Shown here: one piece after another, positions 1-64,000 of the stretch
Position numbering within the stretch: the first letter of the stretch is position 1
Layout of the letters: each line of letters opens with the position of its first letter
Origin: Elusimicrobiota bacterium
Lineage (GTDB): Bacteria > Elusimicrobiota > Elusimicrobia > UBA1565 > UBA9628
Length of the DNA stretch: 64,000 bases
Direction: 5' to 3'
Assembly (NCBI GenBank): GCA_016191335.1
Contig: JACPOW010000029.1
Location: forward strand, 1,354 to 65,353
Made by a program: the position numbers and the translations under genes
The notes under the pieces: model-generated
Databases searched by the model: none
What the model was told of the DNA's origin: nothing
Seen by the model: only the letters and a program-made list of their open reading frames with translations

Positions 1-1
1 C

Positions 2-640
2 TCCGCCAACGACGGCTTCCACGAGGCCTTGGGCGACACCATCGCCCTGTCGGTCACGCCGGAGTACCTCAAGACCATCGGCCTCATCGACACCGTCCCC
101 GGGCCGGAGGGGGACATCGACCTCCTTTTGAACAAGGCGCTGGAGAAGATCGCGTTCATGCCCTTCGGGCTCATCGTCGACAAGTGGCGCTGGGACGTCT
201 TCACCGGCAAGACCAAGCCCGAGGACTACAACAAGGCGTGGTGGGCGCTGGTCCGCAAGTATCAGGGGCTGAAGCCCGGCAACGAGCGCACCGAGAACGA
301 CTTCGACCCGGGCGCCAAGTACCACATCCCGGCCAACACGCCCTACGCGCGCTACTTCCTCGCCAACATCTACCAGTTCCAGTTCTACCGCGCCCTGTGC
401 AAGACCCACGGCCATACGGGCCCGCTGCACCGCTGCTCCTACTACGGCGACAAGGCCGCCGGCAAGCAGCTGGGCGACATGATGGCGATGGGCTCCTCCC
501 GGCCGTGGCCTGACGCGCTCGAGGCGGCGACGGGCGAGCGTCAGCTCGACGCGACGGCCATCCTCGAGTACTTCGCTCCTTTGAAGGCCTGGCTGGACGA
601 GCAGAACAAGGGGCAGACGGTGGGGTGGAAGGCGGAATAA
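2..640 (+). CDS. Peptidase family M2 (peptidyl-dipeptidase A / ACE-like), 5'-truncated by window edge
   Basis: Frame from nt 2 reads [12 protein letters not shown] (ACE third Zn-ligand region); later [48 protein letters not shown]. Confidence 0.92.
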
Positions 641-843
641 TGGAGCTCTCCGATATCCGCGTCGGGGACGTGATCTGGAACGTCGAGACCGGGCATACCG
701 GGCGCGTGTCCTCGGTCGTGGGCACGAAGATGGTGCTGCTGGACCCGACGGGGGAGGAGACGCCGTTTTATTTCGTGGCGGGGCTCTGGGAAAAGCTGCA
801 CGATCAGGCGGCGGCGGATTTTATAGCGCTGCTGCAGAAGTAG
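640..843 (+). CDS. Small hypothetical protein (SH3/KOW-like beta fold possible)
   Basis: ATG overlaps the upstream TAA (TAATG); 67 aa, host-like codon usage, IRVGDVIW...TGRV pattern. Confidence 0.65.
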   Translation: MELSDIRVGDVIWNVETGHTGRVSSVVGTKMVLLDPTGEETPFYFVAGLWEKLHDQAAADFIALLQK

Positions 844-856
844 AAGACCGATTTAG

Positions 857-943
857 GGAGAGGTGGCCGAGCGGTTTAAGGCACCAGTCTTGAAAACTGG
901 CGACGTGTAAAAGCGTCCGTGGGTTCGAATCCCACCCTCTCCG
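857..943 (+). tRNA. tRNA-Ser (anticodon UGA); CCA not encoded
   Basis: Acceptor GGAGAGG/CCTCTCC plus discriminator G; D-arm TGGCCGAGCGGTTTAAGGC; anticodon arm CCAGT-CTTGAAA-ACTGG; long variable arm; T-arm GTGGG-TTCGAAT-CCCAC. Confidence 0.96.
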
Positions 944-1005
944 ATGATTTAAAGTTGTTCTTGCCCCTTTAGGCCAACGCAGCCGTGGACTTCACTCCAG
1001 GGCTC

Positions 1006-2907
1006 TTACGGCTTAAGTTGATTCAAGCCGGCGGCTAATAGGTGGGCGTAGGTCTCATCTAGTTTTGTGATCGGTGGCAAAAATAACACCATGCCGTCGC
1101 GCCCGCGCGTGAGAAGCACCCGGTAGGAATTTACGCGCAATTGAAATGGGTCTCGCACCTTGCCTCCCCTGTATTTAGGTGCAAATCTCGAGGTCCAGGC
1201 TCCATTTTCTCGGATGAGGTCGCCACCCCAGCATACGATGCTGAAATCCAGCTCGAGGCCCTGCGCCTGAAATTCAGTGGCAGGCTTTTCCAGGTTCCGG
1301 CAAGACAACGCGCTGTCGGCACCTTCTGAGAACCACGGACCGATTTTCATGTTCTTTGAATCTTGGAACTGATTTGCCACGCCGAAGCTGGGTAGATCGC
1401 GATCGCGTGACGAAGCAAGCATGCCGAAGCGGGCTTCGGGGTTTTCTGCGTAGCGATCTCGCGCATAAGTTTTCGCCTTCTCGAGGTCACGCGTGATGTA
1501 CATCGGGTATGTATTCGCCGCGAGTTCTGCCGCAATTATCGGCAAACCCTTAGGCATTTGTGCCTGGAGGAGCCCATCCACAAAGTCGTGAATCCTAGGT
1601 GTTAGGTGGTATCGGACCTCGCATGTCAGGTTGAGTTCGGGATGAAAGCGTGTTTGTGCGGTTGAATCTGAAAACATCTCCGTAAGATGTGGCGGTCCGT
1701 GAATCGTCCAGCGATCTCGCTCCTTGGCGTTTTCAACTGCTCGGCGCCAAGGCAGAAGTCCGCCTTCTTCTCCTTTATGGATCTCCTGGCCCGTGCCGAT
1801 TAAACCGACGACCACGCACCAATCCGGAATGCGCTCGGCGAATTCAATAAAATGCTCTGGCTCAGACTTTGCGTCTTGCCCCGGGTGCTTCTCGGAGACC
1901 TGGTCTTTATCCCAGGCGCGCTGCGCCTCATCGAACACTAGAAAGTGTTCTGGCGGCACCGCATCCGGCCGTCGCGAGTAGGTTTCGACATAATGTTTCA
2001 CGCCGCGCACGAATGTTTTTCCATTGCCACCAGCGCGCTTAAGCTCATACTGCAAAACTTCCACCAAGGGTCCATTCCCAGACAGATAAACCGCGGACGC
2101 CGTGGGCTTGCCGTTGCCGCGATCCACCGCCAAATCATCGAGAAAACCGGAGTGGACAACGCGCAATCCGACCAAGGTCTTACCGGATCCCGGCACGCCG
2201 GTCAACAAAACAAGGCGGCGGGTCTTGGTTTTGGCCGCCTCATGCGCCATTTTTGATATTAAATCGACCGCGGGGTCCGTCGATGCCTTGGCTCTCCACA
2301 CATTGCGCAAGGTTTTCGATTCGAACAACTCGCGGGCAGCCTTCACGAGGCTGGGGAGCGGGGAGTAGGCATCGAAAGCCAAGAAATCATCGGACCTTAA
2401 TGTCGGAGCGGGACTGCGGCTCAACTCACTGATTAGCCCATCGAGATCCTGAGAATTGACTGTGTAGACGCCGTTAACAAAAGTCGTCGATCCCTTGTAG
2501 CGCACGGGCACGAGGAGGGCATGCACTGGACGGTTCTGACATTCACGGTGGTAGCATTTGAGGTCGCGTGCGTAGGCCGCGACTTGATCGATGTCTGAGG
2601 CCCACGGAAGGTCCCGGCCTTTGAATTCGATGACCAGCACGGAGCCGTTCTCGAGCAGGATGACGTCCGGGCGGCGAGTTTCAAGTGGAAGCTGATATTC
2701 AAGAATGGAACGGAAGCTTTTTGCGTTGACATCCTTGGCGATTGCTTCACCGCCTTCCGATTGGAGCACTCTAATGGAGTCATTCCAGGCAGTGATCTGG
2801 CTGGTGGACGCGTCCTTTACAAATGACTCGAGGGAACGAATGACGGAGTCGCGATCGGTAGTAATGAGCGTTCCAAGATCTGAGTCCCAGCCGTAGCGGT
2901 TATCCAT
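1006..2907 (-). CDS. DUF2075-type (Schlafen group 3-like) helicase with N-terminal PD-(D/E)xK-like nuclease region
   Basis: RRPDVILLENGSVLVIEFK; Walker A GVPGSGKT; YLSGNGPLVEVLQ; VFDEAQRAWD; GTGQEI; ATEFQAQGLELD; NSYRVLLTRGRDGM. Confidence 0.85.
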   Translation of the reverse strand: MDNRYGWDSDLGTLITTDRDSVIRSLESFVKDASTSQITAWNDSIRVLQSEGGEAIAKDVNAKSFRSILEYQLPLETRRPDVILLENGSVLVIEFKGRDLPWASDIDQVAAYARDLKCYHRECQNRPVHALLVPVRYKGSTTFVNGVYTVNSQDLDGLISELSRSPAPTLRSDDFLAFDAYSPLPSLVKAARELFESKTLRNVWRAKASTDPAVDLISKMAHEAAKTKTRRLVLLTGVPGSGKTLVGLRVVHSGFLDDLAVDRGNGKPTASAVYLSGNGPLVEVLQYELKRAGGNGKTFVRGVKHYVETYSRRPDAVPPEHFLVFDEAQRAWDKDQVSEKHPGQDAKSEPEHFIEFAERIPDWCVVVGLIGTGQEIHKGEEGGLLPWRRAVENAKERDRWTIHGPPHLTEMFSDSTAQTRFHPELNLTCEVRYHLTPRIHDFVDGLLQAQMPKGLPIIAAELAANTYPMYITRDLEKAKTYARDRYAENPEARFGMLASSRDRDLPSFGVANQFQDSKNMKIGPWFSEGADSALSCRNLEKPATEFQAQGLELDFSIVCWGGDLIRENGAWTSRFAPKYRGGKVRDPFQLRVNSYRVLLTRGRDGMVLFLPPITKLDETYAHLLAAGLNQLKP

Positions 2908-3043
2908 GTGTTCGGATTATCGCAAAAGATATGAAGGGTGCCTTAGGGAATTTCGCGGGATTGCTGCCGGCCGGCAGTTGTATCACCTCTATTCGATCGT
3001 CGGATCACGATGTATTTGTGATAATCAGGTTCGGAAGCCAAAT

Positions 3044-6000
3044 ATGTCACGGCAAGAAATCCTGGGTATCGATCATGATCTCGCTGAAGCTATCGCGAGA
3101 ATTGCCGAACAATACAAGGGCGTCCCGCTAAAGGCGGTTGAGTGGCTGGACCGGAAAGATGACTACTTGCCCTTTGTCCCGAAACCAGCCGCCGATGAGT
3201 CCTGGGCCTCAGGTGGACGCGTGGTTTTCAAGGATCCGGATACGAGGCAAGTTCTGCATTCCGGAGAAGTTGCCGAGTACGATCCCGACACCGGCGCTAT
3301 CTTTGTCGATATTTCCGAGTGGGATCAATGGCAACAAGCGGCTCGTTGTTGGCTGGAGTTTTTCCCCTTTAATTTCGGCGACGCGCTGCACAATGCCTTT
3401 GAGCGGCTCTCATCCAATACCGAAGCGTTAAAATGGGCTCTCCGTAATGTTTCCGGGGACATCGCGGAGGATGGCCCCGCTGAACCGGGTGTTGGCAGTC
3501 GCGACTTTTGGGACTTACCCTGGGGTATCGTCTGGGGCCCACCAGGAACTGGCAAGACGGAAACCGTATCCGAATATCTTGCTCATTGGGCTGCCAAATC
3601 AAAGGGTGGCACAATCCTCGTCGCGACACCGACGAACAATGCCGCGGATCAAATGGCCCTGCGGCTCAAGAAACATCTCTCCACGCTCGGTGGCCATTTG
3701 CGCGACGGTCATTGTTTGGTCCATCGTGGTGGGCAGGGATCGGGCAGCGCCTTGAAGAAGGAATTTCCGGATTGCCTTCGAGATCCATCCTTTGCGCGGC
3801 AGCATGCCGAGATCTCCGAAGCTATGGAAGACCTCGAAAAGAGGCGCGCTGCCTCGATCCGCGAGAGGAATTTCCCTCAGGCAGCGCGGATTCGAAAGGA
3901 AATAGCCGCGTTGCAGGCGCAATTGCCGGATCAGACTCAGCATGTGATCTCGGAAGGCGTCGCGCGGATTGTCATCGTCACCACGTTCAAGGCACTGAAA
4001 TTCGCGGGTACAGGGGATTTGGTCGGCTTTTTCGATAAGGTGGTTATCGATGAGGCGGGGATGGTCAGCCGAGCCGTTTCCGCCGCGATCGCAGCGATGG
4101 GGCGCTCGGTCGTGCTGGCGGGGGACCCTAAACAGATCGGGCCCATCTACAAGGTTCCCCATGGTATCAGGGCGGAGGTTCGAAAGTGGCTGTCGTTCTC
4201 CGGTCTTTCGCATCTAGATTCGGCGAAAGCGGCGCTCTCCAAAAAGAACGTAAAGCTCCTGAGAACACAGTACCGCATGCACCCGCAGATTTCTAAAGCC
4301 GTCAGCGAGTATTGCTATGACGGCATTTTATTGGACGGAGCCAGTGTCCTGGCCGATTCGACAGCTGCTCCGCCCGCGGAATTCCCTGAATTCAGGGCAT
4401 CTTGGATCGTCGTTGAATCCTTCGCCGACTCGCCGGAAGCCTGTTGTTCCCGCCGCGCGAGCCCGGGGACGGGCCACGTGCGAGAGGCGTCAGCTGAGGC
4501 CTGTGCGCTTTACGGGCAAATGGCGGCGCGTCTGGGTCATCCAGCTTTGATCTTGACGCCGTATAGAGCCCAGGTGCGCCTCATCGTTCGAAAGTTGGCG
4601 GGCAATGATTCGGGGATCAACGTCGGGACAATTCATCGCCAGCAAGGCGCAGAGCGGGAAGTCGTCATTCTCGATCTCGTCAATGGAGCTAGCGCGTTCA
4701 CGAGCGCTGAGATCCGGATGATCGTCAATGTCGCGATGAGCAGGGCAAAGCGCCATCTGATCGTCATCGCGAGCAAGGGGGAAATGCGTTCTCCTGTTTT
4801 GCGCCCCCTGGCCAGCCTGTTAAAGCCGTCCATCAAGAAGAAGATGGACTCGAAAACGCCTAGTCTCGGGAATCTGCTCGATCTCACCCGGCCTTCTGAA
4901 AAGACAAAGGAAGCCCAGCGCATGGCGTCCGCGCTTGCGGGCCTGGATAATTCTCCATCGCGGGAGGGTTTCTTGACTCCCCGCAATTGGGGTCACGAAA
5001 TCACGCAAATGCGAAATCGTAGGCCGCTGTTCTCCGCGGAACAAGTCAAGTTGATTGAGAAGAACATTGGAGAGGGCCACCGTCTCGTGCGCGGTGTCGC
5101 CGGTAGCGGAAAATCCCTCATTCTGACCGCATGGGCCGTGAAGTTGCTGCACAGCAACCCATCGCACAAGGTGCTCATAACCTATTTCAACAAGGGCATG
5201 AAGATCCTGCTGAGCTCGATGGTCGAAACTGCAGCGCGTGAGTTGGATCCCGTGGCAGCCGATCGAATCTTGAGGCAGGTGACGATCACGCATGCTAACC
5301 GTGTTACAAAGGGGAAGCCTGCTTTCGATGCCGTCTTCGTTGATGAAGCTCAAGACATGGAAGCCGACATCCTGCGAGGTCTTTACGACTCTTGCCGGAT
5401 GACCACAAAAGGCATGAAGAACTTCATCCTGTTCGCGGACGATTCTCAGAACATTTATGGGAAGAAGACTCTCGACGAGTTGCGCAGCGTCCTGCCGGTG
5501 GGATTGGATTTCAGAGGGCGCTCGGACGTCTTGCGTGAAACCTACCGTTCAACGCAGACGATTTTAAGCTTAGCCGTGAACTTGGCCCTTGATCCGAAGA
5601 ACGTTTATGGTCTGGGCGCTTCTCGGCTTCTAGAATACATGCGGGTGGCGGAGTTGGCGCAAGAAGGACTATTGATTCGCCCCGAGGACAGCGCTGACGG
5701 CGCTTATAGCGTCTGCTACACGGAGCGCGAAGGAGTCCCGACCCGCTATCTTCGAACTGCCAATGAGAAGGTCACGCTGGCGAGATTGGGCAAAGAGATC
5801 AAGCGACTTGTGGCGGAAGAGGGATTGTCTCTCGGCGATGTGCTAGTCGTTACCGTGAAGCGACCGGAACGCGTAGCCAACGCCTTGAATGCCGTCGGTA
5901 TCAAGGCAAAGGCGTTTGGAGGAGGCGGAGAAAATCCCTTGGGCATGCCGGGCGCCGGCGGGGATTTCGTCCGTTGCACTACGGTACACACATCGAAAGG

Positions 6001-6235
6001 ACACGAAAGTCCGGTTAGTTTTTTCCTTTGGCCCGAGGAACTTGAGGGGATCAACTTCATGAATATCCCGGGCGCGACGGATGCCGATTACGAGCGGATC
6101 AGACGGTGCATGCTTTACGTGTCGATCTCACGGGCGATGTTCATTCAGTATATTCTCGGCGCCGAATCGCGATTCATGAAGGCCATCGATACCTATCACC
6201 GATCGGATATAGGGCGAGTGCCTGTCTGGACCTAA
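3044..6235 (+). CDS. Tandem SF1 helicase fusion: Upf1/DNA2-like (AAA_11/AAA_12) domain plus UvrD/Rep-like domain
   Basis: Domain 1: GPPGTGKT, TPTNNAAD, IDEAGM, GDPKQIGP, QYRMHPQI, TPYRAQ, TIHRQQGAE, NVAMSRAK. Domain 2: GVAGSGKS, VDEAQD, DDSQNIY, LRETYRS, TTVHTSKGHE, LYVSISRA. Start placed at ATG 3044; the ORF-track start at 2906 overlaps the divergent gene. Confidence 0.85.
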   Translation: MSRQEILGIDHDLAEAIARIAEQYKGVPLKAVEWLDRKDDYLPFVPKPAADESWASGGRVVFKDPDTRQVLHSGEVAEYDPDTGAIFVDISEWDQWQQAARCWLEFFPFNFGDALHNAFERLSSNTEALKWALRNVSGDIAEDGPAEPGVGSRDFWDLPWGIVWGPPGTGKTETVSEYLAHWAAKSKGGTILVATPTNNAADQMALRLKKHLSTLGGHLRDGHCLVHRGGQGSGSALKKEFPDCLRDPSFARQHAEISEAMEDLEKRRAASIRERNFPQAARIRKEIAALQAQLPDQTQHVISEGVARIVIVTTFKALKFAGTGDLVGFFDKVVIDEAGMVSRAVSAAIAAMGRSVVLAGDPKQIGPIYKVPHGIRAEVRKWLSFSGLSHLDSAKAALSKKNVKLLRTQYRMHPQISKAVSEYCYDGILLDGASVLADSTAAPPAEFPEFRASWIVVESFADSPEACCSRRASPGTGHVREASAEACALYGQMAARLGHPALILTPYRAQVRLIVRKLAGNDSGINVGTIHRQQGAEREVVILDLVNGASAFTSAEIRMIVNVAMSRAKRHLIVIASKGEMRSPVLRPLASLLKPSIKKKMDSKTPSLGNLLDLTRPSEKTKEAQRMASALAGLDNSPSREGFLTPRNWGHEITQMRNRRPLFSAEQVKLIEKNIGEGHRLVRGVAGSGKSLILTAWAVKLLHSNPSHKVLITYFNKGMKILLSSMVETAARELDPVAADRILRQVTITHANRVTKGKPAFDAVFVDEAQDMEADILRGLYDSCRMTTKGMKNFILFADDSQNIYGKKTLDELRSVLPVGLDFRGRSDVLRETYRSTQTILSLAVNLALDPKNVYGLGASRLLEYMRVAELAQEGLLIRPEDSADGAYSVCYTEREGVPTRYLRTANEKVTLARLGKEIKRLVAEEGLSLGDVLVVTVKRPERVANALNAVGIKAKAFGGGGENPLGMPGAGGDFVRCTTVHTSKGHESPVSFFLWPEELEGINFMNIPGATDADYERIRRCMLYVSISRAMFIQYILGAESRFMKAIDTYHRSDIGRVPVWT

Positions 6236-6343
6236 GCAGCCTTCATCTTTAGGCGCGTGCGCAAATACTCCCGCAGGGCCTCATCCTTGCACCAAACGAA
6301 GCACCCCCTGCGCCCCCGTGACAGCAGCATCCGATAAGTCCCC

Positions 6344-6410
6344 TTGATTTTCTCTGGTATACCGCTATACTATACATTGAATTGTATAGATACATACAAT
6401 TAATTGTATG
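6344..6410 (+). promoter_or_regulatory. Sigma70-type promoter followed by two palindromic operators
   Basis: TTGATT(6344)-16-TATACT(6366); palindrome TATACA-TTGAAT-TGTATA (6371-6388) and perfect 18-mer CATACAATTAATTGTATG (6393-6410, includes the start codon). Confidence 0.75.
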
Positions 6411-7001
6411 AATGAGCCAAGACTCACAAAACAAGGTCTCTGGGACATCTTAGAAGGCTGGGAGGAATACACCCCCTCCCGAATCCGCCTCGTCGCTTGT
6501 GGCGGAACGGCGCTCACCTTGCAGGACATCAAGGAATCGACCAGAGACGTCGACTTCGTGGTGCCCGACATCGACGAGTACGATGCGTTGATCCGAACGA
6601 TCAAGAGGCTCGGTTATCGTAAGGATCGCGGCGAGGGCTGGTCGATCGAGGGGGATCCGTTCATCTTCGATCTGTTCAAGGGACAGCGGGTGTTCACCAC
6701 GGGCCTGCTCGATTCGCCGCTGGACGCCGGGAGACATATCCCGATCAGGGAGATCGGAAAGCTGCACATCTCCGCCTTAAACGACCTGGACCTGGTGATC
6801 TCCAAGATGTTTCGCGGAGACGAGATCGATGTTCAAGACTGTTTGGCGCTCATCAAGGCGCGCGGCGGCGCCTTCGACGTGGAAGCGATGAAGGCGCGCT
6901 ACAAAGAGACGGCAAGCCACGACGTGGGGGAGCAGCGCATTCTGGGACAGTTGAAATATCTGCTGTCGGAACTCGGGGGAGGAAGCCATGCTGAAGGGTG
7001 A
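6408..7001 (+). CDS. Pol-beta-superfamily nucleotidyltransferase (DUF6036/AbiEii-like)
   Basis: ACGGTAL...STRDVDF (GG..DxD), later DLVISKM and RGDEIDVQD. Confidence 0.75.
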   Translation: MNEPRLTKQGLWDILEGWEEYTPSRIRLVACGGTALTLQDIKESTRDVDFVVPDIDEYDALIRTIKRLGYRKDRGEGWSIEGDPFIFDLFKGQRVFTTGLLDSPLDAGRHIPIREIGKLHISALNDLDLVISKMFRGDEIDVQDCLALIKARGGAFDVEAMKARYKETASHDVGEQRILGQLKYLLSELGGGSHAEG

Positions 7002-7674
7002 TTCGGCGTATCTGATGTCGGCCATGGCCCAATACGGCTATTCCCTGCTGCAGCCCGACCGGATGACGGATCCAAACGATTTGCTCGCGTCTTTGGCGGA
7101 CAGCCGGGACTCCCGCGTGCTCGAGGGTTTTCCCGTCGTGCTGGCCAACGCGTTGGCCAAGCATGGGGGCAAGGTGGATCTGGCCGCGGCGGAGAGCGGG
7201 CTCGATGAGCGCGGGGCGGAGGCGTTCCGAAGGCTCGTGGACGTGTCGCTTCACTTGATGCGGACGTTCGGCTTCGACGCGCTGGCGGCGGAAGTCCGCG
7301 GGCGGAGGCCGTCGGACCCGGTTTTCAGTCAAAAGCTGCCGGAGGCGATGGTGGGGGGCGCCGAGTTGAGCCTGGACGAGGAGCGGACGCTCTCCCCGGG
7401 TCGCTTGAAGCGGACTTTCATGAATTATTTCGTCCGCGATCAGGAGGAAGGCGACGCGGAGCGGAAGATGGAGCGGAAGGAATCGTTCCGGCGCGAGTAT
7501 CTCCTGTCGCTGTTCTTCGCGCCGCGCCAGCGCGACTTGGTGGCGAAGAGGATGCGCGGAGAGCCGCTCACCAAGACGGAGCGCGAATATTTCTCGCGCG
7601 TCGTGAAAAAGAAGCTGCAGGCCTTGGCCGATCCGGATCTGCACATGCTGGCGCAGAAAGCCTTGCGCGACTGA
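6988..7674 (+). CDS. Hypothetical partner of the nucleotidyltransferase, with basic helical C-terminus (possible DNA-binding antitoxin)
   Basis: Overlaps upstream gene by 14 nt, GGAGG RBS; C-terminal FAPRQRDLVAKRMRGEPLTKTEREYFSRVVKKKL. Confidence 0.65.
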   Translation: MLKGDSAYLMSAMAQYGYSLLQPDRMTDPNDLLASLADSRDSRVLEGFPVVLANALAKHGGKVDLAAAESGLDERGAEAFRRLVDVSLHLMRTFGFDALAAEVRGRRPSDPVFSQKLPEAMVGGAELSLDEERTLSPGRLKRTFMNYFVRDQEEGDAERKMERKESFRREYLLSLFFAPRQRDLVAKRMRGEPLTKTEREYFSRVVKKKLQALADPDLHMLAQKALRD

Positions 7675-7676
7675 CT

Positions 7677-8714
7677 TTACGGATGCGTCTCGATCCACTC
7701 CCGCATCGCGGCGCAGAGCTTCTTGTCGTGGTTCTCCCCGCAGTACCGCCATAGATACGGGATCGCCCCGGCGCCGTACGCTCGGCCGAAGTCCGCATAC
7801 TCCTCGCTGAAGAAGACGCACGCCTTCTGCCCGCTCGAAAACGCCTCGTCGTAATCCGGCGTCTTGTTCTTCGCGGCCCGCGCCAGCCTGTCCTCCGCGA
7901 CCTTGCACTTGCCCGCGGCGGTTAGGACCTCCTTCGCGGACCAGGGCTGGCTCTTGAGCCAGTTCTTGGCGTGCTCTTCTCCCAAGGCCGCGGCCGCCTT
8001 CGCCGCGCGCTCTTCCTCGAGGTGGTACCGGTCGACCGCCGCGCGGGTGCCCGGCGTGCCGATGGCGACCAAGGCCGCGGCGACGCGGTCCTTGTTCCGG
8101 AAGTCCTTGTTTTTGAGGAGGCCCGCGAGGAGCGGGACCGCGCTTTTCGACGCGGGGCCCAGGTCGCCGAGCGCGTCGATCGCGCACTCGTTGCCCGCGC
8201 GCAAGGAGGCCGTCAGGACCGCGACGGGCGAGGGCGTGGGCGCGATCTTGCCGAGCGCCAGGGCGGCGCGGCAGCGGAAGAGGTCGTCGGAGAGGAGCGA
8301 GGTCAGAGGCCCGGCGGCGGAAGAGGCGGGCGGGCCGATCAAGGCCAGGGCGTCGACCAAGGCGATGCGGCAATGGGCGGGGTCGGGGTCGTTCTTGGTC
8401 GCTTTCTGGATGTCCGAGCAGGCGGCGGGGTCCTCCAAGGTCTGGAGGAGGACCGGGACCTCGACGGCGTCCACCGGTTTTAAGGAGCGCAGGCGGCCGT
8501 ACAGCTCGACGGCCCGGGAGTCGGCGTTTTTGTTCTTGGGGTCGCGGACCGCGGCGATGACCGGGGCGAGCTGGGACTGGCGGCCCTTGCCGAGGTAGGC
8601 CTCGAGCTCCTCGGGCGTCATGTTCGCCACGCTCTTCGCCTCGGCGGCCCGCACAGGGGCGCAAACGGAGAGGAGAAGGAGCAGCGCCGAGGCGGCGTGA
8701 GTAAAGGAGATCAC
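7677..8714 (-). CDS. Secreted HEAT-repeat protein
   Basis: Signal peptide ending VRA; HEAT/PBS-like repeats (DALALIGP, AALALGKI, DALGDLGP, AAALVAIG). Confidence 0.7.
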   Translation of the reverse strand: MISFTHAASALLLLLSVCAPVRAAEAKSVANMTPEELEAYLGKGRQSQLAPVIAAVRDPKNKNADSRAVELYGRLRSLKPVDAVEVPVLLQTLEDPAACSDIQKATKNDPDPAHCRIALVDALALIGPPASSAAGPLTSLLSDDLFRCRAALALGKIAPTPSPVAVLTASLRAGNECAIDALGDLGPASKSAVPLLAGLLKNKDFRNKDRVAAALVAIGTPGTRAAVDRYHLEEERAAKAAAALGEEHAKNWLKSQPWSAKEVLTAAGKCKVAEDRLARAAKNKTPDYDEAFSSGQKACVFFSEEYADFGRAYGAGAIPYLWRYCGENHDKKLCAAMREWIETHP

Positions 8715-8781
8715 GGTGGTGGAATACTAGCTGATTGCCGAGGGGCTTGATTATGCGGGGCCGCGGCCCTATCCTTGGGCC

Positions 8782-9603
8782 ATGACCCCTCGTCCGAGGC
8801 TCGCCTTGCTCCTGTGCCTCTCGGCCATCTCCGCGCGCGCCTTGGATTGCGCGACGGTCAAGCCCGGCGCCAAGGACTTCGCCTTGGCCGAGCTGTCCTG
8901 CCTGAAGACGGGGCCCGCCGCCGGGGACGCGGCGGCGATGTTCCAGGCGCTGTCCTCGGCCCAGTGGCCGCCGGGACTGACCCAGAGCCTGACGCGGGCG
9001 GGGCTGCGCGTGCGCTTCGCCGCGCCGAACGCGCGCGTCGAGGCGGAGCAGAGCGGCGTCTACGCCTGGGAGGAGAAGACCGTCTACCTGTGGGACCGGC
9101 CGCGGGCCGCGGTGGTCGTCCATGAGCTGGGCCACGCGGTGGACGACCTGCTCCTGCCCGACGCGCTCGGCGCCTCGCCGTGCAAGGTCATGGCGTCCAA
9201 CACCGACGAGGAGTTCGTCGGGATCTGGAAGGCCTACATCCGCCGCGTCAACGCGCACATGAAAATGGACGTCGACGACGACGGCGGGCGCCGGCTGCCG
9301 ATCAGCGAGGCCTCGGCCCGGGCGTTCTTGGGGAGCTTCTCGGGCAGCGCGTCGGGCTGGTTCACCGAGTTGCCGCTGTTCGACGACCCGAAGAACCCCA
9401 TCACCGGGCCTCGCGGCTACGTTTCCATCCAGGAATATTGGGCTGAGAGCGTCCAGCGCCGCGTCACCTCCGGCGCCTGGCTGAAGGCGAGGGACGCCCA
9501 GGCCCACGCCTACATCGAGCGCATGCTCGCCCGGGCGGAGAAGGGGCCGCTCGAGACGGTGAGGCTCCCCGTCGACGCGAGCCGCTGCGAGAACCTCCGC
9601 TAA
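8782..9603 (+). CDS. Secreted zinc metallopeptidase, ATLF/Pro-Pro-endopeptidase-like
   Basis: Signal peptide; VVHELGHAVDD and downstream Y...QEYWAES; TTGATT-17-TATCCT promoter 6 nt before ATG. Confidence 0.62.
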   Translation: MTPRPRLALLLCLSAISARALDCATVKPGAKDFALAELSCLKTGPAAGDAAAMFQALSSAQWPPGLTQSLTRAGLRVRFAAPNARVEAEQSGVYAWEEKTVYLWDRPRAAVVVHELGHAVDDLLLPDALGASPCKVMASNTDEEFVGIWKAYIRRVNAHMKMDVDDDGGRRLPISEASARAFLGSFSGSASGWFTELPLFDDPKNPITGPRGYVSIQEYWAESVQRRVTSGAWLKARDAQAHAYIERMLARAEKGPLETVRLPVDASRCENLR

Positions 9604-9657
9604 GACCCCGAGAACCCGTCGCCCGGCCTCGTCGCGCTCGACGACGGCGGCCGCGGC

Positions 9658-9694
9658 ATGCAACTTTTTCGGGGGGGCGATCGTCTGTTAAGTG
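9658..9694 (+). repeat. 37-bp repeated element, copy 1 (ECF-promoter-like AAC-N17-CGT)
   Basis: ATGCAACTTTTTCGGGGGGGCGATCGTCTGTTAAGTG; 35/37 identical to 13338-13374. Confidence 0.8.
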
Positions 9695-9727
9695 GGGGCT
9701 GGCTCGCGGTGAGCGAGAGGGCGCGGC

Positions 9728-9886
9728 CTACTTCCCGGCTTTTTCGAGAGCGAGTTCGAGAAGGACGACGATCTCGCTGCTGATGGAGCGGCGCTCGGCG
9801 TCCGCCCGCTTGGCGAGCTTTTCGTAAAGGTCCTTCGGTATCGAGGCCGAGGTCCGAACTAGATCGCCGGTTCTTTTCTGGCGCAT
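9728..9886 (-). CDS. Arc/ribbon-helix-helix DNA-binding protein (52 aa, below ORF-track cutoff)
   Basis: Translated by hand: MRQKRTGDLVRTSASIPKDLYEKLAKRADAERRSISSEIVVLLELALEKAGK; AGGAG RBS upstream. Confidence 0.8.
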   Translation of the reverse strand: MRQKRTGDLVRTSASIPKDLYEKLAKRADAERRSISSEIVVLLELALEKAGK

Positions 9887-9896
9887 GATGCTCCTA

Positions 9897-9925
9897 TTGA
9901 CAAGCTGGGCGTAGTGATGTATAGT
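9897..9925 (+). promoter_or_regulatory. Sigma70 promoter of the ORF6N-DUF1016 operon
   Basis: TTGACA-17-TATAGT; a GTAGT...ACTAC inverted repeat flanks the -10 box. Confidence 0.65.
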
Positions 9926-9987
9926 ATTGTACTACAGCGCGGCGCGATCCGTTCCTAGAGATTCATCTTAGCTTTAGGAGGCGGATC

Positions 9988-10356
9988 ATGGGAAAACCCG
10001 ATGCGGCCGGAACGCTGGAGTCCTTGAAGCAGCTCGCGCGCGGGCAGCGCGTGCTGTTCGATCGAGACGCGGCGAAATACTTCCAAGTTCGCTTGAGCAC
10101 GCTGAGTGCGACCGTCGAGCGGTGGCGCGACCACTTTCCGGCGGATTTCCTGCTCGTGTTCCGAGGCTGCGAGGCCCGCGGCTATGAGCGACGAAGCGGG
10201 ATCTTGAGGCCGCGTCGCCTCGTGCGAGCGTTCACCGAGGTCGGGATCGAATCTCTGGCGGGAACATTGAGGTCCGAGCGGGCGGTCGCGCACAGCATTG
10301 CCACCATCCGGGAAGGGTTCGCCAACTTCGATCTGATCCGAGCGAGGCGGCTGTGA
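9988..10356 (+). CDS. ORF6N-domain protein (divergent, phage antirepressor-like DNA binding)
   Basis: RGQRVLFDRD, RDHFPADF, AFTEVG and LRSERA match the ORF6N pattern; AGGAGG RBS. Confidence 0.7.
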   Translation: MGKPDAAGTLESLKQLARGQRVLFDRDAAKYFQVRLSTLSATVERWRDHFPADFLLVFRGCEARGYERRSGILRPRRLVRAFTEVGIESLAGTLRSERAVAHSIATIREGFANFDLIRARRL

Positions 10357-11369
10357 ACCCCGGCGGATACGCGAAGTTGCTGGATGGCATCAAAGCGCGC
10401 GTGCGCGCGGCGCGGTCGCGAGCGGCTGCCGCGGTCAACTCGGAGCTGGTGGTGCTTTACTGGCATATCGGGCGTGAGATCCTGAAGCGCCAAAGCGACG
10501 AGGGATGGGGGACGAAGGTCATCGACCGTCTGTCCCTCGATCTGAAGGGGGAGTTCCCGGATGTGCGGGGATTCTCACCGCGAAATCTCAAATACATGAG
10601 GGAATTCGCGAAAAAATGGCCGCAGAAGGCAATTGTGCAGACAGTGTCTGCACAATTGAGTTGGTCTCATAACACGGCCCTGCTCGACAGGATCGATGAT
10701 GAAGAATCGCGATGCTGGTATGCCAGACAGGCCGTAGGAAACGGATGGAGTTTGAATGTGCTCCTACACCAGATCTCGACCGGTCTCTATGAGAGGCAAG
10801 GTCGGGCGCTGACGAACTTCGCTCGGACTTTGCCGCCGGCGCAGTCGGACCTGGCGCGGGAGGTGCTGAAGGATCCGTACTCGCTGGAATTCCTGGGCAT
10901 GGGCGGTGATTCGGACGAGAGGGTCGTGGAGAGCGGCCTTCTTCAGCGCCTGCAGAAGTTCCTTCTCGAGCTCGGCACCGGATTCGCCTTCGTCGGGCGG
11001 CAGGTCCGTTTCGAGGTCGGGGGCGAGGAGTTCTTCATGGACCTGCTCTTCTATCACCTTAAGCTGCGTTGTTTCGTGGTGGTCGAGCTGAAGGCGGGTA
11101 AGTTCAAGCCGGAGCACGCGGGGAAGATGAGTTTCTATCTGGCGGCCGTGGACGATAAGATGCGTCACGCGGAAGACCGGCCGAGCATCGGCATGATCCT
11201 ATGCCGCTCGAAGAACAAGGTCGTGGTCGAATACTCATTGCAGGCCACGGGCCGGCCTATCGGGGTCTCTTCCTACACGTTGTCGAGGACGCTTCCGGAA
11301 AATCTCAAAGACGCTCTGCCGCCGCCTGAAGACCTCGAAAAGGCGATGCTCGGTGAGGATATCGGTTGA
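10353..11369 (+). CDS. DUF1016 / YhcG-family PD-(D/E)xK nuclease-domain protein
   Basis: VNSELVVLYWHIG, GFSPRNLKYMR, LSWSH, KDPYSLEFL, FLLELGTGFAFVGRQ, DLLFYHLKLRCFVVVELK. Confidence 0.93.
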   Translation: MNPGGYAKLLDGIKARVRAARSRAAAAVNSELVVLYWHIGREILKRQSDEGWGTKVIDRLSLDLKGEFPDVRGFSPRNLKYMREFAKKWPQKAIVQTVSAQLSWSHNTALLDRIDDEESRCWYARQAVGNGWSLNVLLHQISTGLYERQGRALTNFARTLPPAQSDLAREVLKDPYSLEFLGMGGDSDERVVESGLLQRLQKFLLELGTGFAFVGRQVRFEVGGEEFFMDLLFYHLKLRCFVVVELKAGKFKPEHAGKMSFYLAAVDDKMRHAEDRPSIGMILCRSKNKVVVEYSLQATGRPIGVSSYTLSRTLPENLKDALPPPEDLEKAMLGEDIG

Positions 11370-11422
11370 ACGGCGGCGAAGGCCGCCTTGCGCTAGGGCA
11401 CGGCGAAGGCTACAGTGTGACC

Positions 11423-12589
11423 ATGGCGGGCATGAAACTCCTCGGCGGCCGGATCACCGTGCACACGGAGCCCTTCTTCTGGCTCATGGCCGGTCTGTTC
11501 GGATTCTCCCTCGGGCGCGGCTCGCCGCGGGAGAGCGTGTTCTGGGCGGCGGTGGTCGCGTTCTCCGTGCTGGCCCACGAGCTGGGTCACGCGGCGGTGT
11601 GCCTGATGTGGGGCAAGGGGGCGGACATCTCGCTCCACGGCTTCGGCGGGGCAACGCGGCCGCGCGACGCGTCGCGGTTCGGGACCTGGAGGACGGCGCT
11701 GCTGGACCTGGCGGGGTGCGCGGCGGGGTTCGCCATCGCGGCGCTGAGCCTCGGGATCCTGTACTACGGCGCCGTGAACAAGGGGAGCGTGCCGCCGGAG
11801 GCGCTCAAGGTGGCGACGGCCCTGGCCACCGTCAACGTCTGGTTCTCGGTTTTCAATCTATTGCCCGTCTCGCCCATGGACGGAGGCAAGCTCGTCTCCG
11901 GCTTGCTGAGCGCGCGCTGGGGCGTCAACGGCAAGCGCGCCGCCCACGGTCTGGGGCTGGCGCTCGGGGGAGCGGCGGCGCTGTACTTCTATCGCGGAGG
12001 GGCGATGTACGGGACCTTCCTGTGCGGAGCGATGGCGGCGGGAGAGGCGCGCGCGCTCAAGCGCTCGCTGTCCATGACGGCGGCCGACTCCGACGAGACC
12101 CTGACGGCCGAGCTGCCGCGGGCCGTGGAGCTGTGGGACAAAGGACGCCACGAGGAGGCGGTCGCGGTGGTGGCCGCCTTGCGGGAGAAGACGAAGGCGG
12201 GGCTCACCTACGGCGCGGCGACCTTGCACCTCGCGTATTTCCAGTACCTGATGGAGAGATATCCGGAGTCCTACGCCTGCTTCAAGGAAGCGAACGAGGG
12301 CGACCTATCCGCGCCGCTCAAGCGCGCGTACGCGGACGCGGCCCTGCGCCAGAAGGATTTTTCGACGGCGCTGAGGCTGGGGCGGACGAATTTCCACGAT
12401 CAGCCCGGGCCGGACACCGCGCTGGCGGCGGCGCTGGCGGCGGCGGGGCTGGGGGACGCGCGGGAGACGGCGACCTGGCTCAAGACCGCGCTGAGGCTGG
12501 GGCTCGACCGGAACGCGCTGCGCGCCCGGGAGTTCGACGCGGTGCGCGGCGCCGAGGAGTTCCAGGACCTCCTCGGCGGCTCGCGCTAG
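11423..12589 (+). CDS. Site-2 protease (M50) with C-terminal TPR-like region
   Basis: LAHELGH and FNLLPVSPMDGG motifs, several TM helices; TACAGT 6 nt before ATG 11423. Confidence 0.88.
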   Translation: MAGMKLLGGRITVHTEPFFWLMAGLFGFSLGRGSPRESVFWAAVVAFSVLAHELGHAAVCLMWGKGADISLHGFGGATRPRDASRFGTWRTALLDLAGCAAGFAIAALSLGILYYGAVNKGSVPPEALKVATALATVNVWFSVFNLLPVSPMDGGKLVSGLLSARWGVNGKRAAHGLGLALGGAAALYFYRGGAMYGTFLCGAMAAGEARALKRSLSMTAADSDETLTAELPRAVELWDKGRHEEAVAVVAALREKTKAGLTYGAATLHLAYFQYLMERYPESYACFKEANEGDLSAPLKRAYADAALRQKDFSTALRLGRTNFHDQPGPDTALAAALAAAGLGDARETATWLKTALRLGLDRNALRAREFDAVRGAEEFQDLLGGSR

Positions 12590-12595
12590 CGACGG

Positions 12596-13252
12596 CTAAG
12601 GAGCCGGGACGACGGCCGGCTTTCGTTTGCGCAGGGGAGCCGCGCGGGGCAGGGAGTTCGCCTCCCGGATGATCTCCTCGGCGGTCTTGCCGCCGGAGGC
12701 CGGGGCGGGGGTGGCGGAGGTCTGGCCGCCGGGGGCGGCGTCGGGGGGAGAGGCCTTCTGCTCGAAGCCGCCGGCGCTGGCGCGCTTGACGCGTTCCTTG
12801 GAGTCGAGGATGCTGGAGCTGCGCAGTTCCTCGCGCTCGACTTCCTCCTGCTGGTAGTTCGCGATCTCCTTGCGGACCTTGGCCAGGTCGGCGCGGTTCT
12901 CGGCGAGGGATTTGTCGGTCTTGGCGCGCTGCTCGGGGTCGGCTTCGGCGGCGGGCTCGGACTCCTCGCGGAGGATGACGTAGAGGGACAGGCCGATCTC
13001 GCTCAAGGCCTCGTATTCGTCGCGGCGCAGCTCGTCGAGCGTGGGCTTGATCGAGCGGATGTACTTCGCGCGGCCGAGGAACGCGCCGACCCGGCCGAAG
13101 TGCGGCATGCCGGGGCGCTTGGTGAAGTCGTGTTTGGGGAAGGGGCTGCCGTCGGGATTCCCCGACGGGGCGGGGTTGTCGGGGACGCCGGCGAGGGCGG
13201 GGACGGCGAGGGCGGAGAGGAGCGCGGCGACAAGCCAGGCGGAGCGGTTCAT
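12596..13252 (-). CDS. Secreted hypothetical protein with coiled coil
   Basis: AGGAGG RBS, signal peptide ending ALA, host-like codon usage. Confidence 0.65.
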   Translation of the reverse strand: MNRSAWLVAALLSALAVPALAGVPDNPAPSGNPDGSPFPKHDFTKRPGMPHFGRVGAFLGRAKYIRSIKPTLDELRRDEYEALSEIGLSLYVILREESEPAAEADPEQRAKTDKSLAENRADLAKVRKEIANYQQEEVEREELRSSSILDSKERVKRASAGGFEQKASPPDAAPGGQTSATPAPASGGKTAEEIIREANSLPRAAPLRKRKPAVVPAP

Positions 13253-13337
13253 GAGGGGCCTCCTAGGACTCCCGGAGTGTAGCTCCGGAACCTCGCGGCC
13301 GCAAGGGGAATGACGATAGTGACTGGGCGCCTTCGGT

Positions 13338-13374
13338 ATGCAACTTTTTCGGGGGGTCGATCGTCTGATAAGTG
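13338..13374 (+). repeat. 37-bp repeated element, copy 2
   Basis: ATGCAACTTTTTCGGGGGGTCGATCGTCTGATAAGTG. Confidence 0.8.
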
Positions 13375-13391
13375 AGGCCTCGGGGCGGGCC

Positions 13392-13420
13392 TTGAAAATA
13401 CAGCATATACGCTGTATACT
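13392..13420 (+). promoter_or_regulatory. TA operon promoter with overlapping palindromic operator
   Basis: TTGAAA-17-TATACT; inverted repeat ATACAGC-ATATAC-GCTGTAT (13398-13417). Confidence 0.8.
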
Positions 13421-13431
13421 GGGAGGGCCGC

Positions 13432-13788
13432 ATGGTGTATCGGTTGGAGTTTTACCGCACGACGCGGGGCGACGAGCCGGGCCTAGATTACATCCGGGCG
13501 CAGGTGAAGGCGCATAGGGCCAAGATCGGACGGGCTTTGCGGTATTTGGAGGAGTTGGGGCATTCGGCGCGCAGACCGATGGTCGATTATCTGGGAAACG
13601 GTTTATACGAACTGAGGATACCGGCCGACGGACATCAACATAGGGTCCTGTATTTCTTCCATGGAAGGACCGTGATCGTCGTGACGAGCGCGTTTTTGAA
13701 GAACGAAGAAAATGTCCCGGCGGAGGAATTGGCGCGCGCTTCGCGCCGAAGGACGGAGTGGCTCAGATGCCGCGCAGAGGAGATATGA
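13432..13788 (+). CDS. Type II TA toxin, RelE/ParE (Gp49/HigB-like)
   Basis: LEFYRT, RPMVDYLGNGLYELRI, HRVLYFF, TSAFLK; toxin-first order. Confidence 0.87.
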   Translation: MVYRLEFYRTTRGDEPGLDYIRAQVKAHRAKIGRALRYLEELGHSARRPMVDYLGNGLYELRIPADGHQHRVLYFFHGRTVIVVTSAFLKNEENVPAEELARASRRRTEWLRCRAEEI

Positions 13789-14084
13789 AGAAAACCGCGA
13801 GACGAGGTACGACGCTGAAGCAGTATCTGGCTTCGGAGCTGAAGGACCCGGAGTTCCGGCAACTCTATGACGACGCCGACATCGAGCTGAAGGTGGCGTA
13901 CGAGATCACGAAGGCGCGGGAGGCCGCGAAGGTGACGCAAGGGGAACTCGCGCGGCGCATCAAGTCGAAGCAGCAGACCGTCTCGCGCATCGAGCAGGGA
14001 GGGCAGAATCTGACGCTTGTGACCTTGAATCGGATCGCGCGGGCGCTGAAGGGCAGTCTCCAGATAAGGATCGTCACGGCTTGA
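13785..14084 (+). CDS. XRE-family HTH antitoxin (HigA-like)
   Basis: ATGA overlap; LKDPEFRQLY...TQGELARRIKSKQQTVSRIEQG..NLTLVTL. Confidence 0.87.
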   Translation: MKKTARRGTTLKQYLASELKDPEFRQLYDDADIELKVAYEITKAREAAKVTQGELARRIKSKQQTVSRIEQGGQNLTLVTLNRIARALKGSLQIRIVTA

Positions 14085-14184
14085 GCTTTCGCCGCGGCCC
14101 CTGGCGAAAAACGGGCGCGCGCCCTATACTCCTGGTCCCGGCGCCCAAACCCGGCGCCGGATCCACCAGCTGTTCGGAGGCCTG

Positions 14185-14550
14185 ATGGCTGACCCGAGAC
14201 TGGATGTGGTCGTGGTTCCGAGGAAGGGCGGTTTCCAGTGGCCCGGACGCGAGACGCTCGACGAGCGCACGCGGATCCTCTTCGAGTCGCGCACGCTCAA
14301 GGAGCTGGCCTACGCGACCGGCACGATCGACGCCGAGAACCTGGAGTCGGTGCTCGGCTTCTGGGAGTACCTGCAGGCGGACTGGCGCTGGCTGCACGAC
14401 GCCGAGTTCCGCGCGGAGAACCCGGATTATTTCTCCTGGCACAACGCCAGCCTTCGCGAGGGCGGGCACTACCTGCGCGAGACGCACTGGAAGGGCGGCA
14501 TCCCCGAGACGGAGAGCGTCTCCGAGTATCTGGACAGCCTGACCAACTAG
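14185..14550 (+). CDS. Hypothetical protein
   Basis: GGAGG RBS, host-like GC3, protein-like composition. Confidence 0.6.
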   Translation: MADPRLDVVVVPRKGGFQWPGRETLDERTRILFESRTLKELAYATGTIDAENLESVLGFWEYLQADWRWLHDAEFRAENPDYFSWHNASLREGGHYLRETHWKGGIPETESVSEYLDSLTN

Positions 14551-14551
14551 G

Positions 14552-15196
14552 TCAGTAGGAGGTCCAGGAGCTGCCCCGGGAGTCGGTGTGGGTGCAGTCG
14601 ATGAACACCGTCCCCGTGGGGGCGGCGTACGCCCATTTCCCCGTGTCGGACGCCGCGCCGCCGGTCAGGACCGCCGCGGGCGTTTCGGGGTGCGGGATCT
14701 CCGTGTAGCGGCCCCACAGCGGGGGGAGCTCGCCCAGGTCGTCGAGGGTGGGCGGGGGATTCCCGCCGTGGGAGGTCCGGTAGCGCTCGACGACGGCGCG
14801 CAGGTCGGCGAGGCGGGCCTTGAGGGCGCCTTCGTGGCTGCGGCGGAACAGGCCGGAGAAGTACGGGGCCACCATCGCGAAGAGCAAAGCGCAGGCGACG
14901 AAGACCGCGATGGTGGTCATGATCTCGCCTTTGAGGGCGGCGACGAGCGCGGGCTTGGCGCCGGTCATGACCTGCCAGGTGTGGCGGGCCGCGGTCCAGG
15001 CCAAGGCGAGGAAGAGGAAGGCGACGACGAGCGAGTTGACGGCCGCCACGGTGAAGCGGCCGCCGCGCTTGAGCTCCGACCAGGCGCCGATCAGCATGCC
15101 GACGGCGCACAGCAGCGGGAAGGCCGTGATCCACAGGGCGCGGAAGGCGGCCCACAGCCAGACCAGCCAGCGCTTCGGAGGCGGAGCCTCGTCCAT
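14552..15196 (-). CDS. Membrane protein with C-terminal pseudopilin/GspG-like domain
   Basis: Three TM helices, then HEGALKARLADLRAVVERY...PPTLDDL...GKWAY...VFIDCTHTDSRG; TTGACG-17-TATGCT-6-ATG. Confidence 0.6.
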   Translation of the reverse strand: MDEAPPPKRWLVWLWAAFRALWITAFPLLCAVGMLIGAWSELKRGGRFTVAAVNSLVVAFLFLALAWTAARHTWQVMTGAKPALVAALKGEIMTTIAVFVACALLFAMVAPYFSGLFRRSHEGALKARLADLRAVVERYRTSHGGNPPPTLDDLGELPPLWGRYTEIPHPETPAAVLTGGAASDTGKWAYAAPTGTVFIDCTHTDSRGSSWTSY

Positions 15197-15272
15197 GGGG
15201 AGAGCATAGCCCGGCGGGGGGCGCCCGTCAACGCGCCATTGACAGGGACGGGGCCGGGGCTATACTAAGGAC

Positions 15273-15866
15273 ATGGCGGCCCTCCTCCCCCTCGCGGTCC
15301 TCCTCGGCGCCCTGGCGCCGCGGGCGTCGGCGATGCCCTCGTCCTACCCGACCCTCGACGCGGCGGCGGTCGCCTTCGTGGACCTGGTGCGGTCCTACCC
15401 GGAGCAGAGGAAGGAGTACTGCGCCTGGCTGATAAAGGAGGCCGACGGGCGCGTCCGCTTCGGGACGATCAACGAGGGCGACATGAACACGTGCCCGAGC
15501 TCGTGGCCCAAGCCCGCGGGGACCGTCGGCTCGGTGCACACGCATCCGATCTGGGGGCCGGGCGCGAAGGCCGTCGACGCGGCGGGCCAGGTGTTCTCCG
15601 AGGGGGATTTCGCCCACGCCGAGCACGCCGACGTGAGCGTGCCGACCTACTTGGGCGCCCCCGCGGGGCACGTGCTGAGGTACGACCCCGGCGGGAGCCT
15701 GTGCTGGGGGCGCAGCTACATCATGAGGAATTTCAAGGTCGTGCGCGACCTGAGCCCCACGGTGGACGGGCGCCTGCCCGTCAACCCCGGCAAGAAGGAC
15801 GCCCTGTTCGACGCCGGCGGGCGCATGATCCCGCGGCCCGCGTACTGCAAGGACGGCCCGCGCTGA
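15273..15866 (+). CDS. Secreted DUF4329/JAB-like metalloenzyme
   Basis: Signal peptide; KEYCAW, SVHTHP, FSEGD (E...HxH...S..D JAB pattern). Confidence 0.65.
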   Translation: MAALLPLAVLLGALAPRASAMPSSYPTLDAAAVAFVDLVRSYPEQRKEYCAWLIKEADGRVRFGTINEGDMNTCPSSWPKPAGTVGSVHTHPIWGPGAKAVDAAGQVFSEGDFAHAEHADVSVPTYLGAPAGHVLRYDPGGSLCWGRSYIMRNFKVVRDLSPTVDGRLPVNPGKKDALFDAGGRMIPRPAYCKDGPR

Positions 15867-15869
15867 CCG

Positions 15870-17804
15870 TCAGGGCCGGACCGTGCCGTTCATGGCGTTG
15901 GCCGTGTACTTCTCCCCGTCGGGCGCGCGCAGGACGGTCCAGTTGCCGTACGAGGCGAAGCCGAACTGCCCCTGGCCCGGGCCCGTCGGGCCCTTGGTGA
16001 CGACGACGAACTTCTGGCGGACGAGGACCTCGCCGAAGGACGCTTCGACGGCGTAGGAGACGATGTCGTCCTTGTCGGCGGCCACGCCGACGAGGTACTT
16101 GCCGTCCTTGAGGACGACGGAGCCGCGCCGGTAGGGGTTGATCCGCACGAAGAAGGATTCCGGGCCCACGAAGGTCATGAGGATGTGGTGGGAGGTGCCG
16201 TTCTCGACGAGGGCGACGCTGCGCTCCTTGAGGCCCGAGAGCCCGACGGCCTCGGGCGGCGTGCCGCGGTTGGTGGTGGCGCGGGCGAGCTCGGCGCCGC
16301 GGGCGGAGGCGTCGCGGCGGGCGTCGCGGCCCTCGGGGTCCGTGGGGAAGGCGTCGGCGAGCAGGGACAAGGCGAAGACCTCCTTGTTGAGGCCTTCTTT
16401 CTTGGAGTCCGCGGCCATCGCGGCCAGGCCCTTCTTGAACTCGGCGTAGAAGGGGTCGTCGAAGGGCGGCGTGCCCACCTCGGAGATCAGGAAGGCGGAG
16501 AGGTCGACGAGGCGGTTGAAATCCTTGGCGTCGCGGGCCTTGCGCCAGACCTCGACCATGGCCTCCAGCGCGCGCTGGGAGCGGACCTCGTCCTTGCCGT
16601 CGCGCATCAGCGGGCGCAGCTCGGCGAAGGCGGCTTCGGGGCTGGTGTCGAGCAGCTTGAGCGTCGCGGCCAGGCGCGCGTCGAGGGATTTGCCGGAGAG
16701 GCGGGCGATGACCGCTTCCTCGGGGGGGCGGCGCTCGCGGCTGGCGGCTTCGCTCAAGCGGCGCTGGGCCTCGTCGTACAGCGGGCCGCAGCGCTCGGGC
16801 TTGGCGGCCAGCAGCTCGTCGGCGCGCGCCTCGATGAGCGCGGCCGCCAAGGTCAGCGCCTCGGTCCGTCTCGGGCCGTCGACGCGCGCGTAGAGGTCGA
16901 CGGAGGGCGGCGGGCCGTCGGGCCGGGGGCGGGCCTGCGCGGGGTCGGCGGCGAGGAGCATGATCGCGTCGTCGAGCAGGGCCTGGGCCTGGGCCCGGGT
17001 CCGGTCGCCGCGGGCCATGAGGACGGCGCGCAGGAGCACGGCGGCCGAGGCGGGGGCTTGGCGCTTGAGCGCGCCCTGGGCCAGGAGGCGGAGCTCGCCG
17101 GGCTCGGCGAGGGCGACGACGTCGCGCGGCAGGTCGCTGTCGAGCGGCTCCCAGGCGCTCATCGCCGCCAGCGCGGCCGACGCGGCGGCGTCGTTCTTGG
17201 CGGCGCGGGCGGCGCGCCATTTCTCGAGCTGGCGGGCGCGCCACTCCTTGAGGGCGTGGCGGGGGTTGATCTCGTCGTTGCCGGTGTCGGCGATCATCGC
17301 CGCGGCGAGGCGGTCGGCGGAGGCGTCGTCGTTCTCCTTGAGGGCGCGCATCAGCCAGTCCGCGCGGTCGTCCGAGACCAGGCGGCGGCGCGTGGCGTCG
17401 ACGGCGCCGGCGGCGATCTCGGCCCACAGGGCCTCCTGCCGCGGCCAGTCCTTGGCCGCTCCGGCGGCGCGGTGGGCGCCGACGAGCAGTCCCGCGATCC
17501 TCTTCTCGGCGACCGCTTTCTCGTCGGCGTCGCGCGGGGCCGCGGCGATCGCGCGCAGCGCGGCCAGCGCGGCGGCGGGGTCCTTGAAGCCGAGCTTGTC
17601 GGCGGCCTCGACGCGCTCGGGCAGGCGGATCTCGCGGCCGTCGTCGGTGATCATCGTGGGCCCGCGCGAGGCCTCGCGCTCGGCGTCGGCCTCGCGCCGG
17701 GCCGAGGAGACCATGAGATGCGTGAAGGCCCACCAGCCGCCGTAGCCGAGGACGCACAGGACGAGGGCGATCTTCAGCCGCTTTTTTACTTCGTCGAGGT
17801 CCAC
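15870..17804 (-). CDS. Membrane-anchored helical-repeat hypothetical protein
   Basis: N-terminal TM, long alpha-solenoid-like region, beta-rich C-terminus; TTGACG-17-TAAACT-6-GTG. Confidence 0.7.
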   Translation of the reverse strand: MDLDEVKKRLKIALVLCVLGYGGWWAFTHLMVSSARREADAEREASRGPTMITDDGREIRLPERVEAADKLGFKDPAAALAALRAIAAAPRDADEKAVAEKRIAGLLVGAHRAAGAAKDWPRQEALWAEIAAGAVDATRRRLVSDDRADWLMRALKENDDASADRLAAAMIADTGNDEINPRHALKEWRARQLEKWRAARAAKNDAAASAALAAMSAWEPLDSDLPRDVVALAEPGELRLLAQGALKRQAPASAAVLLRAVLMARGDRTRAQAQALLDDAIMLLAADPAQARPRPDGPPPSVDLYARVDGPRRTEALTLAAALIEARADELLAAKPERCGPLYDEAQRRLSEAASRERRPPEEAVIARLSGKSLDARLAATLKLLDTSPEAAFAELRPLMRDGKDEVRSQRALEAMVEVWRKARDAKDFNRLVDLSAFLISEVGTPPFDDPFYAEFKKGLAAMAADSKKEGLNKEVFALSLLADAFPTDPEGRDARRDASARGAELARATTNRGTPPEAVGLSGLKERSVALVENGTSHHILMTFVGPESFFVRINPYRRGSVVLKDGKYLVGVAADKDDIVSYAVEASFGEVLVRQKFVVVTKGPTGPGQGQFGFASYGNWTVLRAPDGEKYTANAMNGTVRP

Positions 17805-17835
17805 GGTCGAAGTTTAGCCCCGCGGGAAAATCGCG

Positions 17836-18861
17836 TCAAGGCTTGCGGCGCATGCGGCGCAGCTGCTGGCCGATGTTGCCGCCGACGCGGGAGCGCCAGT
17901 CGGTGAGCGGCTTGCCCTTGTCCTGGGCGCGCTCCGGGACGACGCGGTAGATGAAGTGGTGGGTGACCTCGCCCAAAGCGACGAGGGCGGGCAGGCCCAT
18001 CACGGCGAGGACGGCGGGGTTGCTGCCGATGATCTGGAACCAGGCGGCGACCATGGCCAGGGCTGCGACGGGGTAGGCGACGGCGACCGCGCGCCAGGCC
18101 GTCTCGAAGGCGCTCTTGGCGGCGGGGCTCAGCTTCGGGTAGGCGTAGTAGCGGCCGGCCCAGAAGCCGGAGACCAGCGCGAAGTGGAACGGCACGAGCA
18201 GCAGCGGCGCGGCGAGGACGGCGAACATCGCGGGGCTCGGCGCGCTGACCAAGGACTGCGTCCAGGCGTACAGGGCGCCGCTCAGTGCCGCGATGCCGCC
18301 GCCGAGGACGGCGGAGTTCTGGAAGGCGCGCTTGACCCCTTCGGGCATGCGCCGCGCGGGGCGCGGGGCGGAGGGGGCGAGCGCGGGCGCGCGCGAGACG
18401 CCGGGGGAGGCCGTCACCCCGGCCGGATCCGCCGCGCGCGCGCCGCCGCCGTCGAAGAGGTTTGCGATCTCCCGCGAGGCGCCGTCGGAGGCGGGCGCGG
18501 CCTCGGTGAGCGCCGTCCCGGTCCGGCGCAGGGCGTCCACCGTCTTCACCGGCGCGGCCGGAGCGGGGAGAGCGGCGGCGGTCAGCGCCGCGGGCGCGGG
18601 GGTCAGCGCCGACGGGGCGAGCGGGGTCGGGGCCTGAAGCGCCGGGGCCAGGGGCGCGGCGAGGGCGGGGGCCAGCCCCGGGGCGGTCAGGCCGGCGACC
18701 GGCGTCAACTGGAGCGTGACCGCGGGGGAGGAGCCCGTCTTGAAGGTCGTCGCCTCTCCGGGCAAGGCGACCTCGACGGCGCGGCCGACGCCCGCGCGCG
18801 CGGGCGCGGGCGCCGCCGCGCCCAGCAGGGCGGCGAGGAAAACGAGGGGGAACGGCCTCAC
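17836..18861 (-). CDS. Signal peptide + Pro/Ala linker + 4-TM membrane protein
   Basis: GTG start at 18861 (TTGAAA-17-TACCCT-6-GTG); linker ends with NLFDG; hydrophobic C-terminal helices. Confidence 0.65.
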   Translation of the reverse strand: MRPFPLVFLAALLGAAAPAPARAGVGRAVEVALPGEATTFKTGSSPAVTLQLTPVAGLTAPGLAPALAAPLAPALQAPTPLAPSALTPAPAALTAAALPAPAAPVKTVDALRRTGTALTEAAPASDGASREIANLFDGGGARAADPAGVTASPGVSRAPALAPSAPRPARRMPEGVKRAFQNSAVLGGGIAALSGALYAWTQSLVSAPSPAMFAVLAAPLLLVPFHFALVSGFWAGRYYAYPKLSPAAKSAFETAWRAVAVAYPVAALAMVAAWFQIIGSNPAVLAVMGLPALVALGEVTHHFIYRVVPERAQDKGKPLTDWRSRVGGNIGQQLRRMRRKP

Positions 18862-18908
18862 CTCGAAAGGGTAGGGCGGGGACGCGGTAATTTCAAGGGC
18901 GCGGCGAG

Positions 18909-18935
18909 GGAACATTTCGGGGGGCTCGATCGTAA
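18909..18935 (+). repeat. Diverged third copy of the AAC-N17-CGT element
   Basis: GGAACATTTCGGGGGGCTCGATCGTAA; same TTTCGGGGGG..CGATCGT core and same 17-nt spacing. Confidence 0.55.
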
Positions 18936-18986
18936 GAGAGGAGGGGGCTCTTGACGAATACATACGCCGGAGGCATACTGATGCAT

Positions 18987-19175
18987 ATGAGAACGACCTT
19001 GATCATTCGGGACGACCTGATGGCCCGGGCGGCCAAGCTGGCGGGGCTGACGGAGAAGACGGCCCTGGTGCACGCCGGCCTGGAGGCCCTCATCGAGAAG
19101 AAATCGCGCGAGCGGCTGGCGGCGCTGGGCGGCTCCGAGCCGGGACTGAAGGCGCCGCCGCGCCGGCGGGCCTGA
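18987..19175 (+). CDS. vapB: VapB-family antitoxin
   Basis: MRTTLIIRDDLMARA...EKTALVHAGLEALI; TTGACG-17-CATACT promoter upstream. Confidence 0.87.
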   Translation: MRTTLIIRDDLMARAAKLAGLTEKTALVHAGLEALIEKKSRERLAALGGSEPGLKAPPRRRA

Positions 19176-19531
19176 TGCTCCTCGTCGACACCTCGGTGTG
19201 GGTGGACCATCTCCGCCGCGGCGACGCGGAGCTGGTCCGGCGCCTCGAGGAGGGCGCGGTGCTGACCCACCGCCTGGTCGTCGAGGAGCTGGCGTGCGGC
19301 TCGATGACCCGCCGCGGGGAGATCCTGAGCCTCCTGGGGACCTTGCCCCGCGCCGCCGAGGCGGATCACGCCGAGTTCCTGTATTTCGTCGAGAAGCACG
19401 GGCTGCACGGGACCGGGCTCGGCGCCGTGGACGCGCATCTGCTCGCCTCGGCGAAGCTGGCCCGCGCGCGGCTGTGGACGAAGGACGGGGCTTTGGCCCG
19501 GGCCGCGGCGAAGCTCGGCGTGGGGCTTTAG
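19175..19531 (+). CDS. vapC: VapC PIN-domain toxin
   Basis: LLVDTSVWVDHLR, VVEELACG, GAVDAHLLASA, LWTKD; TGATG coupling. Confidence 0.9.
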   Translation: MLLVDTSVWVDHLRRGDAELVRRLEEGAVLTHRLVVEELACGSMTRRGEILSLLGTLPRAAEADHAEFLYFVEKHGLHGTGLGAVDAHLLASAKLARARLWTKDGALARAAAKLGVGL

Positions 19532-19929
19532 CGCCAGCGCGCGCGGCGCTCGCTCCAGGAGCCGGCGCGCTTGAGCGGGCCGCCGGCGGAGGAGCCGAGG
19601 TAGATGCGTCCGCCGCGGACCCAATAGAAGGCGTTCTGGTCGAACTCGGCGGCGAGCGCGCGCGCCTTCGCGGGAGAATCGATGATGAGGCCCCAGCCGG
19701 CCTCGCGGTGAGAGCCGTCCTCGCTGCCGCCGGTGACGCGGAAGCGCCTGATCTTCAGCGCGTCGAGGCGGCGGCGCAGGGCCGCGTCGAGCTTCCTGTT
19801 CGCGACCGGGGAGAAGAGATGACCCATCGGGTTGTGCGCGGTGACGACGGCGAAGCGCGCGGGGGCCTTCCCGCGGAGAGAGGTCTTGAAATACGCGGCG
19901 AAGTAGGGGGCTTTGAGACGCGAGGCCAC
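19528..19929 (-). CDS. DUF3293-domain protein
   Basis: VVTAHNPMG, GSEDGSHREAGW, LAAEFDQNAFYW. Confidence 0.75.
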   Translation of the reverse strand: MASRLKAPYFAAYFKTSLRGKAPARFAVVTAHNPMGHLFSPVANRKLDAALRRRLDALKIRRFRVTGGSEDGSHREAGWGLIIDSPAKARALAAEFDQNAFYWVRGGRIYLGSSAGGPLKRAGSWSERRARWR

Positions 19930-19933
19930 GGCG

Positions 19934-20227
19934 TCAGAGCTGCGGCGTCGGCGGAGGCGGCGTCGGCGCGGGGCCCTTGCAGACGATCATGTGCGTCAGC
20001 AGGCTTCCGACCTTCTCGCCGCAGCGCTTGCAGTAGCCGGGCTTGTTGATGCGGCCGAGCGCGCCCTTGCCCGCGGCCTTGTTCTTGTGGCTGTAGCGGT
20101 TGACGATGTCCTTGACGCCGTCGGCGCGCTGCTTCCGGTCGCGCACCACCGGGCACTCCGGCTTGTGGTCGGAGAGCTTGACGACGTTCACCGCGTTGCA
20201 GCGGAAGCAGATCTTCACCGCGCGCAT
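19934..20227 (-). CDS. Small basic Cys/His-rich putative Zn-binding protein
   Basis: CFRC...H..EC and CKRC...H...C clusters. Confidence 0.55.
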   Translation of the reverse strand: MRAVKICFRCNAVNVVKLSDHKPECPVVRDRKQRADGVKDIVNRYSHKNKAAGKGALGRINKPGYCKRCGEKVGSLLTHMIVCKGPAPTPPPPTPQL

Positions 20228-20280
20228 TGTAGCTCTTTCTCGCCCTTGACGCATCGCGCGGATAGAGTTATACAGTGGGC

Positions 20281-20538
20281 ATGATCGAAGAAACCGTCGC
20301 GAAGATCGAGGCCGCCATCAAGGAGGCGCGGGGCGCCGACCCCAAGAACAAGGCCGAGATCATCGCCTTGCTCGAGAAGCTCAAGGCCGAGGTCCAGCGC
20401 GACATGCGCTCCAAGGACATGATCGACAAGGCCGAGGAGGCCGTCAAGGACGCCACCCTCGAGTTCGACGCGACCCACCCCAAGCTGGCCGCCGTGATCG
20501 GCGAGGTCAGCAACATGCTGGCCAAGATCGGCATCTAG
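20281..20538 (+). CDS. DUF4404-family helical protein
   Basis: EFDATHPKLAAVIGEVSNMLAKIGI C-terminus; TTGACG-17-TATACA-6-ATG. Confidence 0.75.
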   Translation: MIEETVAKIEAAIKEARGADPKNKAEIIALLEKLKAEVQRDMRSKDMIDKAEEAVKDATLEFDATHPKLAAVIGEVSNMLAKIGI

Positions 20539-20584
20539 CGTCTTGGGCCTTGACGGCCCACGACCCCCCTGTTACACTGAGATT

Positions 20585-20716
20585 GTCGGACGGTGATGTT
20601 CGACGGCCCTTAATACGGGACCCAAAGCGTTCGGACCCTGGTCTTTCTTGAGAAAGCGGATCGGGGTCGCTTCTTTATACGGGAAGCGGCTCCGAGGCCT
20701 CCAAGCCGGAAACGAC
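20585..20716 (+). ncRNA. Candidate structured 5' leader or small RNA (family not identified)
   Basis: Follows TTGACG-17-TACACT; stem GACCCUGGUC/GAUCGGGGUC with G-U pairs plus hairpins UUUC-UUGA-GAAA and GCUUC..GAAGC; ends at the AGGAGG RBS. Confidence 0.4.
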
Positions 20717-20727
20717 GAGGAGGGTAC

Positions 20728-21522
20728 ATGTCCATCCAATCGAGCGGTGAGTACCAAGACCGAGGACTCGAGTTGCTCTTGGCGGACGACGCGGAACAGG
20801 CGCTCTCGGTCTTCGAAGAAGGCATCCGGAAGTTCCCCGGCGACGCGGAGCTGAACCTGGGGCGCGCCCTGGCGCTCAACCGCCTGGGAGAGTACGTCCG
20901 CGCGAGCGAGGTCTTCGAGGCCCTGCGCGTGACGTCGAACCAGGTCGAGGACGTGATGACGGGTCAGGTCGAGGCCTATCTGGGACGCGGCATGGTCCTG
21001 CAGGCCAAGGCCGTGGCGAAGGACCTGGCCGACGGTCCGGCCAAGCGCGACGCCGAGACCCTGTGCCGGCTGGGCCGGCTGTTCTACATGAAGAAGCGCT
21101 ACCGCGACGCGCTGCCGTACTACGAGCGGGGCGCGGAGCTCTCGCCCAAATGGGGCGAGGCGTGGTTCGGGCTGGGCGCGTGCCAGTGGGCGCTGTCGCA
21201 CCCGGCGGGAGCCGAGGCCGCGCTGCGGCGCGCCGTCGAGCTCGAGCCGCAGGACTGGCAGGCCCGTCAGTTCCTGGGCTGCGTGCTGCACGACTTGGGA
21301 CGCAAGAAGGACGCGCGCGAGATGCTGGAAGCGGTGCCGTTGGACGTCTCGTGGCAGAGACCGGCCCTGGAGAGAATGGTCGCGATGGCCTGGTGGCCCC
21401 AGGATGCGGAAAAACGGAAGCAGATGGAGTCGCTGTGGAAGAGCGTGATGGGCGGCGCCCCTGGGCGTGGGGCAATGGACGTGCTTGAGGAAGTCAGCCG
21501 CAAGATGGAGTTCAAGCCGTAA
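20728..21522 (+). CDS. TPR-repeat protein
   Basis: Several TPR motifs (LGRALALNRLG, AWFGLGAC, LRRAVELEP); AGGAGG RBS. Confidence 0.82.
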   Translation: MSIQSSGEYQDRGLELLLADDAEQALSVFEEGIRKFPGDAELNLGRALALNRLGEYVRASEVFEALRVTSNQVEDVMTGQVEAYLGRGMVLQAKAVAKDLADGPAKRDAETLCRLGRLFYMKKRYRDALPYYERGAELSPKWGEAWFGLGACQWALSHPAGAEAALRRAVELEPQDWQARQFLGCVLHDLGRKKDAREMLEAVPLDVSWQRPALERMVAMAWWPQDAEKRKQMESLWKSVMGGAPGRGAMDVLEEVSRKMEFKP

Positions 21523-21549
21523 GCCGTCGTCGTTCGCACAGCCGAGCGG

Positions 21550-21576
21550 GGGCCGCCGGGACTACACCGGCGGCCC
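21550..21576 (+). terminator. Intrinsic terminator-like hairpin
   Basis: GGGCCGCCGG-gactaca-CCGGCGGCCC followed by TTCTCGTTT. Confidence 0.6.
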
Positions 21577-21592
21577 TTCTCGTTTACGGGGA

Positions 21593-21655
21593 TGGTGCCA
21601 GGCCTACCGATGTTTGCGTTGGGCGCTGGTGTCAGGCCTAACGGAAGTGACAGTA
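21593..21655. repeat. Left arm of inverted repeat flanking the MazG-like gene
   Basis: Reverse complement of 22043-22098 except 2 mismatches and a 7-nt insertion. Confidence 0.9.
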
Positions 21656-21663
21656 ATCGGTAC

Positions 21664-22008
21664 TCAGCGCTTTTTGTGGATGCGGCCGCGATTGAGGTGG
21701 GCGGGATACTTGAGCGCGTTCTTCTTCATCTTCGCCAGCGCGGCCTCGGTGAGGTCGATGCCGAAATGATCGCCGATCTTCTTGAGGTAGACGTAGGTGT
21801 CCGCGAGCTCCTCGGCGAGGTGGGCGCGCTGAGCGGGGTTCAGGTTCTTGGCCTGGGCGGGCGTCAGCCACTGGAAGATCTCGACGATCTCCGCGGCTTC
21901 CTTGACCATCGCCATGGCGAGGTTCTTGGGGCCGTGGTACTTGCCCCATTTGCGCTCGCGGGCGAAGCGCGTGATGGTCTCGTCGAGTTCGGCGCGGCGG
22001 TCTTTCAT
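21664..22008 (-). CDS. MazG-like nucleotide pyrophosphohydrolase
   Basis: FARERKWGKYHGPKNLAMAMVKEAAEIVEIFQW, EELADTY, KMKKNALKYP. Confidence 0.9.
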   Translation of the reverse strand: MKDRRAELDETITRFARERKWGKYHGPKNLAMAMVKEAAEIVEIFQWLTPAQAKNLNPAQRAHLAEELADTYVYLKKIGDHFGIDLTEAALAKMKKNALKYPAHLNRGRIHKKR

Positions 22009-22042
22009 GCCGACATTATCGCATAGCTTGCCGTCGGCTAAA

Positions 22043-22098
22043 TACTGTCACTACCGTTAGGCCTGACACCAACGCAAACGTCGGTAGGCCTGGCACCA
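22043..22098. repeat. Right arm of inverted repeat flanking the MazG-like gene
   Basis: TACTGTCACTACCGTTAGGCCTGACACCAACGCAAACGTCGGTAGGCCTGGCACCA. Confidence 0.9.
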
Positions 22099-22107
22099 AG
22101 ATTATCG

Positions 22108-23019
22108 TCAGCGCAGGGCGTCGAGGCCGGCTTGGAGGACGGCGAGGCGCTGGGGGACGGGGAGGGACGCGGGCTTGGTCTGGAGCTTGAGGCCGAGGAG
22201 GGGGCAGGGGCCGGCCTCGGCGAGGGCGGCTTTCGCGGCGGCGGGGGTCAGGATGGACTCGGGGACCGTCGTCGAGAAGGGGACGTGGGAGTCGCGCCAG
22301 GCGCCGTAGTCGGGGTGCGCGGACGTAGCACCCGAGAAGACCAGGGCGCCGAGCAGGTCGGCCTGGACGGCGCGGGCGATGTGCTCGAGGGGGCCGTCGG
22401 CGGAGCGGGTCTCGACGGCGGAGCGGCCCCAGTTGATCGCGACGGCGACGGGCGTCCGGCCGCCCGAGAGCTTGGCCGCGAGGACGTCGTCCTCGATGCT
22501 GAGGAAGCCCTTGTCGGGCTCGAGCCCGGGCACGGCCGCGTCGCAATGCTCGACGAGCAAGGTCGCGCCCTGCCAGTCGCGGTCGCGCAGGTCGGAGAGG
22601 GCCTCGGCGAAGCCGTCGAGGGAGCGCTTGGCGCGCGAGCCGTCGAGTCGCGGGGCGGAGTGCACCATCACCGCGCGCACGGCGCGGCGGCCGAGGGCGC
22701 GGTGCAGCTTCTCCACGGCGCGGCGCGCGCTCTCGACGTAGTCGATCGCGCGCTGGCGCGCGTCGGGGTCGGCGCTGGCCAGGCCGAAGCGCCGGTCGCC
22801 GGCGAGGCGGTCCATCGTGCCGGGCAAGGTGGTGAGGATCAGCGACCACTCGGGGCGGATCTGGCCGATCAGCCAGCCCTCGTCGCGGCGGTGCAAGGTC
22901 CCGAAGAACGGCTGCTCGAGCCCGGCCAAGTCCATGTCCGCGAGCCCGGCGTACAGGGCGGCCTCGTCGGCCTCCTCGAGGCCGGCGGACGCCGCGTAGG
23001 CCCCGACATGGATCTTCAT
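22108..23019 (-). CDS. DUF4862-family protein (TIM-barrel-like)
   Basis: VGAYAAS, GLEQPF, FGLASAD, HSAP, VEHCDA, KGFLSIEDD, INWGRSAVE. Confidence 0.8.
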   Translation of the reverse strand: MKIHVGAYAASAGLEEADEAALYAGLADMDLAGLEQPFFGTLHRRDEGWLIGQIRPEWSLILTTLPGTMDRLAGDRRFGLASADPDARQRAIDYVESARRAVEKLHRALGRRAVRAVMVHSAPRLDGSRAKRSLDGFAEALSDLRDRDWQGATLLVEHCDAAVPGLEPDKGFLSIEDDVLAAKLSGGRTPVAVAINWGRSAVETRSADGPLEHIARAVQADLLGALVFSGATSAHPDYGAWRDSHVPFSTTVPESILTPAAAKAALAEAGPCPLLGLKLQTKPASLPVPQRLAVLQAGLDALR

Positions 23020-23127
23020 GCGGCTATCCTATATAAGAATCGTCGTCCCGGACCTAGGCCTTTTGCCGAGGTTCAAAATAGGTCGTTTGGACGAAGATCC
23101 AGCCCCACGCGGGAGTAGACTTGGCTT

Positions 23128-24552
23128 ATGGCTAACACGAGATATCGGATCGCGCTCGTTCTCGCGATGTTGCCGTCGCTGTGCTCCGCTCAGGTCCGAT
23201 TCTCGTCGCCGTCCGGGTCCGTCGGGGCTCTGCCCATTCCGTTGACGCCGTTCTCTTCCTTCACCGCTCCCGCGCTCTCTCCGTTGTCGTTGTCCGTCCC
23301 GGCTCTAGCCCCCAGCCTGACGCCGTCGTTCTCCCCGGCCGTGGCCGCCGCCGTTCCCGTCTCCCTCGAGCAGGGCCGCGCCTTCTTCGACGGCGCCGCC
23401 GCGAAAGCGGACGCGCCGGCCCCGGCGAACCCCGCGGTCGCTCCTCGCGGGGAGACCGTGTCGTTGAACGGCGTCGTCCTCCCCTCGCGGATGTTCTCCG
23501 ACGAGACCCGGATCTCCGCCCAGCTCATCCGCGCCATCGACGCGGCGCAGACCTCGATCGACATCGCCATCCACGGCCTGGCCCTGCGCGAGATCGGGGC
23601 CGCGCTCCTGCGCGCCAAGAACCGCGGCGTGAAGGTCCGCATCGTGATGAACCAGACCCACGTGTTCCCGGAGAAGCCGCGCGAGACGCGCACGCCCGAG
23701 GTCCAGATGCTCATGGACCAGGGCTTCGAGCTGAAGATGCTGCGCGGCGGCGACATGTTCGGCATCATGCACAACAAGCTCGCGATCTTCGACAGCCAGG
23801 TCCTGGAGACCGGCTCGTTCAACTGGACGCACGCCGCCGACGCCTGGCACTGGGAGAACGCGATGTTCCACGCCGAGCAGGCCCGGATCAAGGCCTATCA
23901 GGCGTATTGGGACTGGATGTGGTCCATCTCCTCGAGGATCCCGAAGCAGGCCCCGCCCCGCCCGGAGCCGATCCCCGAGGGCCAGCCCCACCCCGGCCTG
24001 CCGCCCGCGCCCCAGGACCCGGCGCGCCCGGTGCTCTTCAACGGCGAGTCGTTCCCGGCGCAGGCCTTCTCTCCGTTCGGCGTTTCCGCGCACCTCGTGC
24101 GCGCCATCGACGCGTCCCGGGCGTCCATCGACCTGGCCAACTTCTCCTTCACCTCGGAGGAGCTGCGCGACGCGCTGCTGCGCGCCAAGGAGCGCGGCGT
24201 GAAGGTCCGCATCGTCTTCGACGCCCAGCAGTACAAGTACCTCTCCGAGATGCACTGGTTCGCCGACCAGGGCTTCGACGTCCTGCTCTCCGCCGGCAAG
24301 AGCGGCGAGAAGGGCGTCATGCACAACAAGTTCGCGGTGTTCGACGGCGCCATGGCGGAGGCCGGCTCGTTCAACTGGACCCGCAACGGCGAGAAGAACA
24401 ACTACGAGAACGCGATGTTCCTGGACGCGCCGGACGACGTCGCCGCCTTCGCGGCCGCGTTCAAGCGCATCCGCGACCAGGCCTGGGCGCCCGGGCCCGA
24501 GGACCACGCCGGCCCTCACGCCGCCCCCGAAGACTTCAACCACGGCCACTGA
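23128..24552 (+). CDS. Exported phospholipase D/Nuc-like protein with two HxKxxxxD domains
   Basis: MHNKLAIFD..TGSFNWT..WEN and MHNKFAVFD..GSFNWT..YEN; signal peptide and Pro/Ala/Ser linker ending AFFDG. Confidence 0.88.
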   Translation: MANTRYRIALVLAMLPSLCSAQVRFSSPSGSVGALPIPLTPFSSFTAPALSPLSLSVPALAPSLTPSFSPAVAAAVPVSLEQGRAFFDGAAAKADAPAPANPAVAPRGETVSLNGVVLPSRMFSDETRISAQLIRAIDAAQTSIDIAIHGLALREIGAALLRAKNRGVKVRIVMNQTHVFPEKPRETRTPEVQMLMDQGFELKMLRGGDMFGIMHNKLAIFDSQVLETGSFNWTHAADAWHWENAMFHAEQARIKAYQAYWDWMWSISSRIPKQAPPRPEPIPEGQPHPGLPPAPQDPARPVLFNGESFPAQAFSPFGVSAHLVRAIDASRASIDLANFSFTSEELRDALLRAKERGVKVRIVFDAQQYKYLSEMHWFADQGFDVLLSAGKSGEKGVMHNKFAVFDGAMAEAGSFNWTRNGEKNNYENAMFLDAPDDVAAFAAAFKRIRDQAWAPGPEDHAGPHAAPEDFNHGH

Positions 24553-24596
24553 TTTTCAGGGTTGACGGCGCGCGGGTCTGAGGCTACACTCAGGCC

Positions 24597-26537
24597 GTGA
24601 CGCTCCCTGTCTCCAAGGCGTTCTCCGCGCTCGCGCTCGCAGCCGCTCTCGCGATCCTCGGCCCGTGTCCGGCGCTGGCCGTCTCGCCGCCGAGCGTCAA
24701 CCCCTGCGACGGGCCCGGGGCCGCCATCAATCCCAATTGCGGGAACTCGGGCGCGCTCGCGCCGACGACGCCTCCGCAGAATCCCCCGCAGGATAGCGGG
24801 ACCGGCGCGGGCGGGAGCGTCGGCGGGGGTCTGGCCGGAGGTTCGGGAAGAGGCCCGACGGGAGGCTCCACCGGAGGCTCGACGGGCGGGATCGGCGGGA
24901 GCTTGTCCAATCTTCTGGGGAAAACCTTGGCCAATGCCGCTCCGGCCGGCGTCCAGCTGCAGATGGGCGACCTGTCCGCAGCGTGCGAGACCGCACGCGC
25001 CGCGCTCGCCCTTGACCCCAAGGACGCGAAGGCGCTCAAGATCGAGGTCCTCGCCTGCCGCTCCGGCCTGACGAGCGGGCCGAAGGCCGTCGACGGCGGC
25101 GACCTCAAGCCCGGGACCGGCGGCAAGGAAGTGGCCCTCGACGCGGGCTCGCGTTCGAAGCTGCTGCGCGGCGAGACGGGCGGGGGGGCCATGACCGGCC
25201 CCGGCGCCCTGCAGGCCTGGCTGCTGCGCATCGAGGAGACGAAGGGGCTCGGCGAGTACGCCCAGGTGATCATGCTGTCCGACGAGGCTCTGCAGGAGTT
25301 CCCCGGGAACACCCACCTCCTCGACGCGAAGGCCACGGCGCAGAACAAGCTCAAGGATTTCAAAGGGGCGCTCGCGGCGGCCGACGAGGCGCTGAGCCTC
25401 GACTCGAAGGACGCCGTCGCCTGGGCGAACCGGGCCTTCGCGCTGGGCGGGCTCGGCGACAAGAAGGGGATGATCGACGCCCTGCGCGAGGCGGCCGCGC
25501 TCGACCCGCGCTTCGAGGCGGCCCTCAAGGCCGCCCTGGCCGACGAGGCGGCGGGCCTGTTTGGCGGCGGGAACAAGGCGGGGTTCAAGCTGCCCGTCCT
25601 GCCGAAGGCGGTCTGGATCGGCGTACCGGCGGCCGCGGGTTTCCTGGCGATGCTGCTCGTCGTGCTCCTGGCCCGGCGGCGGGACGCCGTTCCCGCGACC
25701 GTGCCCGCGGGCCCGGTCGCCCCGCGCGCGATCGGGGCCGGCGACGTCCTGGGTGGGAATTTCCGCGTGGACGGCGAGCTCGGTCGCGGCGGCATGGGCA
25801 TCGTCTACGACGCGCACGACGAGCAGCTCGACCGCCGCGTGGCCATCAAGCAGCTCCAGCGCGACGCGGGCACCACGCCCGCCGACATCGAGCGCTTCCT
25901 CAAGGAGGCTCGGCTCGTCGCCAAGCTCAAGCACCCCAACCTCGCCGAGATCTACACCGTCCTCGTGGAGAGGGGCGAGCCCCTGCTCGTCTTCGAGTAC
26001 GTCGACGGGCGCACGCTCGACAAGGTCATCGCGACCAACCGCGGCCTGCCGCTGGCGCAGACGGAGAAGATACTCGACGGCATCACCGGCGCGCTCGACT
26101 ACGCCCACCGCCTGAAGATCATCCACCGCGACCTCAAGCCGTCGAACGTGATGGTCTCGCGCGACGGGGCGACGGTCAAGGTCATGGACTTCGGCATCGC
26201 GCATCAGGCGACCACGACGGGCCTGACCCGGACCGAGGCCTCCGGCACGCCGCCGTACATGTCGCCCGAGCAGGGCATGGGCTCCGTCTCGAAGGCCTCC
26301 GACCTGTACGCGCTGGGCGTGATGACCTACGAGATGGTCGCCGGGGTCCGCCCTTTCGAGGGGCCCGACTTCCTCGAACCGAAGCTGCGCAAGGAGTTCG
26401 CGCCCGTCACCCAGCGCGGCCGGGCGCTGCCCGCCGGGCTCGACGCGTTCTTCGCCTCGGCCCTCGACCCCGACCCCACGAAGCGCCCGGCCACGGGCGC
26501 GGCGTTCCTCCTCGCCTTCCGCCAGTCCCTCGCCTGA
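24597..26537 (+). CDS. Membrane Ser/Thr (Hanks) protein kinase with extracytoplasmic TPR region
   Basis: LGRGGMGIVY, VAIK, HRDLKPSN, DFG, GTPPYMSPEQ, SDLYALG; TM before the kinase domain. Confidence 0.92.
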   Translation: MTLPVSKAFSALALAAALAILGPCPALAVSPPSVNPCDGPGAAINPNCGNSGALAPTTPPQNPPQDSGTGAGGSVGGGLAGGSGRGPTGGSTGGSTGGIGGSLSNLLGKTLANAAPAGVQLQMGDLSAACETARAALALDPKDAKALKIEVLACRSGLTSGPKAVDGGDLKPGTGGKEVALDAGSRSKLLRGETGGGAMTGPGALQAWLLRIEETKGLGEYAQVIMLSDEALQEFPGNTHLLDAKATAQNKLKDFKGALAAADEALSLDSKDAVAWANRAFALGGLGDKKGMIDALREAAALDPRFEAALKAALADEAAGLFGGGNKAGFKLPVLPKAVWIGVPAAAGFLAMLLVVLLARRRDAVPATVPAGPVAPRAIGAGDVLGGNFRVDGELGRGGMGIVYDAHDEQLDRRVAIKQLQRDAGTTPADIERFLKEARLVAKLKHPNLAEIYTVLVERGEPLLVFEYVDGRTLDKVIATNRGLPLAQTEKILDGITGALDYAHRLKIIHRDLKPSNVMVSRDGATVKVMDFGIAHQATTTGLTRTEASGTPPYMSPEQGMGSVSKASDLYALGVMTYEMVAGVRPFEGPDFLEPKLRKEFAPVTQRGRALPAGLDAFFASALDPDPTKRPATGAAFLLAFRQSLA

Positions 26538-26539
26538 CC

Positions 26540-26595
26540 TTGACGGCCGCCGGTCCGGGTGCTATAATGAGGGTAATAGTTCAACATTAAACTAT
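26540..26595 (+). promoter_or_regulatory. marR promoter and probable MarR operator
   Basis: TTGACG-17-TATAAT; inverted repeat ATAGTT-caacatta-AACTAT (26576-26595) abutting the ATG. Confidence 0.75.
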
Positions 26596-27045
26596 ATGGG
26601 ACCGAGATACCGAGGCACGAAGACGGAGGTCCGGGCGCTGGCGGCGTTCGTCGCGCTGCAGCGCGCGGCGGAGTCCGTGATGGGCGCCACGCAGGAGGAG
26701 ATCGTCCGGGCCGGGCTGACGCAGAGCCAGTTCGGGGTCCTCGAGGCGCTGCTGCACCTGGGGCCGCTGTGCGCCAAGGACCTGGCGCGGAAGATCCTGC
26801 GCACGAAGGGCAACCTCACCCTCGTCATCGAGAACCTCGAGAAGGGGGGGCTCGTCGAGCGGACGGCGCGCGACGAGGACCGGCGCTTCCTCACGGTGGC
26901 GCTGACGAAGAAGGGCCGCCGCCTGGTCGCCGGGATGTTCCCGCGCCACGCGGGGACGATCGTGAAGGCGTTCCGGGTGCTGACGGCGGACGAGCAGGAG
27001 GAGCTGCGGCGGCTGTGCCGCAAACTCGGCAAGGCGCAGGGCTAA
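26596..27045 (+). CDS. MarR-family transcriptional regulator
   Basis: GLTQSQFGVLEAL, GNLTLVIENLEKGGLVER, DRR..VALTKKG. Confidence 0.92.
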   Translation: MGPRYRGTKTEVRALAAFVALQRAAESVMGATQEEIVRAGLTQSQFGVLEALLHLGPLCAKDLARKILRTKGNLTLVIENLEKGGLVERTARDEDRRFLTVALTKKGRRLVAGMFPRHAGTIVKAFRVLTADEQEELRRLCRKLGKAQG

Positions 27046-27055
27046 AGGAGGCGGT

Positions 27056-27781
27056 ATGAACAAGAGCGAAGGCTACATCGAGGTCCGGAAGGCGGGAGAC
27101 CGCTTCCACACTCAAATATCCTGGCTGAACGGGCGCCACAGCTTCAGCTTCGGGAGCCATTACGACCCGACGAACACCCATCACGGCCTGCTCCTCGTCA
27201 ACAACGAGGACTACATCGAGCCGATGAAGGGCTTCTCCACGCACCCGCACCAGGACATGGAGATCGTGACCTGGATGCTCGAGGGCGAGGTGGAGCACAA
27301 GGACTCGATGGGCAACGCGGGGATCATCTACCCCGGCCTGGCCCAGCGCATGAGCGCGGGCACGGGCATCTACCACTCGGAGATGAACTCCCGGGGGGAG
27401 GGCCGCGCGCACCTCGTGCAGATGTGGGTGCCGCCGGACACGGACCGGATCACGCCCGGCTACGAGCAGCTCGACATCACCTCGGAGCTGGCGAAAGGCG
27501 GGTTGGTCGCGCTCGCGTCCGGCAATAAGGACCTGGCGGCCATCCGCATCAAGCAGAAGGACGCGACCTTGTGGGTCGGCCGCCTGGCCCCGGGAAAGAC
27601 CGTCAAGGTCCCCGAGGCTTCGCACGTCCACCTGTTCGTCGGCAAGGGCTCCGGCACGCTCGCCGGCGCCGGCGAGCTGGGCCAGGGCGACGCCGCCCGC
27701 CTCGTGCGCGCCGGCAGCCCCGTCTGGACCGCCGGCCCGAAGGGCTCGGAAGTCCTCATCTGGCAGACAGAGGTCCGCTAA
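27056..27781 (+). CDS. Pirin-family protein (YhhW-like)
   Basis: HSFSFG..YDP, GFSTHPHQDMEI, HKDSMGN, MSAGTGIYHSEMN, QMW. Confidence 0.93.
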   Translation: MNKSEGYIEVRKAGDRFHTQISWLNGRHSFSFGSHYDPTNTHHGLLLVNNEDYIEPMKGFSTHPHQDMEIVTWMLEGEVEHKDSMGNAGIIYPGLAQRMSAGTGIYHSEMNSRGEGRAHLVQMWVPPDTDRITPGYEQLDITSELAKGGLVALASGNKDLAAIRIKQKDATLWVGRLAPGKTVKVPEASHVHLFVGKGSGTLAGAGELGQGDAARLVRAGSPVWTAGPKGSEVLIWQTEVR

Positions 27782-27785
27782 AGAC

Positions 27786-27843
27786 GGTGTCAGGCCTTTC
27801 GTTCTTTGCATAAAGTTATGCAAAGAACGAAAGGCCTGACACC
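27786..27843. repeat. 58-bp perfect palindrome (REP-like), 28-bp arms
   Basis: GGTGTCAGGCCTTTCGTTCTTTGCATAA-AG-TTATGCAAAGAACGAAAGGCCTGACACC. Confidence 0.92.
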
Positions 27844-27887
27844 AAGGGTCGAAAGCGGGGCCGGGCGATAAATGCCACAATGACGGG

Positions 27888-29891
27888 ATGAGAGGACGAG
27901 GACGCGGCGGATTCCACAGCCCCAAGGGCGGGAACAGAGGCGGGGGCAAGGGGTCCGGGGGCGGGCAGTTCCTCGAAGGGAAGCTCCAGCACAAGGGCCG
28001 CTTCGGCTTCCTGCTCTCCGAGGCCGTCGGCGTGGCGGACGTGTTCGTCAGCGGGCCCACCCTCAGCCTCGCCATGGACGGCGACCGCGTGAAGGTCCGC
28101 CTCGGCGGCGAGCGCAACGGCAAGCGCATGGGCGAGATCGTGTCGGTGATCACGCGCGCCCGCTCGGTGGCCGTCGGCTTCCTGCGCAAGGCCGGCAAGT
28201 ACTGGGCCGTCGTGCCCGAAGGCACCGACGAGTCCCAGGCGATCGTGGCCCTGGCCTTCGCGCCCGGCGTCTCTCCCGAGTCCGGCATGCTCGCCGCGAT
28301 CAAGATCGACCGCTGGCCCACCGAGACTGTGGTCGCGGGCGGGACGGTCACCCAGATCCTCGGCCGCGCCGAGGAGCCCAAGGTCCGCCTCGCGGCGACG
28401 CTCGCCCAGAAGGAGATCGACACCAAGTTCCCCGACGCCGTCGAGCGCGAGGCCGCGAAATTCGGCCTCGACCCGACGCCGGAGCAGTGGGCCGGGCGCA
28501 AGGAGCTGTTCCACCTCCCCGTCTTCACGATCGACGGCGCCGACGCGAAGGACTTCGACGACGCCGTCTCCCTCGAGGAGCTGCCCGGCGGCCGCTGGCG
28601 CCTGGGCGTGCACATCGCCGCCGTCGCCGAGTACGTCAAGCGCGGCTCGGCCGTCGACGCCGAGGCGGTCAAGCGCGCGACCAGCGTGTACCTGCCCGGC
28701 CGCGTCATCCCGATGCTGCCGCCCAACCTGTCCGACCATCTCTGCTCGCTGCGCCCCGACGTGCCGCGCCTGACCGTGACCTGCTGGCTCGAGCTCGACG
28801 AGCACGGCGCCCCCGGGAAGGTCGAGCTCGAGGAGACCGTCATCCGCTCCTGCCGGCGCTTCACGTACGAGGAAGTCCAGGACGTCGTCGACGGCAAGCC
28901 CGTCGAGCGCGTGACGCCGGAAGTGAAGGCCGTCGTCCTCAAGATGGGCAAGCTCGCCAAGATGCTCACGAAGGTCCGCATGCGCCGCGGCGCCCTCGAT
29001 TTCATGACGACGGAGTACTACGTCAAGATGGACGAGAAGGGCGAGCCGCTGGTCGTGCTCAAGCGCCCGCGCCTGGACAGCCACCGCCTCATCGAGGAGT
29101 TCATGGTCGCGGCCAACGAGGCCGTCGCCCGCACCTTGTCGAAGTCGAAGACCCCCTTCATGCGCCGCCTGCACGAGACGCCCGACCCCGTCCGCCTCCA
29201 GGCCCTGCAGGAGGAGATGGGCCAGCTCGGCATCGTCGCCAAGACCTCGCTCGTGGCGCACCCGGTCGAGGGGCTGCAGAGCCTGCTCGCCGCCGCCGTC
29301 GGCCACCCGTTCGAGGAGACCGCGAACATCCAGGTCATCCGCAGCCTGAAGCAGGCGCGCTACTCCGCCGAGGCGGGCGGCCACTTCGGCCTCGCGTCGA
29401 AGGACTACTGCCACTTCACCTCGCCGATCCGCCGGTACCCCGACCTCGTCGTCCACCGGGCCGTCAAAGGCCTGCTCAAGGGGGACAAGACGAGCCACGT
29501 GTCCGGCATCGACCTCGAGGGCCTGGCCGTGCATTGCTCCGAGCGCGAGCGCGGCGCCGCCGAGGCCGAGCGCAAGGCCGTGGACATGGCCCGCGCCGCC
29601 ATCCTCGGCCGCTCCATCGGGGAGATCTTCGACGGCGTCGTCGTCAACGTCACCACCGCGGGCGCCTTCGTGTCCCTGTCCGAGTCCGGCGCCGTCGGCC
29701 TGTGGCGCGGCGCCAACGCGACGGTCGGCCAGAAGCTCAAGGTGAAGCTCACCGGCGTCGACGAGGCCATGGGCCGCATCGAGCTGGAGCCCGTCAAGGA
29801 CTCTTTGCCCAACCAGATCCGCGTCACGCCCTGGCAGAACAAGCACAAGCCCGCCAAGCCCTCCCCCTGGCAGAAGCGCCGCCGCCGCTAG
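27888..29891 (+). CDS. rnr: Ribonuclease R (RNB family)
   Basis: FTIDGADAKDFDDA, LIEEFMVAAN, HFGLA, HFTSPIRRYPDLVVHR; N-terminal CSD and C-terminal S1. Confidence 0.93.
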   Translation: MRGRGRGGFHSPKGGNRGGGKGSGGGQFLEGKLQHKGRFGFLLSEAVGVADVFVSGPTLSLAMDGDRVKVRLGGERNGKRMGEIVSVITRARSVAVGFLRKAGKYWAVVPEGTDESQAIVALAFAPGVSPESGMLAAIKIDRWPTETVVAGGTVTQILGRAEEPKVRLAATLAQKEIDTKFPDAVEREAAKFGLDPTPEQWAGRKELFHLPVFTIDGADAKDFDDAVSLEELPGGRWRLGVHIAAVAEYVKRGSAVDAEAVKRATSVYLPGRVIPMLPPNLSDHLCSLRPDVPRLTVTCWLELDEHGAPGKVELEETVIRSCRRFTYEEVQDVVDGKPVERVTPEVKAVVLKMGKLAKMLTKVRMRRGALDFMTTEYYVKMDEKGEPLVVLKRPRLDSHRLIEEFMVAANEAVARTLSKSKTPFMRRLHETPDPVRLQALQEEMGQLGIVAKTSLVAHPVEGLQSLLAAAVGHPFEETANIQVIRSLKQARYSAEAGGHFGLASKDYCHFTSPIRRYPDLVVHRAVKGLLKGDKTSHVSGIDLEGLAVHCSERERGAAEAERKAVDMARAAILGRSIGEIFDGVVVNVTTAGAFVSLSESGAVGLWRGANATVGQKLKVKLTGVDEAMGRIELEPVKDSLPNQIRVTPWQNKHKPAKPSPWQKRRRR

Positions 29892-29912
29892 CCGCCCCCG
29901 GCGTCTTTTTTG

Positions 29913-29970
29913 GGGGTCAGGCACGCAAATTCGTCATCGGAGAATTCGACGAATTTGCGTGCCTGACCCC
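29913..29970. repeat. 58-bp palindrome (REP-like), 23-bp arms
   Basis: GGGGTCAGGCACGCAAATTCGTC-12 nt-GACGAATTTGCGTGCCTGACCCC. Confidence 0.88.
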
Positions 29971-30074
29971 ATTTGGCGGCGCAAGTGACGCTAGTTACGA
30001 GTTCCTGAAATAGCGTCGTAACAGGCCGCGGGCATACTCCCGATGTCGGCCCCCTCCGACGGGAGTACACCGAG

Positions 30075-30278
30075 ATGAACATCATGATGGTCGCGGCGGT
30101 CGCCGGTCATGGGAACAATCCAGGGCTGCCGTGCCAGGAGAGCGGGCTGTTCTGCCTGTTCCTGGCGATCGCGGGTCTGATGCTGCTCACCGCCGCCGCT
30201 TGGATGGTCCGCCGCGAAGGCTCGCGCAACGACGCGGTGCGCTACGCGCGCTCACACCGCCGCACGAACGGCCTTTAG
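30075..30278 (+). CDS. Possible small membrane protein
   Basis: 67-aa ORF with one TM; overlaps the umuC 3' end by 27 nt. Confidence 0.4.
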   Translation: MNIMMVAAVAGHGNNPGLPCQESGLFCLFLAIAGLMLLTAAAWMVRREGSRNDAVRYARSHRRTNGL

Positions 30279-31499
30279 GTCCTCCCACCGGGTCGTCCAG
30301 CAGGGGGACCGGCTCTCGCAGCGCGAGCCCCAGGCCGTCGAGGACTTCTCCCCGCCGTAGCGCAGGGCGCCCGCGCCGAGCGCGGCGTTGAGCCGGTCGA
30401 CGGTCTTCGAGAGGCGCGCCGACTTCTCCACGGACCCGTCGTCGAAGAACTCGCTTTGCGCGGTGTCCGCGGCCTCCAGGCCGCCCAGGACGATGCCCGC
30501 CTTCTTGTAGGCGCGCCCCTCGACGAAGAGCTTGTCGGCCAGCGCCTTGGCGGCGCGGATCAAGGTCGGGCTGTCGTTGGTGGGGGAGAGGCGCACGCTC
30601 TCGCCGTCCATGACCGGGCGGTCGTCCTCGCGCCAGCCGAAGTGGACGCCGAGCTCCCCGGCGCGCAGGCCGTGGCGGCGCGCGCGCTCCGCGGCGCGGG
30701 CGGCGAAGGTGCCGAGCGCGGACTGCAGGGCGTCGAGCGAGTAGACCGGCTTGCCGAACGAACGGGAGACGGTCACCGATTGGCGCGCGGCGGGCGCGTC
30801 AGCCAAGGTCAGGCAGGAGATGCCGCGCAGCTCGTGGGCGAGCTTGAGGCCGCCGATGCCGAGCGCGCTCTGGATCTGGGCGTCGCGCATCCGGGTGAAG
30901 TCCCCCGCGGTGCGCACGCCGTAGGGGGCGAGGCGCAGGGCGGAGCGCTTGGCGATGCCCCAGATGTGAGTGACGGGCGTCTCATCCAGGAGCTGTTCTC
31001 TCAAGACCGGATCGAGCAAGGACAGGACGCCGCCGAGCTTCTTGGCCTTGTCGGAGCCGAGCTTGGCCAGGGCCTTCGTCGGGGCCAGGCCGACGGCCAC
31101 GGGCAGGCCGGTCCAGCGGCGCACCTCGGCGCGCAGCGCGCGGGCGCGCTCCTCGAGGAGCGTGTCGTCGGGGAAGGTGAGGAAGGACTCGTCGACGGAG
31201 TAGTTCTCCACGACGGGCGCGTGGCGGGAGAGGACGGCGGAGACGCGCCGCGACATGTCCACGTACAGCTCATGGTTGGCCGACAGCGAGACGATCCCGT
31301 GCTCGGCGACGAGGGCGCGGATCTCGAAGAACGGCGCCGCCATGCCGACGCCGAGCGCCTTGGCCTCCTCCGAGCGGGAGATCACGCAGCCGTCGTTGTT
31401 GGAGAGCACGACGACGGGGCGCCCCTCGAGCTCGGGGCGGAAGGCGCGCTCGCAGGAGACGAAGAAGTTGTTGCAGTCGACGAGGGCGAAGGCGGGCAT
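30252..31499 (-). CDS. umuC: Y-family DNA polymerase V catalytic subunit
   Basis: FALVDCNNFFVSCER, VVVLSNNDGCVISRS, YSVDESF, PTKALAK, SRSFG, YKKAGI, SPCWTTRW. Confidence 0.93.
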   Translation of the reverse strand: MPAFALVDCNNFFVSCERAFRPELEGRPVVVLSNNDGCVISRSEEAKALGVGMAAPFFEIRALVAEHGIVSLSANHELYVDMSRRVSAVLSRHAPVVENYSVDESFLTFPDDTLLEERARALRAEVRRWTGLPVAVGLAPTKALAKLGSDKAKKLGGVLSLLDPVLREQLLDETPVTHIWGIAKRSALRLAPYGVRTAGDFTRMRDAQIQSALGIGGLKLAHELRGISCLTLADAPAARQSVTVSRSFGKPVYSLDALQSALGTFAARAAERARRHGLRAGELGVHFGWREDDRPVMDGESVRLSPTNDSPTLIRAAKALADKLFVEGRAYKKAGIVLGGLEAADTAQSEFFDDGSVEKSARLSKTVDRLNAALGAGALRYGGEKSSTAWGSRCESRSPCWTTRWEDLKAVRAAV

Positions 31500-31501
31500 C
31501 G

Positions 31502-31792
31502 CTACGGCGCGCGCACGACGAAGGTCACCACGCCCCAGATCTCGAGGCCGTCGTCCTCGCGCCAGCCGGGCGGCAGGCGCCGGGTCAGCAGCTCGCCGCG
31601 GACCACGGCCACGACCACGCGCCCGGGGGAGGGCGGCTCGGCGCGGTCGACGATCAGCAGGTCGCCGTCCTTGACGTCCGCGTCGGGGGCCGAGCCCGCG
31701 GCGCGCAGGAAGAAGGTGGCCGCCGGCCGCTTGATGAGGCGGTCGTCGAGCTTGAGGCCGACGTCGTCGTAGTCCTCGCTGGCGACGAACAT
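31502..31792 (-). CDS. umuD: UmuD-like subunit (96 aa), lacking the N-terminal arm and catalytic dyad
   Basis: EDY...LDDRLIKRPAATFFLRA, DGDLLIVDRA, VVVAVVRGE, IWGVVTFVV; directly upstream of umuC. Confidence 0.8.
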   Translation of the reverse strand: MFVASEDYDDVGLKLDDRLIKRPAATFFLRAAGSAPDADVKDGDLLIVDRAEPPSPGRVVVAVVRGELLTRRLPPGWREDDGLEIWGVVTFVVRAP

Positions 31793-31799
31793 GGGACTT

Positions 31800-31828
31800 A
31801 GTATAGTCGAACACTCGTTCGAACGCAA
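31800..31828 (-). promoter_or_regulatory. umuDC promoter with LexA-type SOS box in the spacer
   Basis: Minus strand TTGCGT-17-TATACT; palindrome TCGAAC-ACTC-GTTCGA at 31807-31822. Confidence 0.85.
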
Positions 31829-31846
31829 GGGGCGGGGGAAAAGAAG

Positions 31847-31872
31847 AAGGGCCTCGCTCGCGCGAGGCCCTT
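31847..31872 (-). terminator. Intrinsic terminator
   Basis: AAGGGCCTCGC-4-GCGAGGCCCTT, followed on the minus strand by CTTCTTTT. Confidence 0.75.
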
Positions 31873-31892
31873 TCGTCTTGAACGGCTAAGGC

Positions 31893-32444
31893 TTAATAGG
31901 CGCCGATCTCGCTCTCGAGGTCCTGCTCGGGCAGGCTCTGGTGGCGGTCGGAGCGCACGGGGGACTTCTCGGCGGGCTGGCGGCGGCCGTCGAAGAGGTT
32001 GTCCAGGGCGTCGCGCTCGGCGGCCTTGTCCTTGGGCGCGTCGCTCTTGGCCGGCGCGGCGAGCTGGGCGCGGAGGGCGGGGTAGGGGAGGACGCCTTCG
32101 TGCGCGTTGAGCTTCCACATGTGCTCGGGGATCGCGGAGATGGGCAGCGAGGGCATCGTGGGGGTGATGACGGGGATGATCGGGTTCGGGATCTGGGCCG
32201 GGACCGGGGTCTGCGCCGGGGTCGGGGCGGGGGCGGCCGCGAGCACGATGGACGGGGCCAGCAGGGGCGCCGGGAGGCTGATGCGCGGGCTGATCACGAT
32301 GTTGGGGACCGGGCCGGGGAGGTTGACGCCGGTGCCGATGTAGATGTTGCCGCGGCCGCCGGGGAGGATCGAGGTCACCTGGGCCGAGGCCGAGGTCGCG
32401 AGGATCAGGGAGAGAGTGGCGAAGAAAGTCGTCTTGGTGTTCAT
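31893..32444 (-). CDS. Secreted Pro-rich hypothetical protein
   Basis: Signal peptide MNTKTTFF...ASA; Pro/Ala linker; LDNLFDG near the C-terminus. Confidence 0.7.
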   Translation of the reverse strand: MNTKTTFFATLSLILATSASAQVTSILPGGRGNIYIGTGVNLPGPVPNIVISPRISLPAPLLAPSIVLAAAPAPTPAQTPVPAQIPNPIIPVITPTMPSLPISAIPEHMWKLNAHEGVLPYPALRAQLAAPAKSDAPKDKAAERDALDNLFDGRRQPAEKSPVRSDRHQSLPEQDLESEIGAY

Positions 32445-32569
32445 TGCCCCTACAGTATACGGGGCGCGGCGGAAAACGCCGATGAGAACGGTCAACCTAT
32501 GTAATTGATGTTGGTCAAACGCAATTATGCTGTAAAAACAACACAAAAAATAAATATTGCCCGAAGGAC

Positions 32570-33028
32570 CTAGAAGGTTTCGGTGTCCAAAACGATGGTC
32601 ACCGGCCCGTCGTTGACCGACTCGACCGCCATGGAGGCGCCGAATTCGCCGGTGCGCACGGTCAAGCCCGCGGCGGAGAAGAGCTCCACGGCGCGGCGAT
32701 AGAGCGGCTCGGCCTTGTCCGGGCGCGCGGCGGAGGTGAAGTCGGGGCGCCGGCCGCCCTTGAGCGAGGCGCATAAGGTGAACTGGGAGACGAGAAGGAT
32801 CTCGCCTTTGACGTCCATCACGGACTTGTCGAACTTGCCCTCGTCGTTAGGGAAGACGCGCAGGACGAGGATCTTGTCCACGAGTTTTTTGAGCGCGGCT
32901 TCGTCGTCCTCGACGCCGACGCCCAACAGGACGAGAAAGCCCGGACCGGTCGAACGGCGGTCGCCCGAGCGGGCTCCGTCGCGGATGAGGACGGAAGCGG
33001 ACAAAACGCGGGTAACGACGCATTTCAT
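32570..33028 (-). CDS. dtd: D-aminoacyl-tRNA deacylase
   Basis: LRVF, LVSQFTL, GRRPDF, GEFGA, NDGPVT. Confidence 0.95.
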   Translation of the reverse strand: MKCVVTRVLSASVLIRDGARSGDRRSTGPGFLVLLGVGVEDDEAALKKLVDKILVLRVFPNDEGKFDKSVMDVKGEILLVSQFTLCASLKGGRRPDFTSAARPDKAEPLYRRAVELFSAAGLTVRTGEFGASMAVESVNDGPVTIVLDTETF

Positions 33029-33048
33029 GAGCTATAGTTTACCCTCTT

Positions 33049-33588
33049 ATGCGCTTGTTTATCGCCGTCGCCGCGGATGAGGAGGTCAAGTCGGCCGCCG
33101 CCGCGGCCGTCGCGCGCCTGCGGCGGGCCGGCGGGAGCTTCCGCTGGGTGGACCCGCGCGACATGCACACGACCTTGCGCTGGTTCGGCGCGGTGGACGA
33201 AAGCCGTCTGCCCGAGATCCAGGAGCTGATGACGCGCGCCGCCGCGGCGACCGCGCCGTTCGAGGTCGTGTACGGCGCCGTGGACGCGTTCGACTCGCAC
33301 GAGGAGGCGCGCGTGGTCTGGATCGGCCTGACCGAGGGCAAGGAGCCGATGGAGAGGCTCGCGGGCCTGCTGCTGCGCGACGAGCCGCGGCCCTACTCGC
33401 CGCACCTCACCTTGGGCCGCAACCGGGACGACGCCGCCCCTCCCGGGTTCGTCGCCGCCCTCAAGGCGGAGCCCGTCCTGGGGATGCGCCGCCCGGTGAC
33501 GAAGATCAGCCTGTACGCGAGCAAGCCCGCGCCCTTCGGCCACGCCTACGAGATCCTCTTCGAGGCCGACCTGACCGGCGCCGCTTAG
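33049..33588 (+). CDS. thpR: RNA 2',3'-cyclic phosphodiesterase (2H family)
   Basis: MRLFIAV; two HxT motifs (HTTL, PHLTLGR). Confidence 0.9.
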   Translation: MRLFIAVAADEEVKSAAAAAVARLRRAGGSFRWVDPRDMHTTLRWFGAVDESRLPEIQELMTRAAAATAPFEVVYGAVDAFDSHEEARVVWIGLTEGKEPMERLAGLLLRDEPRPYSPHLTLGRNRDDAAPPGFVAALKAEPVLGMRRPVTKISLYASKPAPFGHAYEILFEADLTGAA

Positions 33589-34784
33589 TTCGGCGGCGTG
33601 TCCGTCGCCGGCTCGACCTCGGGGATGGTCGGGATGAGGCTCTCCAGGTTGGAGTTCCCCGGAGCCGCGGCCGTCGAGGACCGCATCGGCGTGCCCGGTC
33701 CGGATTTCGGCGCCGAGCCGCTCGAGCCCGCGGGCGAGCCCGACGAGCCGCCGCCGCCCCCGCCGCCCGCGGCCTGCGTGGTGGTCCCGCGCAGGAGCTC
33801 GGGGTGGTTGATGACCTCCTTCCAGCTGCACACCGGCGAGATGTTCGAGCAGGCCCCGACCCAGCCGTTGCCGTAGGCCCAGGCGAGGAAGGGGTTGACG
33901 GGCTGGACCTCGACGCTGCCGTTGCCCTTGTAGGTCCAGCGCGGGCCGATCTTGCCTTCGCGGTTCCTGCCCAGGACCTCGCCTTCGCAGGTCACGCGCA
34001 TCGGGTCGCCCTCGGGGCGCAGCGGGCAGCAGCCGCGGCCGGAGAAGCCGATCGCGGAGCAGTAGCTCCCGGAGCAGACGATCGGCGTGGAGTCCACGAC
34101 GCGGCGGTTCTTGTTTCCGCCCATCAGGTTGAGATTGATGTGATGCAGCCCCGGCGGCTTGGGCCAGCAGCCGGTGGTGCCGGGGGGCGGCGTGAGGGCC
34201 GGGTCCGCGCCGGGGGCGGCGGAGGTCGCGGGCGAGGGCTGCCCCGTGTAGCCGGCGGGCGGGACGTAGGGCTTCTCGAAGCCCTTGGGCGCGGGGTGGC
34301 CGCCGTCGTAGGCGTTCCACTGCCAGCGGGGCTTGCCGTCGGCGCCGTCGACGACCGTGACGTAGCCGCCGTTGCCGGCGAGGTCGGTGCTGCCGTCCTG
34401 GCCGCGACGGGCGTTGTCCTGGCCCAGGGCCTGCTCGATGAGCTTCTGGTTCTCGGGCGTGGGCGGCAGGGACTGGGCCAGGCGCGCGAACTCGCTCTTG
34501 GGCGAGCCGGGCAAGGTGCTTCCGTCGGGGGCGAACCCGGAGAGGAGGCCCGCGAAGGCGTCCTTCTCGTAGCCGTCGCCCTTCTGGATGAGCGCGTCGG
34601 CCATCTTGGCGCGGGCCGCCGCGGCGCTCGCCGCCGCGTTCGAGCCCTTGGCGTCCGCGGCGATCTTGTCGGCGTCGAGCGCCGGGCCGCAGCCGCCCAT
34701 GCCGCCCCCGATGCCCCCGCCGCAGGCCATCGCGGCGAACGCGAAGGCCAGGAGGACGGCGCGGCGCGGGTCGGGGACGGTCAT
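33585..34784 (-). CDS. Putative lipoprotein with Cys-rich domain (paralog of the adjacent gene)
   Basis: Lipobox-like AMAC; domain LHHINLNLMGGN..VDSTPIVCS..CCP.RPEG.PMRV.CE..NPFLA.AYG..ACSN..VC. Confidence 0.72.
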   Translation of the reverse strand: MTVPDPRRAVLLAFAFAAMACGGGIGGGMGGCGPALDADKIAADAKGSNAAASAAAARAKMADALIQKGDGYEKDAFAGLLSGFAPDGSTLPGSPKSEFARLAQSLPPTPENQKLIEQALGQDNARRGQDGSTDLAGNGGYVTVVDGADGKPRWQWNAYDGGHPAPKGFEKPYVPPAGYTGQPSPATSAAPGADPALTPPPGTTGCWPKPPGLHHINLNLMGGNKNRRVVDSTPIVCSGSYCSAIGFSGRGCCPLRPEGDPMRVTCEGEVLGRNREGKIGPRWTYKGNGSVEVQPVNPFLAWAYGNGWVGACSNISPVCSWKEVINHPELLRGTTTQAAGGGGGGGSSGSPAGSSGSAPKSGPGTPMRSSTAAAPGNSNLESLIPTIPEVEPATDTPPN

Positions 34785-34787
34785 GGA

Positions 34788-35582
34788 CTATTTTTTGCCG
34801 TAGTTGGGGACCTGGTAGGCCGTCTCTCCGCACACCTTGACGAGGTTCGAGCACGCCCGGACGATGCCCTTGCCGTAGGCGAAGGCCAGGAAGGGATTGT
34901 CCGGGTGGCGTTCCACCCCGCCGTCGCCGCCGATGTAGGACCAGTGCGGCCCGGCGACGCCGTCGGAGCGGTCCGTACCGAGCAGGGCCAGCTCGCAGGC
35001 CACGCGCATCGGATGCCCTTCCGGCTTGACCGGGCAGCAGCGGCGGTTGTCGTCTCCCATCGTTTCCTGGCAGTAGCGCTCGTGCTTTGTCCCCTTATCG
35101 GTGGAGCAGACGATGGGCGTGGAATCGACCTTGAACCGGTTCCCGTTGCCGCCCATCAGTTGGACGTTGATGTGGTGAAGGGGAGGAACGTCGCAGTCCA
35201 TGGACGGTTTGCCCCGAGGGGTGTCCGGCTCCTCGTAGGTGTTCTCACCCTCGTCCTGGCCCTGCGGCCGCTGTCGAGGCGCCGCTCCGCCCCCGCCGCC
35301 CCCGCCGCCCCCGCCCCCGCCGCCCCCGCCGCCTTCGTCATCGCGGCGCGCGGCCGACGGCCGCGAGGGCTGACGGTAGCCCCGGGTGGCCTTCCGGACC
35401 GGGACCGGCTCCGCCGACGGCGCGGCCGCCTCCGTCGTGGTGGTCGTCGTGTTCGGGGTCTGGTCGGAGTCCTGAGAGGCGGCTTCTTCGGCGTTCTCGG
35501 CTTCTTCGGCGGGGGTCCGGCTCGGGAAGGCCGCGAAAGCGGCCAGAACGGCGCACACGGCCAGGAAACGGGGAGTAGTCAT
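34788..35582 (-). CDS. Secreted protein with poly-Gly linker and the same Cys-rich domain
   Basis: Signal peptide; TTGACA-17-TACACT upstream; LHHINVQLMGGN..VDSTPIVCS..CCPVKPEGHPMRVACE..NPFLAFAYG..ACSN..VC. Confidence 0.72.
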   Translation of the reverse strand: MTTPRFLAVCAVLAAFAAFPSRTPAEEAENAEEAASQDSDQTPNTTTTTTEAAAPSAEPVPVRKATRGYRQPSRPSAARRDDEGGGGGGGGGGGGGGGGAAPRQRPQGQDEGENTYEEPDTPRGKPSMDCDVPPLHHINVQLMGGNGNRFKVDSTPIVCSTDKGTKHERYCQETMGDDNRRCCPVKPEGHPMRVACELALLGTDRSDGVAGPHWSYIGGDGGVERHPDNPFLAFAYGKGIVRACSNLVKVCGETAYQVPNYGKK

Positions 35583-35652
35583 GGAGGGTCCTCTCGTGAC
35601 CAAAGTGTAGACCCCGGAACGAGTCCTGTCAAGATTGGAACTACGCCGCGGG

Positions 35653-38397
35653 TTAGAACGCCTCGTACTGCGGCTTCCACAGCCGCGAGAAGCCGATGGA
35701 CACGCCCAAGGTCGTGACGTAGCCCTTGTTCGGGCGCGTCTTGAGCTGGAACCAGTAGAAGTCGAAGTAGGGCGCCACCGACAGGTACTTGCGGACCGGG
35801 ATGCGCAGCTTGACGTTGAAATCGCCTTCCAGGCGGAGGTCGCCCGCGGTGTCCTGCTTGGTCAGGAAGAAGTAGTTGTTCCACAGCTCTCCCTGGAGCA
35901 GGGCCTTGGCGGGGCCGATCTCCCGGGAGAACACGGAGCGCAGGCGCAGACCGCTCTGGGTGTTCGGGGGCTCGCGGCCGAGGTCGCGCTTGATGATGCC
36001 GGAGAGCACGAGCGAGCGCACGAAGGTCCCGTCGAAGAACTCGACGCCGGGGAAGAGGCTGTACGCCTGCTTGCGGCGCAGGCCGAGGGCGGCCTCGAAC
36101 TCCCCATCGTACTGCAGGCCGAGCGAGGGACCCCACGAGCGCGCGAGCCACTCGCTGCGGATCTGCCCCGCGCGGTGGGTGCCGAGCGTCAGGAGCATGA
36201 TGCGGTTGGCCGCGAGGTTGACGGTCGCCGGCGCGTTGCGCGGCTCGATGCGGCTCTTCGCGTACTCCGCCTCGACGGTGTTCGTCCACTTGAACTCGCT
36301 CTTCAGGTACTCGGCGTCGGCCTTGAACACGCCGCCGACGAGCAGCTCGTTGAAGCCCTGGATGCGGGAGTTGGGCACCGCGTTGAACTCGTCGGAGCGC
36401 ACGACCTTGGTCTGGCGCAGGTTCAGCCCCACGTCGCGGAAGTTCAGGCGCCAGAGGCCCGGCGTGCTCAGCGGCGCGCCGGTCATCCAGTCGTGGTAGT
36501 CCGCGGGCGAGGCGCGCCCCGCCCGCGCGCGCAGCTCCTCGAGCACGGAGGGCCCGACGGCCGGCGAGCCCGGCAGCGGGTCGCGCGGCTCGGGCAGGCC
36601 CAGCGCGTCGGCGGCCGCGCGCGAGGTGGCGACGCGGTAGATGCCGGAGGCGTCGAGCGGGGCGCCGCGCACGCGTTTCTTCGAATCCGCGCCGGCGACG
36701 ACGAAGCGGGGGCGGCCGCCGAGCGAGCCGCCGGAGGCCTCCCTCCGGGACTGGTCGGCCGACTCGTCGATGAGGGCCTTGAGGCGGTCGCCCTTAAGCG
36801 CGACGACCACCGCCGCGTCGGACGGCCCGAGCCATTCGCGCACGTAGGACTCGCGGATCTCGCCGACGCTCTGCACGCCGAGGGCGGGCGCCAGCAGGAG
36901 GCCCGCCTCGGCCTTGCCGCGCTCGGAGAGCAGGCCGGCGGCCATCGTCCAGAAATCGCGCGCCTCGTAGATCGGGAAGCCGCCCGCGCGCTCGCCCGGC
37001 GTGAACACGGCGCGCGCGTCGGGCAGCAGCGGGGGGATGGTCGAGCTCAGGATCGCGAAGGCGTCGAAGGAGCCCTCGGGGTAGCCCTCGGCGGGGTTGA
37101 CCGCGTCGTCGAGGAACACGGCCGATTGCGCGACGCGCCAGTCCACGCGCTCGCCGTCCGGCGTGCGCGTGACCTCGACGAGGTTGAGGGCCGGGTCGTA
37201 GGCGCGCAGGGGAGGGAACGCGTTGGCGAAGACGGGGCGGTCGTCCTGCTCGACGACGCTCGCCGGCGGGGCCGTCCGGCTCAGGAACGGCGCGTCGTCG
37301 CCGACGATCAGGTCGAGGCCCCGCGCGAGCGTGCTGAGGCGCGCCTGGTCGGCGCTCGTCAGGTCGGAGAGGACGAGCACGAGGTCGGCCTCGGCGCGCA
37401 GGCGCGGGATCAGGGGCTCGAGCGCCGCGAGCGGGTCGAGGATCTTGAAGGCGGCGAGGCCCTGGGCCTTGAGGGCGCGCTCCGCGCGCGGCGGGGTGAG
37501 GCCCGCGACGGCCACGCGCACGCCCGAGGCCTCGAACACCTCGTAGGGCCGCACGACCGTCCTCGCGGAGTCCGTCGAGTAGACGAGGTTGGCCGAGAGC
37601 CAGCGCACGCCCTGCGGACGCGCCGCGGCGTACGCGGCCAGCTCGGGCCAGTGCTCGAGCTCGGAGGCCGAGACGGAGGCCAGGCGCAGCCCCGCCCGCT
37701 CGAGCGCGGCGAGGACGGGCGCGCCGTGCGCGTCGGAGCCGGCCGAGCCGAAGGTCCCGCCGCGCGCCAGCCCGGTGAACGGCGCCCGGGCCGCCTCGGC
37801 CTCGGCGGCCGCGCCCAGGCGCCCGAGCCCGCCGAAGGTGCGGCCGACGACGGCGACCGCCGCGTCGCGGCCCTTCCAGCGCAGGCGGTAGTACGCGGCC
37901 AGGCCCGAGCGCACGCGGCCCGTCGCCGGCTTCTCCAGGCGCGCGCGCAGGGCGAGCAAGGTCTCCCCATCGGGGCCGGTCGTCGAGGCGAACTCGGCGT
38001 CGCCGGGGATGAGGCGTACCGAGTCGGCGACGCGGAAGGTCTTCGGGTCGGCCGCGGCCAGCCTGAGCGAGTCGACCAAAGACTCGTCGGCGGGGAACAC
38101 GAACACGACCTCGGCGTCGCCCTCGAGGACGGCGGCCGTCGAGGTCTCGTCGCCGTTGGGCGCGCCGCGCCCCGGGGGCAGGCGGAAGCGGTAGTCCGGG
38201 CCGCCGAAGTACACCGGCACGCTCTCCACGCCGAGCAGGGCCGCCTCGCTCCCGGCGTCGCGCAGCACCCGCTCGAGCGGCTGCGCCAACTGGAGCGTCG
38301 TGCGCGTCGGCGTGTCCTCAATCAGCGCCAGCCGCACCGGGGCGGCGTTCGCAGCGACGGAAACGGAAACGGCGACGGCGAGCAGGAACGCGATCAC
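35653..38397 (-). CDS. Exported 5'-nucleotidase-like domains fused to a probable outer-membrane beta-barrel
   Basis: WLSANLV, PYEVFE..GVRVAVAGLT, LRAEADLVLVLS, LDLIVG, YRVATS resemble the UshA fold; C-terminal amphipathic strands end in Phe (QYEAF). Confidence 0.62.
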   Translation of the reverse strand: MIAFLLAVAVSVSVAANAAPVRLALIEDTPTRTTLQLAQPLERVLRDAGSEAALLGVESVPVYFGGPDYRFRLPPGRGAPNGDETSTAAVLEGDAEVVFVFPADESLVDSLRLAAADPKTFRVADSVRLIPGDAEFASTTGPDGETLLALRARLEKPATGRVRSGLAAYYRLRWKGRDAAVAVVGRTFGGLGRLGAAAEAEAARAPFTGLARGGTFGSAGSDAHGAPVLAALERAGLRLASVSASELEHWPELAAYAAARPQGVRWLSANLVYSTDSARTVVRPYEVFEASGVRVAVAGLTPPRAERALKAQGLAAFKILDPLAALEPLIPRLRAEADLVLVLSDLTSADQARLSTLARGLDLIVGDDAPFLSRTAPPASVVEQDDRPVFANAFPPLRAYDPALNLVEVTRTPDGERVDWRVAQSAVFLDDAVNPAEGYPEGSFDAFAILSSTIPPLLPDARAVFTPGERAGGFPIYEARDFWTMAAGLLSERGKAEAGLLLAPALGVQSVGEIRESYVREWLGPSDAAVVVALKGDRLKALIDESADQSRREASGGSLGGRPRFVVAGADSKKRVRGAPLDASGIYRVATSRAAADALGLPEPRDPLPGSPAVGPSVLEELRARAGRASPADYHDWMTGAPLSTPGLWRLNFRDVGLNLRQTKVVRSDEFNAVPNSRIQGFNELLVGGVFKADAEYLKSEFKWTNTVEAEYAKSRIEPRNAPATVNLAANRIMLLTLGTHRAGQIRSEWLARSWGPSLGLQYDGEFEAALGLRRKQAYSLFPGVEFFDGTFVRSLVLSGIIKRDLGREPPNTQSGLRLRSVFSREIGPAKALLQGELWNNYFFLTKQDTAGDLRLEGDFNVKLRIPVRKYLSVAPYFDFYWFQLKTRPNKGYVTTLGVSIGFSRLWKPQYEAF

Positions 38398-38446
38398 GAG
38401 GGGGCCATTCTATCAAACGAGAGGAAACCCGGGTGGGCGAGCCCTA

Positions 38447-38492
38447 GCCGCCGTCGATCCGATGTCCCGAGTGATATCGGATCGACGGCGGC
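38447..38492. repeat. Intergenic hairpin (17-bp perfect stem)
   Basis: GCCGCCGTCGATCCGAT...ATCGGATCGACGGCGGC downstream of prc. Confidence 0.7.
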
Positions 38493-38519
38493 GGCGTCAA
38501 CCCTCCGCCCGGCGTTTAC

Positions 38520-40835
38520 TTATTGAGTGACCGCGTTGCGGGAGCGGCGCTCGGCCTGTCCGACGGGCAGCGGCGGCGTCAGCGCGGTCAGGTCGGCCGC
38601 GATGCGCAAAGTCTCGTCGAGCACGGAGTCGGGCGCGTCGGCGGTCGTCCCGGGGCCGTCCTCGTCGTCGTCGACGGGCGCGGCGGGCGGGGTGGCGGCC
38701 GTCGCGGTGGACACGGCGGGCGCCTTGCCGTCGAGGATGGCCAAGGTGATCTCCTCGGAGGGGAAGGGCTTGTCCTTGCGGGCGGCGCGCTCCTTCTTTC
38801 GGGCGGCGGCGCGGTCCTCGTCGGTCTTGCGCTCGGCCAGGCGCGCCTTCTCGTTGAGGGAGAGGGCCTTGTCCTTCTTCTGCTTCTCCCAGCGCGCCAT
38901 GTCCTCCTTGATCCACTGGAACTCGCGGGAGGCGGCGACGCGGGCCGTCGAGGCCTTCGCCAAGGTCGACAGGCGCGCCTGCAAGGTCGCGCTGCGGTCG
39001 TACGGCGCGGGCTCGACCTCGTCGTAGGGCAAGGCGCTCTTCTGGGAGCTCTCGGTGGACTCGCTGATGTCCCCGTAAAAGGGGATGTGGATGTCGGGCA
39101 GCACGCCGCGGTGCTGGGTCGAGCCGCCGGAGACCCGGTAGAACTTCTGGATGGTCAGCTTCAGCGCCCCGGGCTTGTAGGAGCGGTAGGCGGGGGGAAG
39201 GTACTGGTTCAGCTCGAGGACGGACTGCACGGTGCCCTTGCCGAAGGTGTTCTTCTCGCCGACGACGATGCCGCGGCCGTAGTCCTGCAGGGCCGCCGCG
39301 AAGATCTCCGAGGCCGAGGCGGAGCCGTGGGAGGTGAGCACGATCATGGGCCCGTCGAAGCCGGTCATCGAGTCGGTGTCGCGCAGAAGCTTGATGGTGC
39401 CGCGCGCGTCCTTGACCTGGACGACGGGGCCGGCGTTGATGAACAGCCCGGTCAGCGAGACGGCCTCGGACAGGGAGCCGCCGCCGTCGCGGCGCAGGTC
39501 GATGATCAGGGAGTCCACGCCGCGGCGCTTCATCTCGCCGACGAGGCGCTCGGTGTCGCGCGTGGCGCTCTTGCCGTCGGAGCCGCCGCGCATGTCGGCG
39601 TAGAACGACGGGAGGTCGAGGACGCCGATCTTGGAGGGCTTGCCGCCCTTGCCGGGCACGGTGAAGATCTTGGCCTTGGCCTCCTGGTCGGTGAGCTTGA
39701 TCTCGTCGCGCACGAGCGTGATGACCACGCGCGTCGAGGGGTCGATCGCGTCGGCGGGGATGACGCGCATGCGCACGGTGGAACCCTTCTCGCCGCGGAT
39801 CATCTGCACGAGGCGGTCGAGCTTCATGCCGACGGCCTCGACGAACGGGCCGTCGCCCTGGGCGACCGCCTCGATCTTGTCGTTGGGCTTGAGGCGCTTG
39901 TCGGAGTCGGCGGGGCCGCCGGGGACGAGGGAGACGATGCGCGCGTAGCCGTCCTCGGAGCGCAGGACGGCGCCGATGCCGACGAGGGAGAGCTTCATGC
40001 TGATGTCGAAGTTCTCCTTCTGGGCGGCGGCGAGGTAGTCGGTGTGCGGGTCGAACACGCGCGTCAGCGCGGAGACGAAGGTCGAGAACACGTCGATGCC
40101 GTCGTACTCCTTGTAGCTGCGCAGGATGCGGTCGTAGCGCTGGTCGATCGTCTCCTTGGCCGTGAGCTCCTTGGCGGGCTTGGCGGCTTCGTCCTTCTTG
40201 GCCTCGGGCTTCGCGTCGGCCTTGGCGTCGGGCTTCGGCGCCTCGGCGACGGCGGGGGCTTTGTCCTTCTTCTCCTGCGCGGCCTTCGCGGCGGCGGCCT
40301 TGGCCTCGTCGCTCTTGAGCTTGGCGAGGCGCTCGAGCAGGACCTCGTGCTTGATGCGCAGGCGCCACAGCTCCTTGGCGTCGGCGGGCGTCGCGGGCCA
40401 GGGCAGCTCGTGACGGTCGAGGACGATCTTGTCGTCGTTGGTGAAGGTGAAGGTGGAGGCGGTGAGCGTCTTGACGAGGGCGACGCGCTCGTCGAGGCGC
40501 TTGAGGACGCGCTCGTAGATCTCGTAGGCCGCCTCGACGTCGCCGTCCTTGATGCGGTCGTCGAGAGTCGTCGCGTACTTGGCCTCGAACTCGTCCACGT
40601 CGCTCTTCTCGAGGATCATGTGGTTGTAGTCGTACGCCTCGATGTAGTTGCGGAGGAACTCCTTGGAGACGGCGTCGTCGATCGGGCGGCGCGCGTAGTG
40701 GGTCTGCTCGAGCAGGCGGCCGACGAGTTCGGCCACGATCGGCCCGCCCCCGTACTTGTCGAAGGCGGAGGCCGGGACCGCGAGGACCAGGGCCAGGGAG
40801 GCGGCGAGCAGACGGCGGAAGATCGGGGAGTTCAT
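38520..40835 (-). CDS. prc: Carboxy-terminal processing protease (Prc/Tsp, S41A)
   Basis: DPHTDY, GIGAVL, PDZ domain, IDLRRDGGGSL, SASASEIFAAALQDYGR, TFGKGTVQ. Confidence 0.92.
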   Translation of the reverse strand: MNSPIFRRLLAASLALVLAVPASAFDKYGGGPIVAELVGRLLEQTHYARRPIDDAVSKEFLRNYIEAYDYNHMILEKSDVDEFEAKYATTLDDRIKDGDVEAAYEIYERVLKRLDERVALVKTLTASTFTFTNDDKIVLDRHELPWPATPADAKELWRLRIKHEVLLERLAKLKSDEAKAAAAKAAQEKKDKAPAVAEAPKPDAKADAKPEAKKDEAAKPAKELTAKETIDQRYDRILRSYKEYDGIDVFSTFVSALTRVFDPHTDYLAAAQKENFDISMKLSLVGIGAVLRSEDGYARIVSLVPGGPADSDKRLKPNDKIEAVAQGDGPFVEAVGMKLDRLVQMIRGEKGSTVRMRVIPADAIDPSTRVVITLVRDEIKLTDQEAKAKIFTVPGKGGKPSKIGVLDLPSFYADMRGGSDGKSATRDTERLVGEMKRRGVDSLIIDLRRDGGGSLSEAVSLTGLFINAGPVVQVKDARGTIKLLRDTDSMTGFDGPMIVLTSHGSASASEIFAAALQDYGRGIVVGEKNTFGKGTVQSVLELNQYLPPAYRSYKPGALKLTIQKFYRVSGGSTQHRGVLPDIHIPFYGDISESTESSQKSALPYDEVEPAPYDRSATLQARLSTLAKASTARVAASREFQWIKEDMARWEKQKKDKALSLNEKARLAERKTDEDRAAARKKERAARKDKPFPSEEITLAILDGKAPAVSTATAATPPAAPVDDDEDGPGTTADAPDSVLDETLRIAADLTALTPPLPVGQAERRSRNAVTQ

Positions 40836-40841
40836 GGTGTT

Positions 40842-42800
40842 TTACCTTTGCGCGGAGCTGCGGGCGACGAATTGGTTCACGAAGTCTGCGTCATTTTGGA
40901 GCGTCCAGTCCAGGTCGGCGGCGTTGAGGTCGAAGCGGGCGAGCAGGCCGGCGGCCTGCTCCTTGGTGAAGCCGGAGGCGGCGAGGTCGGCGAGGATGGC
41001 GGAGCGGGTCTCGGGCTTCTTGAGGTGCTCGCGCCACGCGCGCACGCCGGGCTGATAGTCCTCGACGCGGTTGCGGACCGCGCGGCTCATCCAGGGCATC
41101 TCGAGCGCGATGCGCTCGTCGGGCAGGCGGCCCGCGACGGGCGCAGAGCGGCCGAAGGCCTGCTCGAAGTCGATCAGCCAGGGCAGGCCCTTGTCGTGCG
41201 CGGCGAGGACGTTGCCGGGGTTCACGTCGGAGACGCCGAAGGTGCGGATGAACACGGCGGCGGCCACGCGCTGCTCCAGGTCGAAGGCGTCGGAGTAATA
41301 CGCCGGGGACGCGTCGATCCTCTCCATGACCATGTACGAGTCGAAGCCGTTCTCGACGGCGAGCGAGGCGGGGACGCGGAAGTAGCGGCCGAAGAAGCGC
41401 CGGGCGAGGCGGCGGACGGCGACCTCGTTGCGGATGATGTCCCACTGCGCGATCTTGACGACGAGGGGGGCCTTGCCCGGCTTGGACACCGAGAGGATGG
41501 TCGTGTTGAGCTTGCCGGGGTCGTCGCCGTGGAGCTTCTGCGGGTTCTTGGCGTTCGCCGGGTCCCAGCCGAGGCGCTTGACCACCTCGCCGCCGCTCAC
41601 GACGGAGTCGTCGAGGCCGGCCGGGCCTTTGGGCGCCGGGCCGAAGACGAGGCGCGGCGCGGCGGGGCGGGCGGCGTCGCGCGCGGCGAGCTCGGCGAGC
41701 GGCGCCGCGGCGGCCTTCGATGACTTCAGGTCGGCGAGGGTCCTGCCCCACGCGGCGGAGTCGGGGCCGAGGCGGGCGCGCAGGCCGGACAGGAACTCCG
41801 CGCCGTCGATGCCCGCGCGGGCCAGGAGCTCCGGCGCCATCATCTGGTCGAGGACGGCCTTGGGGCCGCCGTCGGTCAGGCTGCCGGCGTCGACGATCAC
41901 CCAGCGCGTGCGCCAATGCTGCCACACGAGGTTGCCGCGCGCGAGGTCGGCGGTGACGCCCTTGGAGATCAGCTTGGCGGCGAGCTCGGGCCAGCCCTCG
42001 GACTGGGAGCGGGACAGCGCCCCGCGCTCGAGCAGCTGATGGGCCGTCGCGCCGTCGATGTATTCCTTGACGAGGACCGTGCCGTCGGGGCTTTCGCCGT
42101 AGAGCTTGGCCACGGGCAGGTCGGATCCGGCGAGCGCGCGCAGGATGGCGGCTTCCTCGCGCACGCCGGGAAGCGCCATCGCGCCGGGGTGGAGGAGCTT
42201 GACCGCGTAGTTGCCGTCGGCGGTCTTCCAGACCTTCGAGGTCCCGCCCTCGCCGGCGACGGAGCCCAAGGTCGTCTTCAGGCGGCCGACGCGCAAAGTG
42301 TCGCCGGCCTTGCCGGGCCAGGAGGGGAAGCGCTCGCCGAACGGGAGCTTCTCGCGCAGCGCGGCCCAGAAGCCGGGCTTGGCCTGGTCGAACAGCTCGG
42401 CGCCTTGCGCCGCGGCCTGCTCTCCGGCCGCCTTCTCGGGAACGGCGGCGGCGGAGGCGCGGGCCTCGGCGAGCGCCGCGGGCTTGGCCGGGGTCACGAC
42501 GGAGGCCGGCAAAGCGGGCACGGCGGCCTGGACCGGGACGGCCGGCTGGACCGCCGCGACGGCCGAGACGGGGACGAGCGACGGGGACGGGGCCAAGGCG
42601 GACGCCAGGTTCGGCCCGGCGAGCCCCGTCAGCGACGGCACGGTCATCGTCACCGGCGCGGGGGCGCCCAAGGTCGTCCCGATCGCGCCCGACTGCGACC
42701 CGGGAGAGGCCTGCCCCGACACGGGGCCCTCGACCTGGCCGGCCCGGAGAGGGACCGCCAGGGCGATGAGAAAGAGCGCCCGGGGGACGGAGGGTATCAC
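40842..42800 (-). CDS. Exported protein with two kinase-like domains
   Basis: Signal peptide plus Pro/Ala linker (ELFDQ). Domain 1: GEGGTSKVW, YAVK, KEYIDG, DLARGN, IVDAG. Domain 2: VVK, NEVA, DVNPGNVL, LIDFEQAF. Confidence 0.62.
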   Translation of the reverse strand: MIPSVPRALFLIALAVPLRAGQVEGPVSGQASPGSQSGAIGTTLGAPAPVTMTVPSLTGLAGPNLASALAPSPSLVPVSAVAAVQPAVPVQAAVPALPASVVTPAKPAALAEARASAAAVPEKAAGEQAAAQGAELFDQAKPGFWAALREKLPFGERFPSWPGKAGDTLRVGRLKTTLGSVAGEGGTSKVWKTADGNYAVKLLHPGAMALPGVREEAAILRALAGSDLPVAKLYGESPDGTVLVKEYIDGATAHQLLERGALSRSQSEGWPELAAKLISKGVTADLARGNLVWQHWRTRWVIVDAGSLTDGGPKAVLDQMMAPELLARAGIDGAEFLSGLRARLGPDSAAWGRTLADLKSSKAAAAPLAELAARDAARPAAPRLVFGPAPKGPAGLDDSVVSGGEVVKRLGWDPANAKNPQKLHGDDPGKLNTTILSVSKPGKAPLVVKIAQWDIIRNEVAVRRLARRFFGRYFRVPASLAVENGFDSYMVMERIDASPAYYSDAFDLEQRVAAAVFIRTFGVSDVNPGNVLAAHDKGLPWLIDFEQAFGRSAPVAGRLPDERIALEMPWMSRAVRNRVEDYQPGVRAWREHLKKPETRSAILADLAASGFTKEQAAGLLARFDLNAADLDWTLQNDADFVNQFVARSSAQR

Positions 42801-42846
42801 GAAGCCACTATAACAGGAGTTCGGAGGGCGCGCCAGGGGGAGGGCG

Positions 42847-43305
42847 TCAGGGTTTTACGACGAGGGCCTTCATCTGGCGCAGGAAGCCGAGCGTCGCCGA
42901 CAGGCTATTATAAGGAACGCGCACGCCCTTCTTGGACCAGCCGGTGTAGCCCGACTCCGTCACCCACTCGCGGAAATCCACGCCGACCGTGCCCTTGTGG
43001 AAAGTGACGCGGACGACGAGCTCGACGCCCATCTTCCTGGGCACGCGGACCAGCTCGCGGTCCTCGGCCTCGGCGGGCTCGGCCGGGAGCTTCTCGAGGA
43101 CGGGGATGGTCTCCTCCAGCACCCGGGCGTTCAAGGTGACCCCGGCCTTGGTGGGGCCGGTGTAGGCGTCGCCGGTCACGAAGGTCCGGATCGAGCCGTA
43201 GCGGTGGCCCTTGAACTCGTCCACGTAGAACTTGAGCTCGCTCGACTCGCTCAGCGGGATCGAGCCGAGGTCCTTGAGCGGCTTGAACTCCTTGGCGTCG
43301 GCCAT
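42847..43305 (-). CDS. Tandem PC4/YdbC-like ssDNA-binding domain protein
   Basis: Two repeats: DEFKGHRYGSIRTF...PTKAGVTL and TFHKGTVGVDFREW...WSKKGVRV. Confidence 0.68.
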   Translation of the reverse strand: MADAKEFKPLKDLGSIPLSESSELKFYVDEFKGHRYGSIRTFVTGDAYTGPTKAGVTLNARVLEETIPVLEKLPAEPAEAEDRELVRVPRKMGVELVVRVTFHKGTVGVDFREWVTESGYTGWSKKGVRVPYNSLSATLGFLRQMKALVVKP

Positions 43306-43367
43306 GTCGCATCCTAGCAAACCCCCGCCTTGACAGGAATCGGCGGCGGGCCTATCCTTGGGCGTTC

Positions 43368-45893
43368 ATGGCGACAAACGAAGATCTCCAGTCCGAGCTG
43401 CGCGCGCTGAGCCTCGAGGTCCGGTCCCTGCGGGACGAGGTGGAGAGGCTGAAGGGGGGCGAGACCGCCGAGTCCCCTCTTCCGAAGGTCGAGCCCCCGG
43501 CGCCGAAGCCCGCCGCACAGGTAGTTATTGATTCGCCGAAGGCGGATCAGCCGTCCGCGCCCAAGCCCGCCCCCGCCGAGAGGACCGAGACGTTCGCGGA
43601 CCTCGTGCGCAAGGCCAAGGGCCTGCCTCCCGCTCCCAAGGCGTCCGGAGCGTCCGGCCCGCTGCGGGCCGCCCCGGCGGCGCCGCGCGATTATTCCTCG
43701 GCGTTCACCGAGAAGTTCATCGGCGAGAAGATGCTGCAGTACGTCGGCGCGCTGATCCTCGGCCTCGGCGTCATCTTCTTCCTGATCTGGCGCGCCCAGC
43801 ACACCAGCCCGCACGAGCGCGCGTTCATGGCGGCGGCCGCGGGCGCCGTGCTCGTCGGCCTCGGCGTCTACGTCCGCGCGCGGCCCCCGTACCAGGGCCT
43901 GTCCGGGGCCCTCCTCGGCGGCGGCTGGTCCGTCCTTTATATCACCGCCTACGCGGTCTACCATTTCGAGCCCGTGAAGATCGTCGACTCGCCGCAGGTC
44001 GCGCTCGGGCTCATGCTCGCGGCGGCCGGCGGCATGATCGCGCACGCGCTGTCGACGGGCTCGCGGCCGTTCCGTCTGTACGCCGTCGGCCTGACCTATT
44101 TCCTGCTCCTGTTCCTCCGGGCCGACATCGCCTCCTTCGACCTGTTCCTGCTGATGCTGGCCGCCTCGGCGGCGATCGCCGTGGAGTCCGGCGAGGCCGA
44201 CGTGCTGATCCCGGCCCTGATCGGCTACCACGTCAACTACGTCCCGGTCTACTTCCACACCATCGGCCTGCCGCCCGCGGACCACACCGCGGCGAACTTC
44301 GCCCAGCCGTTCGGCTGGCTCGCCGGGGGCTACCTGATCGTCGCGCTGATGCCGTTCGTGCCGCGCACGCGCGAGCGGCTCTTCACGGAAGCTCAGAAAA
44401 GCATCCTGGACTCGGCCCTGTGCCTCAACGCGGCCCTGTTCGCCCTGGTCGCCGGCTCGATGGGGCGGGTGTACTTCGGCCACGCGAGCCTGCCGCGCGC
44501 CGGCGCGCTGAGCGCGCTCTTCCTTCTGCCCGCGATCGGACATCTGCGCGTGCTGGGGCGCGCCGCCGCGTCGGTGAGCCTGGGCGGCGTCATCCCGCTC
44601 GCGCTGATGGCGGCCGCCGTCTTCGAGATGCCGGACCCGATGTGGAAGCTCGTCGCCTGGGTCGGGGTCTCGACGGGCTGGGTGTTCATCGGCCTGTTCC
44701 TGAACCAGCCCGTCTGGCGGGCCGCCGGCCTGTGCATGGCGCTGCTGACCTTTATGTTCTACACCGAGGTCGCGCGCCGCGGCGAGGACGCGCGCCGGGC
44801 GGCGGCGATGGCGCTGTTCGTGTTCTCGGGCCTCTCCTACTTCTTCTCCCGCTTCCATCGCCTGTGGCTGGCCGACCCCGAGGAGTGGGAGAAGCCCGTC
44901 ACGGAGTACTGGCTGTACATCGGCACGGCCTCGCTCGTGCTCGGCCTGTGGGGCGCGCTCGACGCGGCGCCGTTCCTGTGCTGCCTCGTCGCGCTGGCGA
45001 TCGTGGGCGAGCACCTCGCCGTGCGCCTGAGCCGCGTCCACCTGTGGGTGCAGGCCGCCGCGCTCGAGCTCGGCTTCGGGTTCTACTCCTTCTTCGTCGA
45101 CTACGGGACGGGCGCCGCCGGGATCGGGATCTCGCCGCGCCTGCTCGTGACCGCGGTGGTGATCGGGGCGTACCTGTACCTTCTGTTCGCCGACCCGATG
45201 GACGAGGAGCTGGCCCGGCGCTGGGAGCCGTTCTCGCTGGCCGAGCAGCGCCGCGCTCTCTCGTGGATGCTGCTCGCGGTGGCCGCGTTCGCGGTGTACC
45301 GCGAGTTCGACGGGCGCCTGCGCCTGCCGATCTGGGCGTTCACCTCGCTGGCGCTGTTCTGGCTCGGGCGCGAGAAGAAGAGCGCCGATTTCCGCGCGCA
45401 GGCGATGCTGCTGGCGGGCGGCACCGCGCTCGAGGCCGGCGTGTCGTACCTGACCGCGCCGGCGGCCCTGATGGCCCCGCTCACCGTGCCCCGGGTGCTC
45501 CTGTTCTGGTCGTCGATCGCCGCGCTGCTCGGCGGGCTGTCGTTCGCCAAGGCGGGCGCGTCGGAGGACGAGCGCGACGACCAGGCGGCGACGATGTTCG
45601 CTCTGCTGGCCCTGGTCCTCGGCGCGGCCTACTTCGCCAAGGAGCTCGACCGCGTCCAGCTGACGCTGGCGTGGACGGGGCTGGGCATCTCCTTCCTGGC
45701 CGGGGGCATCGCGCTCGGCTGGCGCGAGCTGCGCCTGCCGGGGCTCGGTTTGCTCGGGCTGTGCGTGGCGAAGGCGCTGCTCTCCGACACGGCCAACCTC
45801 CCGCTGCCGCACCGCGTGGCGAGCTTCGTGGCCCTGGGCGTGGTGCTGATCCTCGCCTCGACCCTGTACAACAAGGCGGGCGCGGGGGAGTGA
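43368..45893 (+). CDS. DUF2339 polytopic membrane protein
   Basis: EKFIGEKMLQYVG..LG..FF at the N-terminus, many TMs, KALLSDT...RVASFVALG at the C-terminus. Confidence 0.85.
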   Translation: MATNEDLQSELRALSLEVRSLRDEVERLKGGETAESPLPKVEPPAPKPAAQVVIDSPKADQPSAPKPAPAERTETFADLVRKAKGLPPAPKASGASGPLRAAPAAPRDYSSAFTEKFIGEKMLQYVGALILGLGVIFFLIWRAQHTSPHERAFMAAAAGAVLVGLGVYVRARPPYQGLSGALLGGGWSVLYITAYAVYHFEPVKIVDSPQVALGLMLAAAGGMIAHALSTGSRPFRLYAVGLTYFLLLFLRADIASFDLFLLMLAASAAIAVESGEADVLIPALIGYHVNYVPVYFHTIGLPPADHTAANFAQPFGWLAGGYLIVALMPFVPRTRERLFTEAQKSILDSALCLNAALFALVAGSMGRVYFGHASLPRAGALSALFLLPAIGHLRVLGRAAASVSLGGVIPLALMAAAVFEMPDPMWKLVAWVGVSTGWVFIGLFLNQPVWRAAGLCMALLTFMFYTEVARRGEDARRAAAMALFVFSGLSYFFSRFHRLWLADPEEWEKPVTEYWLYIGTASLVLGLWGALDAAPFLCCLVALAIVGEHLAVRLSRVHLWVQAAALELGFGFYSFFVDYGTGAAGIGISPRLLVTAVVIGAYLYLLFADPMDEELARRWEPFSLAEQRRALSWMLLAVAAFAVYREFDGRLRLPIWAFTSLALFWLGREKKSADFRAQAMLLAGGTALEAGVSYLTAPAALMAPLTVPRVLLFWSSIAALLGGLSFAKAGASEDERDDQAATMFALLALVLGAAYFAKELDRVQLTLAWTGLGISFLAGGIALGWRELRLPGLGLLGLCVAKALLSDTANLPLPHRVASFVALGVVLILASTLYNKAGAGE

Positions 45894-46708
45894 AGCGGCT
45901 CGCGCCGTTCGCGCTCGTCGCCCTCGCCCTCGGAGCCGCGTTCGTCGTGAGCCGGGGAGGGCGCAGCCGCGAGAGCCTCCTGCCCGTGTCGCGCGCGGTC
46001 GCCGAGCACGGCAAGGCCCTCGACCGGGGCACCGCGGTCGTCTTCCCGCTCTCGGTCGACGAGGAACGGGCCATCGGCGAGAAGATCGACAAGGACCTGC
46101 GCGCGACCGAGCCGGCCCCGGGCACGCCCGCGGCCTCCCGCGCCGCCCTGTGGAAGGAGCTCGGCCTCGAGGCGGCGGGCTCGCCGCTGGTGACGCGCTT
46201 CCGCGGCCGCTACGCGTTCCGCGTCTCCGCGTACGAGGAGGTCAACGCCTTCGCCGTGCCCGGCGGCTTCGTCTACGCGACCGGCGGGCTGCTCGAGAAG
46301 CTGCACAAGGACCCCGACGCCCTGCTGTTCGTGCTCGGCCACGAGATCGGCCACATCGAGCTGGGCCATTGCGCCGACCGTTACCGCCTGAGCGCGGGCG
46401 CGAAGGACCCCGTGCGCGCGGTGCTCGGCGGCGTGATCATGGTCCCCCGGATGCTCGCGTCGCTCCACTTCTCGCCGAGCCAGGAGCTCGAGTCCGACGC
46501 CTACGCCGTGCGCCTGATGCGCACGCTCAAGCGCGATCCCGCCGCGGGGCTGCGCCTCTTCGACGCCCTCGGCCTGAAGGCCGACACGGACACGAAGCGC
46601 GGGCCGGGCGAGGTCGTCTCCGAGGGGCTGTCCGACTACTTCCGCACGCATCCCGGATCGTGGGAGCGGCGCAACGCGCTCGAGCGCGAGGCCCGGGAGA
46701 GCCGGTGA
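45890..46708 (+). CDS. M48-family metallopeptidase
   Basis: GTGA coupling; VNAFAVPGG, LGHEIGH, QELESD, FRTHP. Confidence 0.88.
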   Translation: MKRLAPFALVALALGAAFVVSRGGRSRESLLPVSRAVAEHGKALDRGTAVVFPLSVDEERAIGEKIDKDLRATEPAPGTPAASRAALWKELGLEAAGSPLVTRFRGRYAFRVSAYEEVNAFAVPGGFVYATGGLLEKLHKDPDALLFVLGHEIGHIELGHCADRYRLSAGAKDPVRAVLGGVIMVPRMLASLHFSPSQELESDAYAVRLMRTLKRDPAAGLRLFDALGLKADTDTKRGPGEVVSEGLSDYFRTHPGSWERRNALEREARESR

Positions 46709-49700
46709 CCCGGGGCGTCTCCTCGACGGGCTTCCTCGCCTTCCTGGCCGCGCAGGCGACGAGCGCGTTCAACGACAACGCCTTCAAGACCTTCGTCATC
46801 CTGCTCGCGGTCGCGGCCGACCCCGCCGGCGCGCCGACGCTCATCGCGGCGGCCAGCGCCGCGTTCATCGTCCCTTTCCTGCTGTTCTCGACGCTCGCCG
46901 GCGACGCCGCCGACCGCTGGCCGAAGGTCCGACTCGTCGTCCTGTTCAAGGCGATGGAGGTGGCCCTCCTCCTGCTCGCGGTCCCGGCCCTCGCCGCGCG
47001 CAGCGCGCCGGCCCTGCTGGTCCTCGTCTTTCTGATGGGCGTCCACTCCGCCTTCTTCGGCCCGGTCAAGTTCTCGATCCTCCCCGAGCTCGTTCCGGAC
47101 GGCGAGCTGTCCAACGCGAACGGCCTGGTGCAGATGACGAGCTTCGGCGCGATCATCCTCGGCACCACCGCCGCCGCCGAGCTCGTCATGCGCCTGCGCG
47201 ACCGCCCGGGGCTGGCCGCGGCCGTGCTCGCCGCCGTCGCCCTCGCGGGCTTCCTCGCCTCGCTGCTCATCCCCGCCTCGGCCCCGGCGAGGCCGGGGGC
47301 GGCGCTGTCGCTCGACCCGTTCTCGAGCACGGCCGCCAACCTCCGCCACCTCTCCTCCCTGCCGAGCGTGAACCTCGCGACCTACGCGGCCGCCTTCTTC
47401 TGGTTCGTCGGGGCGCTGTTCCAGCTGAACCTCCTCGTCTACGGCACGCGCCTGATGGGCCTGAGCGAGGCGGAGTGCGGGCGCTTCCAGGTGATGCTGG
47501 CCCTCGGCATCGGCGCGGGCTCCTTCGTCGCCGGCCGGCTGTCGCGCGGCCGCGTCGAGCTCGGCCTCGTGCCGCTCGGCGCGCTCGGCCTCGTGCTGTT
47601 CGGAGCGGACCTGGGCTTCGCCTATCATTCGACGAGCCGCGTGGTCTTCGACCTCCTGATGGCGGGCCTCTCCGCCGGCTTCTACGCCGTGCCCCTGCAG
47701 GCCTTCATCCAGCAGCGCAGCCCCGCCGGGGAGCGCGGCCGCGTGGTGGCGACGGGCAACTTCCTCTGCTTCGCCGCCATCCTCGTCGCCTCGGCCGCCC
47801 TGTGGGCCCTCGACGCGAAGTTCCGCCTGAACCCGGCCCAGGTCTTCCTCGTCGCGGCCGCGATGTCGGCGGTGATCGCCTGGGAGCTGCTCAAGCGCCT
47901 GCCGGACTTCTTCCTGCGCCTGCTGTTCCTCCCGCTGACGCGGTGCATCTACAGCATCCGCTCCGTCGGCCAGGAGAACGTGCCCATCGACGGCCCGGTC
48001 CTGCTCGTGGCCAATCACGTCTCCTTCGTCGACGCGATCTTGATCGCCATGGCGAACCAGCGCCTGGTGCGCTTCCTCATGCTGCGCGCCTTCTACGACC
48101 TGCCCGTGGCGGGCGCCTTCTTCAAGGCCATGGGCTGCATCCCCGTCTCGAGCGGCGACGGCCCGAAGGCCCTCGTCGCGTCGTTCAAGCGCGCGCGGGA
48201 GTACATGATGTCGGGCGAAGCGGTGTGCATCTTCGCCGAAGGCGAGATCAGTCGTCATGGACAGATGCAGAGGTTCAAGCGCGGCTTCGAGAGCATGGTG
48301 CATGGGGTCGAGGTCCCGATCGTGCCGGTGCATTTGGATCAAGTGTGGGGAAGCATCTTCAGTTTTTCCGAAGGAAAAATTGTTTTTAAGTGGCCTCGTC
48401 GCATTCCGTACCGGGTAACGGTGAGTTTCGGTAAACCGATGCCCGCGACTTCGTCGGCGTTTGAAGTCCGTCAGGCGATCCTCGCGCTCGGCGCCGAGGC
48501 CTTTACGCACAGACTCCAAGATTCACCGCCTTTGCCCTTGGCGTTCTCGCGTCAGGCAAAGGCGAAGCCGTTCGCCCTGAGCATGGCCGATTCGTCCGGC
48601 ACTCGTTTGAGCGCCATCCAAGCCCTCACCGGGTCCTATCTCATAGGCAAATCGATATCCGTTAACGTCGCCGAAGGCGACGAAAACATCGGCGTGTATC
48701 TCCCGCCGTCGGCCGGCGCGGCGCTCGTCAACGCGGGCCTTCTTCTGCACGGCAAGGTCGCCATAAATTTGAACTACACGGCCAGTAAAGAGGTCGTGGA
48801 TGCGTGCGTCAACAAGGCCGGCATCCGGACCATCGTCTCCTCGCGCAAGTTCTCCGAAAAGATGGGCTGGGAGCCCGACGGCAAGAAGATCTATGTCGAG
48901 GATCTCATGCCGTCCCTGTCCGCGTTCTCGAAATCCGTTCATGCCCTCGTTTTCCTCCTCCTTCCGTCGTTCGTCCTCGAACGAACCTTCTTCATCCGCG
49001 CCCGCGGCTCGCTCGACCGCCTCGCCACCATCATGTTCACCAGCGGCTCGACCGGCACCCCCAAAGGCGTGATGCTCACTCACGCGAACATCCTCGCGAA
49101 CCTCGAGGCCGTCGCCCAGGTCATCCAATTCGGCCCCGACGACCGCATGCTCGGCGTTCTGCCTTTTTTCCACTCCTTCGGCTTCACCGTGACCCTCTGG
49201 ATGCCCCTGCGCCTCGGCATGGGGGCGGTGTACCACTACAACCCTCTCGACTCCCGCCGCATCGGCGAGCTCGCCTCCGATTTCAAGGTCACCTGCCTGC
49301 TCGGCACCCCGACCTTCCTCCTCGCATGGATGCGCCGCGTCGAGCCCGAGAAGTTCAAGACCCTCCGCCGCGTCGTCGTCGGCGCCGAGAAGCTGCGCGC
49401 CGAGGTGGCGAAGGCCTTCGCGGAGAAGTACGGGGTCACCCCGCTCGAGGGCTACGGCGCCACCGAGCTCTCGCCCGTCGCCTCGGTGAACATACCCGAC
49501 ATCGCCTGGCCCGGCATCCACCAGACCGGGACCAAGCTCGGCACCGTGGGCCAGCCGCTGCCCGGCGTGTTCATGAAGGTCGTCGACCCCGACACCGGCA
49601 AGGAGCTCGGCGCCGACCAGCCCGGTCTCCTCCTCGTGAAGGGCCCGAACGTGATGAAGGGCTACCTCGGCGACCCGGCCAAGACCGCCGAGGCCGTCCG

Positions 49701-50097
49701 GGACGGCTATTACGTCACCGGCGACATCGCCCGCATCGACGAGGACGGCTTCGTCACCCTGACCGACCGCCTCTCGCGCTTCTCCAAGGTCGCCGGCGAG
49801 ATGGTGCCGCACATCAAGGTCGAGGAGAGCCTGCACGAGGTCCACGGCGTCCTCGACATGACCTTCGTCGTCGCCGGCGTCCCCGACGACAAGCGCGGCG
49901 AGCGCCTCGTCGTCCTCTATAAGGCGGAGCTCGACGTCGAGGTCACGCTCAAGAAGCTCGCCGACACCGGCCTGCCCAAGCTCTGGCTGCCCGACAAGTC
50001 CAACTTCCACAAGGTCGAGCAGTTCCCGCTGCTCGGCTCGGGCAAGCTCGACATGCAGGCCCTCAAGGCCGAAGCCCGGCGCCGAGAAGGGCTATAA
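46705..50097 (+). CDS. aas: MFS (LplT-like) + acyltransferase + acyl-ACP synthetase fusion (Aas-type)
   Basis: AFNDNAFK (MFS); ANHVSFVD and IFAEG (PlsC); FTSGSTGTPKGV, EGYGATE, YVTGD, RFSKVAGEMV (AMP-binding). Confidence 0.9.
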   Translation: MTRGVSSTGFLAFLAAQATSAFNDNAFKTFVILLAVAADPAGAPTLIAAASAAFIVPFLLFSTLAGDAADRWPKVRLVVLFKAMEVALLLLAVPALAARSAPALLVLVFLMGVHSAFFGPVKFSILPELVPDGELSNANGLVQMTSFGAIILGTTAAAELVMRLRDRPGLAAAVLAAVALAGFLASLLIPASAPARPGAALSLDPFSSTAANLRHLSSLPSVNLATYAAAFFWFVGALFQLNLLVYGTRLMGLSEAECGRFQVMLALGIGAGSFVAGRLSRGRVELGLVPLGALGLVLFGADLGFAYHSTSRVVFDLLMAGLSAGFYAVPLQAFIQQRSPAGERGRVVATGNFLCFAAILVASAALWALDAKFRLNPAQVFLVAAAMSAVIAWELLKRLPDFFLRLLFLPLTRCIYSIRSVGQENVPIDGPVLLVANHVSFVDAILIAMANQRLVRFLMLRAFYDLPVAGAFFKAMGCIPVSSGDGPKALVASFKRAREYMMSGEAVCIFAEGEISRHGQMQRFKRGFESMVHGVEVPIVPVHLDQVWGSIFSFSEGKIVFKWPRRIPYRVTVSFGKPMPATSSAFEVRQAILALGAEAFTHRLQDSPPLPLAFSRQAKAKPFALSMADSSGTRLSAIQALTGSYLIGKSISVNVAEGDENIGVYLPPSAGAALVNAGLLLHGKVAINLNYTASKEVVDACVNKAGIRTIVSSRKFSEKMGWEPDGKKIYVEDLMPSLSAFSKSVHALVFLLLPSFVLERTFFIRARGSLDRLATIMFTSGSTGTPKGVMLTHANILANLEAVAQVIQFGPDDRMLGVLPFFHSFGFTVTLWMPLRLGMGAVYHYNPLDSRRIGELASDFKVTCLLGTPTFLLAWMRRVEPEKFKTLRRVVVGAEKLRAEVAKAFAEKYGVTPLEGYGATELSPVASVNIPDIAWPGIHQTGTKLGTVGQPLPGVFMKVVDPDTGKELGADQPGLLLVKGPNVMKGYLGDPAKTAEAVRDGYYVTGDIARIDEDGFVTLTDRLSRFSKVAGEMVPHIKVEESLHEVHGVLDMTFVVAGVPDDKRGERLVVLYKAELDVEVTLKKLADTGLPKLWLPDKSNFHKVEQFPLLGSGKLDMQALKAEARRREGL

Positions 50098-50107
50098 TCC
50101 CCGCAGA

Positions 50108-51609
50108 ATGCTGATGCTGCTCGTCGCCGCCCTGATCGCCGCGAACGCCCTGTTCGTGCTCATGGAGTTCGCGCTCGTGCGCGTGCGCCCGGCGCGCATC
50201 GAGGTGCTCGCGCGCAAGGGCGGCCGACGCGCGCTCGCGGTGCAGGACGCGCTGACCCGCCTCGACGACTACCTCGCGGCCTGCCAGGTCGGCATCACCA
50301 TCCTGTCCCTGACGCTCGGCTGGGTCGGCGAGCCGGCGATCGCGCGCGCCGTCGAGGGGGCGATGGGCGGCCTGACGGCCTCCCTGCCGCCGGTGGTCTT
50401 CCACGGCCTCGTCTTCGCGGTGTCGCTGGCCGTCCTGTCCTGGCTGCACATCGTGCTGGGCGAGCTCGTACCCCGGACGCTCGGCATCCAGTTCGGCGAA
50501 ACGGTCGCGCTGTGGGGCATCATCCCGCTGATGGGCTTCAAGACCTTCCTGCGCTGGCCGGTGCGCTTCCTGTCCGCCTCGTCGAAGGGCATCCTGCGCG
50601 TCTTCCGCGTCAAGCCCGCCTCCGAGGCCGACCACTCGATCACCGTCGACGAGATGCGCGTGCTCCTCGGCGAGACCCAGGAGCGCGGCGCGATGCCGCT
50701 CGAGCGCCTGCTCCTGCTCGAGAACCTCTTCGACTTCGGCTCGTCGAAGGTCTCCGACGCGATGCGCCCGCGCGAGCGCATCGCCTACCTGTCGCTGTCC
50801 CGGACCTGGGCGGAGAACCTGGCCGTCATCCGGGACAAGCGCTACTCCCGCTACCCGCTGTGCGAGACGGACCTCGACACGGCCATCGGCTTCGTGCACA
50901 TCAAGGACCTCATCCTGACCGAGGCCGGCGCGGAGCCCGACCTCAAGACGCTGCGCCGCGACCTCTACGAGGTCTCCGACGGGGAGCTCCTCGAGAAGCT
51001 GCTCAAGACCATGCCCGACAAGGGCGTGCACCTCGCCGTCGCCCGCGACGGCCTCAACCGCATCATGGGCCTGCTCACGCTCGAGGACATCCTCGAGGAG
51101 CTCGTCGGCGAGGTCCGCGACGAGTTCGAGAAGACGACGGGCTGGATGGCGGGGAGTTCTTCTCGCGCGCGGCCGTCGACGCGAACCTGCCCACGACGGA
51201 GCGCCGCGCGACGATCCGCCACCTGATGGACAAGATGAAGGCCGCCAACCCCGAGCTCGACGCCGACGCCGCCTTCGACGCCGTCTGGGACCGCGAGCTC
51301 AAGGTCGCCAGCGCCGTCGGCCGCGGCGTCCTCGTGCCGCACGCCCGCCTGCCCGGCCTGACCGCGCCGCTGATCGCGGTCGGCCGCTTCGCCAAGGCGC
51401 CGCCCCTGCCCACGCCCGACGGCGCGCCGCTGCGCCTCGTGTTCCTGATCCTGACCCCGCTCGAGACGCCGACGATGCAGCTCAAGGTGCTCCAGCGCAT
51501 CGCTTCGCTCATCACCAACGAGACTTTGCGCCGCAAGATCCTGCGGGCCAAGACCGACGAGACCCTCCTGACCCTCCTGCGCACCGCCGACACCCTCCTC
51601 GCCACGTGA
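50108..51609 (+). pseudogene. CNNM(DUF21)-CBS protein fused to a PTS EIIA domain, split by a 1-nt frameshift at GGGG 51151-51154
   Basis: EFAL, QVGIT, GELVPR, YSRYP, TLEDILEELVGE in the first frame; WDRE...VPHAR...VFLIL in the second. One extra G gives continuous GWMAGEFFSR. May be a sequencing error. Confidence 0.7.
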
Positions 51610-51612
51610 GTC

Positions 51613-51690
51613 GGTGACAGTCTTACCGGTATTTTCACTTTCCGCATCTTGCTGACTCTCCAAAGTGAAAATACCGGTAAGACTGTCACC
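51613..51690. repeat. 78-bp palindrome (REP-like), 29-bp arms
   Basis: GGTGACAGTCTTACCGGTATTTTCACTTT-20 nt-AAAGTGAAAATACCGGTAAGACTGTCACC. Confidence 0.9.
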
Positions 51691-51742
51691 AAGTTCTCGC
51701 GCGGCCTGAACAGGCCCCCGCTCTAAGATGTATTATGTAGGC

Positions 51743-52771
51743 ATGATAAGCGAAAAACTCAGATTTTTGCGCGCCTGCCGCTCCCAGCCCGTCGACGCGA
51801 CCCCGGTCTGGTTCATGCGCCAGGCGGGACGCTATATGGCCGAGTACCGGGAGCTGCGCAAGACGCACTCCATCCTCGCTCTGGCCAAGACGCCGGAGCT
51901 CGCCTGCGAGGTGACGCTGCAGCCCGTGCGCGCCCTGCCCATCGACGCCGCCATCCTTTTCGCCGACATCCTGCTCGTCCTCGAGCCCATGGGCCTCAAG
52001 CTGCGCTTCGCGCCCGGGCCGACGATCTCCAACCCCGTGCGCACCGAGGCCGACATCAAGCGCCTGAAGGTCAAGGACGCCGCGGCCGAGCTCGACTGCG
52101 TGTTCCAGGCCGTCAAGCTGATCCGCCGCGAGACCGAGGGGAAGGTGGGCCTGATCGGCTTCGCCGGCGCCCCGTTCACCGTCGCCAGCTACATGATCGA
52201 GGGCGGCCACTCCGACCACTACAAGCTCACCAAGGCGATGATGACCGACCGCCCCGACCTTTGGGACCTCCTGATGAAGAAGGTCCGGGTCGTCACGGCC
52301 GAGTACCTCGAGGCGCAGGTCAAGGCCGGCGCGCAGGCCGTCCAGCTCTTCGACTCGTGGATCGGCGTGCTCTCGCCCGACCAGTACCGGCGCCACGTGC
52401 GCCCGCACTCGAAGTGGATCCTCGACCGCCTGGAGAAATCGGGCGTGCCCGTCATCTCCTTCGGCACCGACACCAACGGCTTCCTCGAGGACTTCGCCTC
52501 GGCCGGCGGCTCGGTGATCGGCGTGGACTGGCGCATCGACATGGACGTCGCGCGCCGCCGCATCGGCAAGAAGGCCGTGCAGGGCAACCTCGACCCCATC
52601 CTCCTCTTCTCCGGCAAGAAGGCCCTGAAGGCCGCGGTCAAGGACATCATCGACCGCAACGGCGGGCGCAGCGGCCACATCTTCAACCTGGGCCACGGCA
52701 TCCTGCCGACCACGCCGGTCGACACCGTCAAGATGGTCGCGGACTGGGTCCACGAGTTCAGCAGGAAATGA
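51743..52771 (+). CDS. hemE: Uroporphyrinogen decarboxylase
   Basis: PVWFMRQAGRYMAEY, LFADIL, IGFAGAPFT, QLFDSW, QGNLDP, FNLGHGI. Confidence 0.96.
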   Translation: MISEKLRFLRACRSQPVDATPVWFMRQAGRYMAEYRELRKTHSILALAKTPELACEVTLQPVRALPIDAAILFADILLVLEPMGLKLRFAPGPTISNPVRTEADIKRLKVKDAAAELDCVFQAVKLIRRETEGKVGLIGFAGAPFTVASYMIEGGHSDHYKLTKAMMTDRPDLWDLLMKKVRVVTAEYLEAQVKAGAQAVQLFDSWIGVLSPDQYRRHVRPHSKWILDRLEKSGVPVISFGTDTNGFLEDFASAGGSVIGVDWRIDMDVARRRIGKKAVQGNLDPILLFSGKKALKAAVKDIIDRNGGRSGHIFNLGHGILPTTPVDTVKMVADWVHEFSRK

Positions 52772-54210
52772 GACCCGGAAGACCGCAACAGACGAAGCGC
52801 GTCGTCGTGCTCGGCGGAGGCATCGCCGGCCTCACGGCGGCCTACGAGCTCTCCAAGAAAGGCCCGTCGGTCGAGGTCACCTTGCTCGAGGCGGCGCCCG
52901 TCCTCGGCGGCAAGATCCGCAGCGAGACGCTCGACGGCCAGGTCTTCGAGGCCGGGCCGGACAGCTTCCTCACCACCAAGCCCGAGATGCTCGAGCTCGT
53001 CCGCGAGCTCGGCCTGGAGGGCGAGGTCACCGGCACGGGCCCCGACGCCGGCTTCGACATCCTGATCGGGGGCCGCTTCGTCCCGATGCCCGCGGGCATG
53101 AACCTGATCGCCCCGACGCGCCTGCTCCCGTTCGCCTTCAGCTCCCTGTTCACCCCGGCGGCCAAGCTGCACATGGCCCTCGAGCCGCTGCGCCCCGTGC
53201 GCAAGGACGGCGCCGACGAATCGCTGGCCGATTTCACGCGCCGCCGCCTCGGCCAGGAGGCGCTCGAGCGCCTCGTCGGCCCCATGCTCGCCGGCATCTA
53301 CGCCGGCGACCCCGAGCGCATGAGCGTCAAGAGCACCTTCCCTCAGCTCCTCGAGATGGAGAAGAAGGGGGGGCTGGTCAAATCCATGTGGCTCGGCTGG
53401 CTGGGCACGAAGCGGCCAGCGCGCAAGGACGGGCTGACGACGTTCGTGACCTTGAAGGGCGGCCTGTCGAAGGCCGTCGACGCCCTGGCGCGCCGCCTGC
53501 CGCCGCGCGCCGTCCGCGTCGACTGCCCCGCGCAGGCCGTGCGCCGCCGCGACGGGCACTGGGAGGTCGTCACGCCGAACGCGGTCTTCGAGGCCGACGC
53601 GGTGATCTCCGCCCTGCCCGCGTCCGCGCTCGCCGACGTGATCGAGGGGCTCGACCCCGAGCTGTCGATGCGTCTGCGCGAGATCCCGTTCTCCTCCACC
53701 GCGACCTCGGTCCTGATCTACGACGACAAGGACGTCCCGGTCCGCCCCAAGGGCTTCGGCTTCCTCGCCCCCAAGGCCGAGGGGCTGGTCGTGACGGCCG
53801 GCACCTATTCCTCGGCGAAGTTCCCCGGCCGCGCCGTCCCCGGCAAGACCACCGTCCGCGCCTTCATCGGCGGCGCCGGGCGCGAGGCCGACGCCGAGGG
53901 AGCAATCACCCGTCTCGAGTCGCGCGTGCGCACCGACATCGACAAGGTGCTGGGCCTGCACGGCGCGGCGCCCGTGGCGCAGAAGACGACGCGCTGGATC
54001 AAAGCCAACCCGCAGTACGAGGTCGGCCACGCGCGCCGCCTCGACCGCATCAGCTCGTGCCTGAAGAGCCACCAGGGCCTGGTGCTCGCCGGAGCCTCGT
54101 TCAACGGCGTCGGGCTGCCCGACGGCGTGAAGTCGGGGCGCCGCGCGGTCGAATTCGTTCTCGCCGGTTCACGGAGGAACCATGACGTCGCTCGACCAGG
54201 ACTTGCTTAG
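52768..54210 (+). CDS. hemG: Protoporphyrinogen/coproporphyrinogen oxidase (HemY/HemG type, FAD)
   Basis: VVLGGGIAGLTAAY, LGGKIRS, EAGPDSF, GIYAGDP, PQYEVGH, GVGLPD; ATGA coupling to hemE. Confidence 0.92.
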   Translation: MRPGRPQQTKRVVVLGGGIAGLTAAYELSKKGPSVEVTLLEAAPVLGGKIRSETLDGQVFEAGPDSFLTTKPEMLELVRELGLEGEVTGTGPDAGFDILIGGRFVPMPAGMNLIAPTRLLPFAFSSLFTPAAKLHMALEPLRPVRKDGADESLADFTRRRLGQEALERLVGPMLAGIYAGDPERMSVKSTFPQLLEMEKKGGLVKSMWLGWLGTKRPARKDGLTTFVTLKGGLSKAVDALARRLPPRAVRVDCPAQAVRRRDGHWEVVTPNAVFEADAVISALPASALADVIEGLDPELSMRLREIPFSSTATSVLIYDDKDVPVRPKGFGFLAPKAEGLVVTAGTYSSAKFPGRAVPGKTTVRAFIGGAGREADAEGAITRLESRVRTDIDKVLGLHGAAPVAQKTTRWIKANPQYEVGHARRLDRISSCLKSHQGLVLAGASFNGVGLPDGVKSGRRAVEFVLAGSRRNHDVARPGLA

Positions 54211-54823
54211 CCTTTTCGTCGCGCTGGCCCTCGGAGCCTTCATCGGCCTCGAGCGCGAGCTCAGCGACAAGGCCGCCGGGCTGCGCACCAACATCCTGAT
54301 CTGCGTGGGCTCCTGCCTGTTCGCGATCATCTCCCGCGACCTCGCGGCCGCCTCCGGGGCGGACATCACGCGCATCGCCGCGCAGATCGTCTCGGGCATC
54401 GGCTTCCTCGGCGCGGGCGCGATCATGCGCGAGGGCGAGCACGTCACCGGCCTGACCACGGCGGCGACGATCTGGGTCGTCGCCGCGATCGGCGTGGCCG
54501 TCGGCTTCCGCCTGTACTCGCTCGGCGCGGCGACCGCGATCGTCACCCTCGTCGTGCAGGGCGTGTTCCCGCACCTCGACACGATGATCGACGAGCTGCG
54601 CCAGCGGCACACCTTCAAGATCGCCTCGGACCTCGACGACGACGGCCTGGAGCAGATCAAGACCATCTTCCGCAACTCCGACGTCAAGGTCCTGCGCCGC
54701 AAGCTGATGAAGCGCGCGAACCTGTACTACAGCGAGTGGTACGTCGCCGGCCCGCGCCTCGAGCAGAAGAACGTCGTGCGCATGCTCCTCGACAACAAGC
54801 ACGTCCGGGAGCTCACCTACTAA
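54182..54823 (+). CDS. MgtC/SapB-family membrane protein
   Basis: IGLERE, AGLRT, RIAAQIVSGIGFLGAG, GLTTAATIW. Confidence 0.92.
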   Translation: MTSLDQDLLSLFVALALGAFIGLERELSDKAAGLRTNILICVGSCLFAIISRDLAAASGADITRIAAQIVSGIGFLGAGAIMREGEHVTGLTTAATIWVVAAIGVAVGFRLYSLGAATAIVTLVVQGVFPHLDTMIDELRQRHTFKIASDLDDDGLEQIKTIFRNSDVKVLRRKLMKRANLYYSEWYVAGPRLEQKNVVRMLLDNKHVRELTY

Positions 54824-54824
54824 A

Positions 54825-55865
54825 GTGGACGCGGCCAAGGTCCAGGCGGCCCTGACGGACCTCGGCCTGCCCAAGTTCCGCTGGGAGCAGGTGCGCCAGG
54901 CCGTCTTCGGCCAGGCCGTGTCCTCCTACGACGAGATCTCGGTCCTGCCGGCGGCGACGCGAGCCGCTTTGGCCGAGAAGGTGCCCCTGATGTGCGTGCG
55001 CGAGCGCCGCGTGGACGTCTCCGGCGACGGCCGCGCGCACAAGGCCCTGCTCGACCTGGCCGACGGCTCGGTCGTGGAGACCGTCCTGCTGCGGCCGAGC
55101 GAGACGCGCTGGACGACCTGCATCTCCTCGCAAGTCGGCTGCGCGGTCGCCTGCACCTTCTGCGCGACGGGCCTGATGGGCCTCAAGCGCAGCCTGACGC
55201 CGGAAGAAATAACGGACCAGGTCCTGTTCTGGCGCCAGTACATGGCCAAGAAGAAGCTCCCCGGCCGGCTCGACAACGTCGTGTACATGGGGATGGGGGA
55301 GCCCTTCGCCTGCTACGAGCAGGTCTCCGCGAGCCTGAAGGCGCTGCTCGACCAGAAGCAGTTCGCGATCGGCGCCCGCCACATCTCGGTCTCCACCTCG
55401 GGCGTCGCGCCGAAGATCGCGCTGTTCGGCAAGGACTTCCCGCAGGTGAACCTCGCGATCTCCCTGCACGCCGCGACCGACGACCTGCGCACCCGCCTCG
55501 TGCCGATGAACAAGGCCTTCGACCTGGCGGCGCTCGCCGCGGCGCTCAAGGAGTACATCGGCTCGACGAACCGCAAGATCTTCTTCGAATATGTCCTGCT
55601 GAAAGGAGAGAACGACCGCCCGCAGGACGCCGACGCGCTCGTGAAATGGCTCGACGGCGTCGGGCCGAAGGAGCTGCTGCACGTGAACCTCATCGTTTTC
55701 AACCAGACCGACACGCAGCACAAGCCGACCGAGGAGCGCGACGCCCGCGAGTTCCAGGCGCGCCTGCTCGCCGGCGGCTACAAGTCCACGGTGCGTCAGA
55801 ACCTCGGGCGCGACATCGACGGCGCCTGCGGGCAGCTGGTGGTATTGGAGAAGAAGGCCAAATGA
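54825..55865 (+). CDS. rlmN: 23S rRNA/tRNA adenine C2-methyltransferase (radical SAM)
   Basis: CISSQVGCAVACTFCATG, MGMGEP, STSG, AISLHA, DIDGACGQL. Confidence 0.93.
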   Translation: MDAAKVQAALTDLGLPKFRWEQVRQAVFGQAVSSYDEISVLPAATRAALAEKVPLMCVRERRVDVSGDGRAHKALLDLADGSVVETVLLRPSETRWTTCISSQVGCAVACTFCATGLMGLKRSLTPEEITDQVLFWRQYMAKKKLPGRLDNVVYMGMGEPFACYEQVSASLKALLDQKQFAIGARHISVSTSGVAPKIALFGKDFPQVNLAISLHAATDDLRTRLVPMNKAFDLAALAAALKEYIGSTNRKIFFEYVLLKGENDRPQDADALVKWLDGVGPKELLHVNLIVFNQTDTQHKPTEERDAREFQARLLAGGYKSTVRQNLGRDIDGACGQLVVLEKKAK

Positions 55866-56344
55866 GCGACGACTATCGAAAAGATCAGCCCCCGCGCGAT
55901 ATCCGCGATCGCCCGTCCCGCGCGCGCTACGACAAGGTCAAGTCGACCCTCGACCTCAAATGGCGCCGCCGCGCCCTGCAGAGCGAGCGCATGACGCGCG
56001 AGCTCGCCGACGCGCTCTGGGACGCCTTCGAGAACCCGTGGACCTGGTGCGGCTTCTGGCAGCTCCAGCCCGACGGCAAGGCCTTCCAGCCCGGCCCCGC
56101 GCGGCCCGAGTCCGACCGGGCCGCGATCCCCGTCGAGGGGGCCATCGCCGAGGCGCTGCGCACCGGCGACTCCAAGCCCGGCGGGACGACGATCTTCGTG
56201 CCCGTGTTCGACAAGAACATGCGCGTGTGGGCCGTGTTCGAGGCGCGCTCCTCGGTCGCCTTCGACGACATGGACGCGCGCTGGATCGAGCGGCTGTTCA
56301 AGCCCTTCCAGACGATCGAGAAGCTCCCGCCGCAGGCTCCCTGA
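55862..56344 (+). CDS. GAF-like hypothetical protein
   Basis: ATGA coupling; WTWCGFW, IFVPVFD, AFDDMDARWIE resemble a MsrC/YebR-type GAF. Confidence 0.55.
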   Translation: MSDDYRKDQPPRDIRDRPSRARYDKVKSTLDLKWRRRALQSERMTRELADALWDAFENPWTWCGFWQLQPDGKAFQPGPARPESDRAAIPVEGAIAEALRTGDSKPGGTTIFVPVFDKNMRVWAVFEARSSVAFDDMDARWIERLFKPFQTIEKLPPQAP

Positions 56345-56349
56345 CGCCG

Positions 56350-56769
56350 ATGACCCGCCCGCCCGGCGCGGCGCACGAGTACCCGTTCCAGATCCTGGAG
56401 CGGCATCTCGACGGCTTCGGCCACGTCAACAACGCGACCTACCTCGAGATCTTCGAGGAGGCCCGCTGGGACCTGATCACGCGCGGCGGCTTCGGGCTCG
56501 AGCAGGTCCGCGAGCGGATGATCGGGCCCGTGGTGCTCGCCGTGGACATGCGCTTCCACCGCGAGGCGGTCAACCGCGAGAGGGTCGTCATCAAGACTCG
56601 CTGCCTCGAGTACCGCGGCAAGGTCGGGCGCCTGGAGCAGGTCATGGAGCGCGCCGACGGCCTGCCCTCCTGCACCGCGGTGTTCACCTTCGGGCTCTTC
56701 GACCTGCGCGCGCGGCGCCTGCTGCGGCCGACGCCGGAGTGGCTCAAGGCCGTCGGCGCCGCGCCTTAA
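56350..56769 (+). CDS. Acyl-CoA thioesterase (4HBT/YbgC-like hot-dog fold)
   Basis: LDGFGHVNNATYLEIFEEAR. Confidence 0.88.
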   Translation: MTRPPGAAHEYPFQILERHLDGFGHVNNATYLEIFEEARWDLITRGGFGLEQVRERMIGPVVLAVDMRFHREAVNRERVVIKTRCLEYRGKVGRLEQVMERADGLPSCTAVFTFGLFDLRARRLLRPTPEWLKAVGAAP

Positions 56770-58430
56770 GAGAAGAAGAGCACGAGCAGCTGCGCGCTGA
56801 GTATGCGCAGGATCATCACCGTCGGATACACGGCCGCGTAGGCGATGGACGGGGCGTTGGACGCCGCGATGGAGTTGGCGAAGCCCAGGGCCGGCGGGTC
56901 GGTCATGCTCCCGGCGAGCAGGCCGCACAGGCTCATGTAGTCGAGGCCCATCAGGCGGCGCCCGGCCCAGCCCACGATCAGGAGGGGCACGAGAGTGATG
57001 GCGGCGCCGAGGAGCATCCAGGACAGCCCGGGGCCCTGGACGAGGACCTTCACGAAGCTGTCCCCGGCGTGCAGGCCGACGCAGGCCAGGAACAGGACGA
57101 TGCCCATCTCGCGCAGGACCAGGTTGGAGCTGCGGGGCAGGTGCCAGGTGACCGCGCCTATGTTGCCGAGCCGGCTGAGCAGGATGGCGACGATCAAAGG
57201 CCCGCCGGCCGAGCCCAGGCGGATCGGCGTGGGCAGGCCCGGGAGGGGGATGGGCCAGTGGCCCAGCAGCACGCCCAGCGCGATGCCCACGAAGACGGGC
57301 AGGATCTGCGGATGGCCGATCTTCTCGAGCGAGTTGCCGAGGAAGCGCTCGACCGCGGCCAGGTCGTCGGGTTCGCCCACGACCAGGAGCTGGTCGCCGT
57401 ACTGGAGCTCGAGGTCCGGGCTCGGCACGAAGGCGACGTCGGGCCGCTGCAGGCGGGCCACGGCCACGCCGTGGAGCATCTGGACCTCGCCGACGCTTCG
57501 CCCGAGCGCGTCGCGGCGGGTGACCACGAGCTTGCGGCTGAGCAGGTTGGTCGAGATCGCCTTGAGGTCCTTGTCCGACTCGGGGCCGATGAGGACGCGC
57601 AGCTCCTCCAGGGCCGCGGAGCGCCCCACGACGCGGACCGAGTCCCCCGTGCGCAGGACCGTGCCGGGCACGGCGACGTCGACCTTCCCGTCGTGGAGCA
57701 CGCGCGTGATGACGGCCTTGGCCGCGTGCAGCTGGGGGATGGCCTTGATCTCCAGGCCGTCGAGGTTGGGGTTCTGGACCCGGAGGTTCATCGCCACCGG
57801 GGCGTCGGCGTCCTTGTGCTGCCTCTCGAGGAAGGCCTTGGCCTCGGCCGCGGGGTCGACGCGGAAGACGCGCTTGAAGACCAGCATCGCGACGATGATG
57901 CCGAGTATGCCGAAGGGGTAGGCGACGGCGTAGCCCAGGCCCGGGAGCTTGGTGCTCTCGGGCGGGAGCCCGCTCATCGAGCTCATCGCCTGCTGGGCCG
58001 CGGCCAACGCGGGCGTGTTGGTGGTCGCGCCGGAGAACAGGCCCACGGCCAGCGGCATCTCCACGCCCTTGACGAGGATCGCCGCGACGGTCAGCCCCAC
58101 GCCGAGCAGGACCACGGCCGCGGCGAGGAGGTTGAGCTTGAGCCCCTGGCGCTTGAGCGAGGCGGCGAACCCCGGGCCGACCTCGAGGCCGACGGAGTAC
58201 ACGAACAGGATGAGGCCGAAGTCCCGCACGAAAAGCATCACCTGGGGGTCGAGCGTCGCGCCGAGATGAGCGGTGGCGATGCCCGCGAACAGCACGCCCG
58301 CGATGCCGAGGCGCACGCCGCGCGCGCTGAGGTTGCCCAAGGTCAGCCCCGAGGCGATGACCAGGCACAGGACCAGGAAGTCCCGGGCGACCGATTCCAG
58401 GCTGAGATAGGAGAAGAAGGAGGTCAGCAC
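56766..58430 (-). CDS. AspT/YidE/YbjL-family antiporter with TrkA-C domains
   Basis: FGLILFVYSVG..VGPGF, SGATTNTPAL, YAVAYPFG, AGGPL, AGSMTDPPAL, YAAVYP; GTG start 6 nt after TATCCT. Confidence 0.9.
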   Translation of the reverse strand: MLTSFFSYLSLESVARDFLVLCLVIASGLTLGNLSARGVRLGIAGVLFAGIATAHLGATLDPQVMLFVRDFGLILFVYSVGLEVGPGFAASLKRQGLKLNLLAAAVVLLGVGLTVAAILVKGVEMPLAVGLFSGATTNTPALAAAQQAMSSMSGLPPESTKLPGLGYAVAYPFGILGIIVAMLVFKRVFRVDPAAEAKAFLERQHKDADAPVAMNLRVQNPNLDGLEIKAIPQLHAAKAVITRVLHDGKVDVAVPGTVLRTGDSVRVVGRSAALEELRVLIGPESDKDLKAISTNLLSRKLVVTRRDALGRSVGEVQMLHGVAVARLQRPDVAFVPSPDLELQYGDQLLVVGEPDDLAAVERFLGNSLEKIGHPQILPVFVGIALGVLLGHWPIPLPGLPTPIRLGSAGGPLIVAILLSRLGNIGAVTWHLPRSSNLVLREMGIVLFLACVGLHAGDSFVKVLVQGPGLSWMLLGAAITLVPLLIVGWAGRRLMGLDYMSLCGLLAGSMTDPPALGFANSIAASNAPSIAYAAVYPTVMILRILSAQLLVLFFS

Positions 58431-58691
58431 CCTCCGAGGATACGAAAGTAGGGGGGGAAGGCCCATGACCTTGCTCAAGTCCGGGAGCCGTAAAATGGCC
58501 CGCCCGGGGCCGTATAGGTCCCGGGCGGGCGCTCCTGGTGGGGTCGACGCGAGCTGTTGTCGTTCGAGAGAGCCTTACCGTCGCGTCTTGGGAACATGAT
58601 AGCCGGACCTCGTTACTGATTTATTTCGGGCTCATTAAATTCACGCGCCGGGCCGTGGAAGATTCGGGAAGGATAAGCCATACTAATGGGG

Positions 58692-59534
58692 ATGAGACTG
58701 GCGCTCACGCTGAGCCTGCTTCCGGCCCTCGCGCTCCTGTCGAGCTGCGGCGAGGTCACGGTCCGCACCGACATCCCGTCGGCCTACGGCGCGCCGGCCC
58801 CCGGCACCTCGCCGCTGGCTCCCGGCGAGACGCGCCTGGATCCCGCGATCTCCAACGCGCTGATCCGGCTCGCCGAGGACCGCCGCAGCCTCAAGCGCGA
58901 CCTGACCAAGATCGAGGGCACCCCGGTCGCCGACATCCTGACCGTCGGATCCCCCATCGGCTACGGCCTCAGGAACCGCTTCCTCAACGTCGGCATCCCG
59001 CTCGGCGAAGCGTTCGCCAACAGCACCGACCCCGCCTTCCGCGCCCAGCTGCTCGAGCTCTCCCGCTGGGACCGCGACGGCGAGTCGCGCGCCGCCGCGC
59101 TGATCGCGCTGGCGCGCACGCACGACCTCAAGTACCTCCAGGTGTTCAACGAGGCGCTGATCCATCTCGACCCCGCGGTGCGCTTCGGCGCCCTCGAGGC
59201 GCTCGTCGTCTTCGAGCACCCCCGCGAGGCGATGCCGCTGCTGGCCGCCGCCTCGGAGCGCGACACCGAGCCCCTGCTGCGCGTCTACGCCGCCGCCGGC
59301 CTCGCCCGCATGGGGGACGTCGCGGGGCTGCACCGCGTGCGCTCCTTCCTCGACAACCCCTCCTGGGTGGTCAAGGCTCTCGCCGCGAAGTACCTGGGCG
59401 AGCTCGGCACCGCCGAGGACTACGACCTGCTGCTGCGCCGCGTCGACGGAGAGGTCGGCAACGACTTCGTCGTCGCCGAGTTCTGCGTCTCGGCGCTGAA
59501 GCTGTGGCCGAAGAAGAAGGCGGCCGGCAAATGA
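58692..59534 (+). CDS. HEAT-repeat lipoprotein
   Basis: Lipobox LSSC; HEAT repeats (AVRFGALEAL, LRVYAAAGL, VKALAAKYLG). Start may be 58686. Confidence 0.78.
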   Translation: MRLALTLSLLPALALLSSCGEVTVRTDIPSAYGAPAPGTSPLAPGETRLDPAISNALIRLAEDRRSLKRDLTKIEGTPVADILTVGSPIGYGLRNRFLNVGIPLGEAFANSTDPAFRAQLLELSRWDRDGESRAAALIALARTHDLKYLQVFNEALIHLDPAVRFGALEALVVFEHPREAMPLLAAASERDTEPLLRVYAAAGLARMGDVAGLHRVRSFLDNPSWVVKALAAKYLGELGTAEDYDLLLRRVDGEVGNDFVVAEFCVSALKLWPKKKAAGK

Positions 59535-60370
59535 ACAAGATACTGCTCGCCGCCCTGCTCGCCCTGACCGCGGCCTCCGCCGTCGCCGCGCCGCTGCCCG
59601 TGAACCTCGGCGCCGACTCCGGCACCTTGTTCTCCCTCGAGCCGCTGACGATCACCGCCCCGCGCGTCAAGCAGGAGGACCTGATCGACCCGCGCATCAA
59701 CGCGCACCTGATCCGCCTCCTGCAGCAGCGCATGGACGCGCGCCCCGACACCCTCGCCTCGAGCGACGCCTCGCTGTTCAACCTCGCGCGCCTGTCCACC
59801 TTGACCGGCTACTCCCTCAAGACGCGCTACACCGAGCTCGGCTTCCTGCTCACCGAGGGCCTCGCCGGCACGAAGGACTACCAGCTCCAGCGCGAGCTGG
59901 AGAACGCGGCGCGCCTGGCCAAGAACGTGCAGACGCGCGCCGCCGCCCTCGTCGCGCTCGCCTACGCCAAGGACATGCGCTACCTGAGCCTGTTCCAGGG
60001 CGCGCTCAACGACCGCAGCGTGACCGTGCGCTTCGCCGCGCTTGAGTCGCTGCTGATCCTCGGCGACCCCTCGATCCAGCTCCAGCTCGGCGGCGCGGCG
60101 CGCAACGACCAGTCGGTCGCCGTCCAGATCTACGCCGCGGCCGGGATGTGGCGCAAGGGGGACAGCTTCGGCAAGGAGATCCTGCTGCGCTTCCTCGACC
60201 ATCAGGACTGGTTCGCCCGCGCGATGGCGGCCTACTACCTCGGCGAGATGGGCGGCGGCTACGAGTACCGCCGCATGACGCAGTACCTCGAGCGCGAGAC
60301 CGATCCCTCGACGAAGGCGGAGCTGGCCACCGCGCTCATGAAACTCCACCCGAAAAAGGACGAGAATTGA
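59531..60370 (+). CDS. Secreted HEAT-repeat protein, paralog of the preceding gene
   Basis: ATGA coupling, signal peptide; TVRFAALESL, VQIYAAAGM, ARAMAAYYLG. Confidence 0.78.
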   Translation: MNKILLAALLALTAASAVAAPLPVNLGADSGTLFSLEPLTITAPRVKQEDLIDPRINAHLIRLLQQRMDARPDTLASSDASLFNLARLSTLTGYSLKTRYTELGFLLTEGLAGTKDYQLQRELENAARLAKNVQTRAAALVALAYAKDMRYLSLFQGALNDRSVTVRFAALESLLILGDPSIQLQLGGAARNDQSVAVQIYAAAGMWRKGDSFGKEILLRFLDHQDWFARAMAAYYLGEMGGGYEYRRMTQYLERETDPSTKAELATALMKLHPKKDEN

Positions 60371-60960
60371 ACAACAGCCCCTTGATGGCGTTGGCGCTCA
60401 CCGGCGGCGGCTGGGTCATCTGGGCCCTGATCGTCAGCTCGATCGGCGGCGTCGCCGTGGCCTACGACCGCTGGAACCTGCTTAAGGAAGAATCGAAGGC
60501 GCTCGCGGCCCTGCGCCCCGTCTTCCTCGCCGCGCTCGCCGCGGGAGACCACGACGCGGCCGACAAGGCCGTCAAGTCCAACCCCGGCGCCGCCTCCCGC
60601 GTGCTCTCCGAGCCGGAGAACCTGCAGGCCGCCCTGTCCGACGAGAAGCGCCACCTCGAGGGCCGCCTGCTGTGGCTCGGCACGCTCGGCAACAACGCCC
60701 CGTTCGTCGGCCTGTTCGGCACCGTGCTCGGCGTCATCAAGGCCTTCCACGACCTGGCCGAGTCCGGCGCGGGACCCGAGGTCGTCATGGCCGGCCTCTC
60801 CGAGGCGCTCGTCGCCACCGCCGTCGGCCTGCTCGTCGCCATCCCGAGCGTGCTCGCCTTCAACTTCCTGCAGAAGAAGATGCGCGACCTGCTCTCCGAG
60901 ACGGAGGCGCTCGGCCTGCGCTACTCCGCGGTCCGGGCTCACCATGCACGCCACCGATGA
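60367..60960 (+). CDS. exbB: MotA/TolQ/ExbB proton channel
   Basis: [42 protein letters not shown]; start TTG 60367 or ATG 60385. Confidence 0.9.
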
Positions 60961-61345
60961 CGCCGACGGCCCCATAACCGGGATCAACGTCACCCCGCTG
61001 GTCGACGTCGTGCTCGTCGTCCTCATCATCTTCATGGCCACCGCCCCGATGATCGCCCGCCGCGCGATCAAGGTCGAGGTCCCCAAGGTCTCCAAGTCGG
61101 ACAAGACCGCGACGGAGGCCATCGCCGTCGCCCTGGACGGCAAGCGCCAGCTCACCTTGGCGGGCAAGCCCGCGACGCTCGACGAGTTGAAGAAGATGCT
61201 GTCGGCCGCGATCGCGCTCAAGCCCGACCAGGCCGTCACCCTCTCCGCCGATAAGACCTTGCCCTACGGCGAGATCGCCGAGCTGCTCGACGCGGTTCGC
61301 ACCGCCGGGGTCAAGAAGGTCGGGCTGGAGGTGCGCCGCAAGTGA
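60944..61345 (+). CDS. exbD: ExbD/TolR biopolymer transport protein
   Basis: [26 protein letters not shown]. Confidence 0.92.
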
Positions 61346-62097
61346 CGACGGCCCACCGCAAGCGCGCGCCCTCCCCGCCCCCGCTCCGGCGGTCGGTCGC
61401 GATGTCCGCGGGCATGCACGCCTTGTTCTTCGCGGCGCTGTGGCTCCTGCCGCACCTCAGCTTCGACTCCCCGCCCCCGTTCGAGGTCGAGATCACCAGC
61501 CCCTTCCTCGGCGACGGCCCCGCGAAGCTGGGCGCCCCCAAGGCCTTCGTGCCCGGCATCCCCGCGAAGGTCAACGTGACGCCCGACGTCCCCGTCCCGC
61601 CCAAGCCCGTGGAGAAGGCTCCCGAGCCGCCCAAGGACTGGACCTTGCCCGGGCCGAGCACCAAGGTCGTCGAGACCCCCGCGCCCGTCGCTCCCACGCC
61701 CGGCGGCGAGGTCGGCGGCACCGGCACGGCGGCCAAGACCGGCGGCTCCGGCGAGGGCTCCGACGAGGGCGTGCCCGGCGGCACCGGCCACGGCGGCACG
61801 CCCCTCAAGGAGCTGCCGCACCTGCTCAACCGCGACGAGGTGCTGGCCGGCCTCAAGCGCCTTTATCCCGAGAGCGAGCGTCAGGCCGGCCGCGAGGGCG
61901 CGGTCGTCATCATGATCCACCTCGGCACCGACGGCCTGGTGTCCTCGTCGGACATCACCCGCGCCGCCAGCCCCGCCTTCGACGCCGCCGCCCAGAAGGT
62001 CGGCGCCCTCATGCGCTTCTCTCCCGCCATCGGCCTGAACGGGAAACCGGTGCCGGTCCGCATGCCCCAGGAAGTCCGCTTCCGCCTCACCGACTGA
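61342..62097 (+). CDS. tonB: TonB-family energy transducer
   Basis: TM with SxxxH (SAGMH), Pro-rich spacer, YPESERQAGREG..FDAAA..RFSPA..GKPV. Confidence 0.88.
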   Translation: MTTAHRKRAPSPPPLRRSVAMSAGMHALFFAALWLLPHLSFDSPPPFEVEITSPFLGDGPAKLGAPKAFVPGIPAKVNVTPDVPVPPKPVEKAPEPPKDWTLPGPSTKVVETPAPVAPTPGGEVGGTGTAAKTGGSGEGSDEGVPGGTGHGGTPLKELPHLLNRDEVLAGLKRLYPESERQAGREGAVVIMIHLGTDGLVSSSDITRAASPAFDAAAQKVGALMRFSPAIGLNGKPVPVRMPQEVRFRLTD

Positions 62098-62105
62098 TCG
62101 GAATC

Positions 62106-62163
62106 GGTGTCAGGCTTGTCGTTCTTTGCATAAGGTTATGCAAAGAACGACAAGCCTGACACC
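62106..62163. repeat. 58-bp perfect palindrome (REP-like), sister of 27786-27843
   Basis: GGTGTCAGGCTTGTCGTTCTTTGCATAA-GG-TTATGCAAAGAACGACAAGCCTGACACC. Confidence 0.92.
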
Positions 62164-62178
62164 ATTTCGGGAGACGGA

Positions 62179-62600
62179 TTAGGGGCGCTGGAGCTCGTAG
62201 ACGACGGTGGGGTCGGGGGAGCCGTCGGGCTTGGTGCGCTCGAGGCGGCCGACGAGCTTGGCGCCGATCTTCTCCAGGGCGCGGCGGGAGCGGAGGTTGT
62301 TCGGGCCGACATGGAAGAGCACGCGGCGTACCGCGAAGAAAGCGTGGTCGAGCATCGTGAACTTCAGCTCGCGGTTGTAGCTCCCGCCCCAGTAGGCGCG
62401 CGTCAGGAAGGTGAAGCCGATGCAGACGGAGTCCTTTCCCTCCAGGTCGTAGTAGCGCGAGGTGCCGACGATCTTGCCCGTCGCCTTGTCGATGACCGCC
62501 AGCGCGCCGCGCGACTTGAGGGCGCGGTCGAAGAACTCCTCGAAGACCTTGAGCTCGTGGCGGTTCGGCGCGGGCCTTCGAGGACGGGCTGCAGCTCCAT
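62179..62600 (-). pseudogene. RimJ/RimL-type GNAT acetyltransferase disrupted near the 5' end
   Basis: MELQPVLEGP in one frame; PAPNRHELKVFEEFF..IVGTSRYY..IGFTFLTRAYWGGSYNRELK..HVGPNNLRSRRALEKIGA in another. Confidence 0.7.
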
Positions 62601-64000
62601 CAGGGCTTCAGGCGGCGCGAGGCGAGGAAGACCGCGAGCGCGATCGCGCTGAAGCCGCCGCAGATCCAGTACAGCGCGACGGCCGCCGGCATCGCGCCGA
62701 GCAGGCCGCCGAGCGCCAGCGACAGGAGCGACGAGCCGATCACGAAGGCGCCGTACAGGAAGCTGATCGCGCGCGGCTGCTCCTTCTCCGAGACCGAGCG
62801 CTGCACCTCGGAGCGCAGCGACAGGTCGCTGGCCGCCCAGGTGAGCGAGGAGAAGAGGATCAGGGGCAGGAGGAGCGGCAGGCTCGTCGAGAAGGCGAGG
62901 GCCCAGGTGAGCAGGAGGCCGAGCGCTCCCCACTTGACCCAGCCATGCGAGCCCGGGAAGCGGGCGGCGAGGCGGAGCAGGACGGCCGCGCCGGCGAGCT
63001 CGCCGGCGTTCGAGGCGGTGAGCAGCCAGGCCGAGGCCGACGGGTTCTCGAGCACGGTCTTGGCGAAGACGGGGATGAGCAGGTTCTCGAAGACGCGGTG
63101 GACGATCTGCGGCAGGACGAAGGCGAGCGCCAGCCAGCGCATGCGCCCGTCGCCCATCACGAGCTTCGCGCCGGCCTTGATGTCGCGGAAGTAGTCCTTC
63201 ACCTTCGCGAGGGCGCCGCTCTTGGCGGGAGGGCCGCCGGCGGGCAGGGGGTGGCGGACCCGCCAGAAATACCACGCGGCGAGCGCGAACGCCGGGGGCT
63301 GGATGGCCAAAGACCACAGCGGGCCGACGAAGGCGATGAGCGCGCCCGCGGTCAGCGCGCCGATCACGCCGGCGACCTCGTAGGAGATGTGGAGCTTCGC
63401 GTTGTATTTCTTGAGGGCGGCCTCGTCCTGGCCGAGGAGCAAGGTCGGGATCGAGTGACGGGTGGTCTCGATGACGCCGGTGACGCCGCCGATGAGCAGA
63501 TAGAGCGGGATCAAGGTCGGCATCGAGAGCGCGCCGAGGGCGCCGACGGCGATGAGGGTTCCGACGAGGGCGGCCTGGGCGAGGACGGCGCCGGCGAGGA
63601 CCTTGCGGGCGGAGAAGCGGTCGGCGAGGCCGCCGGCCATGGCCGCGAAGACGGCCTGGGAGAGGCCGTAGACGACGACGAGGCCGGCGACGGCGGAGAT
63701 GCCGCCGAAGGCGGTGAGGGCGAGCATGGGGACGCTGAGAGTGATGGTCTCCATGCCGGACTTCATGACGGCGGTGCCGACCATCATGCGGCGGACGTTC
63801 TTCGAGGTCTCGGGGGAGGGGGCGGGGGAGCGCGGGGCGGGCGTCGCGGCGGAGAGGAAGGGGGAGTCGAAGTGGGCGGGGGCGGCGAGGACGGCGGGGG
63901 AGTCGGCGCGGCGGGTCAGGGCCTCGCCGGTGAGCAGGGAGAAGCTTTGGGCGGCGGCGGCGGGGGCGGCGGCGAGGGGGATGTCGGGAAGAGCCTTCGT
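62600..64000 (-). CDS. MFS transporter with Pro/Ala-rich N-terminal extension, 5' end beyond window
   Basis: AGGLADRFSARK motif A and about 12 TMs; frame is open from nt 64000 through a Pro/Ala-rich linker. Confidence 0.85.
   Translation of the reverse strand, partial: TKALPDIPLAAAPAAAAQSFSLLTGEALTRRADSPAVLAAPAHFDSPFLSAATPAPRSPAPSPETSKNVRRMMVGTAVMKSGMETITLSVPMLALTAFGGISAVAGLVVVYGLSQAVFAAMAGGLADRFSARKVLAGAVLAQAALVGTLIAVGALGALSMPTLIPLYLLIGGVTGVIETTRHSIPTLLLGQDEAALKKYNAKLHISYEVAGVIGALTAGALIAFVGPLWSLAIQPPAFALAAWYFWRVRHPLPAGGPPAKSGALAKVKDYFRDIKAGAKLVMGDGRMRWLALAFVLPQIVHRVFENLLIPVFAKTVLENPSASAWLLTASNAGELAGAAVLLRLAARFPGSHGWVKWGALGLLLTWALAFSTSLPLLLPLILFSSLTWAASDLSLRSEVQRSVSEKEQPRAISFLYGAFVIGSSLLSLALGGLLGAMPAAVALYWICGGFSAIALAVFLASRRLKP

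Follow-up and report, generated by a model that had tools for sequence, protein, structure and literature searches.

In Escherichia coli, RecA*-mediated cleavage of UmuD is a post-translational checkpoint that delays error-prone synthesis, and uncleaved UmuD restrains that synthesis. A passage in PMC7092418 calls HumD of phage P1 the exception to this checkpoint, and the P1 HumD record carries an annotated LexA binding site upstream together with the statement that the protein 'functionally complements E. coli UmuD''. In Bacillus subtilis, the parts of PMC6511836 and PMC12926913 that treat YolD/YqjX present it as a small non-proteolytic accessory subunit whose gene adjoins that of a UmuC-like polymerase; the same parts propose that it inserts an N-terminal arm into the polymerase and describe its family, PF08863, as evolutionarily distinct from UmuD. 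Here we describe a locus in a 64,000-nucleotide window, the whole stretch of Elusimicrobiota DNA that was analysed, where the first gene of a chromosomal umuD'C operon is likely to encode a Pol V accessory subunit made directly in the 'activated' form.

The umuD'-like gene and its product

The gene encodes P0001, a born-short S24-fold protein of 96 aa (MFVASEDYDDVGLKLDDRLIKRPAATFFLRAAGSAPDADVKDGDLLIVDRAEPPSPGRVVVAVVRGELLTRRLPPGWREDDGLEIWGVVTFVVRAP) identified by its ORF and by Pfam, NCBIfam, HMMER, AF2 and Foldseek, and it lies on the minus strand at 31502..31792, read from 31792 to 31502. Its TAG stop codon (31504-31502) is separated by 2 nt from the ATG at 31499 of an intact, start-coupled umuC (P0002, 415 aa; 30252..31499, minus strand; ORF and Pfam). 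P0001 matched the Pfam family PF00717 (Peptidase_S24) at 34.1 bits against a cut-off of 23.3, far above chance, its residues 7-73 covering positions 17-82 of the 116-position profile, and a HMMER search of PDB chains returned UmuD' at E = 1.5e-12. The best NCBIfam model was that of the Pol V autoproteolytic subunit UmuD (NF007621), which matched residues 5-73 only and scored 70.5 bits, under its cut-off of 110; the HumD model (NF051876) was likewise missed, at 48 bits against 120.

The N-terminus of P0001 falls where processed UmuD' begins, as a preliminary description of this DNA had proposed from the letters of the sequence. Residues 6-73 lie on chain positions 7-75 of UmuD' (1umu_A) in the HMMER alignment, which puts the N-terminus no more than one residue from Gly25, and MAFFT places M1 on the cleavage-site Gly itself. 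The N-terminal arm MFVASEDY (31769..31792, minus strand) is, by conservation, MAFFT and pLDDT, the counterpart of the GFPSPAADY that opens processed UmuD'. Among 103 family members of 96 aa, conservation reaches at least 95% at each of M1, F2, V3, A4, E6, D7 and Y8. The preliminary description was also right that the precursor's arm and cleavage site are missing: there is no Ala/Cys-Gly, and the farthest in-frame start upstream of the ATG, TTG at 31828, would add 12 residues only.

P0001 does not have the Ser-Lys catalytic dyad, with Arg at the Lys position and a Ser position that is ambiguous and unconserved. Arg71-Arg72 (31577..31582, minus strand) stands in place of Lys97-Lys98 in the HMMER alignment and in the family columns, with Arg71 directly on Lys97 of 1umu_A, and the general base is lost; the earlier reading of FTVKKL as LLTRRL is borne out in the family, where position 71 is Arg in 97 of the 103 members and Lys in a single one. 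The remnant of the GDSM nucleophile motif is GSAP (residues 33-36; 31685..31696, minus strand), one residue shorter. Which residue occupies the nucleophile column depends on the alignment, as HMMER sets Ser34 on Ser60 with a one-residue gap and MAFFT sets Ala35 there. Neither position is conserved (S66/A16/G16/D3/H2 at position 34 and A54/S45/E2/K1/V1 at position 35), but because Ser is found at one or the other in 89 of the 103 members, and at neither in 14, a residual role for it may exist. The preliminary description had taken the change to GSAP as loss of the nucleophile; its loss in this particular copy is alignment-dependent, whereas the lack of a conserved Ser at either position stands. 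Loss of the Lys is the firm point of the protease-dead case.

The segment after this motif is shortened, again as first described. PPGWR (residues 74-78; 31559..31573, minus strand) stands for about 21 UmuD' residues (21 in the HMMER alignment, a net deletion of 16), and the distance from the Lys-position motif to the WG motif is 12 residues as against 29 in canonical UmuDs. To our knowledge, the segment removed by this deletion is present in the fold of every functionally tested UmuD'. The labels 'S24 family peptidase', 'LexA family transcriptional regulator' and 'autoproteolytic subunit' given to such genes are wrong on the chemistry, a caution for annotation.

A homologue search yielded 716 candidates, 696 of them with E <= 1e-3. 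The length of 96 aa recurs in 102 of the best 120 of these, and those among the best 120 with a named source come from Elusimicrobia or Elusimicrobiota MAGs. Of 401 genomes sampled from the phylum, 20 have a full-length match, and every one belongs to a single family: the carriers are 17 of 23 genomes of the same genus, this genome included, and members of three other genera, and six of the 22 other genomes of the genus (87-100% complete) gave no match. The preliminary description had named retention of the arm and of the Ser/Lys dyad in orthologues as the sign of a strain-specific pseudogene; all orthologues found are born short, and the one Lys noted above is the only one. A canonical UmuD (A-G then FPSPADDY, GDSM, TVKR and a 29-residue loop) was found in a distant family of the phylum (locus L028).

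Predicted fold and association with UmuC

The AF2 model of P0001 had a pLDDT of 90 and a pTM of 0.78, with a mean pLDDT of 59 over residues 1-10, i.e., a flexible arm. The best PDB matches in Foldseek were UmuD' (1umu_B; E = 8.3e-7, TM 0.71) and RecA-bound UmuD (8gmt_A; TM 0.72); matches to UmuD' and UmuD ranged from TM 0.69 to 0.72 and LexA domains ranked lower. The model is without the segment that matches ~21 UmuD' residues after Lys97. The adjacent UmuC matched the Pfam families IMS (117 bits), IMS_C (65 bits) and DUF4113 (52 bits) and scored under the NCBIfam UmuC cut-off (316.6 vs 431 bits). Residues D8, D103 and E104 of this protein do not vary across 48 homologues, and by sequence the polymerase looks active. 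It is the sole PF00817 match in the assembly, making the partner of P0001 the only Y-family polymerase found in this genome (93.9% complete).

A model of UmuC with P0001, which the preliminary description had proposed as a check, was run with two P0001 copies and scored 0.83, against 0.01 for the best of three controls. Of 80 solved complexes, 58 reached this mark, as did 2 of 110 mismatched pairs; the calibration is rough here because custom alignments were used. The runs agreed in at least 67% of contacts, with partner pLDDT of at least 82, and since none of the 43 PDB matches to P0002 is a UmuC chain, the predictor is not obviously reproducing a known structure. Predicted contacts on UmuC comprise residues 401-415, 20-25, 81-89 and 125-131, and those of the first P0001 copy with UmuC comprise residues 22-35, 38-46, 50-51, 61-70 and 86; Arg71 is absent from the named confident contacts. 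The E. coli Pol V model, in the portion of PMC11791011 that concerns this interface, shows a sheet made jointly by UmuD' and the C-terminus of UmuC, with the UmuC carboxylate near S36, T71 and K73 (UmuD' numbering). The predicted complex puts P0001 where that model puts UmuD', and P0001 is predicted to bind UmuC.

Binding alone would also suit a non-activating regulator, one that attaches to UmuC, RecA filaments or the replisome and restrains synthesis. Such a protein might well be uncleavable, as P0001 appears to be without dyad or cleavage site, and the C-terminal half shorter by 16 residues, the failure to reach either the UmuD or the HumD cut-off and an arm (MFVA.EDY) unlike GFPSPAxDY would all fit it. 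We nevertheless regard this explanation as unlikely, because the checkpoint form is defined by a 24-residue arm, which P0001 does not have, and the N-terminus of P0001 coincides with that of UmuD', with seven of the first eight positions at least 95% conserved. The gene stays tightly coupled to the start of an apparently active umuC across loci, and the predicted position at the UmuD' site of the published Pol V model likewise argues for an activating, UmuD'-type subunit.

Much less probable is that P0001 belongs to the phage HumD family (P1 HumD, N15 gp26) and came to lie beside umuC by horizontal transfer. P1 HumD likewise starts at the cleavage site, with MGFPSPAADY, behind a LexA box, N15 gp26 is without the Ser, and P0001 does match the HumD model weakly. 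That match, however, is far under the cut-off and the UmuD model scores higher, and P0001 shares 32% identity with P1 HumD across an alignment with 20 gap positions. Both the Lys (RIKRY) and the long loop are retained in HumD, and HumD genes are phage orphans, whereas umuC is coupled to the gene in all 20 orthologous loci. The neighbours of the operon are genes for a D-Tyr-tRNA deacylase and a LigT-like phosphoesterase (Pfam), the flanking genes are housekeeping, and the operon GC of 0.706-0.713 shows no departure from its flanks (0.66-0.77). In the UmuC tree, the proteins encoded beside these genes group as a single clade (SH-aLRT 100) that branches along genus and family, which again argues against such an acquisition.

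Promoter architecture, start codon and selection

The upstream gene ends in an intrinsic-terminator-like hairpin (31847..31872, minus strand) with an 11-pair stem, 8 GC pairs and a T-rich tail, and umuD'C therefore needs its own promoter. The putative promoter consists of a -35-like hexamer, TTGCGT (31823..31828, minus strand), placed 17 nt upstream of a -10 hexamer, TATACT (31800..31805, minus strand), with the spacer occupied by an SOS (LexA) box, TCGAACGAGTGTTCGA (31807..31822, minus strand), recovered by genome scan and at all 20 orthologous loci. Exactly 7 nt separate the -10 hexamer from the ATG, in agreement with the first account of this ORF. The same design recurs at every one of the 20 loci: a TTG-type -35 at the same place, a TCGAAC-N4-GTTCGA-type box, a TATACT-like -10, 5-8 nt and then ATGTTCGTCGC. 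The box itself varies little: nine loci differ from it by one or two letters on the left side, and in one the right half reads GTCCGA.

A genome-wide scan for CGAAC-N4-GTTCG gave 5 sites, where the reversed control gave 1, and the other sites of the box precede lexA, recA (identified by TIGR02012 at 529 bits) and a polB operon. The genome's LexA keeps GDSM, TVKRL and Ala-Gly. Transcriptional control through LexA, as put forward in the preliminary description, gains support from this palindrome, which is common to lexA and recA and separates the -35 from the -10 element in all 20 loci. Separately, a 195-aa SOS-controlled ORF on contig C10 was considered as ImuA-like, but this identity finds no support, the ORF having no NCBIfam match and a Pfam E-value of 0.18 only.

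A generic sigma-70 promoter scan of 31300-32100 called 0 sites because the -35 hexamer TTGCGT matches just 3/6 positions, and the promoter is accordingly argued from cross-genome conservation. Metatranscriptome contigs from three runs (~5% of sampled words) covered the neighbouring gene at 31880-32090 and left ~30-nt scraps on umuD'C; as all of these matches are contigs, they are uninformative on expression or on the 5' end. A relative's contig spanning the operon was observed in one sequencing run, of unknown kind. No Shine-Dalgarno sequence fitting the umuD' ATG was found, and this, together with a -10 element only 5-8 nt from the ATG, implies that the umuD'C mRNA would be leaderless.

A cleavage step would be kept if P0001 were made as a longer precursor from an upstream or non-canonical start, or if proteolysis proceeded via other residues. 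In this genome the frame indeed runs without a stop through the 31 codons that precede the ATG, with the TTG 12 codons before it, gene callers give 103-117-aa versions in some relatives, and Ser at position 34 or 35 is common in the family. Yet an in-frame stop lies 1-2 codons before the ATG at seven of the 20 loci, and what would be read as additional residues is the LexA box and -10 element in translation, conserved as DNA: this holds for the 12 that begin at the TTG, and the longer database versions of relatives, which read MFDYT..., are the same elements translated. With the Ala/Cys-Gly site absent and the general base Arg in nearly all members, we find a precursor hard to credit, and a subunit born at the UmuD' terminus remains the better description.

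The umuD'-like gene is under purifying selection on sequence comparison, with a median dN/dS (NG86) of 0.24 (range 0.04-0.45) over 136 pairs from the 17 genus members; this orthologue alignment and dN/dS check had been suggested in the preliminary description, whose argument against simple decay it upholds. A decaying, strain-specific umuD remnant, which a single sequence without arm, dyad and 16 residues would resemble, is refuted by this ratio, by the recurrence of the 96-aa form in most of the best 120 homologues and in 20 genomes of four genera, by the conserved promoter and umuC coupling, and by a fold predicted with confidence.

Proposed mechanism and comparison with known systems

The best reading of these features is that P0001 is a pre-activated UmuD'-type subunit, constitutively so, controlled by LexA at transcription. 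DNA damage would give rise to RecA*, leading to cleavage of the genome's intact LexA and freeing the promoter that carries a perfect SOS box in its spacer. The leaderless mRNA would then be translated from its 5' AUG, fixing the N-terminus at MFVA..., where E. coli UmuD comes to begin after self-cleavage. P0001 appears to keep the S24 beta-core, and with no arm, no general base and a shortened C-terminal half it presumably cannot, and need not, self-cleave. [quoted passage not shown] Arg71 may keep the carboxylate-binding role given to Lys97 in the published E. coli Pol V model.

As no cleavage would be needed, LexA repression, and probably the loading of RecA onto UmuC, would decide when mutagenic synthesis takes place, instead of UmuD cleavage. 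UmuC retains its C-terminal DUF4113, and for that reason activation probably still includes a step that depends on RecA. The original proposal, that the cleavage checkpoint has been lost and that control is transcriptional through LexA, is supported, with the qualification that not all post-translational control need be lost.

One bacterial family with a chromosomal, umuC-coupled, protease-dead short UmuD' suggests that Pol V can run without the cleavage checkpoint. At 96 aa, P0001 is a natural minimal UmuD' and could help to define the parts needed to bind and activate UmuC, and the conserved Lys-to-Arg change offers a direct test of the published model for docking of the UmuC C-terminus in what was the active site.

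Similar genes occur outside the phylum. A cyanobacterial MAG (locus L066) has a born-short, dyad-less form that begins MGFPISGD..., with DTM and TVTRS, a short loop and umuC 19 nt downstream, and an uncultured bacterium (locus L101) has another that begins MFNNYSEE..., with GDAL and TVMRL and umuC 5 nt downstream. Among 109 aligned metagenomic representatives of 160 aa or less, whose N-termini may be gene-calling artefacts, Ser and Lys are both missing from the MAFFT columns in 43, and the segment after the motif is short in 43. At least 80 related loci were gathered from a 12-sequence alignment with a single pattern, which is not a census; 53 of the 74 listed from outside the Elusimicrobiota pass all three motifs by regex, and of the other 21, about nine were missed by the regex although Lys is present by eye. 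The UmuCs of L066 and L101 fall outside the Elusimicrobiota clade in a UmuC tree with a weakly supported backbone, which leaves room for a single origin of the three forms. The literature searched contained no description of genes of the L066 or L101 type or of the short metagenomic representatives.

Taken jointly, these features allow a broader reading that we offer tentatively and would rate somewhat below an even chance. The mini-UmuD' would be a recurrent form that has so far gone unrecognised, arising in Elusimicrobiota and probably independently in a cyanobacterium and other uncultured lineages, with an S24 protease turned into a pure adaptor whose groove persists only to receive the C-terminal strand of UmuC. 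The carboxylate would be held by Arg where Lys once stood, a leaderless mRNA would replace proteolysis in setting the N-terminus, and timing would fall to LexA and RecA loading alone. If true, the UmuD cleavage checkpoint would be dispensable in nature, and the 'catalytic' residues of UmuD' would have a second, structural role.

Compared with E. coli UmuD and UmuD' (1umu, 1ay9, 1i4v, 8gmt), P0001 has the same S24 beta-fold (TM ~0.7), with 36% identity over the structural alignment, the shared motifs RPAATFF, GDLLIVDR and WGVV, and the same position as first gene of a LexA-boxed umuDC operon. Unlike E. coli UmuD, it has no 24-residue arm, no Cys/Ala-Gly site and Arg for Lys97, its degenerate Ser motif is one residue shorter, a net 16 residues are deleted, and its mRNA appears to be leaderless. 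P1 HumD, the closest counterpart and sole precedent known to us, and N15 gp26 (MGFPSPAQDY; Ser lost) are, like P0001, made directly in UmuD' form, but HumD is a phage or phage-plasmid orphan that needs a host UmuC and belongs to a different HMM family, whereas P0001 is chromosomal with its own umuC. HumD is 129 aa long with the Lys and the long post-Lys segment kept, where P0001 has 96 aa, Arg and the deletion; the Met of HumD precedes the Gly, whereas Met1 of P0001 occupies the Gly position and is followed by Phe. Unlike YolD/YqjX, finally, P0001 is a true S24/UmuD homologue.

A UmuD'-like protein born at the processed terminus

P0001, the 96-aa UmuD'-like protein, is read on the minus strand from an ATG at 31792 to a TAG at 31504-31502, and umuC (P0002, 415 aa, 31499-30252, minus strand) starts two bases past this stop. 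In Pfam, P0001 matched Peptidase_S24 over residues 7-73 (34.1 bits, threshold 23.3); in NCBIfam, its best scores were 70.5 bits for the Pol V autoproteolytic subunit, whose cut-off is 110, and 48 bits for HumD, whose cut-off is 120. A HMMER search of PDB sequences paired residues 6-73 with positions 7-75 of UmuD' (1umu_A, E = 1.5e-12) and residues 79-95 with positions 97-113, placing its N-terminus within one residue of the end made by UmuD self-cleavage, as the preliminary description had claimed. That description also reported an altered general-base motif and a shortened segment after it, and the alignment agrees: Arg71-Arg72 occupy Lys97-Lys98, and five residues (PPGWR) replace 21. Its reading of GDSM as GSAP was correct in its letters, but the two aligners put different residues at the nucleophile position, HMMER Ser34 and MAFFT Ala35. 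The sole upstream in-frame start, TTG 31828, would add 12 residues of translated operator and -10 element, so on this reading of the frame an N-terminal arm, likewise said to be missing, is impossible.

P0002 scored 117, 65, and 52 bits against the Pfam models IMS, IMS_C, and DUF4113, and its best NCBIfam model was UmuC (316.6 bits, under the 431 cut-off). Residues D8, D103, and E104 do not vary across 48 homologues, and by sequence P0002 is a UmuC-type Y-family polymerase. It is the one PF00817 polymerase in the genome assembly (93.9% complete), where this model detected no DinB or ImuB. Directly upstream of umuD'C, 31893-32443 (minus strand) encodes a small Pro/Ala-rich secreted protein with signal peptide MNTKTTFFATLSLILATSASAQ, the only part of the examined stretch with RNA-library contig coverage above about 150 nt. 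Further off, 33585-34784 and 34788-35603 (both minus strand) encode adjacent paralogous secreted proteins sharing HHIN.(N/Q)LMGGN.NR..VDSTPIVCS, Cys-rich C-terminal halves, and Gly runs.

Simple decay, against which the preliminary description had argued, is rejected by the length and spread of the homologues and by the dN/dS. A word-indexed protein search yielded 716 candidates, of which 696 reached E <= 1e-3; the best 120 are 65-95% identical to P0001, and 102 of these are exactly 96 aa. The other 18 span 93-117 aa (nine of 103 aa), and most longer ones begin upstream with M(F/L)(D/G/E)YT..MFVA, which is translated GTTCGA-TATACT. Those named are Elusimicrobia/Elusimicrobiota MAG proteins, and database labels on the homologues include 'S24 family peptidase', 'LexA family transcriptional regulator', and 'DNA polymerase V'. 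A six-frame search of 401 sampled phylum genomes found full-length matches in 20, all of one family: 16 of 22 other own-genus genomes, the genome under study, and a single genome from each of three more genera. Another 21 genomes gave weak matches in LexA-sized frames, and one canonical UmuD (SAG/FPSPADDY, GDSM, TVKR, 29-residue loop) was found in a distant family of the phylum. The proposed orthologue dN/dS had a median of 0.24 (range 0.04-0.45; NG86, 136 pairs) across 17 own-genus sequences of 96 codons, the three other-genus sequences being omitted for indels. Among 103 members of 96 aa, conservation is 95% or higher at each of M1, F2, V3, A4, E6, D7, and Y8, and 97 carry R at position 71 (Q 3, P 1, K 1, L 1). 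Position 34 is S in 66, A in 16, G in 16, D in 3, and H in 2; position 35 is A in 54, S in 45, E in 2, K in 1, and V in 1; 14 members lack Ser at both.

A probable leaderless promoter with an SOS box

Between 31920 and 31480 on the minus strand, we read a hairpin terminating the upstream gene (31872-31847), a -35-like TTGCGT (31828-31823), a perfect palindrome TCGAACGAGTGTTCGA (31822-31807), and, one base after it and seven before the ATG, a -10 element TATACT (31805-31800). A generic sigma-70 scan found no promoter in this region because TTGCGT fits just 3/6 positions; this counts against the promoter reading, and our call rests on conservation across loci. All 20 loci share one design of TTG-type -35, spacer box, -10, short gap, and ATG. 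The box is of TCGAAC-N4-GTTCGA type in every locus, with a perfect left half in 11 and one or two changes in nine (TCGGAC, TCGTAC, TAGTAC), and its right half is GTCCGA in one; the -10 is TATACT except for TATCCT in three loci and TAAACT in one. The gap from the -10 to ATGTTCGTCGC is 5 nt in six loci, 6 nt in nine, 7 nt in two, and 8 nt in three. No Shine-Dalgarno sequence fits these 5-8 nt in the 20 loci, so the mRNA is most simply read as leaderless. An in-frame stop lies one or two codons 5' of the ATG in seven of the 20 loci, excluding a longer precursor there, and the umuC start is coupled in all 20 (TAGcgATG, TGATG, TGAgcGTG).

Mycobacteria likewise have TCGAAC-N4-GTTCGA as their SOS box. 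We found five CGAAC-N4-GTTCG sites in the 3.66-Mb assembly, vs one for a reversed control. Besides the umuD'C promoter, they lie at lexA on contig C43 (TTGACA, box, TATGCT, 7 nt, ATG, protein METNGLTPRQQ...), about 80 nt upstream of the recA ATG on contig C63 (TIGR02012, 529 bits), at C10:24874-24887, and in one uninformative context. The lexA design matches that of umuD'C, and its mRNA also looks leaderless. This shared box, found in all 20 umuD'C loci, fits the LexA control at transcription that had been proposed. The assembly yielded only two S24 genes, and its LexA retains GDSM, TVKRL, and Ala-Gly, indicating that RecA*-stimulated self-cleavage is present in the organism. Further GTTCGA half-sites lie near the recA box. 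The C10 operon (C10:18500-24950, minus strand) is headed by a perfect SOS box, a TTGACA -35, and a leaderless-type start, and encodes a 195-aa product that matched no family, followed by a 753-aa family-B DNA polymerase (PF00136, 101 bits); one possible reading is a PolB2-type mutasome under SOS control, such as PMC11791011 discusses.

Predicted fold and UmuC binding

The AF2 model of P0001 (144-row alignment) reached pLDDT 90 and pTM 0.78, with residues 1-10 at a mean pLDDT of 59, which fits a flexible arm. Foldseek against the PDB ranked UmuD' (1umu_B, E = 8.3e-7, TM 0.71; 1ay9) and UmuD on RecA (8gmt_A, TM 0.72) at the top, with LexA C-domains below. As suggested in the preliminary description, UmuC was modelled with two P0001 copies; the complex scored 0.83 (runs 0.82, 0.83, 0.83) vs 0.01 for the best of three controls, where the score mark is reached by 58/80 solved complexes and 2/110 mismatched pairs in a calibration set that, unlike this job, lacked custom alignments and three chains. 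The runs share at least 67% of contacts with partner pLDDT of at least 82, and the model supports binding. No UmuC chain occurs among 43 PDB matches to P0002, so the score is not obviously the memory of a solved complex.

Confident contacts join UmuC tail 401-415 to P0001 strand 27-30 and residues 66-70; others join UmuC 84-89 and 128-131 (including invariant W129-T130-G131) to P0001 R22-A25 and R50-A51. [quoted passage not shown] Since K73 lies near that carboxylate, conservation of Arg71 may reflect a carboxylate-binding role retained after the base function was lost; Arg71 is absent from the named confident contacts of our model.

Distribution and relation to known UmuD' proteins

An exhaustive search of representatives gave 2562 matches at E <= 1e-3, of which 184 reached 1e-10 and none 1e-30; the nearest two (P0123, 94 aa; P0124, 96 aa) share the architecture of P0001. 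From the best 150, we aligned 109 of <=160 aa, omitting 37 longer and four chimeric or truncated-looking ones. In this set, which is biased toward the query and includes unreliable metagenomic N-termini, the MAFFT columns hold Ser and Lys in 43, neither in 43, Ser only in 18, and Lys only in 5, and the post-motif segment is short in 43. One search pattern yielded at least 80 loci from species-representative genomes; among the 80 listed, six are Elusimicrobiota-type, and 53 of the other 74 pass all regexes for the A/C-G site, GxSM, and Lys motif. Two listed loci carry clear born-short, dyad-less genes directly before umuC: L066:2498-2794, a cyanobacterial MAG (MGFPISGD..., DTM, TVTRS), and L101:2483-2761, an uncultured bacterium (MFNNYSEE..., GDAL, TVMRL). 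In a 75-row UmuC tree, which kept 12 rows from 26 Elusimicrobiota loci (some duplicate sequences), the Elusimicrobiota UmuCs group as a single clade (SH-aLRT 100) in which the own genus splits from three others. The L066 and L101 UmuCs fall outside it on a weakly supported backbone, and these forms likely arose independently.

Six Chitinophagia/Bacteroidota loci (L067, L073, L084, L095, L103, L104) hold full-length-sized UmuD-like genes with ANATGFGAA(A/S)DD(Y/F) for AGFPSPADDY, (G/S)DAM for GDSM, and LVRR(F/L) for TVKRL. Their products are apparently uncleavable, and in three loci umuC is non-adjacent, 424-728 nt off. A Deltaproteobacteria MAG (L049) has an otherwise canonical UmuD (SAG/FPSPAEDY, GNSM, 29-residue loop) with the Lys-to-Arg change alone (TVRRI).

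Taken at the sequence level, the pre-cleaved, protease-dead UmuD' is real, and a ready-made, LexA-controlled UmuD' is the best-supported interpretation. Full-text literature searches found no description of a chromosomal born-short UmuD', and the main-text portions of two Y-family surveys (PMC6511836, PMC12926913), supplements aside, do not mention one. The concept itself is already known from phage HumD, which a passage of PMC7092418 singles out as the exception to obligatory UmuD cleavage. What is new, as the genomes read, is a chromosomal, umuC-coupled, probably leaderless, Lys-less, shortened UmuD' fixed in an Elusimicrobiota family, with signs of a broader class that has gone unrecognised. 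Our phage-record search returned 61 records, including P1, P7, N15, and SSU5-like elements. P1 HumD (129 aa) starts MGFPSPAADY, has AADSHH, RIKRY, and an annotated LexA site, and its record notes complementation of UmuD'; N15 gp26 starts MGFPSPAQDY and is without the Ser (GATHY). P0001 shares 32% identity with HumD in an alignment with 20 gap positions, scores under the HumD cut-off, and, unlike HumD, retains neither the Lys nor the long loop. It is also chromosomal, since operon GC (0.706-0.713) is like that of its surroundings (0.66-0.77) and a D-Tyr-tRNA deacylase and a LigT-like protein flank it, and unlike HumD it is welded to its own umuC. Scores, sequence, and context together would thus have P0001 work like HumD and UmuD' yet belong to neither curated family.
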